Source: Squalus acanthias
Taxonomy: Eukaryota
Reading direction: 5' to 3'
Length of the DNA: 64,000 bases
Assembly (NCBI GenBank): GCA_030390025.1
Contig: CM059432.1
Span: 53,508,001 to 53,572,000 of the forward strand
In this document: positions 1 through 64,000 of the stretch, one piece after another
Numbering within the stretch: the stretch's first letter is position 1
Layout: each line of letters starts with the position of its first letter
The notes under the pieces: generated by a model
The model's input: only the letters and a program-made list of their open reading frames with translations
Databases searched by the model: none
What the model was told of the DNA's origin: nothing
Made by a program: the position numbers and the translations under genes

Positions 1-2499
1 AAAAGACTTCTCAACACTTTGTCTTATTTCTTTACCTTTAAAGTAGGATATGGTCACATGATGGTGAACTTGTTTTAAAACTGGGAGAAGCTTTCCAATG
101 TTCACTAGTCCAAGTTAGATTGTAAACGCATGTATAAAGAATGCGGCTACAATTTCATAATAAGTAACAAGTAGCTTTTGGTAGGGGCACTGAGATTTAG
201 TGAATGAAATCAAGTAAAGTTGTACCATCTGAAAGTTGAGGAAGTACTGAATTCAGTAATTTTATCAAATGCAATTTTAAATAAAAACTTTTCTACATTC
301 CCCCCTCCCTTTTTCTGAAGGCACTGACTCTTGAATGGGGGAGATTGCACAGGGGCAAACAACCCTCCAGTACCTCGTCCAAGTGACCATTCTTCAAATG
401 TAAGCCTCGACATTCCATTTAATTTAGTCTATTATTCTAAAATACAGCAATTAAATCAAACCCGCTGACACTTTGTGGGGTATGGCAGTGATGATGTATA
501 TTGTGGGAGCTCTGTTGTGGATGTGAAATCTCCCAGATGGTTAATGCACTGGGTGTGAATTACTTCTCGTATTGTTTTACAGAACTGAAAGAGACCCAGT
601 GATATAGCAATTAGACTACAATTTTATGTTTATAATACAGGTTCACGTTGACATCTGGTCTGGAATGTATCACATGATTTAGTTACTTGACACATTGCTG
701 AGCAGTGACAATATCATGAACACCAGTATAATAAGCTATAGTATGAAATGCTAACAGTTAAATAGTAAACTACTTTCTTACATTTAGATGTTAAACATAA
801 TGCTTAAAAAATGTAAACGGTTCAAGCTGTCTGGCATTTTCTTAATCTTTACCAACTTCCTTTGCCGCGATATCTCCATCCGTTCTTCAATTTTCTTATA
901 AAATCTGTAATTCAATCAATAGAATTAATTTAATACGACTCTCCAACAATTGCAGCTGATTATTTTTTTAAACTTTTTTCTAAGAGTTTGGCAGATTGAT
1001 CGACCATGAAGTATCACAGCAGAGCCTAATCATGTCCTTATCCGAAGTGCACAGATATGCACTTTCAAGTAGAGATCACTGAGTGGTGATCAGGAGCAGG
1101 AACTTGGCGGAATTTCCCCTCCCCTCACCGTAGCCCAGGGACATTGAGGACAATTGCAGCACTTGACTGCTGTCCCAGCCAAGATGAGTTAATTCAGAAC
1201 AAACTGGGAATTAAATAAGGGATCTTCCAGTTTAGTGGTCTGTAACTTGAGAAAAGCTTGTAACTTAAAGAAAATGTCATTTTTTAGCAGAATGTCAGGC
1301 GTTTGACCCTATATTCTTAATGAGTACAGTGTTAAAAGTGATAGGAACACTAACTATCACATTTCATACCAAAGGTGAAATTGCGTGACCTCAGATTGCT
1401 ATGGCCTGAATTAGAGCTAACTGGGATTGAGTGATCCAAAAGGTTTGATTTTAAATGTATTGCAAATACCATTTTATTTTATCATTTAAGTTTAAAAACA
1501 GATGCCAGAATGACAGTTTTCTCATGAAACATTTATTTATCCACTGAAAACAGACAGAAACAACAGGATTAATGTCATAACCAAGTGCACAAATAACAGT
1601 CTGAGGGGCCAAGACGTCCTCGTGGGTAAGATAATCGTTTCCCTGGCAACAGATAAGTGAGAAAGTTGATGTAGAGCCAGAGGAACCAATGAATGTCCTG
1701 AGTCCATAAAGGGTCCACAAATAAATAAATAGAAGGAAAACAAAGTAAAATGATACAATGAACTTCTGTTATTGGATAACAATTGCTGTTCTTTCAACAA
1801 CCAATGACCGACAGAGCCTGTCTATTGACTATGCCTTATTTCAGAAACACCTTCCTCTAACTGTGCATGATTGTATTGCTACATATTTTTATGAAGGTAG
1901 AGGTTATGGCACACTAAAACTGACAGGGGTCATTTTGACTTTGTGAGATAGTGTAAAACAGGTGATAACGAATTGGCAGCCTGTTTTACATCTCTCTCAA
2001 CTTTTATTTCCATTGAAGCCAGGGCCAGGTGAGGTGGCAGGGTGGGGGAGGTGCGGGGGGGGGGCGCGGTGGGAGATCGGGGGTTAGGGATCTAAGTGGT
2101 GGGCGTGACGGCGATCAGTATTGTCCTATAATGTGGGGCTCGGGAAGAGCACTCCTGCCCTTGAGAAGGTAACCGTGGGCTTTCTTTTTGCAGTCCATAT
2201 GGTGAAGGTACTGCCACACTGCTGGTAGGTAGGGAGTTCCAGGATTTTGACCCAGCGACGAAGGAAAGGCAATATATGTGCAAGTGGGATGGTTTGTGAC
2301 TTGGAGGAGGGGAGCTTGGAGGTGATGGTGTCCCCATGCACCTGTTTCCCTTCTCCTTATAGGTGTTGGGGGGATCACAGGCTGTCCTCCTGGGTTATCA
2401 CTACTTCCTGGGACTGCCTGGTGGAAGGTGGAGGTAGGCCCCAAGTAGTGGTGATAACTGCCACAAAGTCTACGAGAGGCCTCTTCTCCCTCAATTTCA

Positions 2500-2788
2500 G
2501 CCCCAGCAGAAGGTGTAAATGGGAATATCAGAATCATCGGCATCGGCTGCCGTCTGAAAAAATGGGGACAGAGGTTATGATCTGAAATTGTTGAACTCAC
2601 TGATCAGTCTGGAAGGTTGTAAACCTCTAGACCTATCTTTTGCTTCTTTACTTGTCCCATTACCATCTCCTTTCACCTTACATCATCACCCCTTTTGTCA
2701 TTTAATCTCTCCTGCCTTCCACCCTATCTCAGACCTTCCCTTTTGCTCTTTCCTCCCCTCCCCCTTTCCCTGCCTCTGTACTTGCTTA
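2500..2788. mobile_element. Penelope-like element fragment, left part, split by a CR1 insertion
   Basis: The minus strand near 2575-2620 reads LQPSRLISEFNNFRS*, resembling a PLE endonuclease C-terminus. The sequence resumes at ~7250 after a near-repeat of TACT(T/C)GCTTA. Confidence 0.5.
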
Positions 2789-5700
2789 CATAGTATTACA
2801 TAGGATATACAACACAGAATCAGGCCATTCGGCCCAACCAGTCCATGCCAGCGTTTATGCTCCACTCATGCCTCCTCTCGTCTTTCCTCATCTAACTCTA
2901 TCAGCATAACCCTCTATTCCCTTCTCCCTCATATGCTTATCTAGCCTCCCCTTAAATGCATCTATACTATTCACTTCAACCACTCCCTGTGGTAGCGAGT
3001 TCCACATTCTCACCACTCTCTGGGTAAAGAAGTTTCTTCTGAATTCCCTATTTGATTTCTTGGTGACTATCTTGTATTGATGGCCTCTAGTTTTGCTCTT
3101 CCCCACAAGTGGTATCTACTCTATCAAAACCTTACATAATTTTAAAGACCTCTATTAGGTCACCCCTCAGCCTTCTCTTTTGAAGAGAAAAGAGACCCAG
3201 CCTGTTCATCCTTTCCTGATAGGTATAACCTCACATTTCTGGTATCGTCCTTGTAAATCTTTTTTGCACCCTCTCCAGTGCCTCTATATCCTTTTTATAA
3301 TATGGTGACCAGAATTGTACGCAGTACCCTAAGTGTAGCCTAACCAAGGTTCGATACAAGTTCAGCATAACTTCTCTACTTTTCAATTCTATACCTCTAG
3401 AAATAAACCCTAGTGCTTGGTTTGCTTTTTTATGGCCTTGTTAACCTGTGTCGCAACTTTTAATGATTTGTGTATTTGTACTCCTAGATTCCTTTGCTCT
3501 TCTACCCCATTTAGATTCGTATTTTCCAAGTAATATGTGACCTCCCTATTTTTCTTACCAAAATGTAATACCTCACCTTTATCTGTGTTTAATGTCATTT
3601 GCCAATTATATGCCCATTCTGCAAGTTTATTAATGTCTTCCTGTAATTTGTTGCAGTCCTCCTCAGTATTGACTATCCCCCCCCCCAATTTGGTGTCATC
3701 CACAAATTTAGAAATTGTATTTTTGATTCCAAAGTCTAAATCGTTATTATAAATCGTGAACAACAGTGGTCCCAGCATTGCTCCTTGTGGAACACCACTT
3801 CCCACCTTCTGCCACTCTGACTACCCTTTGCCCCTACTCTTGTAAGTCTTTCTCTTACTACTGTTCGGACCTCAAGAATTACAAATAAGCGTAACAATGA
3901 CAGATAAGTATGTGATCAATAAAATTGGTCTTTATTCACACTACAGTTCAAAATTCAAGTGTACATTGCAATCAATATGCACCCAATTTACCATACATTA
4001 AAGTACTACCCAGCAGCTTATACGCTAACTCCTGGCGATTTATATCCCAAGTCAACTGTACATAAAAGTACCCTTTAACAATATCTAAGCTCTATGTCCG
4101 ACTTTCATACATACTCCTTTATCTCTGTGTGATCAGTCCAGAAAAGTCGTAAGTCGCAAACATAGACTGGCCAGCTTTCTTTGTTCCTCTGTTCTTCCAT
4201 CTTTCTGAACTTCCAGCCTCTGGGTCATTTCTTTTATAGGGTCTTTCTGCTGACCTCTCTCGTATACCACCATCTGCCTCCCTCTGATAGGTCAGTTTCA
4301 CTCCAAACCATCCCTGATTGGAGTTCCTTCCACATGACACGTTCATGTTCCTGTGATGTGTGTGGGGGAGGGACTTCCTCTTCACTCAGTGTCTCCTTCC
4401 TGTCCATGTGGCCTCACAAACAAAGGACGATATGCTGACCACCAGGCAAAGGACCCCCTGCTGACTTCCGCCATTTTGTGTCTTCACAAACAAAGAACAC
4501 ATGCTGACTTCCTACATTTTGAGTATTCTGTAACCATTTCACAATTCGTTCTGAACTTCGATCTCCACACGGTAGCAGTGGTTTTATTACAGTTTTTAGA
4601 ATCTTACAGTCACTTTCCACCTTCTGCCACTCTGAATACCTACCCTTTACCCCTACTCTCTGCTTTCTGTCTTGAAGCCAGCTAGCTATCTATTCTGCTA
4701 CTTCTCCCTTGACTCCGCATTCTCTGACCTTATTCATTAGTCTATTATGTGGTACCTTATCGAAGGCCTTTTGAAAATCTAGATAAATTACATCTGCTGC
4801 ATTACACTTGTTTACTCTCTCTGTTACCGCTTCAAAAAATTCAGTGAGGTTGGTCAAGCAAGTCTTTCCCCTTTGAAATCCATGCTGACTATTCATTATG
4901 ATATTTTTGATTTCTAGATGTTCTTCTATTTTCACCTTTAGCAGGGATTCCATTATTTGTCCTACCACCAATGTTAAGCTGACTGGTCTATAGCTCCCTG
5001 GACATGTTCTATCTCCCTTCTTAAATATCGGTATTATTTTAGCTATCCACCAGTCCTCTGGCACTATACCTTTTTCTAATGAATTATTAAATATGTGTAG
5101 TAATGCCTCTACTATCTGTTCCCTAGATTCTTTTAAAATGAGTGGATGCAATCCATCTGGACCAGGGGTTTTATCCTCTTTGAGTTTTATTAGTTTACTT
5201 AATATTTCTCCTTTTTTAATTTTAAATGCAGTTATCTCATTTCTAATCTCATTATCCGATGTCATGTCCACCTGCTCTGTCTCCCTGGTAAATACTGAAG
5301 CAAAGTAATTATTTAATATTTCTGCCAACTCTCTATTGCTGCCTGTGGTATTATCCTGTCCATCCCTTAGTGGCCCTATTTCCATCCTGACCTTCCTTTT
5401 TTAATTTATCTGCCTGTAAAATATTTTACTATTTTGTTTTATGTTCCTTGATAATTTAATTTCATAGTTCCTCTTTGCCTTCCTAATTGTTTTTTTTTGA
5501 CTTCTCTCCTAATCTCTTCATATTCTCCCTTGTCATGCTCTCCCCTGCTGTCCATGTACTTAGTGTATGCCTCTTTCCTTACCCTCAATGGCTTTATTCA
5601 TCCATGGTATCTCATTAGTATTTAGCTTGTTCTTGTTTTTTAGCGGAATATATTTTTCCTGGACTCTGTTGAGCACCGTTTTAAATGTTTCCCATTGCTG

Positions 5701-7250
5701 TTCTACATCATTGTTTGCCAATATTGTTGCCCATTTTATTTTCCTCAAGTTCTATTCTCATCCCCTCAAAATTGGCTTTTTTCCAATCTATTATCCTGGT
5801 CTTTGTCATACTTATGTTCTTCTCAATTATTAAAACATATTATATTATGGCCACTATTGCTTAGATGTTCCCCTACTTTTACTTCTTTTATCTGCTCTGG
5901 TTCATTCCCTATTACTAGATCCAATAGCGAATCCTCCCTTGTTGGGCTTCTTACATATTGGGTTAGAAAGGAGTCCTGTACACATTGTAGGAACTCCATT
6001 CCCTTACCCCCTTTACCTACCCCTTCTGTCCAATTAGTATTGGGGTAGTTAAAATCCCCCATGATTATTATTCTATGTTTTTTACTCATTTCCTTAATTT
6101 TTTTGCATATTTCTTCCTCTACCTCCCTTCCACTATTAGGTGGTTTGTAGACTACCCCTATTGTGATTGATTCTTTATTATCTTTTATCTCTATTCACAT
6201 GGATTCTATTTCTGTCTTGCTGATAGCTGTGTCACTTTTTTCTACTGCCATTATGTTATCTCTAATAAGTACAGCTACTCCACCTCCACTTTTTCCCTCT
6301 CTATCTTTTCTAAATATGTTATACCCTACAATGTTTAATTCCCAGTCCTGATTTTTCTGTAGCCATGTCTCAGTAATCCCTACTATGCCTGGTTCCTCGC
6401 AATGTATTATTGCCTCCAGCTTCCCTTGTTTTATTATGGACACCGTATGCATTGCTTTACAGACAGTTTAACTCATTTTTAATAGCAGTTCCTCTCACTT
6501 TATTTTTAACTACCTTTTTACACTCCTGTTGTATAACTCTATTTATTCCCTGGCCATCAATGTCCTCCCTTACTTTATTCTTTCCTATGCTCTCCTTTCC
6601 TGTTTTGTTTATATTTAGGCTGGTTTCATTTCTTGTAGATCCCTCCCCCCGTTTTACTAGTTTAAAGCCTTTGCCACCTCTCTATTTACCCTTCCCGATT
6701 CAGGTGGAGCCCATCCCATCCTTCCTGTCCCATTACTGGTGCCAGTGTCCCATGAAAAGGAACCCCTCTTTCCCACATCAGCCCTTTAGCCACGTGTTAA
6801 TTCTTCTGATCTGACTGTTTCTATGCAAATTTGCACGTGGCTTGGGCAATAATCCAGAGATTATTACCCTCGAGGTCCTGCTTTTTAATTTAGCTCCTAC
6901 CTCCTGACACTCCCTCAGCAGTCCCTGTTCCTACCTATGTCATTTGTTCAGACATGGACCATGACAACTGGATTTTCTCCCTCCCTTTCCAAATTCCTCT
7001 CCATCCATCATGAGATGTCCCTTACCCTGGCACCGGGTAGGCAACACACCCTTTGGGATTCTCGTTCATGGCTGCAGAGGACACTATCTATCCCCCTAAT
7101 TATAGAATCCCCTATCACTACCACACTTCTATTCTGCTCTTCCCCCGCCCCCCCCCCCCCCCCCTTGGACAAGCCATGGTGCCTTGGTCTGCATTGTGGT
7201 TGTCCTCCCTGCAGTCTTTCCCCTTGTCCTCACAGGTAGCGAGTACATCA
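2789..7250 (-). mobile_element. CR1 LINE, long degenerate copy (ORF1 3' part, APE, RT, 3' tail)
   Basis: APE motifs (GITETWL, IIMGDFNYP, LLDLVI) lie at 5823-6452. RT motifs include PGPDG, YRPVSLT, QHGF, YLDFQKAFDKV, GVPQG and KFVDDTKLG. The C-terminal FFTQRVVRMWNSLP is at 2888-3106. Multiple stops and frameshifts. Confidence 0.93.
3841..4608 (-). mobile_element. Probable solo LTR inserted into CR1 ORF2
   Basis: A 768-bp non-LINE block bounded by inverted termini TGTAAG...CTTACA, with AATAAA on the minus strand near 3930. CR1 RT sequence continues on both sides. Confidence 0.7.
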
Positions 7251-7386
7251 TACTCGCTTAAAATCTGTTACATCTCCAACCTTTTCCAGTTCTGACAAAA
7301 TGTCATTGACCTGAAATGTTAACTCTGTTTCTCTCTCCACAGATGCTGCCTGACCTGCTGAGTATTTCAAATATTTTCTGTTTTTA
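7251..7386 (+). mobile_element. Penelope-like terminal fragment with degenerate hammerhead motif
   Basis: AGTT-CTGACAA...GAAA-TGTT-AACT at 7288-7324 is followed by the same tail (CTCTCTCCACAGATGCT...) seen at 62300-62400. Confidence 0.6.
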
Positions 7387-7387
7387 T

Positions 7388-8301
7388 AGCCATATATCTA
7401 AGTTTGTTGATAACACTAAGTTAGGTGGCACAGTAAATAGTATAGATGGGAGAAGAAAGTTGCAAAGAGACATTGATAGATTAAGTGAATGGGAAAAATT
7501 GTGGCAGATGGAGTTCAATGTGGGAAAGTGTGAGGTCATCCACTTTGGACCTAAGAAAGATAGATCAGAGTATTTTCTAAATGGCAAGAAACTGGGAACT
7601 GTGGATGAGCAGAGAGATTTAGGTGTCCAAATACAGAAATCACTAGAAGCTAATGGGCAGGTACAAAATATAATTAAAAAGGCTAATGGAATGTTGGCCT
7701 TTCTCTCAAGTGGGCTGGAATACAAAGGGGTGTAAGTTATGTTACAGCTGTACAGAGCTCTGGTTAGACCCCATCTGGAGTAACTGCATTCAGATCTGGG
7801 CAGCGTACCTCAAGAAGGATATATTGGCCTTGGAGTGGGTGCAGCGCAGTTTCACCATAATGATACCGGGACTAAAAAGGTTAAATTATGAGAACAGATT
7901 GCATAGACTCGGCTTATATTACTTTGAATTGAAGTGTTTAAGATGTTTAAAGGATTTGATAGGGTAGATAGAGAGAAACTCTGCTCTTGTGGGAGAGTCC
8001 AGAACAAGGCGGTATAACCTTGACATTAGAGCTAGGCCATTCAGGGGTGATGTCAGAAAGCACTTCTTCACACAAAGTATAGTGGAAATCTGGAACTCTC
8101 TGTCTCTCCAAAAACCTGTTGAGGCTAGGTCGACTGAAAATTTCAAAACTGAGATTCATAAATTTTGTTAGTCAAGGGTATTAAGGGTTATGGAGCCAAG
8201 GCAGGTAGATGGAATTAATATACAGACCAGCCATGACCTAATTGAATGGTGGAACAGGCTCGGTGGGCTGGATGGCGTACTCCTGTTCCTACGTTCCTAT
8301 G
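7388..8301 (+). mobile_element. CR1 LINE 3' fragment
   Basis: ISKFVDNTKLGG, WQMEFNVGKCEVIHFG and FFTQSIVEIWNSL, plus a short-repeat 3' tail. Confidence 0.92.
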
Positions 8302-10150
8302 CTAGTAATGGCCCAATCTTCGGTGACTCTTCAATGGCTTGTTGTTCACACCACATCCGTTCCATTAAAATGTGGCCGGAGATCTAATAACTGAGGCGGC
8401 TTGAGTTCTGCCATTCAGGCGCAGGGACTGTACCCTGCACCCGCCCACCCCCCAAACACCCAAAAGCATGAGGCAGGACTCAAGCAGTGTACAGTGTTTA
8501 ACAGTTCATTGCACTGGTTAGATAAAACTAAGTGGGAAATTTTCAATGACTTCTGACATTTAATAATATAAAAAGAACCTAGACTTCAATGCAGGCTTAT
8601 TGAATTCTGCAAAGATGGTCTATACAAATGCAGCATGTTATTTGTCAAGGCTAACCCACGCTGTCCTTCACATTTAAGCTATAACAAAGAAAATATACAA
8701 AAAGTATGCCTTAAACTGCATGAAGTGTTTAGGCTTATAGCACAGCACCACTTAACTGTGTGGAGACTGAAGTTCCTTGGCCGGTTTTTGTTTATACATG
8801 TCTCCACAGCAATTCACATAACCCTGTCATATTGGCCTCTGTGTGCCCAGAGAGCAGTCTTGACTTTATTACGCAGAACAAAATGAGGAGAAAATGTGCC
8901 ATAACAAACATTAAAAACTTTATATGAATTATTGATATCTTCAATATAAAAGTAATTAGCTGATAAATAAACTTTGCTTGATTTTGTCAGGTCTGCCACC
9001 CCCTCCCAGTTCAATTAAACTTTCATTTGGAGATCACCTTTAAAATTCAATGATGCCGAGACAGTGCCTATGGTTGCCAGGTAACAGACTGTGCAATCCC
9101 TCTAATATAGAACTCTGAGTGTTTTGTTTTCCGAGAGTGCAGGTTTTTACTCAGGTCTCAGTCGCTTGTGACCCGTGACTCTCGCTGTTAATTGTCATTC
9201 CTGATTAATTCTGTTACAGAATGATGCTGTTCCTAATGTTGTAATGTTCCATGTTGGAAAGAAAACACAGAAAGTGGGAAACAAATGGGATTTAACAATT
9301 ATTCATTTTTAATGGGCTTATTTTTAAGCAAATTTATCGTCTCCTAGCCTTACATTTCCTACACCAGGTGATGTTCCCCAGCAAAGAAGGGAGGTATTTG
9401 ACAGGTTCCCAAACTTCTGTGAATGTCACTTGAGGTTTGGAAATGCAAAGGACAGTTGAAGTGATTCATTCTCCAGTTCCGGACTTTGGCGGCTGTAAGG
9501 AGTGCTGTGGAGCCGGGAGAAGCACTCCAGAGCAACCCAGGCATTTAGCTGGAAAGTTTTAGAAGGAAGCACTGGGTGTAGCATCCATCATAAGTGACGA
9601 AGAACAAATAGCAGTGGTAGCTGAAGAACAGCAAGCAGCTGGCCAGGGTCACAACCCAAGGTATTTCTCTGCTGTATGCACAAGAGATTACTGCCCTGCA
9701 GCCATTGATACAATATCATCTCTATCCCTTGAGGCCCGCAATATACTTTAGCAGTCTGCCACCATACTTGCTCTTCCCACTGAGGGAGTAGGTAGAAATA
9801 TTAATAGTTGAAGCAGTAAGTAAAGTACACATTATAGGGTCACCAAGGGTAGGCACTAGAAACAGTTTATGATGTATCACCAGACAGTTTTTGCTGGGAC
9901 TTCTGGTTTTTCCAGGTCCTCCTCCTCTTCTTCATTCTCTTCCTTCGTTACTGCTGCACCATCAGCCTCCTCTCTGCTTATTCCTCCTTGTATTGCAAAG
10001 TTATGCAATATGCAGCAGATGGTGATTATTTTGGATGCCTTTGCTAGATAGAGGAGCAAACCCACCTCAGCAGTCCAAACAGTGGAACCCTTGGATTAGC
10101 ATTTCAGTATTGTGGTCTATTATAATTCTCATTGAGTGATGTGACTCATT

Positions 10151-11062
10151 GGCCTTAATATTAACCCCCATACGATGGGCGGGAGAGGGTTAAAAATGTT
10201 TAAACGGGGATCGCGCCCCCAACCCACCGTGTATGCACCTGTTACCGTATACACGGCAGTGAGTTTCGTGTCGTGCAAGTGTCCTGCCCTTGGGAGGCGG
10301 GTCACTTTATTAGCATATTTAAATCAAGCTCCCACAGTGCAATTGGGAGCCTGATTAAATCTAACTGTTGCCGTGCGTGTTTCACTGGGCTCGGGAAACC
10401 TGGTAGTAAAAGGGATGCAGGAGCTGCCGGCTCAAGAAGTAAGTGCTCCCCCAGCCCCTCAAGGAAGCCTTCAGCCTCCTCCCTGCCACGATCACTTACA
10501 TCCTCGCTCCCAAGCCCCGACCTCTCGCTCCCTCCCTCCCATGATGCCCTCTCCAACCCCCCCCAGCCCCGATCTCTCACTCCCTCCCTCCCGCAGTGCC
10601 CTCTTCCCCCCAAGCCCCGACCTCTCGCTCCCTCCCTCCCGCAGTGCCCTCTTCCCCCCAAGCCCCGACCTCTCGCTCCCTCCCTCCTGCGATGCCCTCT
10701 TCCCCCCCAGCCCCAATCTCTCGTTCCCTCCCTCCCGCAATGCCCTCTTCCCCCCAAGCCCTGGTCTCTCGCTCCCTCCCTCCTGCGATGCCCTCTCCCC
10801 CAGCCCCCAGCAAGCCCCGGTCTCTCATTCCCTCCCCCTCCCGATTGCCCCATGGGACCCCGGCTGTGGCCTCCTTGCGTTGTTTTTCCCACCCAGCAGC
10901 TGGCCGGCCTGTCAATTTGGTCGTCTGCCAGGGGGCCAAGGATAGAAAGAATTAGAATGAGGTATTGCCATTAAATTCGGCATGACCTCTGCGTTCCCAG
11001 CCTTGCTGGGTTTTCCCCGCAATACTGCGCTCCCCTGCACCCTCCCCGTGAATATCGGGGCA
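10151..11062. mobile_element. Non-autonomous Harbinger-type element (MITE)
   Basis: Imperfect TIRs GGCCTTAATATTAAC / TGCCCCGATATTCAC and an ATT duplication at 10148-10150 and 11063-11065. Removing it restores the flanking transposase frame. Confidence 0.8.
10512..10810. repeat. 48-bp C-rich minisatellite, about 6 copies
   Basis: Unit approximately AGCCCCGACCTCTCGCTCCCTCCCTCCCGCAGTGCCCTCTTCCCCCCA; the ORF track shows 16-aa periodicity. Confidence 0.9.
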
Positions 11063-11373
11063 ATTGTATTTATGTTCTGCTGCTGTTCAAGAATTTCTCA
11101 GTTAGGTCATCAGCCATGGATGCAGAGAATAGCCCTGGTCTCCAAGCAGACATCCATCTTATTTATCTGAGTCTTTAAATAATGGGGCCAACGTGGATAA
11201 TGAAGGCATCTTAGGTGCTTCCTGGATTGCAGATATTTACTTGCATTACAATGTTTCTGTGGTCAGATACAACCTGAAGATCAGTGGGTTTTGTTAAGCT
11301 TGAGTAAATGATTAATCTTTGGTTAGTTCACTTTGAGGAACGAATAGAAAAATAGCAGTGTAATTTATACATT

Positions 11374-13122
11374 GGCCAGAATTTTCCGGGGTGTCACCGG
11401 GCAGGATCCGTGGCGGGTCGGGTGGGAAAGTGGTTTTTTTTGACAGCGGGTTGGGAACCCGCTATCAACCCGCCGCAACACGCCTTTCCCAATGTCGGGT
11501 CTGTCAGCGCTGAGCAGACCTGACAGGCAATGGCGGGCGACCCAATTAAACTCATTTAATGTACTTAACAGACGCTTAACAGGCTTTTTTAACTTACTTT
11601 TTAACTTTAACTTCATGGCCACGGGAACCATGCTGTTCGGGGACCACTTCTGCCAACCTGAGGCAGGAGTTCAATGGCCATTGCTCCAGCTGATAACTTG
11701 ACAGCTGCAAATGTACAGTAATAGCTCCCACCTGACAGATCATCACTTTCCTCAGCCACAAGCTGTTTCTCGGTCCATTTCCAGCACAGATTCTGCAGGC
11801 TTTCCACTTTCCACTCTCATCTCATTGGAAGAACTCTCTCACCATTGACAGAATGCTTCTGTCTTCTCTACTTCACCTGCCATCTATTCCATCAGCATGG
11901 GTGCCCTTTATACTGTCTCACCTTGGTCCTCAGAATCCGACCACGATCAGCCCCAACACCAGCAGCACCAGGCACACCAGCACCAACAACAACAACATCA
12001 ACCTTCTCTGCAATCACCTGATGCTGCACAGAACACAGGGCATCAGCACCCGACCACATTGCTGCCTGGGATACCAGGGATGGCCTCACCATGGCCAGAT
12101 TTACTTCACTTGACGTTGTACACCCTGGCTACCACATGATGCGCCAGGTTGGCACCACCCCACACTAACACCATAAAGCATCCCTACAATGTCCAAGCCA
12201 TTCCTTTCATACTCACCACCATTGCAGGGGGTACCGTTATGTCTCACCATTCACTGCAGCTCACTAAGTCACTTCCAAAGGTTCACACAAATCTGTCCAA
12301 GAATGGAAAGTGCTGAAAATAAAGGTTTCAATGTTTGATAGCACATTAACAGAAACATTAACATTGGATAAAACACCCAAGTGGCTACCCTTGCGTGTTG
12401 TTAGTTGGTATGATTGCACTAGGGTGAGGGTGAGTGTGAGGGGTGGCTAGTGAGATGGGGAAGTAATAATGTAGATATAGAGAGAGGGATGAGTGAAGGT
12501 GCAAGGTAAGTTGATGTGAGTAAGGATGTGCAGGAGTAGGGTAGGGAAGGCAGTGTGATGGGGAATGTGATGAGAGGCACAGCAGGATGCAGTTGAATGT
12601 GGCTTTGGACTAACATTTTGTGATCTAATGAGATCATTGAAAGATTTGCACCACTGCACCCAGGTCCTCCTGACGACATCCCTGCTTGTGACCTCCTTTG
12701 CAATGTGCAACCAGGCTGTGTTGATCTCCTGGGGAGGTCTCTTCCGCCCATCGGAAGGGAAGAGAACCTCCCTGCGTGCTGTGAGCATATGGAGGGAGTC
12801 ATGGGAGAACCTGGGTGCAGCCCTGCACCTCTGTGTAGTGATTGTCAGTGTTTGCAGCACTTCAATGCTGTAGAACACTGACAGCACAAACGTCAGAAGT
12901 AAGGTGGCCATGGTCCCTTTAAGGAAACCGGCTGATGACACGTCATGAATGATGTCACCAGACCCGCTTCCTCTAATTGGACCGGGAAACGCGCTGGGAG
13001 GTCTTAATAAGCCCTAGCAATGTAAATTAATTTTAGGCAGTGGGATGGAGCCAGCAGCCAGGACATGACCCGCCACCAACATCGCCTGCACCGGAACTGC
13101 CGAGGTGAGCAAAATCCTGGCC
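11374..13122. mobile_element. Internally deleted Harbinger
   Basis: TIRs GGCCAGAATTTT / GGCCAGGATTTT and TSD ATT. The Gln-rich transposase N-terminus (11897+) is fused to its C-terminus. A Myb/SANT exon lies on the minus strand (APRFS...REVLFPSDGRKRPP...RRTWVQWCKSFNDL). Confidence 0.88.
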
Positions 13123-13270
13123 ATTAAAATTGTTTAGACCTAGTTAACAGCAATTATATAAATCACCTTATATCTAAGAAGATTTTTTTAAGTTTCTAAT
13201 TAGAATGGAGGACAGCTGCAACCTGTAGCCTGCAATTCCTGTGCTATGTGGGAACTTCAGGACACGTCAT

Positions 13271-15842
13271 GTGGTTATGTTACTGGACTAGTAATCCAGA
13301 GGCCTGGGCTAAAGATCCAGAGACATGAGTGCAAATCCCACCATGGCAGCTCGGGAATTTAAATTCAGTTAATTAAATAAATCTGGAATTAAGTGCTAGT
13401 ATCAGTAATGGTAACCATGAAACTACCGGATTATCGTCAAAACCCATCTGGTTCACTAATGTACTTTAGGGAAGGAAATATGCTGTCCTTACCTGGTCTG
13501 GCCTATATGTGACTCCAGATCCACAGCAATGTGGTTGACTCCTAATTGGCCAAGCAAGCCACTCAGTTGTATCAAACTGCAATGAAAAATAATAAGAAGA
13601 ATAAAACCGGATTTGGAAATGACAAAGGCAGTTGCCATTGACCCTGCAAAATCCTCCTCACTAACATGTGGAGAAAAAATTGGGAGAGCTGTTTTTCAGA
13701 CTAGACAAGCAACAACCTGACATAGTCATACTCACAGAATTATACCTTTCATCCAACGCCCCAGACTCCTCCATCACCATGCCTGGGTATGTCCTGTCCC
13801 ACCAGCAAGACAAACCCACCAGAGGTGACGGCACAGTGCTGTACAGTTGTGAGGGAGTGGCCCTGGAAGTCCTCAACATTGACTCTGGACCCCATGAAGT
13901 CTCATGGCATCAGGTTAAACATGGGCAAGGAAACCTCCTGCTGATTACCACCTACCGCCCTCCCTCAGCTGATGAATCAATACTCCTCCATGTTGAACAC
14001 CACTTGGAAGATGCACTGAGGGTAGTAAGAGCACAGAATGTACTCTGGGTGTGGTACTTTAATGTCCATCACCAAGAATGACACCACTACTGACAGCTGG
14101 CCAAGTCCTGACATAGCTGCCAGTCTGGGCCTGCGGCAGGTGGTGAGAGAACCAACACGAGGGGAAAACCTACTTGATCTCGACCTCACCAATCTACCTG
14201 TCACAGGTGCATCTGTCCATGACAGCATTGGCATAAATGACCACTGCACAGTCCTTGTGGAGAGAAGTCCCATTTTCACACTAAGGATACACTCCATCGT
14301 GTTGTGTGGCACTACCACCGTGCTAAATGGGATAGATTCAGCACAGATCTAGCAGCTCAAAACTGGGCATCCATGAGGCGCTGTGGGACATCAGCAGCAG
14401 CAGAATTGTATTCCACCACAATCTGTAACCTCATGGCCCGGCATATCCCTCACTCTACCATTACCATCAAGCCAGGGGACTAACCCTGGTTCAATGAGAA
14501 GTGTAGAAGAGCATGCCAGGAGCAGCACCAGGCGTACCTAAAAATGAGGTGCCAACCCGGTGAAGCTACAACACAGGACTACGTGGATGCTAAACAGCGG
14601 AAGCAGCATGCTATGGACAGAGCTAAGTGATCCCACAACCAATGGATCAGATCAAAGTTCTGCAATCCTGACGCATCCAGTCGTGAATGGTGGTGGACAA
14701 TTAAATAACTAACGGGAGGAGGGGGCTCCATGAACAGCCCCATCCTTAATGATGGTGGAGCCCAGCACGTGAGTGCAAAAGACAAGGCTGAAGCATTTGC
14801 AACCATCTCCAGCCAGAAGGGCCGAGTGGATGATCCAGCTCGGCCTCCTCCTGAGGTCCCCACCATCACAGAAGCCAGTCTTCAGCCAATTCAATTCACT
14901 CCACATGATATCAATAAACAGCTGAGCGCACTGGATATTGCAAAGGCTATGGGCGCCAACAACATCTCAGTTGTAGTGCTGAAGACTTGTACTCCACAAC
15001 TAGCCATGCCTCTAGCCAAGCTGTTCCAGTACAGCTACAATACTGGCATCAATCCGACAAAGTGGAAAACTGCCCAAGTATGCCCTGTCCACAAAAAGCA
15101 GGACAAATCCAATCCGCCCAATTACTGCCCCATCTATCTACTCTCAATCATCAGCAAAGTGATGAAAGGTGTCATCGACAGTGCTATCAAGCAGCACTTA
15201 CTCACCAATAACCTGCTCACCGATGCTCAGTTTGGGTTCCGCCAGGAACACTTGGCTCCAGACCTCATTACAGCCTTGGTCCAAACATGGACAAAAGAGC
15301 TGAATTCTGGAGGTGAAGTGAGAATGACTGCCCTTGACATCAAGGCAACAGTTGACCGAGCGTGGCATCAAAGAGCCCTAGTAAAATTGAAGTCAATGGG
15401 AATCGGGGGTAAACTCTCCACTGGCTGGAGTCATACCTAACACAAAGGAAGATGGTTGTGGTTGTTGGAGAACAATCATCTCTGCCCCAGAACATTGCTG
15501 CAGGAGTTCTTCAGGGCAGTGTCCTAGGCCCAACCATCTTCAGCTGCTTCATCAATGACCTTCCCTCCACCATAAGGTCAGAAATGGGGATGTTCGCTGA
15601 TGATTGCACAGTGTGCAGTTCCATTCGCAACTCCTCAGATAATGAAGCAGTCCGTGCCCGCATGCAGCAAGACCTGGACAACATTCAGGCTTGCGCTGAT
15701 AAATGGCAAGTAACATTTGTGCCACACAAGTACCAAGCAATGACCATCTCTAACAAGAGAAAATCTAAGCACCTCCCCATGACATTCAATGGCATTGCCA
15801 TCGTCGAATCCCCCACTATCAATATCCTGGGGGTCACCATTG
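13271..15842 (+). mobile_element. CR1-group LINE (second family) with tRNA-derived 5' head, degenerate APE-RT
   Basis: A tRNA-like arm CTGGA-CTAGTAA-TCCAG and a B-box-like GAGTGCAAATCCC precede APE motifs (PDIVILTE, YRPP, NLLDL, DH) and RT motifs (QFGFR, ALDIK, QGSVLGP, FADD). Confidence 0.85.
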
Positions 15843-16085
15843 AGGTCACATAAGGAAAAACTTTTTTATGCAACGAGTGGTTAGGATTTGGAATACACTG
15901 CCTGATACAGATTCAATAGTAGCCTTCAAAAGAGAATTGGATAAATACTTGAACAAGAAAAGATTGTTATGCTATGGAGAAAGAGCAGGGGAGTGGAACT
16001 AACTGGATTGGTCTTCGAAAAAGTCGGCACAGATTCGATGGTCCGAATGGCCTCCTTCTGTGCTGTACTATTCTATGATTCTATG
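15843..16085 (+). mobile_element. CR1 3' end fragment
   Basis: Resembles the other CR1 3' ends in the window and ends in an (ATTCTATG)n-like tail. Confidence 0.75.
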
Positions 16086-17084
16086 AATAGGAGCCCTTTC
16101 TGTTCATATAGACAAGCGGTTAATGTGAAGAACCCCAATGGTCATGTGGATGCCATATATTGCAGTCTGGACCATAGGCAACCCTGCTATCTGATGAAGG
16201 TTCTGTAAACTATCCATCCACAGGAAAAATTATGAAGATGTTGATTCTTGAAAGTAAAGTGGGGTAATTGTAACCTTTGCTGATAGTGTAAAACGGGCGA
16301 TATATGATTGACCTTCCAATATACACCTCTCCCGATTTTCCTTTCCATTGAAGTCAGCGGATTAATCAGGTGCCTTTCGTAAATGGGAAAGGTGGGCTCC
16401 TGAAAAATGTCTCCCATTATCTGACATTTCTCTTTGGCATGAAGTGTGATATGCTCCCAACCAGTAAGGATCCATACCACTAGTGCAGTCTCACAAAATT
16501 GGAGTTCACATTGCAAAATGTGTTGAAACAAGTAAGGATCTCAATATGTACGAGATTCTGGAATGTTTCAACTTCCTGAAAATGTTTCATTTTGACATGA
16601 AATATGTAGTAATTCAACAATCCTCTCTGCTCCCTGAAATCTCAATGTTTGGCTTCTTTTATCACATTTTGTAATTATGAAGTGCTCTTAACATAATACA
16701 TCTACATGAATCAGTGGCAGCTGTCTCAATTTTGCTTGGATAATGTGACTTGTAGACATCAGGACACATGGCTGTGTGCAGCTATAACATTTTAATATGG
16801 TTAATGAATGTAGAGTAAATGACAACACAAGGAAAGCGTGCAACCTTCTCGGTCTCTTTTGAATTTACTTTGACAGGCAAATGCCCAGCCATTCAGCAGG
16901 TCATTCAGATAAATTACATTTTTTTTAAATGTATCTTAAAACCTATTGATCTGACAGATGTTTACTTTTGAGCTTTTAAAAATGTGTAATTTTAATTGTT
17001 AAATAACTTGATAATGTCGATGCTCAGTACTTTGAAGTGTCAGTCTTAATCCGCTTGCTGCTGATTCAGAACGATTCATGAGCT

Positions 17085-17990
17085 TAAACCCCACTCCAGC
17101 ATTTAATCACATAATCCAGGCTGACATTTCAGTGCAGTACTGAGGGAATGCTGCACTGTCAGAGGTGCTGATCTTCCAGCTGAGATGGCACACCAAGACC
17201 CTGTTTACCTGCTCAGGTGGTTGTAAAAGAACCCATGGCCATATTTAAAGGCTTGACCAGCATTTATCCCTCAACCAACACCACCAAAAACAGATTAACT
17301 TGTTATTTAACTCACTGCTGTTTTTGGGACCTTGCTGTGCACAAATTGGTTGCCGCGTTTGCCTACAGAACAGTAATGACTCGGCTCAATTTTGATATCT
17401 GGCGTACATCGTGTGCTTTGCCTGCCTGATGATGTTGACGCGAGGACCGATCCATTTTCGTGGTCAGTCTTCATTATTATAGAATCAGTGAGCTACCAAC
17501 GTTGAACTTGCACTGACAATAAGCTCGCTGATTGGGCGGAGGGGGGTCGAGCCGTCTGCTTCTCATTAAAGTAGGGTGAGGCAATCCAGGGGGAGGGTAC
17601 GGAAGTTCTGGTATGGATGGGAAAGCTTTTGTGTGGCCAGGAGGAGCATTCATGCACACAGCACACGTTCTGCCCAGTGGAAGACCAAAGTTGCACATCT
17701 TAGGACCATGATTGAAATATATCAATGAGGCTCCCACCTGTTTCAGGCAAGAATGCTGGGCACCTAAATTGAGGTCTCCTCCAAAATCACATCAGGTGGG
17801 GCTCAGGCGGCAAGTGAGAAGTAGATTTTCACTTTACATTTTTGTCTTACTACCACCCGTTTCATGCTGTAAAATGGGTCACTCTTGAGACAAAAATTGC
17901 CCCAACACTTCTAAAGTACCTCATTGGCTGTGAACCATTTGGGACATCCTGAGGATATAAAAGGTGCGACAGAAATGCCATTTCTTTCTT
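17085..17990 (+). mobile_element. DeuSINE (SacSINE1/AmnSINE1-like), split by a ~520-bp TIR element at ~17382-17904
   Basis: Colinear with the SINE copies at 50907 and 54509 (GGCTGACA...CAGTGCAGTACTGAGGGAATGCTGCACTGTCAGAGGTG). The insert has GGCTCAATTTTG / CAAAAATTGCCCC ends. Confidence 0.75.
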
Positions 17991-18911
17991 TAAGGCAGTC
18001 TCAGCCTTCAAATCTACATAGGGATATGGAGTGGAGCTCCTTTATATTATATATTCTCAGCATAATTGAACTAATTAAGCTAATCTATGGTGATAAAGGT
18101 GAAATTTCAGAATTGACAGATCCCAACTGAAGATATCGAAATGACGTATTAAATTCTAGCTTATCTGATTTATCTTTTTTAAGCACCTAGTGTCACTAAA
18201 ATAAATGGAAATAGGAAGCAATATTAATAGTAGAGTGGCTGTTAGGAGATCATGACTGCTGATGCCAAGAGAAACCCCCTAACAACAGAGGAAGCCTCGG
18301 GCTGGAAACCTGAGCATCAGTTTGCTGTTCCATGTCTGCCATCTTCATCTGCAAGAAAAGTGTGCTATCCAACCTTTGGCACAATGAAAGAAGGTGTGCA
18401 AAGGGACAATGGTTGTGCACAATGCTTGAACGAGTACCTCCCAGCTTAAGTTTGTGCATCGCTTAATGAACTCTAGAAGAAATATGTGCTAAAGGGAGCA
18501 GCACACTTATCCTTGCCTTCCTCTTGAGACCAGCAAACTTCTTCCTTATTTGCAGCTAGTTGGAAAGCACCTGAATTATTGTATTAATTCATTTGGCAAC
18601 CTCCCTCTGTGCAACTTAAATCTATTCCTTTTAATGGAGGTTGGGCTTCAGCCTCAAATAGCGCCACCCTCTGGTGTACACCCATGGTGTACCTCCGGTA
18701 GCAGCAAAGCTAGCAGATACCTGTCTCGATTGTGCCACTACAACTTCTTCTTTAATGGCTAGCTGCAGCCCTTTGAAAACTGTTGTCTTGCCCGATTCTC
18801 GATCCCCAGCCAAGTATATTACATGATGTGGAGATGCCGGCGTTGGACTGGGGTGGACAAAAATGAGAAGTCGCACAACACCAGGTTATAGTCCAACAGA
18901 TTTATTTAATT

Positions 18912-18950
18912 TTACAAGCTTTCGGAGCTGTTCGCTCCTTCTTCAGGTAG
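18912..18950 (-). ncRNA. Minimal type I hammerhead ribozyme motif
   Basis: Minus strand reads UAC-CUGAAGA-A-GGAGC(GAACA)GCUCC-GAAA-G-CUU-GUA. Confidence 0.75.
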
Positions 18951-19167
18951 GGTAGCTGTGAGAGAATCTCCCAGAATTCACAATATAAACACAGAAAAAA
19001 TCTATTCAAATCTTTCCCTACATCAAAGACACACTAAGAGCACAGCCAAGACAATGAGATGTGTCCCAGGGGGTCCAACGTGTCAAAACACCTGCTGGCT
19101 GCATATCCTCTCCATTTGTGTTAGTCTTTTTAAAACAAAACCTGGAAAGACCGGCCATGATGTCAAG

Positions 19168-20049
19168 TCACGTTCTGTATCGTGACATGAACCCGATATC
19201 GCGATTGAGGCCATCCTCATGAGTGCGGAACTTGGCTATCAGTTTCTGCTCTATGATTTTGCGCTGTCGTGTATCCCGAAGGCCACCTTGGAGAACGCTT
19301 ACCCGCAGATCCGAGGCTGAATGCCCCTGACTGCTGAAGTGTTCCCCGACTGGGAGGCAACCCTCCTGCCTGGCGATTGTTGCGCGGTGTCCGTTCATAC
19401 GTTGTCTCAGTGTCTGCATGGTCTCGCCGATGTACCATGCTCTGGAGCATCCTTTACTGCAACGTATCAGGTAGACAACGTTGGCCGAGTCACATGAGTA
19501 TGTACCATGTACCTGGTGGGTAGTGTCCTCACGTGTGATGATGGTATCTGTGTCCATGATTTGGCATGTCTTGCAGAGGTTGCCGTGGCAGGGTTGTGTG
19601 GTGTCGTGGTTGGTGTTCTCCTGAAAGATGGGTAATCTGCTGCGAACGATGGTACTTTTGAGGTTAGGCGGCTGCTTGAAGGCGAGTAGTGGAGGCGTGG
19701 GGATGGCCTTAGCAAGGTGTTCGTCGTCATCGATGACATGTTGAAGGCTGCGAAGAACATGGCGTAGTTTTTCCGCTCCGGGGAAGTACTGGACGACGTA
19801 GGGTACTCTGTTGGTTGTGTCCCGTGTTCGTCTTCTGAGGAGGTCTATGCGGTTTTTCGCTGTGGCCCGTCGGAACTGTCGATCGACGAGTCGAGCGTCA
19901 TATCCCGTTCTTACGAGGGCGTCTTTCAGTGTCCGTAGGTGTCCATCGCGTTCCTCCTCGTCTGAGCAGATCCTGTGTATTCTCAGGGCTTGTCCATAGG
20001 GGATGGCTTCTTTAACGTGGTTAGGGTGGAAGCTGGAGAAGTGGAGCAT
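19168..20049 (-). CDS. PLE RT thumb/linker plus GIY-YIG endonuclease (partial, open frame)
   Basis: HFSSFHP...IPYGQALRIHRICS; CHGNLCKTC; NVVYLIRC...WYIGET; RMNGHR; EQKLIAKF...GLN. Confidence 0.88.
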   Translation of the reverse strand: MLHFSSFHPNHVKEAIPYGQALRIHRICSDEEERDGHLRTLKDALVRTGYDARLVDRQFRRATAKNRIDLLRRRTRDTTNRVPYVVQYFPGAEKLRHVLRSLQHVIDDDEHLAKAIPTPPLLAFKQPPNLKSTIVRSRLPIFQENTNHDTTQPCHGNLCKTCQIMDTDTIITREDTTHQVHGTYSCDSANVVYLIRCSKGCSRAWYIGETMQTLRQRMNGHRATIARQEGCLPVGEHFSSQGHSASDLRVSVLQGGLRDTRQRKIIEQKLIAKFRTHEDGLNRDIGFMSRYRT

Positions 20050-20199
20050 CGTGAGGTTGTCCGTGGGCTTGCGGTAGAGTGAAGTGCTGAGGCGTCCGTC
20101 TTTGATGGATATTACAGGCCAAGGCTTCTGGCAAGCCTATCCTGTGCTTGTAGCCATTCAAATTAGTGGAGAGACTCCCATCATAACATTTCTCCGGGA

Positions 20200-20350
20200 C
20201 ATATGAACATACATACGAATTAGGAGCAGGAGTAGGCCACTCGGCCCCTCGAGCCTGCTCCGCCATTCAATAAGATCATGGCTGATCTGATTACTCCACA
20301 TTCCCGCCTACCCTCGATAACTTTTCACCCCCTTGCTTATCAAGAATCTA
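20200..20350 (-). mobile_element. CR1 3' tail fragment
   Basis: Reverse complement of the CR1 3' UTRs at 40590-40690 and 52710-52800. Confidence 0.8.
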
Positions 20351-20585
20351 TTCTTCCTTTGTGCTGCAGACACAGATGAGCGTGTACATTAGGCCAGATC
20401 AGACTTATGTTTCCCAGTATTAAAAATTTGGGCCATATTTTTGTCATGGTTACCAGCTCCTCCTCTGTTTGCACTGCTTTCTGTGCTTCTTTACTGTTTT
20501 GTTATATTTGCAAAACTGAACTTAGAGATTCTAAAATCTGTACCCCATCTGCTATATGTAAGTATTTCCCCAAGGAACTATTATT

Positions 20586-21110
20586 GTGGTAGGCAATTGT
20601 GAGGGGGGAGGAAGCATCGGTCGGCAATCAGGAAGGGGGGAGGCAGTAAATTCCAGTCGGCAATCGGGTGGAAGGAGAGAGAGAGGTCAGCAATTGCAAG
20701 GGCTGGGCCGGGGGTGTGGGGGGGAGGCTGGAGATCGGGGCTAGGGGAGGCCGAAGGCTTCCTTGAGGAGCCTGGGGGGAGCATTCCTGCTCCTACTGGC
20801 TACAAGGAGAGTTGAAAGAGCCACTTCCCTTGGGGAGCTGGCAGCTCCCACCCTGATTTCACTGCTGAGTTTTCCGACCCCTGGGAAAACCGTGCAGCAT
20901 CAGTTAATTTCAAATCAAGCACTGTAGGAGCCCAATTAAAATATGTTAATAGCATCCCGCTGCTCCATTGCGGAACACTCAGAAGCCGCGATATCTTTCT
21001 CCTTAAGAATGGCACCGGCCACTTATGTGGTGAGTTGGGGTTGGGTTACGTGGATTTCACTTTTTAACCACCCCCATCCTGCCCATTGTTGGGGGGTTAC
21101 TATCGAGGCC
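20586..21110. mobile_element. Partial GC-rich Harbinger-related non-autonomous element
   Basis: Shares G-rich GATCGG/GGCAATC repeats and downstream motifs with the elements at 10151, 28057 and 56044; termini unclear. Confidence 0.45.
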
Positions 21111-22147
21111 TAGAAGTCTATTCAGACTCCAGTGTACAATTATCAGGATGCCAACATCAAATTAATAAAGCGATAATAGAGAAAAAGTTATTGCAGAAAT
21201 GATGTTCTGCCTCTGGATTGTCTTAACATGCTTTGTAAATATAACACTTACTAAATGGGTCAGTGACATCTAGTAAGGAGATAGGAAGAATGCTTCAACC
21301 TTTATTTTCATAACATTGACAAACTGACCAATTTGGAATAACTTCAATCTTTCTATGGCATCTAATTGGAAAGACAAATGGACACTTGGACATTTAGCTA
21401 CATCAAATAGTCTCAATAATTTCAAACAGCTGAAAATCAGTACCTTTCTTACTGATGGTTATTTCATTCTCTTTTCCTTACCTAGCTATTTTTCACAAAA
21501 GGCAGATGTTCTTTTGGAGGGGGGAGGCGTTGAAAATAATTGCGAGTGATTTGAGGCCATTAACTTGGATATAGCATTTTTGACAGTAAATACAAAGATA
21601 CAGCACGAAACGGCCACCATTTCTTCAGTGTAAGTTATGGGAGCCCAAATGTAGGCTGGGAATGTACAGAATGAAAATATCATCGTGCTTCCCTAAAGCT
21701 GAAAGCTGAGCTGTGCCACTGAAGCACTGTGGAATCTCAATTCATAGCATTAATACTTAGCCATACCATTCCTGATGGAGGAGTGATCAATACTGTCCCA
21801 GCATACAAAGTAATTAGGTTTCTAGCACAATTAACATCACAAAATATGAATTATTACAAAATGTCAGTCAACAGCTGTGAAGTGGAAATTATTTCAACAT
21901 AAAGCAGTTGGATTCAGTAGGATAGCTGTAAATAATCCAGGTAATATATAGGTAGCAGCTGTCTCTGGCATTATTAATCAGCTCATGAAATTCAGTGTTG
22001 ACAATTGCAAAACAAAAGAAACAGAAAAACAGTATTTAGGAAAGTTGCTGTGAGAAACATTAACAATATGGAGTGTCAGATATATTGGACACCTAACTCA
22101 ATATTTATAGTAACATTTGTAAAAGACTATGGAAAGAAAGTCAATAC

Positions 22148-22383
22148 TGTGGCAGATCGCCACCTAAACGGGCGCAATCCACTTTTCCGTCCGTGGACAA
22201 TAAATCGGGCACCTTGCCTTGAAGGCGCATGCTGCCTTTAAGGCATGAAAAAAGGAGTGGGCGTGGCCCTCAGGGTTTTGCAGAGAAATGTTGTAGCAGC
22301 CATTTTACCAGGAGATGTAATTAAAAGCCATGTGTTCCACATATTGACTCGGCCTCAATTCGTGCTTCGCGGCAGCCACAACA
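22148..22383 (+). repeat. Gypsy 5' LTR
   Basis: Direct repeat of 26253-26488, with 5 differences by manual count. Confidence 0.97.
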
Positions 22384-22384
22384 T

Positions 22385-22396
22385 TGGTGACCCCGA
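22385..22396 (+). promoter_or_regulatory. Primer binding site, tRNA-Trp
   Basis: TGGTGACCCCGA is complementary to the eukaryotic tRNA-Trp 3' end ...TCGGGGTCACCA. Confidence 0.85.
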
Positions 22397-22423
22397 TGCT
22401 CAGAACGTATTCCGAGCACTGCA

Positions 22424-25400
22424 ATGGCGGACACGAACGCAGTTTCCGTGAAACTGCCGGAGTTTTGGGAAAACCAGCCCGAAGCCTGGTTCCTCCAAGC
22501 CGAGGCCCGATTCCAGCGACACATCACCACAGATGGGACGAAGTACGACTACCTCGTCACATCACTCGGTAGCTCCACAGTTACAAAGGTCTGGACAGCA
22601 CTGCAGAACCCACCACAGGAGGACAAGTATGCACATCTTAAGGCCGCGCTCCTTAAAAAATTTACGGCTTCGACATACCAGCGAAACTGCCAAGTCCTCA
22701 ACCTTCCAGGCCTCGGTGATGCCTCACCGTCAGACCTCCTCTCCCACATGGTCTCCCTCACCGACGAGAGCCCACCCGGATCCCTCTTCCGCACGCTGTT
22801 CATCCGCCAGCTACCTCTCAGCATTCGCCCAGCGATCGTGGTGTCCGGCCTCACGGACCTGGAAGCCCTGGCCGATGAGGCCGACAAGCTGCTGTCCGCT
22901 CACTCCAGCCGCGACGTCACTCCGGACCTGGCAGCCACTGCCTGGGCGCGCCACTCACCGGCCACCACGCGGCCACAAGGCCCAGCCACCGGGCTCACGG
23001 GGCCTTCGCGCCCCACTAACCCGGGCCACTGTTACTACCACGCACGGTTCGGCGCCAGGGCACAACGGTGCACACCTCCCTGCTCTTTCAAGTCCGCCCC
23101 CGTACCAGCCCCCGCGATGGCCGTGGGCCACGCGGGCTCCCTGCTGTACGTCACGGATGACAAAACCGGCCGCCGGTTCCTGTGCGACACTGGAGCTCAG
23201 CACAGCATCATCCCGGCCTCCGCCCTCGACATCCAAAAGGGCAAACAAGGACCGGCGCTGGCTGCTGCTAACGGCTCGGACATCCGGACGTACAGTACCC
23301 GCACTGTCACCCTCGACCTCGCTGGTCGCCGCTACCGATGGGAGTTCATCACTGCCAAGGTGCTCTCCCCTCTCATCGGCGCAGATTTCCTGTGCGCCCA
23401 CGGCCTACTGGTAGACATCCCTTGACACCGCCTCGTGGACATGAACACCATGTCCCCCATCCTGGGCGCCATGGCCCCCCGTCAACCCGCCGACATGGCG
23501 TCACAGTGCCACGCCCGGGCCACGGATGACTACTCGGCACTCCTGGCCGAATTCCCGGCCCTTACCAATCCGACCTTCTCCGCGGAGGCCGCCAAACACG
23601 GGGTGGAACACTTCATCCCCACCACAGGCCCCCCAGTGTACGCCCACGCCCGCAGGCTGGACCCGGCCAAACTGGAGATCGCGCGGACCGAGTTTGCCAC
23701 CATGGAACAGCTCGGCATCATCCGCCGCTCCAACAGTCCCTGGGCCTCCCCACTCCACATCGCCCCCAAACCAGGTGGGGGTTGGCGCCCCTGCGGGGAT
23801 TACCGTCGCCTCAACGACGCCACCACCCCTGACCGGTACGCCGTGCCGCACATCCAGGACTTCTCGGCTAGACTGGCCGGCCGCTCAGTCTTTTCCAAGG
23901 TCGACCTGGTGCACGGCTACCACCAAGTCCCCGTCCACCCCGCGGACGTCCCCAAGACGGCCGTAATCACCCCCTTCGGCCTTTTCGAGTTCCTGCGGAT
24001 GCCCTTCGGCCTCAAAAACGCGGCCCAGGCATTCCAACGGCTCATGGACTCGGTCCTTCGGGACCTGAAGTTCCTGTTCGTCTACCTGGACGACATCCTG
24101 GTAGCCAGTTCCTCCAAGCAGGAACACCTCGAACACCTTCGCATCCTGTTCGGGCGCCTCAGCGACCACGGGCTCATCCTCAGCCCAGCCAAATGCCAGT
24201 TCGGCCTGGACAAGATCGACTTCCTCGGCCACCACATCACCCATGCTGGGGCCATTCCCCTGCCCACCAAGGTGCAGGCCGTCCAACAATTTCCCCGCCC
24301 CACCACCATCAAAGGCCTCCAGGAGTTCCTCGGGATGGTGAATTTCTACAACCGCTTCATCCCCAAAGCGGCGTCCCTCATGAGGCCCCTGTATGAAGCC
24401 CTCTGGGGCAGGAGCGGCAAGATGGCGGTCGAATGGACGGCAGACGCGTCAGCCACCTTCGACTCCACCAAGACCGCGCTCGCCAACGCCACCCTGCTCG
24501 CGCACCCACAGCCCAATGCCAGGATTGCGCTCACCACGGACGCCTCCGACCACGCGGTCGGCGCCGTGTATGAGCAGTGGGTCGACGGCGCCTGGCAACC
24601 ACTTGCCTTCTTCAGCCGCCAACTACACCCCCCGGAGGTCAAGTACAGCACCTTCGACCGCGAGCTCCTCGCGCTGTTCCTGGCGGTCCGCCATTTTCGG
24701 TTTTTGCTGGAGGGCCACCCCTTCACTGCGTTTGTCGACCACAAACCCCTGACATTCGCAATGGCAAAGACAACCGACCCCTGGTCCGCCAGGCAGCAGC
24801 GCCAGCTCGTGGCAGTGTCCGAGTTCACCACGGACATCCAAAACGTCTCCGGCCGAGACAATGTGGTAGCCGACTGCCTCTCCCGCCCCGCCATCCACGC
24901 CGCACACCTGGCAGTCGACTACGCTCAACTCGCAGCATACCAGATCACCGACCCTGATCTGCTCTCCGCACCTACCAACCTACCAGGGCTACGCCGAGCC
25001 GACGTCGCCTGTGGCCCGACCGCAGTCACGGTCAAGTGCGACATATCCCTATGTCAACCTCGGCCCGTCGTCCCAGCGTCCTGGCGCCGCCGGGTATTCG
25101 AGATTCTCCACAACCTCTCCCACCCCGGCGCCCGCGCATCCATCAAATTGGTAGCCAACCGCTTTGTCTGGCGCGGCCTTCGCAAGGATGTGTGTACTTG
25201 GGCCAACTCCTGCCTAGCCTGCCAATGGGCCAAGGTGCAGTAACACACGAAAACACCCCTCGAGGAGTTTACCGTCCCTTCGCGTAGATTCGACCACATC
25301 CACGTGGACATCGTCGGGCCCCTGCCGCCGTCGCAAGGCCACACGCACTTGCTGACGATCGTTGACCGCACCACGCGCTGGCCCGAGGCAATTCCACTGA

Positions 25401-26232
25401 CCTCTACCACCACCGCCGACATCGCCAGAGCCTTCGTCAGCACCTGGGTCGCACGGTTCGGCGTCCCCTCCGACATGACGTTGGACAGAGGTCCGCAATT
25501 TACCTCTGAACTCTGGACCGCCGTCGCACGCAATCTCGGGGTGACCATTCACCGCACCGCAGCGTACCACTCCAAGCCAACGGACTGTGTGAGCGGTTCC
25601 ACAGATCCTTGAAGGCATCTCTTCGAGCCAGCCTCCAGGACGGCGCCTGGACCGACCGACTCCCGTGGGTCCTCCTCGGCCTGCGCACCATGGTTAAAGA
25701 AGACCTCCACGCATCGGCAGCAGAGCTCGTGTACGGTCAGCCGCTGCGCATACCCGGCGAGTTCCTGCCCACCGCCACGACACCCTAGTCAGCCGACCAG
25801 CAACGGCACGACTTCGCCTCACCAGTGCTACAGTTCGCCCCGGTGCCCATTGCCCGACATGGCAAATCCACCTCACACGTCCCACTAAGCCTGCACCAGG
25901 CACGGTTCATTTTCGTCCGGCACGACACCCACTGCGGACCCCTTCAACCCCCGTACGATGGGCCCTACAAGGTGCTACAGGCTGGGGACAAATTTTTCAC
26001 CCTGCAAGTGGGCGACTGGACCGAAAAAGTGTCGGTTGACCGACTCAAGCCAGCACACTCGGAGCCCGGTGAGCAGGTCCCTGTAGCTCGTCCATCGCCA
26101 CGCGGCCGACCTGCCCTCAAGCCAGTTCACCCGGCTGCTCCACGCCCGGCCGTTGCACGTCCACCGGCGTCCTACAAGAGCCGCTCCGGCCGGCCCATCA
26201 GACCGCCGCACCGTCTCGTCCACACCTCCTAA
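22424..26232 (+). pseudogene. gag-pol: Gypsy gag-pol polyprotein, single frame, disrupted
   Basis: Gag KLPEFW...AWF and CYYHARFGARAQRCTPPC; PR CDTGA; RT YLDD; RH TDAS/DRELLA; IN H-H-C-C and DIVGP; GPY motif. Stops at 23423, 25241 and 25786, and a frameshift near 25570. Confidence 0.95.
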
Positions 26233-26252
26233 GCGGATTCTGGGGGGAGCTG

Positions 26253-26488
26253 TGTGGCGGATCACCACCTAAACGGGCGCAATCCACTTTTCCGTCCGTG
26301 GACAATAAATCGGGCACCTTGCCTTTAAGGCGCATGCTGCCTTTAAGGCATGAAAAAAGGAGTGGGCGTGGCCCTCAGGGTTTTGCAGAGAGAAGTTGTA
26401 GCAGCCATTTTACCAGGAGATGTAATTAAAAGCCATGTGTTCCACATATTGACTCGGCCTCAATTCGTGCTTCGCGGCAGCCACAACA
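26253..26488 (+). repeat. Gypsy 3' LTR
   Basis: Direct repeat of 22148-22383. Confidence 0.97.
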
Positions 26489-29119
26489 ATACAAACTAAA
26501 TTTGCACAGCCTCAACAAAAAAAAAGTCTCTCTAATCCTGTGAGACATAAGCAACAAGTTTATAGCTTGTGTGGGAATTGAAGTCCTCTGAGACACTCTG
26601 GGATACCACTGGTTTCCCACCATAGCTCTCACTGGAGAACAGCAAAACTCTCAGAAAAACAAACAAATGCAAGTTGTTTCTTTGCATCGGTCCTGATTGG
26701 AACAGTTTATTCTGTTCTGCTTGTGAGATCTTTATAGCAGACCAATTAAGAAGTAATAATGGCACAAAGTTTTGTAATTGTTTTGCAGACTCATACAAAG
26801 TTAAAATAATGCCTGTGAATTATCAGCAATACTCGTTAAATTGCTTCTAAGAACAAATCAATAAAGGATATTAATCTGGGTGAGGTGTAGAGAGGATTCT
26901 ATATAATTGAATTAATGATATAAACAACACACCCTATTCTTCAGTTTTCACTCTATGTGCAACACATTGCTATGGAGATGCAGTAATATTGGAGATCTGA
27001 AATATAAGCAACAACATTTTAATAGATATTGGGGGACACTTCACTGGCCTCTTCCTCTCCCATGACAAACCTTATATTACTTCTGAGATAAGAATATATT
27101 TATCAGAATTACACAGTTGCTTCAATATTTTATGAACAAATGATTGAATTGTTTGCATCGCATTATTCATAGGGCCAAAATGGAGAGGCAGAGAAAACTG
27201 ATACACAATATCAAAAGGTGTGTTGTATGTGCACTGACAAACACAAAAATACTAAAGTTCCGCCTAAAGCTCCTTGAAAAAAGTCATAACCTTTTGATTG
27301 GTAAAAATCTGAGTGGCTTACTGAGCTGATCCATACATTTAGTACAAGCCACATAAAAGTAGTTGAAGATGAAGAGGCCTATTTTCCTCTAGGCCTTGTG
27401 CTTGGGCACCAAGCAGCTGGAGTGCATCCAAAGTGAGCTCCACTTGTAATGATCTGAACCTGTCTGTATTTGTGGGGTCTGATCATTTAAATGGCCCAGA
27501 CACTCTTCCCGACCTAGCACCTGCAATAGGAGAGAGGAAAGCCTGAAAGGTTGCAGCAGCAGCAATGGCCGCAGTGGTCAGAGCCTTCCAGTTCCAACAG
27601 CAATGAGAACATCTCCAGCTGATACCTGACTCAATGTCCCTGTTAAGAAAAAGAAGGGACTTAGCTTTAGGGACACTGCCTGCCCCTCTCTGATCCTCTG
27701 ATTTAAATAAAGTGTCTGACCTCAGCAGCTCTGCAATACGCAACTCTTAAGGCGCCATTTCCATATGGGGCAGATTTTCCTCTTTGCTGCAATGGTGGCA
27801 GATCTCTGTGGCATGCCTTATCCCCCGACCCTGGCCAATTTCCTGAGGTCAGGTAAATCATCATAATTTGGGTGGGCGTTTGTGCCATTTATTCCATGAC
27901 CTGGGGTGCCGTTGAAGGAAATTGCTGGAACATGTCGCTGCTGTGTGGTGTCAGCTAAAGGTCTGAATTATTTTTAAACTTCAGATAAAGGAAAGTGGTC
28001 ATGTGATGTATTCCCATCATTTGTGTCTAATTGTAAACTGTTTGGGCAGACGTATCGGCCCTGATCTCTACTGGGACGGGATTTCCAACTGGGGGTAGAA
28101 GTTCCCTGAGCGTTTGTCTCCACAGCATGCATGTTTTTTTTCCCACAAGATCCCCGCCGGAAATCAGCCGGATTGACAGTCTTGGCTCCCTGTCGGGTGA
28201 GGAATACTTCAGAAGAGGCCGCAGCCAGGAGCAGGTAAGTTCCTGCTGCTGGGTTTGAGATTGCGAGCGGGTGGGTGGATGGTTACAGCGGGGCTTGTAG
28301 CGTCTGGGAGTGATCACGGGGGGTCAGAGACAGATCGGAGGCAGAGAAAGGGAGTCGGGAGGGGTTTGATCGTGGGGGCAGGGTCTGATCACGGGGTGGG
28401 GGGGAATCTGATCATGGGAAGCAGGATAGCTGGAGGGCTGGGCAGAAGCACTCCTGCTTCCCTGGTCCACAACCAGTGCTGGAAAGGCACTTACCTCTTC
28501 CATACAGCAGTCCTCGCCTCCCTTTAGCTGCCAGGTTTCCTGTAGCCTGGGAAACCCGGCCAGCAAGGGTAAAACGTGGAAGATAGATAAAATCTGAGTC
28601 ATGCAGCCTCAGTAAAATATTTAAATGACAAACACGGAGTGCTTTGAGAAGAGCCCCCACTTCCATGTCCCCTCTCAACATCATCCCTCTCATGGGCCAT
28701 CCACACTTCCTTGCTAGCAAGGAGCTGAAGAGCACCTCATGATGACATTTCACTGGATGCTGACATCAGTCATCATATGAGTGACTATTGTATGCCACGT
28801 GGCTGTATGAGATTTAATTCTGTCACCAGGTTGCTGAGAGGTCCCCCTCTCTCCGTCTCCCACAGCCAGCAGCTCTGCAACTCCAGAGATCTCCAGGGCC
28901 TCCTCCTCTGCTGGAGTCAATTGACTGAAGACTGGAGGGCCACCTCTGGTTCTCTGTCTCTCCCTATTGTTGTGGGCTCTCTTCTCCTGCAAGGAGGGAA
29001 AGAAGATAACTTTGAGTGAGAGTGATTGAATGAGTGTATGGAATGAATGGGCTACATCTGTAGAGGGTGACTATGAGGGAGTGGCGTGACATTGCCAAAT
29101 GGCCTCCTTCTGTGGTGTT

Positions 29120-30376
29120 ATAGAATAGAATCATAGAAAGTTACAGCACGGAAGGAGGCCATTTCGTCCCATCATGTCCACGGCCGGCCGACAAATAGCT
29201 ATCCAGCCTAATCCTGCTTTCTAGCTCTTGGTCCATAGCCCTGTAGGTTACGGTACTTCAAGTGCACATCCAAGCACTTTTTAAATGTGGTGAGGGTTTC
29301 TGCCTCTACCACCCTTTCCGGCAGTGAGTTCCAGACCCCCACCACCCTCTAGGTGAAGAAATTTCCCCTCAAATCCCCTCTAAACCTCCTACCAATTACT
29401 TTAAATCTATGCCCCCTGGTTGTTGACCCCTCTGCTAAGGGAAATACGTCTGTCTTGTCCACTCTATCTAGGCCCCTCATAACTTTTATACAACTCAATA
29501 AGGTCTCCCCTCAGCCTCCTCTGTTCCAAAGAAAACAAACCCAGCCTATCCAATCTTTCCTCATAGCTAAGATTCTCCAGTCTAGGCAACATCCTTGTAA
29601 ATCTCCTCTGTACCCTCTCTAGTGCAATCACATCTTTCCTGTAATGTGGTGACCAGAACTGCACGCAGTACTATAGCTGTGGCCTAACTACAGGAAACTC
29701 TCGTTTAAACGGCACCTAAATGTCCGGAATTCTCTAATAACTGGCAGAATTCATACTCCGAAAACTACAGTATACAGTCGTTTATAAGTTTTGTTTTACT
29801 GTTAAGTAATTAAAGAGTTATGGATTACCCTCAACTGGCATTACTGTACTTAATCAAGCATCTTCCACCATCCATTTAACACAACATTCTGTAGGGGAGT
29901 ACCCAATTATACTGCACATTTCTTGATTTTTTTATTTTTGTTTGTTAAAAATAGCCTCGGTAGATATACCTCTCCGTTATCCGGAATTTTTAATCAACCG
30001 GCACCATCCCGGTCCCGTCGGTGCCGGATACGAAAGAGTTTCCTGTAGTTTTTTATACAGTTCAAGCATAACCTCACTGCTCTTGTATTCTATGCCTCAG
30101 CTAATAAAGGCAAGTATTCCGTATGCCTTCTTAACCACCTTATCTACTTGGCCTGCTACCTTCAGGGATCTGTGGACCTGCACTCCAAGGTCCCTTTGTT
30201 CCTCTAAACTTCTCAGTGTCCTACCATTTAATGTGTATTCCCTTTCCTTGTTAGCCCTCCCCAAATGCATTACCTCACACTTCTCTGGATTGAATTCCAT
30301 TTGCCACTGTTCTGCCCACCTGACCAGTTCATTGCAATCTTCCTGAAGTCTACAGCTTTCTTCTTCATTATCAACC
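29120..30376 (-). mobile_element. CR1 3' fragment inside the Harbinger intron
   Basis: MEFNPEKCEVMHLG and [23 protein letters not shown]. Confidence 0.9.
29691..30045. mobile_element. Tc1/mariner (pogo/Tigger-like) MITE
   Basis: ~25-bp TIRs CAGGAAACTCT...CGGCAC with a TA duplication on both sides; the CR1 sequence is continuous once it is removed. Confidence 0.88.
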
Positions 30377-31249
30377 GTATAATGTTACTTGCTATGATTG
30401 CATTAGGATGAGGGTGCAGTGTCAGTGGTGGTTAGTCAGATGGGGATGTGAGTAGGTACATAGACAGAGAGGGATGGATGGACCTGCAAGATAGGTTAGT
30501 GTGAGGAGTGACGTGCAGGAGTAGGATTGGAAAGGCAGAGTGATGGGGTAGTGGTGACAGGCCCATCAGGATGTAGGTGAGTGTGGCATTGCACTTACCT
30601 TTCTTGACCTCATGAGATCATTGAATCTTTTGCGGCATTGGATCCATGTCCTCCTGACAACATTCCTTCTGCTGACCTCCTCTGCGATCTCCAGTCATGC
30701 CCTTCTTGTGTCTTTGGGTGGTCATTTTCGTTGATCGCCAGGGAAGAGGACCTCCCTGCGTGCTCTTACTACCTGCACCAGAACTTCCAGGGAGGCATCG
30801 GTGAATCCTGGCACGGAACTCTGCCTTGTCTCTATGACCCAGTTTTATTGCGTTATTGAGACCTCTGGAAACTACTCCTACATCAACCTTCAAATGAGAT
30901 GTGTGCAAGGCTGCTTGAAATATCCGTGCTGGAAACGAGTTATCGGTGATGTCATCTGACCTGCTCCATTTAATTGGGCGGGGAAATGCGCATGACTGTT
31001 TTAATTGAGGCCATTAAGTTAAACGCGCAATGCAGAACATGCTGTTCACATCTTCGGGTTCCCGACCCACTACACAGCCTGCACGCATGCAACCCAACTC
31101 CAAGGTAAAGATTCCAGCCATATTGTTGGGCAAACAGTTTTGGAATTTCCTTGAGCTAAATGGTGGTCCATTATCTTATATAACCTCATTTGGAATGCCA
31201 TGGTGTGAAAAATGAGCTTTCATCCGAGCTATCGCTGCTTTCCCTGTTT

Positions 31250-32900
31250 TATTGGTCTGTCTAAGAGATCAGAGTCATAGTCAGGACAAATGAGATAGCT
31301 TCTTCCATCTGTTTCAAACAGATCAAAGACTATTTTCTCTCAAGACCTTTCAGGTATTTCGTGGCTAATAAGCAGTTTCTTTTGCTGTTGGCCTTGATCA
31401 TCAGAGGCAAGTAAATCACTTATGTTGCTCTAAGTGTACTGTGCACTTAAATGATCTGTGGCTTTCATCCCTTCTTCTGTCTACTCGATCCCCCTTGAAT
31501 ATCCACCCTGTACGCTGAGTTCATTTTCATTGTTGAAGTACACAGCAATCTGGGATGGCAATGCTCTTGTGTCAGGCCATCTTTTGCTCAGTGATTCTAA
31601 ACCATTTCAGATTTTCATCTACCCCAGTGGCTTGCTTAGTCGTGATCATTGTATGCTCAGATAGGAATAACCATTACAACATATTGATGGTTTTAATCTT
31701 TTTTATGTTTCCAAATTTTCATCAATTAACATGAGACTAATTAGACCTTTTCAAAATGGCTTCAAGCAGTTTATGATTACTTTCCACAATGATTTTCTTT
31801 CTAAAGACATACAATTCAAACTTTTCAAAACCAAAAACCATAGGCTACAATTTTCTTTTTGATCTTAGCATAATTTACCTCTGTTTCCATTAGAGATCTT
31901 CAGGCATAAACCACAGGCTGGTCTTTTTGTATGAGACGCACTCTCAGTCCTCTTTCAGATGTCCCACTGTAGAAGTGCAGCCTTGTTGATGTCGAAGTAT
32001 TATAGTACTGGTGTTGAGAGGTGATCCTTTTAACTTCATCCAGACACTTCCCATAGTGACAGTCTCAAGTCAATTTCTTTCTTTAGCAGATCATAAAAAG
32101 GTATGTTTATGTTTGATATCTTTGGAGCAAACTTATTGCATATTGAAATTCCAAGGAATTCTCCAAATGCCTTGTTTGTTGATGGGCGACAACATCATAA
32201 GCATTGCTTTAACTTTAGTAAGACCGCATTTAATCAATCTTCAGGGCCAACGGCCTAAATATTTTTTTATTATTTCCTCGAACCTCACTTTATCTTTGTT
32301 CAGTTTGATATCTTTTTGTTATCATTGCTTTAACAGGGCTTCCAGTATCTAATCATGATCCTGTACCATAGACTATCTGCCACAACAACAGTTCCTTACA
32401 GATTTTCAAGTGGCTCATGAGTTTTCTCCGAAATTGCTCAGGAGCTGGAGAGATTATAAATGACATATGCAACCATCTGTGTCTTCCAAATGGTGTTGAC
32501 AAGATGCTCAGCAGACTCAATTCTTCATCTAATGCAAAATGGCAAAACCCATTCTTTGTATCCACAACCATGATTGAATATTTTCACTTCTGCTAGTTCA
32601 GGCAGAGTATCATCTATAGTTCAAAGGAGATAGGGATTGTTTGTGGGCTTTGGATAGATGTACAGGTGCACTTTATCGTTCCCTTTCATTACTATCATCA
32701 TTGTAGAGATCCAATCAGTCAGGACACTGATTTGGGTGTTTATTTCTTTCAGCTGTTATGCTGTTGATTTGCTAACTTTACCTATGTCAACAAAAGTTTT
32801 CAGTGTCAGTTTTGGCTCTTGGGAATGTCTCTTTGGTATCCCAATAACTATTTTCTATGATTAGACTTTTTTCTTAAGCTCATGGTTATGGCTAAAGTAT
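31250..32900 (-). pseudogene. pol: Highly decayed Gypsy-type pol remnant
   Basis: RT-like VDTKNGFCHFALDEELSLLSILSTPFGRHRWLHMSF and RNase H-like SLMETEVNYAKI...AMVFGFEKF. Boundaries approximate. Confidence 0.7.
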
Positions 32901-34609
32901 GGATACTTGTTACACATAACTTTATTGATTCATCAACATCTGAGTCCTGGTCACTGAATATTTAACATCCAGAATTAGTAATCTCATAGTTAGGGATCCT
33001 CTGGGGAAGAGTGATCATGATATGATAGAATTTCACATTGAGTTCAAGAGTGACGTACTTAAATTAAACTTAAATAAATCCAATTACATAGGTATGAGGG
33101 GTGAGTTGGCTAAGGTAGATTGGGAAGTTAGACTAAAAGGTATGACAGTAGATAAGTAATGGTGAATATTTAAAGAATTATTTCATAATTCTCAATTAAT
33201 ATACATTCCATTGAGAAATAAAAACTCCCCGAGAAAGTGAACCATCTGTGGCTAACTAAAGAATTTAATGATAGTACTAGATTAAAAGAAGAGGTTTATA
33301 ACATTGCCAAGAACAGTCATAAGCCTGAGGATTGGGAGAGCTTTAGAAACCAGCAAAGGATGACCAAAAATTTGATAAAGAGGGAGAAAATAGAATATGA
33401 GAGTAAACTGGCAAGAAATATAAAAACAGACTTTCAGAGCTTCCACAAGTACGTAAAAAGGAAGAGAGTAGTTAAAGTAAATGTGGGTCCCTTAGAGGCT
33501 GAGACAGGAGAAATTACAACAGTGAATAAGGAATTGGCAAAGACGTTAAACCAATATTTTGTCTCTGTCTTCACAGTAGAAGACACAAAAAACATACCCA
33601 AAATAATGGGGAACCAAGGGGAGAGTGAGGAACTTAAAGTAATAAATATTATTAAAGAAAAAGTGCTGGAGAAATTAATGGGACTAAAAGCCGACAAATC
33701 CCCTCAACTTGATGGCCTACATTCTAGAAGAGGTGGCTGCAGTGATAGTTGATGCATTGGTTGTGATATTCCAAAATTCGCTAGATTCTAGAACGGTCCC
33801 AGAGGATTGGATGGTAGCAAATGCAACACAGCTATTCAAGAAAGGAGGGAGAGAGAAAGCAGGGAACTACAGGCCAGTTAGCCTGACATCAGTTGTCGGG
33901 AAACTGCTAGAATCCGTTATTAAGGAAGTAGAAACAGCACACTTAGAAAATCATAATATGATTAGGCAGTCAACATGGTTTTATGAAAAGAGAAATATAT
34001 TGGAATTTGTTGAGGATGTAACTAGAAGGGTCGATAAAGGGGAACCAGTGGATGTAGTATATTTGGATTTTCAAAAGGCATTCGGTAAGGTGCCACACGA
34101 AAGGTTATTACATAAGATAAGGATAGAGGATTGGTTAAAGGACAGAAAACAGAGAGTAGGAATCAATGAGTCATTTTCAGGTTGGCAGGCTGTTACTAGT
34201 GGGGTGTCGCAAGGATCAGCTATTTACAATCTATATTAATGATTTAGATGAAGGGACCGAGTGTAATGGATCCAAGTTTGCTGATGATACAAAGCTAGAT
34301 GGGAAAATAAGCTGTGAGGAGGAAACAGAGGGCTGGATTTTGTCATGGGGGTGGGCTAGGGGCGTGTCAGGTGGTCGGCGTGTTAGGACCCCGCCTCCGA
34401 TGTGAGTCGGGACAAAAGTGCGATTTTGCCCAAATTGGGCACTTGATTTCCAGCGTGTAAGAACCCCTGGCTCAATGAGTCTTTTGATACTGAAACTCAC
34501 CTCCGATGATGTCATCTATGCAGCTGGATTTAAGGCCTGCAAGCAGCCTTGGTTCTTTTTCAGCTTTTCAACTTATTCATTATACTTCTGAGGGATTCCT
34601 ACTGCTACT

Positions 34610-36591
34610 ATGTCCAGCACCAGACCAAAGTATGCACCCAGATTCGATGAGGCCTCCCTCCAAAGCTCTGGAGGGAGCAAGAGCAAACAAGGAAGTGCTC
34701 TTTCCTTCCTCAGGGAGGAAAAAGCCTCCACAACAGACTAAATCTGTCTGGCTGCAAGTGGCACAGGAGGTGAATGCGATTTCAAAGTACAGCAGAACCT
34801 GGCTGCAGTGCTGAAAGAGGTTTCATGACCATCTCCGCACAGGAAAAGTGAGTATTCTATCCCCATGACCCTCAATCTGATCCCCATCGCCTCTCATCAC
34901 CAGCATTCTGCTTTGTCAACCTCCTCCTCCACATCCCATTTCACCCTTACATCCCTGCACCCTTACCCATTCCCTCTCTGTATGTTCACATTCACTTACC
35001 TATTCGACTATGCAGCCCTCACACTCCCTATCACTGTGATGCTATAACAACAACTTACAACACACAGGGAGGGCCTTTGATCTTGGAACCTCACTCCATC
35101 TTTGAGTCCTTCTAAGCATCTATGCTATGGATTCGCTACACTCACTCCTTCATTCTCACTCAAACTCCACTTGTGTCCCTCATTGCCGGAAAAGAGAGCC
35201 CACAATAAGAGGGAGAGGGTGAGGACAGGAGGAGGGCCACCCTCAATAGCCCAGCTCACCACTGCGGAGGAGGCGGCCCTGGAGATCGTGGGAGTAGAGG
35301 AGGATGCGCAAGTGGGGGATGGACAGACGGGCGCATCAGAGCAAGCTGGTGACAGAATAGTTTTTCATCTCTCTCATTGACATTGCATGAGTGGCTGATA
35401 TTGATTCTGATGCTCTAACAGATTGACTTATGATCATCTGCACAATTCAATGTGCATGCAACGTTTATCTCACATGTCTAACTCTTTCCTTTACTCCGCC
35501 ACAGGACCATCGACAGCCCCCCTCCCCACTGTACAGGAGGAACAGCCTGAGCGCCCAGACTCCTCAGAGGAAGCTGCAACCTCTGAGGGCGCAGCGTCTG
35601 CAGAATTCAGCACACCCAGCACCAGCGCAGACACTCACACCTCGGTGGGACCTTCGGGACATAGAGGAGAGTTGTCACCTGGTGTATCACAGCTCACAAG
35701 TGAGCATCAGCAGATGGTGCAGACAGGGACAGCAGTGGAGAGTCCTCGTCGGAGGCCGCAGGACTCTCCCAGCTCGATTCCGCTGCATGTCGACCCTGTG
35801 CCTCCGGGTCCATCCAGAAGGAGAGTGGTGCTGGAACTCCAGGAACAGGTGCAGGAGTCTCTGGCAGGTTTTGTCTCCAGGGTCGCTGTGAGTGTGGAGC
35901 GAATGGAGGAGACCATCGCTAACATGAGCAGGGCCTTTGTGGAGGCGTTGGAGCATGAACTCATCACCATGGAAAGGATGGAAACCTCCGTGGAAAGGAT
36001 GGCTACCTCCGTGGTAAGGCTGGCTACCGTAGAGGAGAGGATGGCTACAGCCTTGGAGGAGCTTAATCGACAGGGTCTTGAAAACATGGTCATAGTTCAG
36101 AATAGAATGACATCTCTTGAGGAGCGATGGTCAGCTATTGAGCAGAGAACCCAGACCTTCATGGAAGTCCTCTGGAGTAGGACTTCAGTGCAGAAACGGT
36201 TCCTCATGGCCCCCCTGAAGTGCAGCAAGGTGCTGTCAAGCCACTTGCTAGCTCTGAAGTGGGGCTGACCCATGAGAGGGATGTTGGTGGCAGACAACAA
36301 GGAAGTGGGGGCTCCTCTCCAAGCGCTCACACGACCATGCCACTGCAGAGCCCTCGGTCAGAGCCCCACCAGAGTCCTCACCCAACTGAGATCGGCGTCT
36401 CAGCCCCTGCACAGCCGCAGGAGCAGCAGACTGTTACCGAGCCCTCACAGGCTCGCAACCCCAGAGGACGCCCGCCAAAGGTGTCGAGGCAGGAGCAGCA
36501 AGAAAGTGAGCATGGGGCCTCCACATCTGCTGAAGCCACAGGGGAAGCACCACATAGGAGCACGCGTAAGAGGAAGATAAAACACAAGTAG
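34610..36591 (+). pseudogene. Harbinger Myb/SANT-like (trihelix) DNA-binding gene, 3 exons, disrupted
   Basis: Exons ~34610-34847, 35189-35348 and 35505-36591. Motifs APRFDEASL...WLQVAQEVN...RTWLQC*KRF and RTGGGP. Frameshifts, an in-frame TGA, and an exon-2 acceptor reading CCG instead of CAG. Confidence 0.82.
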
Positions 36592-36849
36592 TCACAAGGG
36601 TAGTCACTTGGGTGTTATGTTGTGTTTATTTTTTAAATGCCATCCGTTGATTGTTGTGATAAAAAATTCTGATGGCAAACTGTTGAAGTTGTGGCCTGTG
36701 TCATTTCGCAAATGGGACTTCCTCATTGAGGGCTTAGGGTGACTTGCAATTGTCAGTATGGTGGTCAGAGTGATAGGAATCCACAGGTTCTTGGCCATTG
36801 TCAATGCTCTGGTAAGAAGGTACGAAGCAAAAGTGTTTGATTGGCCAGG

Positions 36850-38103
36850 CTAAGCAAATCTGGCCAAGATAAGTGCGTCCCTTGCATCCCAGGCAGCAAT
36901 GTGCTCGCGTGCTGCTGCCGCTGGTTGATGCACCTCTGCAAGCTGTTCATTGTCGCTCTCCTCCTCCTCCTCCTCCTCCTCCTCCTCATCTGAGGAGGCT
37001 ATGCGATGAGCCACTTGTTCCTCAGGCATCTGCAAGCCACGATGCTGTGCCATGTTGTGAAGTGCACAGCAGACCACGACGATTCTGGAGACCCTGGCTG
37101 CTGAGTACTGCAGGGCTCCACCTGATCTATCAAGGCATCTGAAGTGCATCTTCAGCAAGCCGATGGTTTGCTCGATTATGAATCTGGTGGAAATGTGGCT
37201 GGAGTTGTAACGCTCCTCAGCTTCGTTGGATGGGCTCCTCAACGACGTCATTAGCCACGTCTTCAGGGGATAGCCCTTGTCTCCAAGTAGCCATCCGAAA
37301 AGTTGATCTGGCGGACTGAAGAGCGGAGGCACACTAGACTGGCGCAGGATGAAGGAGTCATGGCAACTGCCAGGGTACTTGGCGCAAACATGCAAAATTT
37401 CCTTCTTGTGGTCACACACCAGCTGCACGTTGAGGGAGTGGAAGCCCTTGTGGTTGACAAAAATACCTGGATTGTGATGGGGTGCCTGAAGGGCCACATG
37501 TGTGCAGTCAACGATGCCCTGCACCCTTGGAAAGCCTGCCAGATTAGCGAATCCAACCGCACACGTGCTTACACTTGTTTGATCCTTGCAGAACTTAATG
37601 TAATTGTGCGCGATGGCAAAGAGGACATCGGTTACCTGTGTGATGCAAGTGTGTGCGGCCGCCTGGGAGACGCCGCTGATGTCTGCTGTTGATCCCTGGA
37701 ATGAGCCTGAAGCAAAAAAGTTGAGTGTGGTGGTGACTTTGACGGCCACTGGTAAGGGGTGTCCACCTGCTCCTCTGGGCTCCAGGTCTTGCTGCAGCAT
37801 TGCGCAGATGTCACCCACTACCTTTCGCGAAAGTCTGAGCCTCCTTTGGCACTGCTGCTCAGTCATGTTGAGGTAGCTCATCCTCTGTCTGTAAACCCTG
37901 TTTTGGGGGTATCTCCTGCGGCGACTTGCTTCCATGCACTGGCGCCTTCTTGCCTGTGCAGCTTCAGGTGGGTGAGCAGCAGGTTGGTGCTCCTGTTGTT
38001 GCTCCTGCTGTTGGTGCTGCTGTTGTTCAGGGTTCTGCTGCTGCCGCGGCTGGTCTTCGTCCGAATCTGATGTCCGGGAGGAAAGGAAATAAATGGTTCC
38101 CAT
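36850..38103 (-). CDS. Harbinger DDE transposase, 417-aa uninterrupted ORF
   Basis: [65 protein letters not shown] and an acidic tail. Confidence 0.93.
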
Positions 38104-38640
38104 TCTTCTGGTATATACCTCAGTTGAGGAAGCGCTCAGTCAATGTGGGGAGAGGGGTTTCCCAGAAGGTCACACTAGAGATGGGTCTCAGGCTCCAAAC
38201 TTCCACAACAATGAGTAGGCCTGCTAAAAGTTCCCCCAGACCTGAGACAACAAAGTTCTGCCACCTGCAAATGATGATTGCTGAAAACTCCTTTTTAATG
38301 GTGGATCTGCTGCTGTTAGTAAGCAATCCACTTGTGAGGCCGCCAGGATTAACTGGTGTGTTCCAGAGGAGACGTGCAGCACGGTGGAAAAGTGTTAAAT
38401 TCAGAAAGGCACTAAACTGGTTGTTAAGGGCCTTAAGGGCCTATCCCGCCTCTTGGAGGCGGGATGGAAACGGGGTCTGAAACCCCGATTCTGGGAAAAT
38501 TGCTCGGAGGTGGGCTGGAGGCAGGATTGGAGCTGCTTGCCATTTTTTGCGATTTTAACACCTCACACGCCTCCAATCCCGCCTCCTCGGGCCTGGCAAA
38601 ATCGAGCCCAGAGTCTGCAAAGGGATATAGGCAGGTGACT

Positions 38641-40690
38641 CAACCGTGGATAACAGGGGAAATTAGAGACAGCATAAAATCCAAAGATAGGGCGTATAAA
38701 ATAGCCAAAAAAAGCACCAGAGCGGAAGATTGGGAACAGTTTAAGATGGAGCAAAGGAGGACAAAGGGCTTAATCAAGAGGGGCAAAATAGCTTACGAAA
38801 GCAAGCTGGCGGAAAATATAAAAACTAACTCCAAAAGCTTTTATAAGTATATCAAGAGGAAAAGACTGGTGAAAACCAAAGTTGGTCCATTGCAGTCAGA
38901 TACGGGGGAATATATAACGGGAAATAAGGAAATGGCAGACCAACTAAATGCATACTTTGGGTCAGTCTTTACGAAGGAAGACACAAAAAACCTCCCTGGG
39001 ATATCGGGAAAAATAGGGACATTTGCAAAGGAGGAACTGACGCAAATCAATATCTCTAAGGATATGGTGTTCAGGAAGCTAAAGGGATTGAAGGCGGACA
39101 AATCCCCAGGGCCTGATAACATGCATCCTAGGGTGCTGAAGGAGGTGGCCCTAGAGATAGCGGATGCACTAAGTATGATTTTTCAGAATTCATTAGACTC
39201 GGGAACAGTGCCCATGGATTGGAGGGTAGCTAACGTTACCCCACTATTCAAAAAGGGGGGTAGGGAAAAAGCAGGTAATTACAGACCTGTAAGCCTTACA
39301 TCAGTTGTGGGCAAAATGCTGGAGTCCATCATTAAGGATGAAATAGCGGAGCACTTAGCAAATGGGGACAGGATAGGACAGAGTCAACATGGATTTACAA
39401 AGGGTAAATCGTGCTTGACTAATCTATTGGAATTTTTTGAGGGAGTAACTGGTAAAATAGATGGGGGAGAGCCAGTAGATGTGGTGTACCTGGACTTCCA
39501 AAAGGCCTTCGATAAGGTCCCACATAAAAGATTAGCAGGGAAAATTGAAGCTCATGGGATAAAGGGGAAAGTATTGACGTGGATAGAGAACTGGCTGTCA
39601 GATAGAAAACAGAGAGTTGGAATAAACGGCTCATTTTCTGAATGGCAGGCAGTAACAAGTGGGGTACCGCAGGGATCTGTCCTGGGTCCCCAGCTGTTCA
39701 CAATTTACATTAATGACCTGGATCAGGGAGTCGGATGCAGCATTTCCAAATTTGCAGACGACACTAAACTAGGAGGGGGGGTGGGCTCAGAGGAGGAGAC
39801 CAGGAAGCTCCAGAGCGATTTGGACAGACTGGGTGATTGGGCGGATAAATGGCAGATGCACTATAATGTGGACAAGTGCGAAGTTATCCACCTTGGGTGC
39901 AGGAACGGGAGGGCAAATTATTATTTAAATGGCAATAAATTGGGAGAGGGGGAAGTACAGAGAGACCTGGGTGTTCTTGTACACCAGTCACTGAAGGCGA
40001 GCATGCAGGTGCAACAGGCGGTCAAGAAGGCAAACGGTATGCTGGCCTTCATAGCAAAAGGGTTGGAATACAGGAACAGGGATACCTTGCTGCAGCTGTA
40101 CAGGGCACTGGTGAGACCACACCTCGAGTACTGTGTACAGTTTTGGTCGCCTCATCTGAGGAAAGATGTTCTTGCCATGGAGGGGGTGCAGTGGCGATTC
40201 ACCAGGCTGATACCAGGAATGGCGGGATTGACCTATGAGGAGAGACTATGTAGTCTAGGGATGTACACACTGGAGTTTAGAAGATTGAGAGGGGACCTCA
40301 TAGAAGTGTATAAAATTCTGACAGGTCTAGACAGACTAGATGCAGAAGGAATGTTTCCCTTGGTGGGTGAGAACAGAACTAGAGGACATAATTTAAGGAT
40401 AAGGGCTAAACCATTTAGGACAGAAATGAGGGGGAATTTCTTCACTCAGAGGGTGGTGAACCTGTGGAACTCATTGCCACAGAGGGCAGTGTACGCCAGC
40501 TCATTAAATATATTTAAGAGGGAATTAGATATATTTCTACAGGCAAAAGGGGTTAAGGGTTACGGAGAGAAGGCGGGGACGGGATACTGAATTGGAGGAT
40601 CAGCCATGATCTCATTAAATGGCGGAGCAGGCTCGAAGGGCCGGATGGCCTACTCCTGCTCCTATCTTCTATGTATCTATGTGTCTATGT
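38641..40690 (+). mobile_element. Young 5'-truncated CR1 LINE with open RT frame to the stop at 40590
   Basis: About 650 uninterrupted codons containing PGPD, QHGF, YLDFQKAFD, GVPQGSVLGP and FADD, followed by a 3' UTR and a CTATGT-repeat tail. Confidence 0.95.
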
Positions 40691-41348
40691 TAGGTGACTG
40701 GGCAAGGAGTTGGCAGATGGAGTATAATGTGGGGAAATGTGAGGTTATTCAGTTTGGTAGGAAGAATAGAAAAACAGAATATTTTTTAAATGGTGAGGAA
40801 CTATTAAATGTTGGTGTTCAGAGGGATTTGAGTGTCCTTGTACACCAAACACAAGTTAACATGCAGGTACAGCAAGCAATTAAGAAGGCAAATGGTATGT
40901 TGGTCTTTATTGCAAGGTGGTTGGAGTACAAGAATAAGGAAGTCTTGCTACAATTGTACAAGGCTTCGGTGAGACCACACCCGGGGTACTGTGCACAGAC
41001 CTGAGGAAGTGCAAGGTACTTGCCTTAGAGGCGGTGCAACAAAGGTTCACTAGATTGATTTCTGGGATGAAAGGGTTGTCCTATGAGAAAAGTTTGAGTA
41101 GAATGGGCCTATATTCTCTGGAGTTTAGAAGATTGAGAGGTGATCTCATAGAAACATATAAGATTCTGAGAGGCCTTGACAGGGTAATACTGAAAGGCTG
41201 TTTCCAGAACTAGAGGGCATAGCCTCAGGATAAGGGGTCGGCCATTTAAGACAGAGATGAGGAGAAATTTCTTCACTCAGATGTTTGTGAATCTTTGGAA
41301 TTCTCTACCCCAGAGGGCTTTGGATGCTCAGTCGTTGAATATATTCAG

Positions 41349-43375
41349 ATAATGAAGCAGTCCGTGCCCGCATGCAGCAAGACCTGGACAACACTTAGGC
41401 TTGGGCTGGTAAGTGGCAAGTAACATTCGAGCCGCACAAGTGCCAGGCAATGACCATCTCCAACAAGAGAAAGTCTAACCACCTCTACTTGCCATTCAAC
41501 GGCATTATCATTGTCAAATCCACTACCATCAATAAAGTGGAGGTCATCATTGACCAGAAACTTAACTGGACCAGCCACATGAATACTATGGCTACAAAAG
41601 CAGGCCAGAGGCTATTCACCTCCTGACTCCCCCAAACATTTCCACCACTTATATGATACAAGTCAGGTGTGTTGGAATACTCTCCACTTGCCTGGATGAG
41701 TGCAGCTCCAACAACACTCGAGAAGCTCGACACCATCCAGGACAAAGCAGCCTGCTTGATTGGCACCCCATCCACCACCTTAAACAATCACACCCTCCAC
41801 CACCGGTGCAACGTGGCTGCAGTGTGTACCATCTTCAAGATGCACTGCAGCAACTCACCAAGGCTTCTTCAACAGCACCTCCCAAACCCGCGACCTCTAC
41901 CACCTTCTTCTTCTCTTCTTCTCTTCTTCTTCTTAGGCAGTCCCTCGGAACTTGCTTCCACACTAAAAATGAGTTCTGAGGTGACTGATGAGTCCAATGC
42001 GGGACCTACAGTCTCTGTCACAGGTGGGGCAGACAGTGGTTGAAGGGGCGGGTGGGTGGGGTGCTTGGGTTGGCGTGCGCTCCTTCCGCTGTTTGCGCTT
42101 GGCTTCCACTTGCTCCCAGTGAAGAGACTCGAGGTGTTCGGCACCTTCCCAGATGCTTCTCCTCCACTTTGTGCGGTCTTGGGCCAGGGATTCCCAGGTC
42201 TCAGTGAGGATGTTGCACTTTTTCAAGGAGGCTTTGAGGGTGTCCTTGAAGCGTTTTCTCTGCCCACCTGGGGCTCTCTTGCTGTGTCGGAGCTCCGAGT
42301 AGAGCGCTTGTTTTTGCAGATGTGGCCCGTCCATTGGAGCTGATCGAGCGATGGTCAAAGCTTCGATGCTGGGGATGTTGGCCTGAGCGAGAATACTGAC
42401 GTTGGTGCGCCTATCCTGCCAATGGATTTGCAGGATCTTGCGGAGGCAGCGCTGGTGGTACCTTTCCAGTGCTTTGAGGTGTCTGCTGTACATGGTCCAT
42501 GTCTCTGAAGCATACAGGAGAGCGGGTATCACTACTGCTCTGTAGACCATGAGCTTGGTGCTGGGTTTGAGGTCCTGGTCTTCAAACACTCTCTTCCTCA
42601 GGCGACCGAAGGCTGCACTGGCACACTGAAGGCGGTGTTGGACTTCGTCATCGACGTCTGGCCTTGTTGGCAGTAGGCTCCCGAGGTATGGAAAGTGGTC
42701 CATGTTGTCGAAGGCTTCGTCATGGATTTTGATAATCGGGGAGCAGTACTGTGTGGTGGGGGCAGGTTGGTAGGGGACTTTTGTCTTACGGATGTTTAGT
42801 GTAAGGCCCATGCTCTCGTACGCTTCGGTGAAGGTGTTGACGATGGTTTGGAATTTGGCCTCAGAGTGTGCGCAGACGCAAGCGTCACCTGCATACTGTA
42901 ATTCGATGACAGAAGATGGGCCGACCTAGTTTCTGGACTGGAGGTGACGAAGGTTGAACAGTTTCCCGTTTGTTCTGTAGATTAGCTCCACTCCAGTGGG
43001 GAGCTTACTGAGGGTGAGATGGAGCATTGCAGCCAGGAAGATTGAGAAGAGCGTTGGTGCAATGATACAGCCTTGCTTGACCCCGGTCCCCACCTGGAAG
43101 GACAAGGGCAGCAGGCGCATGGGAACACCACCACCTCCAATTTCCCCTCCAAGTCGCACACCATCCTGACTTAGAAGTATATCGCCGATCCTTCATCGTC
43201 ACTGGGTTAAAATCCTGGAACTCCCTACCTAACAGCACTGTGGGAGTACCTTCACCACACGGACTGCAGCGGTTCAAGAAGGCGGCTCACCACCACCTTC
43301 TATCGGGCAATTAGGGATGGGCAATAAGTTTTGGCCTTGCCAGCGACGCTCACATCCCGTGAATGAATAAATAAT
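41349..43375 (+). mobile_element. 3' part of the second CR1-group LINE family, split by an RTE
   Basis: 41349-41530 matches 15638-15842. LEYSPLAW motif present. Resumes at 43090 and ends CACATCCCGTGAATGAATAAA. Confidence 0.85.
41906..43089 (-). mobile_element. RTE-clade LINE, 5'-truncated
   Basis: GVKQGC, GLTLNIRKTKV, FPYLGS, KLMVYRAVVIPALLYASETW and C-terminal CPTCDRDCRSRIGLISHLRTH. (GAA)n-like tail; CCACCT on both flanks. Confidence 0.92.
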
Positions 43376-43384
43376 TTTTTAAAA

Positions 43385-43700
43385 ACCACTCAGTTAATCT
43401 ATCAATGTCTCTTTGTGATTTTATGCTCCTGTCTACACTACTTACCATATCACCATTCTTTGTGTCATCAGCAAACTTAGTTGTACGGCTCTCTATTGTG
43501 TTACCTAAGTTATTAGTAAATATAGTGAATAGTTGAGGCCCCAGCACAGGCCCTTGTGGGACACTACTAGTCACTTCTTTCCAATTGAAGTATATACCCA
43601 TTATCCCTACTCTATGTCTTCTACCGCCTAGCAATTTCATAACCAGGTCAATAATTTGCCTTCAATTCCATGAGTATTAATTTTAGCTAACTGCCTCTCC
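43385..43700 (-). mobile_element. CR1 RT fragment
   Basis: VPQGPVLGPQLFTIF...KFADDTK. Confidence 0.85.
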
Positions 43701-43750
43701 CTGATGGACTCAATTACTTTGCTAAAAATGGCCATTTGCTCCTTTAGAAG

Positions 43751-44760
43751 TGTGGGATCGCAAATTAGGCCTGTGAAATGAAACCTATACCCCTTAGTCT
43801 TTAAATATATATTAACCAAGGCTGTAGGGCAATAATATTAGAAATCATGTCTAAAGGATAGTTAATTCACTTATAGAGAGATATCAATACGTACATATAG
43901 TTTTTTTAGATAGTTGCAAAGCATGATGGAATATTTGGTTCATTATATTAACCCTTTTAAATAATACTGAAAGGAGTGTTGCTACTTGCAGCCAGTTTGT
44001 TGGAGCCATAGCCTAACTTCTAGGCATTTTAGAAGGTCATTATCAGTGCTACAGAAGCAGTGTTTATATGTAGTTGGCCTTCTGAAGAGATAAGGGAAAC
44101 TGAACTGTACAGGGAGTCGACCATTTCTCTCTTGGTTTCGAACACCTTATCTCCCTTTGGAGCGGACCTTGTTTATCATAATAAGCTTCTCTCGAGAATT
44201 AACGAAGTATTGGTTAGATACAACAATATGGGAAAGGAAAGATAAGCGTGGTACGACCTTGTTTGAGAGACAAGATGGAGTCTGGTAGACCTCGCTCCCA
44301 GAGACTAGATGAAGGCCCTATGTATAACAACTATGTGTTATGTTTAATGTCACAGAACATTTCAGGGCGGCTCCCAACATTGAATGACTGATCATTAACC
44401 AATAAGGGAACGATGGTAGTGACGTTGTTTGTATGTGTACGCCCACTTTTGTAACCTGTGGGTGTTGCCTATCGAAAGGTATATCAATGCTTGTATGTAG
44501 TTTTCCGGGGAGAGTTGGGTTCGAGTCTGAGGAGATCAACCTCTCTCCCTTTGTGCACAAAGCCTTCTGGCTAGTTTCTAATAAACTTTTACTTTGTCTT
44601 CAGTTCCGTCTCCGTCTGGTTTTGCTCCAAATTCGATGTAACAGTAAGGCCCGTTGGTGAGTAATTGGGATGCCGGGAGCAGGGGTGACCTCTTAGGACT
44701 TTAATTAGTCCTGGTGTCAGAAGTGGGCCCCTGTGAAAAAGTCCCAATTCTGATCTAACT
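43751..44760 (+). repeat. ERV 5' LTR (1010 bp)
   Basis: Direct repeat of 49062-50139. AATAAA at 44580. Ends in CT rather than CA. Confidence 0.97.
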
Positions 44761-44762
44761 GT

Positions 44763-44780
44763 TGGTGTCAGAAGTGGGAT
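44763..44780 (+). promoter_or_regulatory. Primer binding site, tRNA-Leu
   Basis: TGGTGTCAGAAGTGGGAT is the 18-nt complement of the vertebrate tRNA-Leu(CAA/CAG) 3' end ATCCCACTTCTGACACCA. Confidence 0.92.
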
Positions 44781-45328
44781 ACTGGACTGGAATGTTGGGT
44801 GCGGTGGTTGAGGGTCACTCCTTAAGAGAATTGTTGGAGTTGGGCTTTTCCTGGACTCCCTGTTGCAAATCCCTCATGGCGAGTCGCGCTCGCAAATAAG
44901 CACCAGCCAGGCACAGTATTAAATTATCCACGTAGTTAAATTATTCCTCACGGAGACTCACGGGTTGACGGAATTGACTAGACCTAACTGTGTGTATTCC
45001 GATTTAAAGTAGAAGTGTTTGTCATTGTTCTGCTTGAGTGTTTGTCATTATTGAGAGTCACGGGTGATCGACACGGACAAGGGTGGTTGGTTGTCTATCT
45101 CAAACACCTAGCCTGAGCCTGAATTAAGAGGACGTAGTCCCACGTGATGGCCAGGATCAAGTAGGTATAGGGAACTTCGAACACACCACAGGATCGTGAT
45201 CCCGTGACGAGTAAGAGGAAAAAAAAGATAGAGCATAAGGTGATACGTTTGTGCCGATTAAAGTATAAGATTAGACTAAAGTAAGTTAAAGTATAAGATA
45301 AAGCATAAGGATATACGTGATTATAAGT

Positions 45329-45669
45329 ATGAGTGACGAGGGGAAACCCCTTTCACCGGACGTTCCGGCTATGGCCACCAGTGTCACTGTTGTTAAGTGG
45401 GTCCAAGAGGCTAATCTGAAATACCAGAGTGAGATGATTAAAAATGGGTGGAAAGAAATAAGTCCAGTAGCCGATCAAATTGCCCGGTGACGGGTAAACC
45501 ATGTACCAACTGCGGTCGCTTCGGACACACTTGGGTTGCTTGTTTCAAAAAGGGTGGAGGAAGGGAGGAACTTGGATCACAGGGACCACAAAGGGGGGCG
45601 CTGTCTGACCGAGAGTTGGAAGGACTACGGGCCCTCCTCCTCTCGCCACCAGCTCCTCACCACGATTAG
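45329..45669 (+). pseudogene. gag: gag remnant: probable N-terminus joined out of frame to the nucleocapsid
   Basis: A 53-aa ORF from ATG 45329, then a CX2CX4HX4C knuckle CTNCGRFGHTWVAC (45502-45543) in another frame, ending in TAG at 45667. Confidence 0.8.
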
Positions 45670-46249
45670 GATACCCCAGTCTCCTCCGTCGGAGGACCGG
45701 GGGCCACCCGCCCGTGTCTAAATGTACTGTTAGGAGGCCGGCAGTATTGTGCTCTTATAGACACGGGAGCCTCGGTGTCGATAACCGACTCGAAATTCCC
45801 TACAATAGATCAAACCATCCAAGTAAGCGGCGTTAGTGGAGAAAGTGTGATCCTCCATCAGAGTGTTCCGATTCCATTGCAATTATCCCCCTCAGGGTAC
45901 GGGAGACACCTCCCAATTTCAGACCACTCTCCTGACGTACCTACGTATGCTCAGTGAGACAAATCAGGCCAATAAATTTCGGGTTAAATATCTACAGGAG
46001 GCACAGGATGATAAACGAATGGAGGGAGTTTGGAAAATACCACCTAGTGTGGGACAGTGGGTGATGGTTCAGCGACCAGTTCGAGGTACGTTTGAGCCAC
46101 GGTGGGATGGACCTTTCCAGATCCTCCTTAGTACAGGAACCTCCATTTGCCTGCAAGAAAAATTAGATGTAAGGTGGAGACACTGGAGCCAGACTAAGCT
46201 GGTGATGGCGCCCGGGGAAGGAATTTCCCCCGACCCTCAGGACCCCTAG
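45670..46249 (+). pseudogene. pol: pol remnant: protease N-half joined to integrase C-terminus
   Basis: ALIDTGASVS (DTG 45760-45768) is in frame with gag. After ~45880 another frame gives GQWVMV...FEPRWDGPFQILL...WRHWSQTK. No RT or RNase H motifs. Confidence 0.85.
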
Positions 46250-46682
46250 GGCTGAGGAGAGAAAAAAAAAACCCTGCAGACTGGATTCTGTCATTTTCAG
46301 TGTACTGTCACTTTAAAAGCCTGTGCTTTCCTTCTCAAGGTCACAGGCTGCGCGCTCTCTCTCTCTCTCTCTCTCTTCTGAAGAGTGTTGTTGCTACATA
46401 AAAAAAATCTGATTGAAGTGAATGGAATGTATGTGCCTGTCAGCTGAGGCAATGAATTATCAAATGATTATTAATAATGCGAATAACTTTATTTTCCTCC
46501 AAGTGTTTGATTAGGACCAAGTCCGTAAAATTACGTAGAGTCCTCGAGTTGTTATTTGCCTTGTGTTTTTCTTACAGACGTTCCACCCGGCCTCAGTACT
46601 GTTACCACTTCTGGGGATACCGACCCTCCAACAACGCAAAGTATTCTCCCCTTTGACTTGAAGTGGTATTATATTAAACACT

Positions 46683-48726
46683 ATGGGATGGCTCTTAAGA
46701 ATAATAGGGCTGCTGTTGGTCAAACAGACCGCAGCCGCCACAGAACTGGAGTGGTGTGGGAATGATTTCAGCACCCATACATGTTACATGGATGACCGCC
46801 GAATAGGAGTATGTGTAGATTACGAGACCGGGGAAAGAATGGCTCAATGCTGTCAGAATAATCAGGGCATTTGGCACCCCTTATGTACGCCCACTCGAGT
46901 CAAGTGCCAACAATATGGTAAAGGTGTGGTAGCGAATGGCCCTCCACCCCCTATAATTCACTGTTATTGGGGTCAAGATCCACCCCAAACCACTAACCCG
47001 ACACCAGCCTACAGGCCACTGATTTGCCCATTTATGAAGGAAGGACCCGTTAGTGGATTGGTGTTCACCCCAAACCAGAAACACATTGTATGATAACATA
47101 CGACATGAATTAGTCCCAGTAGTCCTGAACTTGACCGACACCGCCCTGCCCGTATGGTGCTCGTCACAAACCCAGCAATTGTATCAGCGTCTCATAACAC
47201 AGGTATTGAGACAAGGCGCGATCCGCAGTGGAGGTGGGTACAATAAAAGGAACAGGCGGGTATGGCGCCGGAAAAGGGATTTACTAAATGATGCAGCGAT
47301 GGTTTTTAATACAGGCGCGTCAGTGGTTAATACCATCGATCTGGCTGCATTAGACCAGAAGGTTCGAAATTTGAGCTCACGGCTCAAAGCCGTTTTACAA
47401 GAGCAGAATAAGAACGAGGGTCAAGAATTAAGGGAGGATCAGATATTAACCATCTACCTCCAGGACATAGCCACTGTACTAGAAGCACACGCGCAGACAA
47501 TAAATAAGATAGTCAAAGAAGAACACAATTTCTCACAGCAGGCAGCGGCGAACGATGCCTGCAGCACATATGGTAATTGGATAGTTGAGCAGACCCGAGA
47601 GAATTTAGACCAAATACAGGGAGGGGAAGTACCCTTGTGGATTACCAACCAACAATTAAAAGGGACTCTAACCCACGGGCATGCTGGGAAGGGTACACCC
47701 AAACGCCTTCTGGATAGCCTTAACATAACGACCTGTCAATTTCGGGCCATGATACGGGTATACCCCACCCAAGTAGAATGTAAGCAAAAGGGGGGAGGTC
47801 TCCTGGGCTTAGTGCTGGTCATTCCGGTACTGACCCCGGAGACTCAAGGACGCGAGGTATACCAAGTACAAAATATTGGTGTAATAAAAGATGGCATGCA
47901 CATATCTCACCATAATATGTTACCTTACACAGTGATGATAAATGGAAATCTAGTGGGTACCAGACTAGAAGGATGTACCACCCGACATGCCATCATCATG
48001 TGCCCGCATGCAATCAACCACAGCCCACAGAGCCGATGTGGTTTTAATACCACAGACCTGGAGATTAACTGCACCATGGAAGCATTGGATGCCACCGCCA
48101 AACCCACCCAAGTGGCATATGCCGGTAGGGGTGAATATTGTGTTACGACCAACTTGAATACGTTCCATTACGGCAATCTAACATGTGATATTCCCCGCCC
48201 AGAGTTCTGCTTCACCCCAGAAATTCCCGTACGAATTGGACATGAGGAACTGGTGGACATACATCAGTATGATACCACTTCTCTCCAAGTATCCGAGGAC
48301 ATTAAGAATGATTTGCGAAACTACATCAACACTTTTGGGTACCCAATAACCCCACTGCCCGAACATTTAAAGCAGTTACGGGGAAGGATTCAACATTCCC
48401 AACGGGTGTATTATACCCTACAACAATGGAGCAAGAATCTGAAGAAAGATATCAACGCGATCAAGGTGACCACATGGTGGGATGACATTTGGGACTGGGG
48501 ACTAAATATACAGATCCATCCGTGGATCAGACTAATTTCACACATATTGGTCATGGTGCAGTTAATACTGGTTGTCGGCCTGTAATGTATGGCATGTAAG
48601 AAATGTAAGAAGATTCAGGCAAAACGGATTGCAAAACAAATGATTAAAACTGTTAGTGCATGCACTGCCCCTCCTACGCGTAGCTTGGACGACTTTGGAC
48701 GGTTGTTAGAAAATTCAAGTGTATGA
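46683..48726 (+). pseudogene. env: env, class I fusion glycoprotein, one frameshift (~47084) and one in-frame stop (48583)
   Basis: Signal-like MGWLLRIIGLLLVKQTAAA, furin site RRKR (47266-47277), heptad region, Cys-rich central domain, second heptad, WWDDIWDW, hydrophobic TM, and a Cys/Lys-rich tail after the stop. Confidence 0.9.
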
Positions 48727-49049
48727 ATAATGAAGCAATGGTATAATGAATCGGGGATTGCCTAACTATTAACTTTACTCATCTGATGCATACCTGGTGC
48801 CCAGACGGGTGGCCACCCCGACAGGAGTCACACCAGACCATATACAACAGATGGGCGGCCTACTTGGATTAACCAAAGACCTAAAAGGGGGGGGAGGGAA
48901 TACAGGAAAACTTCATCATTCATGCAATTTGAGCTGGAGAAAACCTATAGGTGGTTCTGCAATATATATATTCATCAGTTTATTATATTAACATAGTTGT
49001 AGAGAGAGCACATTTCTCAACCCCGCTTCAAGTATCTTTTCCGGGGGTT

Positions 49050-49059
49050 GAAAGGGGGG
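49050..49059 (+). promoter_or_regulatory. Polypurine tract
   Basis: GAAAGGGGGG followed by AC and the LTR-initial TG. Confidence 0.88.
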
Positions 49060-49061
49060 AC

Positions 49062-50139
49062 TGTGGGATCGCAAATTAGGCCTGTGAAACGAAACCTATA
49101 CCCCTTAGTCTTTAAATATATATTAACCAAGGCTGTAGGGCAATAATATTAGAAATCATGTCTAAAGGATAGTTAATTCATTTATAGAGAGATATCAATA
49201 CGTACATATAGATGTTTTAGATAGTTGCAAAGCATGATGGACCATTTGGTTCATTATATTAACCCTTTTAAATAATACTGAAAGGAGTGTTGCTACTTGC
49301 AGCCAGTTTGTTGGAGCCATAGCCTAACTTCTAGACATTTTAGAAGGTCATTATCAGTGCTACAGAAGCAGTGTTTATATGTAGTTGGCCTTCTGAAGAG
49401 ATAAGGGAAACTGAACTGTACAGGGAGTCGGCCATTTCTCTCTTGGTTTCGAACACCTTATCTCCCTTTGGAGCGGACCTTGTTTATCATAATAAGCTTC
49501 TCTCGAGAATTAACGAAGTATTGGTTAGATACAACAATATGGGAAAGGAAAGATAAGCGTGGTACGACCTTGTTTAAGAGACAAGATGGAGTCTGGTAGA
49601 CCACGCTCCCAGAGACTAGATGAAGGCCCTATGTATAACAACTATGTGTTATGTTTAATGTCACAGAACATTTCAAGGCGGCTCCCAACATTGAATGACT
49701 GATCATTAACCAATAAGGGAACAATGGTAGTGACGTTGTTTGTATGTGTGCGCCCACTTTTGTAACCTGTGGGCGTTGCCTATTGAAAGGTATATCAATG
49801 CTTGTATGTAGTTTTCCGGGGAGAGTTGGGTTCGAGTCTGAGGAGATCAACCTCTCTCCCTTTGTGCACAAAGCCTTCTGGCTAGTTTCTAATAAACTTT
49901 TACTTTGTCTTCAGTTCCGTCTCCGTCTGGTTTTGCTCCAAATTCGATGTAACAGTAAGGCCCGTTGGTGAGTAATTGGGATGCCGGGAGCAGGGGTGAC
50001 CTCTTAGGACTTTAATTAGTCCCGGTGTCAGAAGTGGGCCCCTGTGTAAAACCCAGAGCAGGGGTGACCTCTTAGGACTTTAATTAGTCCCGGTGTCAGA
50101 AGTGGGCCCCTGTGAATAAGTCCCAATTCTGATCTAACA
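49062..50139 (+). repeat. ERV 3' LTR (1078 bp)
   Basis: TG...CA termini; 68 bp longer than the 5' LTR because of a repeated U5 unit. Confidence 0.97.
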
Positions 50140-50958
50140 GAAGCATGTTACAAATTTGTCACTATTATCTCTTTTACCTTTCCTGGGCCTCTGTTCCACT
50201 ATTGGTGTGGCATATGCATTGCTCTGATTTTCCTGCTGACTATCATGGTGGGAAACTCTGATGCATCCTTACAGATGTGAATCACCCACCCCAAGTCATT
50301 AAATGACCTTGTCCCTGCAATTTGAGATGTTGTCTGCCCTGCTGGTCATGGGTGGAAAGGGGTACTGCCCACCGAACATCGTAGGCAGAGCGGGACCAAA
50401 TGTGAGTCTTCTGTGAAATGTCATCAACTGGCTTCATTTGCAATGTAGTTCAATGCTCATTCCTGCAAAATAGTGAAATATCAACAAATCTAATTCCGCA
50501 CATTCACAAATACTTTGCTCACCAAGATAAATTGCACCCTTACTCTTTGGTCTATGGAAAGAATCAACTGTTTACATGATGATAAATATTCTTATTAAAA
50601 AATCTGTATAATAAGTTTTGTGTCTGTCTGTATGAATGTATGATTGCATAAGTATCACATTTCAAATTGTTCTGTTATAACCACGTAGTATTATCAGTCT
50701 TGTGTTTAGTGGAGACAGAACATATCAGAAAACAGCATTCCATAGCAAATACAATAAGCAACCATTTCATTTCCACACCAAAAACTGAAAATTTAATTCC
50801 ATTGAAATTGTGGTAACCATTTAAGGGTAATAACTGAAGATTTAACCAAGTAATTCAAAGGAACTGTAATGCTTTAAAAATTTACTTTGTAAGTGAACTG
50901 TATTAGTGTCAGCTGTGGCTTAGTTGGTAGCACCCTCACCTCTGAGTCAGAAGATTGT

Positions 50959-51509
50959 CAAAAATGAGAAGTCGCACAACACCAGGTTATAGTCCAACAG
51001 TTTTATTTGAAATCACGAGCTTTCGGAGCACTGCTCCTTCGTCAGGTAAAGTGAGGGAATACAAATCAGCAAAGCATATATAGACAGAGAACAATGTGTT
51101 TCTGACTGCCCTCCATCACACCTCGGCAGAGATACAATCAGTCAGGAAGGCATTACATCAAAGACACAGCAAAATACAGCTAAGACAATGAGGTGGGGTC
51201 ACAGGGGGTCCAACGTGTCAAATGCTGCAGTCTGCAGTTAAGCTTTTTACTTTTTTTTAAAACTGGAAATCACATCTGTGAACAAGACAACGACGACTCG
51301 AGTCTGGATGACTCTACGTCATGTAGCGTGACATGGAACCAAGATCCCGGTTGAGGCCGTCCTCATGGGTGCAAAACTTGGCTATCAGTTTCTGCTCGAT
51401 GATTTTGCGTTGTCGTGTGTCTCGAAGGCCACCTTGGAGAACGCTTACCCGCAGATCCGAGGCTGAATGTCCTTGACTGCTGAAGTGTTCCCCGACTGGG
51501 AACTCCGCA
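50959..51509 (-). mobile_element. Short Penelope-like 3' fragment
   Basis: Highly similar to 18858-19353. Flanked by the 12-bp duplication TCAGAAGATTGT (50947-50958, 51510-51521). Confidence 0.92.
51013..51049 (-). ncRNA. Minimal type I hammerhead ribozyme motif
   Basis: Minus strand reads UUAC-CUGACGA-A-GGAGC(AGU)GCUCC-GAAA-G-CUC-GUGA. Confidence 0.78.
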
Positions 51510-51828
51510 TCAGAAGATTGTGGGTTCAAATCCCACTCCAAGGACTTGAGCACAGATAGCTAGGCTGACACTCCAGTGCTGTGCTGAGGGAATGCTGCAC
51601 TGTCAGAGGTGTCTTCTTTCAGATGAGATGTTAAACTGAGACACTGTCTGCTCTCATGTGAAAGATCCCATGGCATTATTTTGAAGAAGAGCAGGGGAGT
51701 TATCCCCGGTGTCCTGGCCAATATTTCTCCCTCGACCAACATAACAAAAAACAGATTGTCTGGTCATTTTCACATTGCTGTTTGTGGGAGCTTGCTGTCC
51801 GCAAATTGGCTGCTGCGTTTCCTACATT

Positions 51829-52803
51829 AATGACTTGGATGAAGGGACCGAGTGTAATGTAGCCAAGTTTGCGGATGATACAAAGATGGGTGAGAAAGCA
51901 AGTTGTGCAGAGGAATCAAAGAACCTGCAAAGGGATATAGACAGGCTAAGTGAATGGGCAAACATTTGGCAGATGGAGTATAATGTGGGAAAGTGCGAGG
52001 TTATACACTTTGGCAGGAAAAATAAAAAAGCAAATTATTATTTAAATGGAGAGAGATTACAAAATGCTACAGTTCAGAGGGACCTGGAGGTCCTTGTGCA
52101 TGAAACACAAAAAGTTAGCATGCAGGTACAGCAAGTAATCAAAAAGGCAAATGGTATGTTGGCCTTTATTTCAAAGGGGTTGGAGTATACAAGCAGGGAA
52201 GTCCTGCTACAACTGTACAGGGTATTGGTGAGACCACACCTCGAGTACTGCATACAGTTTTGGTCTCCTTATTTAAGGAAGGATATACTTGCATTGGAGG
52301 CAGTTCAGAGACGATTCACTAGGTTAATTCCAGAGATGAGGGGGTTGACTTATGAGGAAAGGTTGAGCAGGCTGGGCCTATACTCATTGGAATTTAGAAG
52401 AATGAGAGGTGATCTTATTGAAACATATAAGATACTGAGGGGGCTCGACAAGGTAGATGCAGAGAGGATGTTTCCCCTCGTGGGGAAATCTAGAACTCGG
52501 GAGCATAGTTTCAGAATAAAGGGTCGCCCTTTTAGAACTGAGATGAGGAGGAATTTCTTCTCTCAGAGGGTCATGAATCTGTGGAATTCTCTGCCCCAGA
52601 GAGCTGTGGAGGCTGGGTCATTAAATACATTTAAGGTGGAGATAGACAGATTTTTGCAAGATAAGGGAGTGAAGGGTTATGGGGAGCGGGTCGGGGAAGT
52701 GGCTTTGAGCCCAAGATCAGCCATGATCTTATTGAATGGCGGAGCAGGCTCGAGGGGCCAAGTGGCCTATTCCTGTTCCTATTTCTTATGTTCTTATGTT
52801 CTT
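51829..52803 (+). mobile_element. CR1 3' fragment with open frame, inserted into the SINE
   Basis: INDLDEG...KFADDTK...WNSLPQ, a (TTCTTATG)n tail, and ATTA at both junctions. Confidence 0.93.
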
Positions 52804-55182
52804 ATTACAACAGTGACTCCACTTCAAAAGTACTTTGTTGGCTGTAAAGCGCTTTGAGACATCCGGTGGTCGTGAAAGGCGCTATATAAATGCAAGTCTT
52901 TCTTTCTTTTAAGTTGGAGGACTTGGAGCTAAATAAGCCTGAAGCTCAATTTATGACCAAGCCCAATCAGAGAACACCTGCTTAGGCCTAAGCAATTCTG
53001 ATTTTTTAAATTTTGCCCATGAACAACTAATCCCTTATTATAAATTCACCATGAATCATTGCAATAACAATATAATATAGTATTTTGCAAGCTGTCATGT
53101 TGTAACATATAATCCCATGAACTGACACGTATAAATTGATATATAACTTTACTTGTGATCACTTGTGTATTAGAAGTAATAAGAAATGCCAATTAGATCT
53201 TATTCTTAATTTAAAATAAAACAACCTTTATTCATTACTTCCTTCCAAATGACATCCTTACATTTAATTGCTTATTTCTACTTTTGACCACACATTTTTA
53301 ACTAATGAGAGTTGGGTTTAGGCATCAATTTAAAATAATTATTGGACTCCAATGAACAGTTTCCCCCTATCAATCACATTGTTGCTCATTCTCTAATGAA
53401 ATACACCCTAGCTCATGCGTTGCACAGAATCATATTACAAAATTAATCAGATAAGGAAAACACAACAATTAATCTTAGGTATACACTAGTTAACTTATGA
53501 TTAATACTTGTGTTATAGGGCATAGCTGCAAAGGGGAGCTAGAGCAAGGAATAACATAGATATCAATCATACAAGCATACACTTTCTGAGCCACTGATAA
53601 TAAAGTATTATATTATCAACAGTTCCAAAATTTGCTTGCCAAGCATTTAATAGTCATCCCTGGACCTTGCAATAAAACTCTTGAGAACGTCAGAAGCAAC
53701 AGACCCAATTTTCATCTATTGGTATAAATAAGGTCTAAATGGTGAGGAACTGCTGCTAATCTCGCTAGATTTGTACACCTAGATATTCCATGCTGTTTTC
53801 GGCAAAATTCAGCGTATAACCGGAGCGAGTAACTTTGTTTCGCAGCCGGCTTTCCACCGCAAAATCGATCCTCCCGAATTTCTTTGCGCTTTTTGCCCCT
53901 TACTGCGGCCTGCCCTCATTTACATATATTATAATGAGGGCCGGTGGTGCTGCAGCTTCAAGATTCCTGCTTCTACACTCTCAAAGCACTCGGGGTAAGT
54001 TAGGCTGAGAATGATAAGGTCAGCTGCTGGCAGGATTAACTGAGGAGTGGTGAGCTGAGGGGTTTGAAGAGTGCAGAGCGTTTCCATTCTGCCTTCATAG
54101 ACCTGGGCATGCTTCTCACTGCCTATGATAGTGTTAGCCCACCGGGAGATCTTCACTCCACCGCCCATCCCACCCCTCACCCATAGTGAGGGCTTCTTAG
54201 GAGCAGATATGACATTCCCTACGGGCATACCTTGTATGCCATTGTCATGGAGTGGACAAGGAGAATCAGGCATTTAAGGAGGATTGGCCTCACCAGGTAT
54301 TACCCCCCCAGCATAGAAAATACAGATAGCACAGATCCTATTTGGACCCAAGTGAGGAGATATGCATGAGAAGTGTGCGCTTCACCAAAAAGGCAAAAGG
54401 GGATCTCTGCCATCTACTGCATGAGAACCTACAGCCATGGTCATTTGTCCAGACCATGCACTCTGTGGCTATGAAGGGGACCAACACACTCAACTTTTAT
54501 GTCACTAGGTGTCAGTCGTGGCTCAGTAGCAGCATTCGTGCCTTTGAGGCAGAAGTTTGTGGGTTCAAGCCCCACTCCAGAGACTTGAGCACAAAATCTA
54601 AGCTGACACTCCGGTGCAGTACTGAGGGAGTGCTGAACTGTTAGAGGTGCCGTATTTTGGATGAGACGTTAAACTAAGGCCCCATCTGGCTTCTCAGGTG
54701 GATGTAAAAGATCCCAAGGCACTATTCAAAAAGCAGGGGAGTGCTCCCCGGTGCCCTGGATAATATTTAGCCCTCAACCAATATCACCAAAACAAATTAT
54801 CTGTTCATTGGCCTCGTTAATAACTCCAAGGCACGTTCAGAGCGGGGAAGGTGGGGGGGGGGTGATATTGGGAATCACTTTCAGCGTGTCTATCTGTGGC
54901 ATTTTTACACAGCAACCTAATTTATTATATTACTTCCAAGTTTGGCATCAAATGAGTGGCAACGGGCATGGTGCAGATCCGCATGATGCGATCTCAACTG
55001 GAGTATTTAAAGGGCCAAGCCAAACATGGAATTTGGAGAAATTAGGGTCTGAATTTTAATTGGGAAGCGGGTTTAGGGAGAGGGGGTGCTTGAAAGTGGT
55101 CAGGAAACCCGGGAGAATGGGTTTCCCGCATGGGTGGGTTGGTGGCGGGTTCTGGTCAAGATTCAGACTTTTATAACACTTT

Positions 55183-55876
55183 GGGCTGGATTTTGAATGA
55201 CCCATGGAGTCAGGTTTGGAGGCGTGTGGGGGGTTAAATTTGCGGGGTCGGGGGTCCCGACCCCATCCCGACTCCATCCCGCCTCCAAGAGGTGGGAGAG
55301 GCCATTAAAGCCCTTAACAAGCCCTAAATTGGCTCTGTAATGCCATTTTGAAACGTTTTAGCTAGTTTAACCCTTTTCCAACGTGAAGTACGCCTGATGT
55401 GAAACACTCCAGTGAAACCTGGCGGGAGCACAAGTGGATAGCTGACTATCAGCTGCAGGTCCACTATTACAACGGAGATGTGATGAACGTAGTAGTAGTA
55501 TGAAAGTCACCTCTGATGCTGCTGCATTGCATGTCTTCAGAGACTGCATGGCCTTTGCTGTGAGAGGACTTGGATGCAAAAAAAAATGTTCTCTCTCTCT
55601 CTCTCTTCTCTCTCCTCTCTCTCTCTCTCTCTTTCCCCCACCCAGGTCCACTCACATCAAGGTCCTCTCTCAGCAACATCCAGGCAGTCAGCAATGATGA
55701 CATCATCAGAGGCGACTGAAACCACTAATTAGTTCATGGGTTCCCACATGCTGGAACTCAATTGCCCAAATAAGTGAAAATTGCATCATTCATCCACATT
55801 AATCTGGAGTCGTGGGGGGAGAACACGAAATGCAGATAACACGACCCCAACACAACCCCAAGACAAAATCCAGCCC
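55183..55876. mobile_element. Harbinger MITE
   Basis: Perfect 13-bp TIR GGGCTGGATTTTG, identical to the left end of the 34330 element; TSD TTT. Confidence 0.88.
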
Positions 55877-56043
55877 TTTAACTTCCCATCCGACCTCAAT
55901 CTACCTGTTTGTTTGGGGTTAAAATTCCTCCCAAGGAATTTGAACATAGAGAGGGAGAAGTTTGATAATGGATTCAGGATGGTCAAGGGCTGAGTCCTGA
56001 TTTAACGATACTGCTGAGTGCAGTGAGGACTCGGAGAGAGATA

Positions 56044-56927
56044 GGCCGGAATATTCTTCGGGGAGGTGGGTTGGGGGTGGCGGGGGGGCGGTGTCCAAGG
56101 CGGGCGGGAAAGCTGGGAGGCCGGGTTTCTTTACCGGCAGGGCCTAATTTGAATGTGAGGCCTCTCAATCTGGCTGGCTGTGGGCGGGTAGGCCTCAGTC
56201 GCGAGGGGTCGGTCCGGGGAAGGGATCGCGGGAGGGGGGTCGGCAATCAGCGGGAGGGGAGGGCGGGAATTGGGAGGGGGGTCGGCAATCAGCGGGGGGC
56301 GGGAATTGGGAGGTGGGGGGAGACAGGATCGGCAGGGGATCGGGGAGGTCGGGGATCGCCAAGCAAGCGGGGATCGCGGGGGCTGGGTCGGCCATCGATC
56401 GGGGGGGGGTGGCGGGTGGAGGATCGGCAGGGGTGGCTGGAGGATCGGGGCCAGCTACCGGAGGATCGTGGCCGGCCTCATCATCATCATTGGGGGGGGG
56501 AGGCCTGGGGGGGCAGAGGAGGCCTGGGAATGCGATCGGAGGCCCGGGGTGTGGGGGTGGTCTCCGATCACAGGGGGTGGGTAAGGTCGGGACCCTGGAT
56601 CCAGGAGGTAGGTATAAAGCCACTTACCTCCTGAATGCAGCAGTCCCCGTCTCGGTTTAACTGCCGGGTTTATCAAATTGTGTGAAACCCGTCCACATGC
56701 AGTTAAATTCAAAATTGAGGAGAAAATAGAGGCTTCCAGCCTCATTACAATATTTAAATTGAGGTACCACCCCCTGGCAGCGGGTTGGTTGCCCGCCCCG
56801 TCCTGCCTCCGGCAAAACCAGAAGTGGGCGGGTTGGAGGCGGGATCAGGTCGGGAATCCCATTTTTAACACTTTAATTATCTCCATACTCCAAACCCACC
56901 TGTTTTTTTTATGGGAAAATTCCGGCC
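56044..56927. mobile_element. GC-rich Harbinger MITE inserted in a Myb exon
   Basis: TIRs GGCCGGAAT(A/T)TTC and TSD ATA; removal restores AVRTRREIVFLSNGRKKP. Confidence 0.88.
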
Positions 56928-59900
56928 ATAGTCTTCCTCAGCAATGGGAGGAAGAAACCTGTTGCTGCAACAAAGAAGGCAAGACTGAGGTGGCCGAGGA
57001 GGTCAGCAGAAGGAGCATCATGCCACGTTCCTGGATTCAGTTCAGGAAGTGCTATAATAATCTAACCAGGTCAGGAAAGGTGCGTACATTTGCACATTCA
57101 CTTAAATCCTATTGTGCACATCACCTCAACCCCTCATTCTGCTTTATCAAGCGTACTCCATCACATCAGTCCTCACACCCACTTACTTTGCAAACACACC
57201 CATCCTTCTCTTTCTATGCACTTCCTCACTTCCCCAGCTAACCATCCACCACTGCCACTCACCCTGATCCTTATGCAATTTGATGCCTCTCCTTTATAGT
57301 CATCCTCATCAAATGCACTACATCCATCAGGTGAACACATGCCATTACAGTCACTCATAGGTCTGTTCTTTCCTTTGTTGCAGAAAACTAGGGAGAGGGA
57401 GCGGACCGAAGGTGGCCTCCACAGATTTCCCAGTTGACAGCTGCAGAGGAGGAGGCGATGGAGATCAGTGGCATTTCGGCATCTGTGACTGTCGGAGATG
57501 GGGAGACGGGGTGCTCCCAGCTACCTGGTGACAGAATTAAATATCAGTGACCCACCTATCATACAACACTCAGTCGTGTTAGCTTGATTTCAGCAGCGAG
57601 TGAAATATGATCATTTTCATAATGATAAGTTGCAACATCCTTTCCTTGCCAGGACTAATTCATATGTGTTCTCTCTGCCAGCAGCAGTTGGTGTATCTCC
57701 GGACGATGATTCCTCAGAGGAGCTGATTCTTTCTGACTCTTGATGCCAACATGTCTGCTGCTTAAAATAGGATGACAGATACCTTAGCCATAGTCTTACA
57801 GCATGTCACTGATCTGCACCAAGCTGCTCTCCAGCAGAATGGTAGGAGTGAAGTACGGCTAGCCCGTGAGAGGGGTGATGGCGAAAGGGGACATGGAAGT
57901 GGGAAGTCCGCTCAAAGCGCTCCCACTGCTCAGCAGTTCGCTCCCCCTGAGCCAGTACCTAATGTGCTGCCTCATCACCTGATGGCTGAGTCTGAACCTG
58001 CACAGGGTGTAGGCCAAAAACATCACAGCAGTCAGGGCTGGGATCTGAGCAGCCTGTCTCTACCTCTGCTGAAGCCGCAGGGGTTGCACAACGTAGGAGT
58101 GGTAGGAAAAGGAAGAGTAAAGCTTTGTAGTTGCATAAGTGTTTAAGTTTCTGTTGTTTAGTACAATCACATAAAATGTATTACTTTTCGCCACTTTCCC
58201 ATATTACCCATTCTTAGTTGCCAGGTGGCAACTCAGCTTTTCAGCTGCCTGTTGATTGAAGTCATGATTTGATGGGGACCAATAGTAGGATGTGCAATGG
58301 GTGGATGGCACAGGACTGCTTTGTGTCAGTAGGATAGAGGGGGCGGGGGACGCGGGGGCGAGAGAGGCCATTGGATGTGATTGTTACGTCGGTTTAGTGG
58401 TAGTGACTAACTCAACCGTACATATAAGGGGTTCCCTGGCATCCCAAGCAGCAATGTGAGCGGCTAGTGTTGCATTGCCGATCGCTTGCTCAATGACACA
58501 TTTGGTTGTCATATGGCTTTCGTTGTATTGCTTCATTGGTTGGATTTCTCACAGGTGTCTTCAGCCAAGTTTGAAGGGAGTATCCTTTGTCTCCTAGCAG
58601 CCACCCCTTAAGTCTGCTTGCAGGTCCAAAGAGGTCGGGGAGGTTGGACTACCGCAGGATGAAAGCATCACGGCAGCTCCCCAGGAATCTGTCATACACC
58701 TGTGTTAACCTTTTCTTGTGGTTGTACACCAGTTGCACATTGATGGAGTGGATTCCCTTGTGGTTTACGAATACTCCTGGCTGATCTGGGGGTGCGCGAA
58801 TTGCCATGTGTGTGCAGTTGATGCACCTGTGGGAAGCCAGCCAGAGACGCAAACCCGAGCACCATCTCATTCTGACTAGTATCATCACAGGCAAAGTAGA
58901 CATAATTGCCGACCCTGGCAAACAGGCCATCAGTGACCTGCCTTATGCATTTATGTGCAGCCAACTTGCAGATCCTGGATATGTCTCCGGTAGTGCCCTG
59001 GAAGGCAAAAAAGTTGAGGGTTTTCACAGCCACTGGTAATGCATGGCTACCAGGTCTAGCAGGGAGCAGGTCTTCTTCTAGGAGGCTGCAGATGTCTGCC
59101 ACCACCTGACGCAGCAACCTCAGCCACCAGAAGCACTGCTGTTCCGAGAGGTCAAGGAAGCTGAGCTTCTGCCTGTACACCCTATTACGCGGGTAGTGCC
59201 TCCTGCAAACTCGACCCCTAAACTGCTCCCTTGTCTACTGCTCCCTTTGCTACTGCGCCCCTCTCTGTTGACCACCTGCAGGCTTCTCCACAGCAGGCTG
59301 TTGCTGCTGCTGATGGTCACCTTGCTCCTCGTCCGAGGTCCAATCTAAGGCAGCCATGGTGCCACCCATCCTGATCTTGAGTCTCCATATTTTGAAAGAG
59401 CACAAATTTACCTCTCAACGCAAGTACTCTCAACAAACCCTTTCCCAGTGGGAGATAAGAAAGCAGCTGTGAGCATTGAGTATTTATTGATGTCCGTATA
59501 CCTGACTTTTAATGAGTCCCATCCAGTCTTCTCGCCTTGGTATCAATGGAGAGTTTTCAGGAAGCCCAGTAAACACATGCATGCACCGTTAAATTTAAAT
59601 GCTGGTTAAAATATTGTTGCAATACACTGATTTAAATATTCAAATCACTAACCCGCATCTCTGCAGGGGGTTACGTGCAGCTAAATGATCCGGAGATAAA
59701 CCCAGATGTCAGTGCATTGGAGCCAGCTTCTGGACGCCCTGACATTTTCAGCAGATTTAACCCCCCACCCGCACCTAAACACAGACATAATGTTAAAACT
59801 CCCCCCATTATCTCAATGCTGCTGTGTGCAAATTGTCTTTTTTTTTATTCGTTCATGGGATGTGGGCGTCGCTGGCAAGGCCAGTATTTATTGCCCATCC

Positions 59901-60014
59901 CTAGTTGCCCTTGAGAAGGTGGACGGTGCTGCATTTCCTACATTGCAACAGTGACTACACTTCAAAAGTATTTCATTGGCTGTAAAGGTCGTAAAAAGTG
60001 CTATATAAATGAAG

Positions 60015-60160
60015 TCTTCCTTCCTTACTTTGTTCCTTCCTTGTTTCCTTGCTTCCTTTTTCCCTTCCCCTCTTCCTCCCTTCCTTCCTTTCTCCCTTCC
60101 TCTCTTCCTCCCTTCCTTCCTTTTTCCCTTCCCCTCTTCCTCCCTTTCTCCCTCCCTCGC
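60015..60160. repeat. Polypyrimidine (CCTT)n-like low-complexity tract
   Basis: About 145 bp almost entirely C/T, at the SINE tail. Confidence 0.9.
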
Positions 60161-62209
60161 TCACACGGAGATCTCCGTAATAGAACACAGGGTGCTGTTA
60201 CGACATATATTCATCAGGTGATTGAGGTACTTTACAGGAGTACTAGGGAATTCATCATTTTTGGCATCACAGTACATCAGCAGCAAGATAGGGTTATCAA
60301 TTTTTAATGGAGTTGGTGGCCTTTCCATGGTCCAGGCTGCAATAATTTGCATCTATGTTGCTTTGCAAGCTCCTACAGAAAGCCCTCTCACTTACTAAAC
60401 AGGAAGGGCTTCCATTTCCTCTATGTACAACTTGTGTGCAACAACATTCAAAGGATCCTACAAGTCAACAAAAGATATGCTGCAAGTTGTCACAATGCAT
60501 TCATATTTTGAAATCTGTCCCTCCTGACCTCTTCAGGAAAGAAAATTATTTGAACAGATCGCTTCTGGGTGACAATGTCTACCTCCTGCTCGAATGGCTA
60601 ATGACCCCTTTAAGAATGGCCCATACAGTGACAGGGCAGAGATACAAATAGGCGCAAGAGTAACAAAAGTTGCCATTGAGAGGATCATTAGCATCTTATA
60701 GAGAAGATTTTGCTGCCAATACATGTTGAAATGGGCTCTGCCTTGCACAACTTCGCCATACAAAAATGCCTCGGACTTGTACATTGCTGGGAGTTGGTCC
60801 TAGATAGGAGGCAGAAGTATATGGATGAGAGCATCATGATGATCTGCATTCGGAGAACTCCTCAGACACTGCTGCAAGGGTCTTGAATAACAAATCACGA
60901 CTTCAGTGCACATTTTATTTTTTTATAATAAAGTCTAAAGCGCACACTAGCCATGTTACTCTTTCCTAACACCATGCTTCCTCTAAATGTACATATTCTA
61001 ATGCTTCACCAAGGTTCAACCTGAGACCTAGTAGTGCAGGAGGTGGTTGGCTAGTCATGTTCTACGAAAAGGTCATGGAACTGAGGTGACCCTCCTCCCA
61101 CAGCAGCTTGCTGCTGGCAGGCAGGGAGCTAATGCTAGCTGCATCCCTTGAGCTTGCTCCTAGCGCACCTGGTGTCACCTCCTACATTCCACTGCTGTGC
61201 TCTGAGGGGGATGCCTAGAGGCCTGGCATGTGAGGCTGTCCTGAGAGATGACAGTATTGGACAAGTGGACTCCAGCTGCGATCAACCACTGGGCTATGGA
61301 TCTGTGTCTCGATTGATCAGCAGGATGGTTGGCCTAATGGCAGCTAGTAGATCCGGAAAGACCTCAGAGAGAGCAGCAAACATCGTGGCTGCCATGGCCT
61401 GGAAGCCAGTAAGCAGGGTGCTCTCTACTGTCTCCCCTATTGCCACCAGAGCTGCAGTCGTTTCTGTGGAGGTGGGAGCCTGCTGCAGAGTCCAATGAAG
61501 CTGCCAAACCCTCCATTGATGTCTTCAACCAAGAAAAAGCTCCCTAATGTTGCCGCAAATGAGAGCTGTTGACTCAAGCATTGCACTTGTCAGTTGTCGT
61601 GCATCCTTGGTAAAATTGACAGCGACCCAGAGTTATGGATATCCAATCAATTTTACACCCTGTGAATTGGTGAACAGAGGGCATAATGGACCCCAGATTA
61701 CTGCAGCATAATGTGTAATATTTAATTCATTACTGAGGTGTTACATTGTTAAATGATCTATTACTAGCTGTTTTAATTTCAGAGAACTATCATTCTGTTT
61801 TGCACTTGAATTGTTAAATTGGAGTTCAAATGGACAAAAAGCAGCATTTTTATGAGGAAATTTCCATGTCATTTTTATAAAATGTAAAGCACCTTTTGAT
61901 ATCTGTCATGAAAGCTCTTTTTGCATTGAACTATACATAGGCGCACTGGTTAATGTCTGCAACAATACCTTGAGTTATTTTTATCAAATAATTAAAAAAA
62001 AAACACAGCATGTACTGATCCTGCAAAAGAAATATTGAAAGGTTGTTGTGGTGGAGATGTCTGCAGGATATGGAAAATAGCGTAATAACCCAAGTACATA
62101 TCCATTGTGTGGTTTGGGATTTGATACACAGATGTGCAAAGCCATATGATACCCAAAGGGTTACTATGTGACTGAAGCTACAGAAACAAACGTGAGTGAT
62201 ATTTTTATA

Positions 62210-62410
62210 AAATAAAAACAGAAAATGCTCAGCAGGTCAGGTAGCATCTGTAGAGAGAGGAAGGTAGGGTTAATGTTTCTGATGATAGGTCATTGGCCTG
62301 AACCGTTAACCCTACCTTTCTCTCTCCACAGATGCTATGTAACTTGCTGAGTGTTTCCAGCTTTTACTGTTTTTATTTCAGATTTCCAGCATCTGCAGTA
62401 TTTTGCTTTT
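62210..62410. repeat. Palindromic Penelope-derived repeat with central hammerhead-like motif
   Basis: Arms 62210-62279 and 62300-62378 are imperfect inverted repeats; the centre reads CTGATGA-T-AGGTC(ATT)GGCCT-GAAC. Confidence 0.7.
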
Positions 62411-62539
62411 TATGATGTTTTTATACATTTTTCTTTGCCTTGTGTATTACTTTTTAGTCTAGTGTCCCCCATACCTTATGGTGTACCAGGTGGAGGGAGT
62501 AATAACTAATTGTTGGCCGGCTGGTGACTTCTCCTCATA

Positions 62540-64000
62540 ATCGAATGGCTGGGTCCAGTGTCCTGGCGAATGAAACTAGGGCTGTAGCTAGAGCTTTAAA
62601 CTAATGAAGGGGAGGAGGGGACAGGTGAGGGGAAATTTAGAAATCCTATGAGCAAAGTAAAGGCAATGGAGCAGTGTAGTGATTTGGGTAAAGATAAGCA
62701 GTGTGTGACAGGAATAGTCAGAGAGTTTAACGGTAATACTGCATCAGTAAATAATGTGAAAGCAGGGCATAGTGGTAAATAGTTAAAATTATAGGCTCTT
62801 TGTCTGAATGCATGAAGCATTCATAACAAGATAGATGAATTAGTGGCATAAATAGAGCGAAATGAGTTTGGTCTAATAGCCATTACAGTGACGTGGTTGC
62901 AGGGTGACCAAGGTTGGGAATTAAATATTCCAGGGTTCTTGATGTTTCAAAAAGACAGGCAGAATGGAAAAGGAGTGGGGGCTAGCCCTGATAATAAAGG
63001 ATGATGGAAGGACAGTAGTGAGAAAGGATCTTGGCTTGGAAGATCAGGAAGTCGAATCAGTATGGGCAGAAAACACTGGTGGGAGTAGTTTATAAGCCCC
63101 CTAAAACTAGGTATAATTCTGGACAGAGCATTAATCAACAAATAATAGGAGTTTGTAACAAAGATAATAAAATAATCATAGGGGACTTTAATCTTCATAT
63201 AGACTGGGCAAATCAAATTGGCAAAGGTAGTCTGGAGGATGAGTTCATGGAATGTATTTGAAACAGTTTCCTGAAACAATACATCATGGAACCAACCAGG
63301 GAACAGGCTATTTTAGATCTTGTGTTGTGTAATGAGACAGGGTAAATCAGTAATCTCATAGTAAAGGATCCTCTGGGGAAGAGTGATCATAATACAATAG
63401 AATTTCACATTGGGTTGAGAGTGAAATAATTAAGGCTGAAACTAGAGTCTTACACTTAAATGAAGCCAATTACATAGGTATGAGGGGTGAATTGGCTAAG
63501 GTAGATTAGGAAATTAGATTAAAAGGTATGACAGTAGATAAACAGTGGCATACATTTAAAGAAATATTCCAAAATTCTCAACAATATACATTCCATTGGG
63601 AAATAAAATCTCCATGGGAAAAGTGATCCATCTGTGGCTAACTAAAGAAGTTAAGGATAGTATTAGATTAAAAGAAGAGGCTTATAATGTTGCAAAGAAA
63701 AGTAGTAAGCCTGAGGACTGGGAGAGCTTTAGAAACTAGCAAAGGATGACCAAAAAATTGATAAAAAGGGAGAAAATAGAATATAAGTGTAAACTAGTAA
63801 GAAATATAAAAACAGATTGTGAGAGCTTGTACAAGTCTATGAAAAGGAAGAGAGTAGCAAAAGTAAGCATTGCTCCCTTAGAGGCTAGGACAAGAGAAAT
63901 TATAATGGGGAATAAGGAAATTCCAGAGACTTTAAACAAATATTTTGTACCTGTCTTCACAGTAGATGACACAACAAGTATACCAACGATAATGAAGAAC
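62540..64000 (+). mobile_element. Degenerate CR1 LINE (APE region onward), running off the window
   Basis: LVGVVYKPP and IIIGDFNLHIDW; 63350-64000 is similar to 32975-33610. Confidence 0.9.

Follow-up and report, generated by a model that had tools for sequence, protein, structure and literature searches.

Introduction

Lokiretroviruses, described by Wang & Han (PMC7947760) and later renamed lokiorterviruses (available text of PMC9040795), have been reported from five vertebrate classes, and the accessible part of the original description lists four scenarios for the origin of env and records none of three chondrichthyan genomes as positive (PMC7947760). Independent origins of env were subsequently preferred on the ground that no similarity is detectable between canonical and loki Env (PMC9040795, available sections). 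Foamy virus Env is a published F-like protein of class Ib (gp130, PDB 8RM0/8RM1; available text of PMC11468914), and Env of the walleye epsilonretroviruses WDSV and WEHV was called distinct and recent in the accessible part of PMC9967133. A survey of anamniotes searched gamma- and beta-type Env alone, according to its available text (bioRxiv 2021.11.23.469661), so that a class of F-type Env would have been invisible to it.

In the present study a stretch of 64,000 nt from Squalus acanthias (the window) was analyzed, in which an earlier note had recognized an endogenous retroviral env with F-protein architecture and had suggested a loki-like or new retroviral lineage. That the known loki hosts omit chondrichthyans, as the note had supposed, agrees with the three negative genomes in the accessible part of PMC7947760.

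Materials and Methods

References were taken from public contigs and comprised two loki elements (L043, L044), SnRV, WDSV, and genomes of the foamy, gamma, delta and lenti groups. Group labels were presumed from size and layout. L043 and L044 were called loki by close resemblance to published loki sequences, and the SnRV reference (L042/L086) measures 10,688 nt, as in PMC12193657.

Because the window copy possesses no RT, its placement was based on the RT of relatives. Trees were computed first with 69 rows (quick mode) and later with 36, 32 and 27, redundant bird and foamy rows being thinned and P0094 removed on account of its shortness; loki was represented by just two rows, close relatives of each other, and ERV-L/ERV-S, fish foamy-like ERVs and Odin were left out. 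A young Gypsy-type element of the window (22,148–26,488, with 236-bp LTRs 98% alike and gag-pol frames at 22,391–25,243) was used as outgroup.

For the fold, a naturally unbroken sister frame of 681 aa, 96% identical to the window Env over the shared part, was modeled as a monomer with AF2 from a 38-row alignment; a single-sequence fold (pLDDT 37) was discarded.

Results

Anatomy of the provirus

The env belongs to a deleted provirus of 6.4 kb (43,751–50,139) with LTRs 1.7% apart (17 mismatches in 987 bp, K2P 0.0175). Its features, and two frames elsewhere in the window, are the following:

36,850–38,139, reverse strand: DDE_Tnp_4 (Harbinger-like) transposase frame (Pfam)
38,437–40,590, forward strand: LINE RT frame (Pfam)
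43,747–43,750, forward strand: left target-site duplication of 4 bp, identical to the four bases directly 3' of the 3' LTR
43,751–44,760, forward strand: 5' LTR of 1,010 bp with TG start, from sequence comparison
44,763–44,780, forward strand: primer-binding site (PBS), an 18-mer that recurs unchanged ahead of gag in 11 of the 20 upstream regions fetched
45,329–45,669, forward strand: gag remnants, the N-terminus followed in another frame by a CX2CX4HX4C zinc knuckle, capsid deleted
45,670–45,957, forward strand: protease remnant with DTGA (Pfam RVP, E 2.9e-5)
45,851–46,249, forward strand: integrase C-terminal remnant (Pfam MLVIN_C, E 8e-7)
46,683–47,277, forward strand: Env N-subunit with signal peptide, Cys-rich head, F-core start and RRKR
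47,278–48,726, forward strand: Env C-subunit, from the putative fusion peptide to the Cys/Lys tail
49,050–49,061, forward strand: polypurine tract (PPT), from the sequence
49,062–50,139, forward strand: 3' LTR with CA end and a 68-bp tandem duplication near its end, from comparison with the 5' LTR
50,140–50,143, forward strand: right target-site duplication (4-bp repeat)

Capsid, RT, RNase H and integrase core are all deleted. The gag N-terminus is 73–75% identical to the 434-aa Gag frame of a sister subfamily, and zinc-knuckle profile matches (Pfam) in the gag remnant are weak. Best matches of the protease remnant were three loci of the same genome, L025 (51%), L038 (49%) and L039 (43%), with no match among the loki loci; the integrase remnant matched L025, L036, L039 and L038 (E 1e-14 to 3e-8). 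The PBS is taken to be of the tRNA-Leu(CAA) type, and an ARAGORN search found no tRNA. Target-site duplications of 4 bp likewise flank L003, L006 and L008. Substitution rates are slower in sharks. The insertion is thus probably older than the about 4 million years that the LTR divergence gives at 2.2e-9, the mammalian rate used by Wang & Han. The window copy is an ordinary dead ERV, and a full Env cannot be made from it.

Two peculiarities of the LTRs were observed. The LTR has grown by ~117 bp past an older TG...CA end (44,644–44,760) and carries a PBS-like copy inside the extension, and in the sister subfamily the PBS directly adjoins LTR position 895. The 68-bp tandem duplication, within 49,955–50,139 of the 3' LTR, is also present in several other copies.

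Features of the envelope gene

All env features named in the earlier note (signal peptide, pre-cleavage subunit of ~200 aa, RRKR, subunit of ~480 aa, and the listed motifs, among them the Cys pattern, WWDDIWDW, TM and Cys/Lys tail) were recovered in the translation of 46,683–48,726, which is broken by one frame change and one stop. A Met at 46,683 opens the frame with the signal peptide, the frame changes near 47,085–47,095 into one of 515 aa, RRKR follows at 47,266–47,277, ~198 codons past the Met, and the single stop of the 482-codon C-subunit (48,583–48,585) lies at the end of the TM. In the N-subunit the start of the F core is marked by CP..GP.SGLV; the C-subunit displays, in order, a putative fusion peptide, heptad A, Cys-rich beta domains, heptad B, the Trp-rich segment, TM and tail. 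The putative fusion peptide is mildly hydrophobic (Kyte-Doolittle 0.73 over the first 20 aa vs 1.84 in loki L043). As the note had stated, no gamma-type immunosuppressive or CX6CC motif was found: scanning the window Env for CX5-7CC, an ISD-like motif and an N-subunit CXXC yielded none, and the gamma-type features (CXXC in SU, ISD and CX6CC in TM) are accordingly absent from it.

Copy number, relatives and selection

The 3.7-Gb genome contains at least 89 env matches (84 scored of 11,701 candidates) and at least 58 LTR matches (40 scored of 604 candidates), and phmmer over 1.8 billion representatives retrieved 45 relatives of Env outside this genome, so that the env match is not due to chance; word-index protein searches gave only two and one relatives. 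Among ten relatives looked up, six were named to sharks or skate and two to frogs, hence Env relatives occur in sharks, skates and frogs. Two further F-class env families are abundant in the host genome. The available texts of PMC6001957, PMC12583693, PMC11521997, PMC12440569, PMC13709493, PMC12690878 and three preprints, a survey with Repbase outside its scope, contain no description of this env family.

The search for RT-bearing relatives by way of the LTR, which the earlier note had proposed, led nowhere: all nine LTR pairs among the 40 scored matches leave no room for an RT, eight of them spanning 4.7–5.6 kb and one (L009) 9.2 kb. L009 was considered as a full-length copy and rejected, containing a nested Gypsy-like element.

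In the sister subfamily, whose env is ~77% identical to that of the window, the 434-aa Gag frame and env occur without RT in 11 of the 20 upstream regions (L022–L041), and some env copies have unbroken frames. This subfamily has lost RT yet kept open Gag and env, the reverse of the usual loss of env. Pairwise dN/dS of env was 0.11–0.12 between subfamilies and 0.19–0.48 within them, and below 1 in all 14 pairs, which are non-independent. Env thus shows purifying selection (0.11–0.48) and was functional while the pol-less families spread.

In five annotated host proteins (P0003, P0004, P0019, P0026, P0028) env is joined to exons of zinc-finger, F-box, cadherin or Niban genes; such chimeric gene models are probably annotation artefacts.

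Predicted fold of Env

The AF2 model reached a pLDDT of 67 overall and of 80–95 in the core (pTM 0.49). It places long helices after the cleavage site (190–243, 252–313), followed by a beta-rich Cys domain (359–524), a second helix (559–594) and the TM. Foldseek against PDB returned, among the matches listed, paramyxo- and pneumovirus F only (RSV F E 3.8e-10, hPIV3 F E 6.7e-10), and in VIA-align the F proteins of NDV (top, Z 10.1, rmsd 17.3, 376 aligned), measles (Z 9.2) and henipavirus (Z 8.7) as well as two foamy Env structures (Z 8.5, rmsd 9.2, 286 aligned; Z 7.6) outranked unrelated coiled coils. The top three clusters matched in Atlas carry PF00523, and matches in BFVD included Env of WEHV-1 (4.5e-11), WDSV (7.7e-8) and feline foamy virus (1.2e-5) as well as lispivirus glycoproteins, with baculovirus F ranking high. 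Whole-model TM-scores are low (0.2–0.35) and rmsd high because of the long helices. On the predicted structure, the F-protein architecture claimed for this env, that of paramyxo- and pneumovirus F, was confirmed. The alignments to F and foamy Env start at about residue 123, in the N-subunit, and end at about 531–596; in the model both subunits thereby feed the F core, which agrees with the class Ib layout as given in the available text of PMC11468914.

Sequence searches reached less far. The single window protein gave no useful Env-fold match in Pfam or PDB, and none to Pfam PF00523 or Baculo_F; one of 27 relatives matched Baculo_F weakly. The best PDB sequence-profile match was foamy Env (E 0.003). 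A best hit to gamma, epsilon or foamy Env by profile or structure had been named beforehand as evidence against the reading of the note; this came true for the sequence profile, but the best structural matches were F proteins.

The N-terminal Cys-rich head (~aa 25–115) was modeled with pLDDT below 50 and, searched against Atlas, gave no match. Relatives carry differing heads, one with a weak V-set match, from which we infer that a receptor-binding head varies on top of an F core that is conserved.

Kinship with other retroviral envelopes

With the 38-row Env profile, loki Env scored 67 bits, foamy Env 13–28, WDSV 24.8 and SnRV 16, and gamma, delta and lenti Env at most 0.4 (gamma at most 0), shuffled-sequence maxima being 1.7–5.7 bits. 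In hhalign the probability was 98.4 for loki Env and 87.7 for SnRV Env (E 3.4e-6, 277 columns in the C-half). A chondrichthyan-only profile gave loki Env 26 bits and the others at most 8 (shuffled maximum 3.6). Compared one sequence against the other, window Env and loki Env reached just 7 bits, and frog Env proteins came closer to loki Env (22–38 bits). Loki Env is therefore, by sequence, the nearest named relative of the window Env (~16% identity), and the likeness that the earlier note had proposed holds.

An F-like Env is, however, common to foamy viruses, SnRV and the walleye epsilonretroviruses too and is not loki-specific, so that the F architecture does not point specifically to loki. 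With small profiles SnRV, WDSV and foamy Env matched weakly (hhalign probability 8–20; HMM 1–8 bits), and their links rest for that reason on the 38-row profile and on structure. The SnRV Env lies at 6131–9535 of L042/L086 and the WDSV/WEHV Env at 5962–9651 of L079; both match the F-type profile and fold. Outside subscription papers, Repbase and preprint supplements, no paper was found that ties walleye/epsilon, ERV4 or SnRV Env to F. Part of the point on F-type Env may already have been made by Calcraft et al. in 2024.

Polymerase of env-linked relatives

In three of the 20 fetched upstream regions (L025, L038, L039) pol runs straight into env-family sequence. Their env is 51–62% identical to that of the window, and their protease and integrase are the best matches of the window remnants. 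The pol frame of L025 contains an RT_RNaseH remnant (tether) followed by RNase_H, which is not diagnostic of loki because a tether and a second RNase H are common to all retroviruses. Against PDB the linked RT scored 168 bits to MLV, 166 to foamy virus and 98 to Ty3; SnRV RT is 42% identical to it. The linked RTs share the motif LPQGFHNSP and a short PR-RT distance, whereas in loki the motif reads PFGY[AS]NSP and several hundred residues separate PR from RT.

In the RT-only tree (36 rows, 289 columns) the linked RTs and three shark or other proteins formed a clade (98/96) in a polytomy within Retroviridae (88/91), and joining this host clade with loki was borderline in the AU test (p 0.052). 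In the RT+tether tree of 27 rows and 432 columns, of which two host rows cover about 280–300, the host clade (100/99) was sister to gamma, epsilon and fish relatives (97/94), with loki outside. It stood beside, not inside, gamma+epsilon on RT+tether, and its position was unresolved on RT alone. On RT+tether, host+loki was rejected (AU p 3.4e-5); host+foamy was likewise rejected (p 0.023) and host+SnRV was not (p 0.055), but free trees never joined the host clade with SnRV. In the integrase tree, which was built without a CGIN1 row and is in loose agreement, host integrase was placed beside class I (90/90) and apart from loki; it scored 101 bits to SnRV vs 152–233 to class I rows. A Gypsy-type RT with a single RNase H was not found, and the linked RTs lay far from Gypsy rows. 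A position within Gypsy or a known genus had been named in advance as contrary to the reading of the note; the RT falls in Retroviridae, yet outside every genus sampled.

Upstream of another env copy lies a second retroviral family, a very young one (pol A, L034, 4319–9900), for which all 104 scored RT matches are 98–100% identical. Its RT was considered for placement and rejected, since an LTR and PBS lie between pol A and env. Pol A may have a deep position near SnRV and coelacanth rows; the predicted protein P0040 fuses a pol A-type pol to an F-class env, and an ~11-kb tandem spacing resembling that of pol A is seen in an env family of high copy number with frames of 789 aa. More than 130 further RT matches in the genome are 63–69% identical to L038, many in open frames of 1,185–1,187 aa.

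Discussion

The window copy is probably a non-autonomous dead ERV whose progenitors were canonical retroviruses on a deep branch beside gamma/epsilon, equipped with a class Ib fusogen. Such a family is best filed as an orthoretrovirus-side lineage with class Ib Env, widespread in cartilaginous fish and with Env relatives in frogs. The RT placement comes from relatives just 51–62% identical in Env, and recombination could separate env from RT. Judged by the RT sequences of these env-linked relatives, membership in the lokiretroviruses was largely refuted, and of the earlier "loki-like or new retroviral lineage" the new lineage stands, while loki-like would apply to env only.

By analogy with F and foamy Env, the protein would be made with a signal peptide, trimerize and be cut by furin at RRKR. 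The N-subunit would stay in the F core, its N-terminal Cys-rich head probably binding the host cell; on triggering, heptad A would refold as a coiled coil and thereby drive the newly created N-terminus into the membrane of the target, whereupon heptad B would zip back. As RT and integrase core were lost while LTRs, PBS, PPT and env were kept, the family presumably spread on borrowed Pol (and Gag) from a helper, with its own Env still selected.

Compared with known systems, the family shares with loki the F-like Env with signal peptide, RXKR, heptads and TM, the tether with RNase H, and within Env the core start GP.xG[IL]V, G.[IV]P.[WY], I[GL].[VI]L.[IL]P and the Cys spacing. It differs in the canonical Retroviridae RT of the linked relatives and their short PR-RT spacer, in an extra N-terminal head of ~90 aa with a weakly hydrophobic fusion peptide, and in a host class from which the available text of PMC7947760 reports no loki. 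From the paramyxo- and pneumovirus F proteins (RSV 6APB, hPIV3 1ZTM, NDV 3MAW), with which it has in common the short N- and long C-subunit, domain order and fold, it is separated by 8–14% identity and by having a head where those viruses use a separate attachment protein. The Spumaretrovirinae have an LP-SU-TM Env of ~990 aa and a Gag without Cys-His box. Foamy gp130 resembles the window Env in the F core, as the PDB profile and both VIA-align matches indicate, but the latter measures ~680 vs 990 aa and has no leader peptide or inserted RBD; moreover, the window Gag has a zinc knuckle (Cys-His box), and grouping by RT was rejected. WDSV/WEHV have Env models of the same fold and their RT in the sister clade, but the host lineage lies outside their genus, is devoid of cyclin ORFs and has an Env half the length.

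Among other explanations, the most serious is that the same anatomy belongs to a lineage with SnRV (the snakehead retrovirus; clade Huo, class III-like) and not beside class I. It is rather unlikely, although the AU test tolerates the grouping, the C-half of SnRV Env is homologous, SnRV Gag matches both the window zinc knuckle (E 3e-4) and the 434-aa Gag (E 5e-9), and ERVs of the SnRV clade were reported from fish to birds (available texts of PMC12193657 and PMC6001957). Against it stand the starred 97/94 branch with class I, the free trees and the integrase scores; SnRV also differs in its accessory ORFs and in an Env of 1,134 codons, whose N-part and tail are much longer. That the window holds a genuine lokiretrovirus, which would be the first of any cartilaginous fish, is improbable: loki Env is the best-scoring named Env, the RT-only AU test is borderline, and one coelacanth Pol lies near loki in the integrase tree, as does pol A of the host, which is unrelated, but the RT+tether test, RT motif and PR-RT spacing all contradict it, the single-sequence Env score is low, and loki Env has no N-terminal head and a far more hydrophobic fusion peptide. 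The loki RT motif, searched as one pattern with one mismatch, which is not proof of absence, was unmatched in the host genome.

Domestication of the window env as a host fusogen is most improbable. Its dN/dS below 1 and the unbroken sister copies would suit such a role, but the window copy is interrupted by a frame break and a stop, its family is multicopy with LTRs 98% alike, and selection is at its strongest in comparisons between subfamilies, which viral replication would lead one to expect. A Gypsy element of errantivirus type with F-type env hardly comes into consideration at all: invertebrate Gypsy elements commonly carry such an env (bioRxiv 2023.10.26.564294, available text) and baculovirus F ranks high in BFVD, but the linked pol has a tether and second RNase H, scores far better with MLV and foamy virus than with Ty3, and is distant from Gypsy in trees.

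If the preferred placement of the family beside gamma/epsilon is followed, an Env tied to a canonical-type RT does share similarity with loki Env, contrary to the premise in the available text of PMC9040795, and the same profile and fold reach Env of SnRV and the walleye viruses, two orthoretroviruses to whose Env the consulted papers assign no type. This hints at a greater age and a wider spread of F-type Env among retroviruses than has been supposed. It might even, as a tentative suggestion that we hold slightly more doubtful than probable, be the Env that retroviruses had ancestrally and that was passed down to loki, foamy viruses, SnRV, the shark/frog lineage and walleye epsilonretroviruses, with gamma- and beta-type Env as later replacements; the alternative would be repeated env swapping among aquatic viruses. 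Were F-type Env ancestral, the shark family would be a bridge, combining a canonical RT with an Env still similar to loki in sequence, and three published positions, as worded in the accessible parts of the papers, would be overturned: the preferred scenario of independent origins (PMC9040795), the assignment of all orthoretrovirus Env to class Ia (PMC11468914) and the view of WDSV Env as a recent development (PMC9967133). Since sharks, skates and frogs carry many genomic copies, it becomes possible to test how retroviral env originated.

Outside the retroviruses, the glycoprotein of the fish filovirus Wenling thamnaconus (BFVD A0A2P1GML9) also matched the F-type model (E 1.6e-11); fish filoviruses are without the retrovirus-like ectodomain of other filoviruses, according to the available text of PMC11521997.
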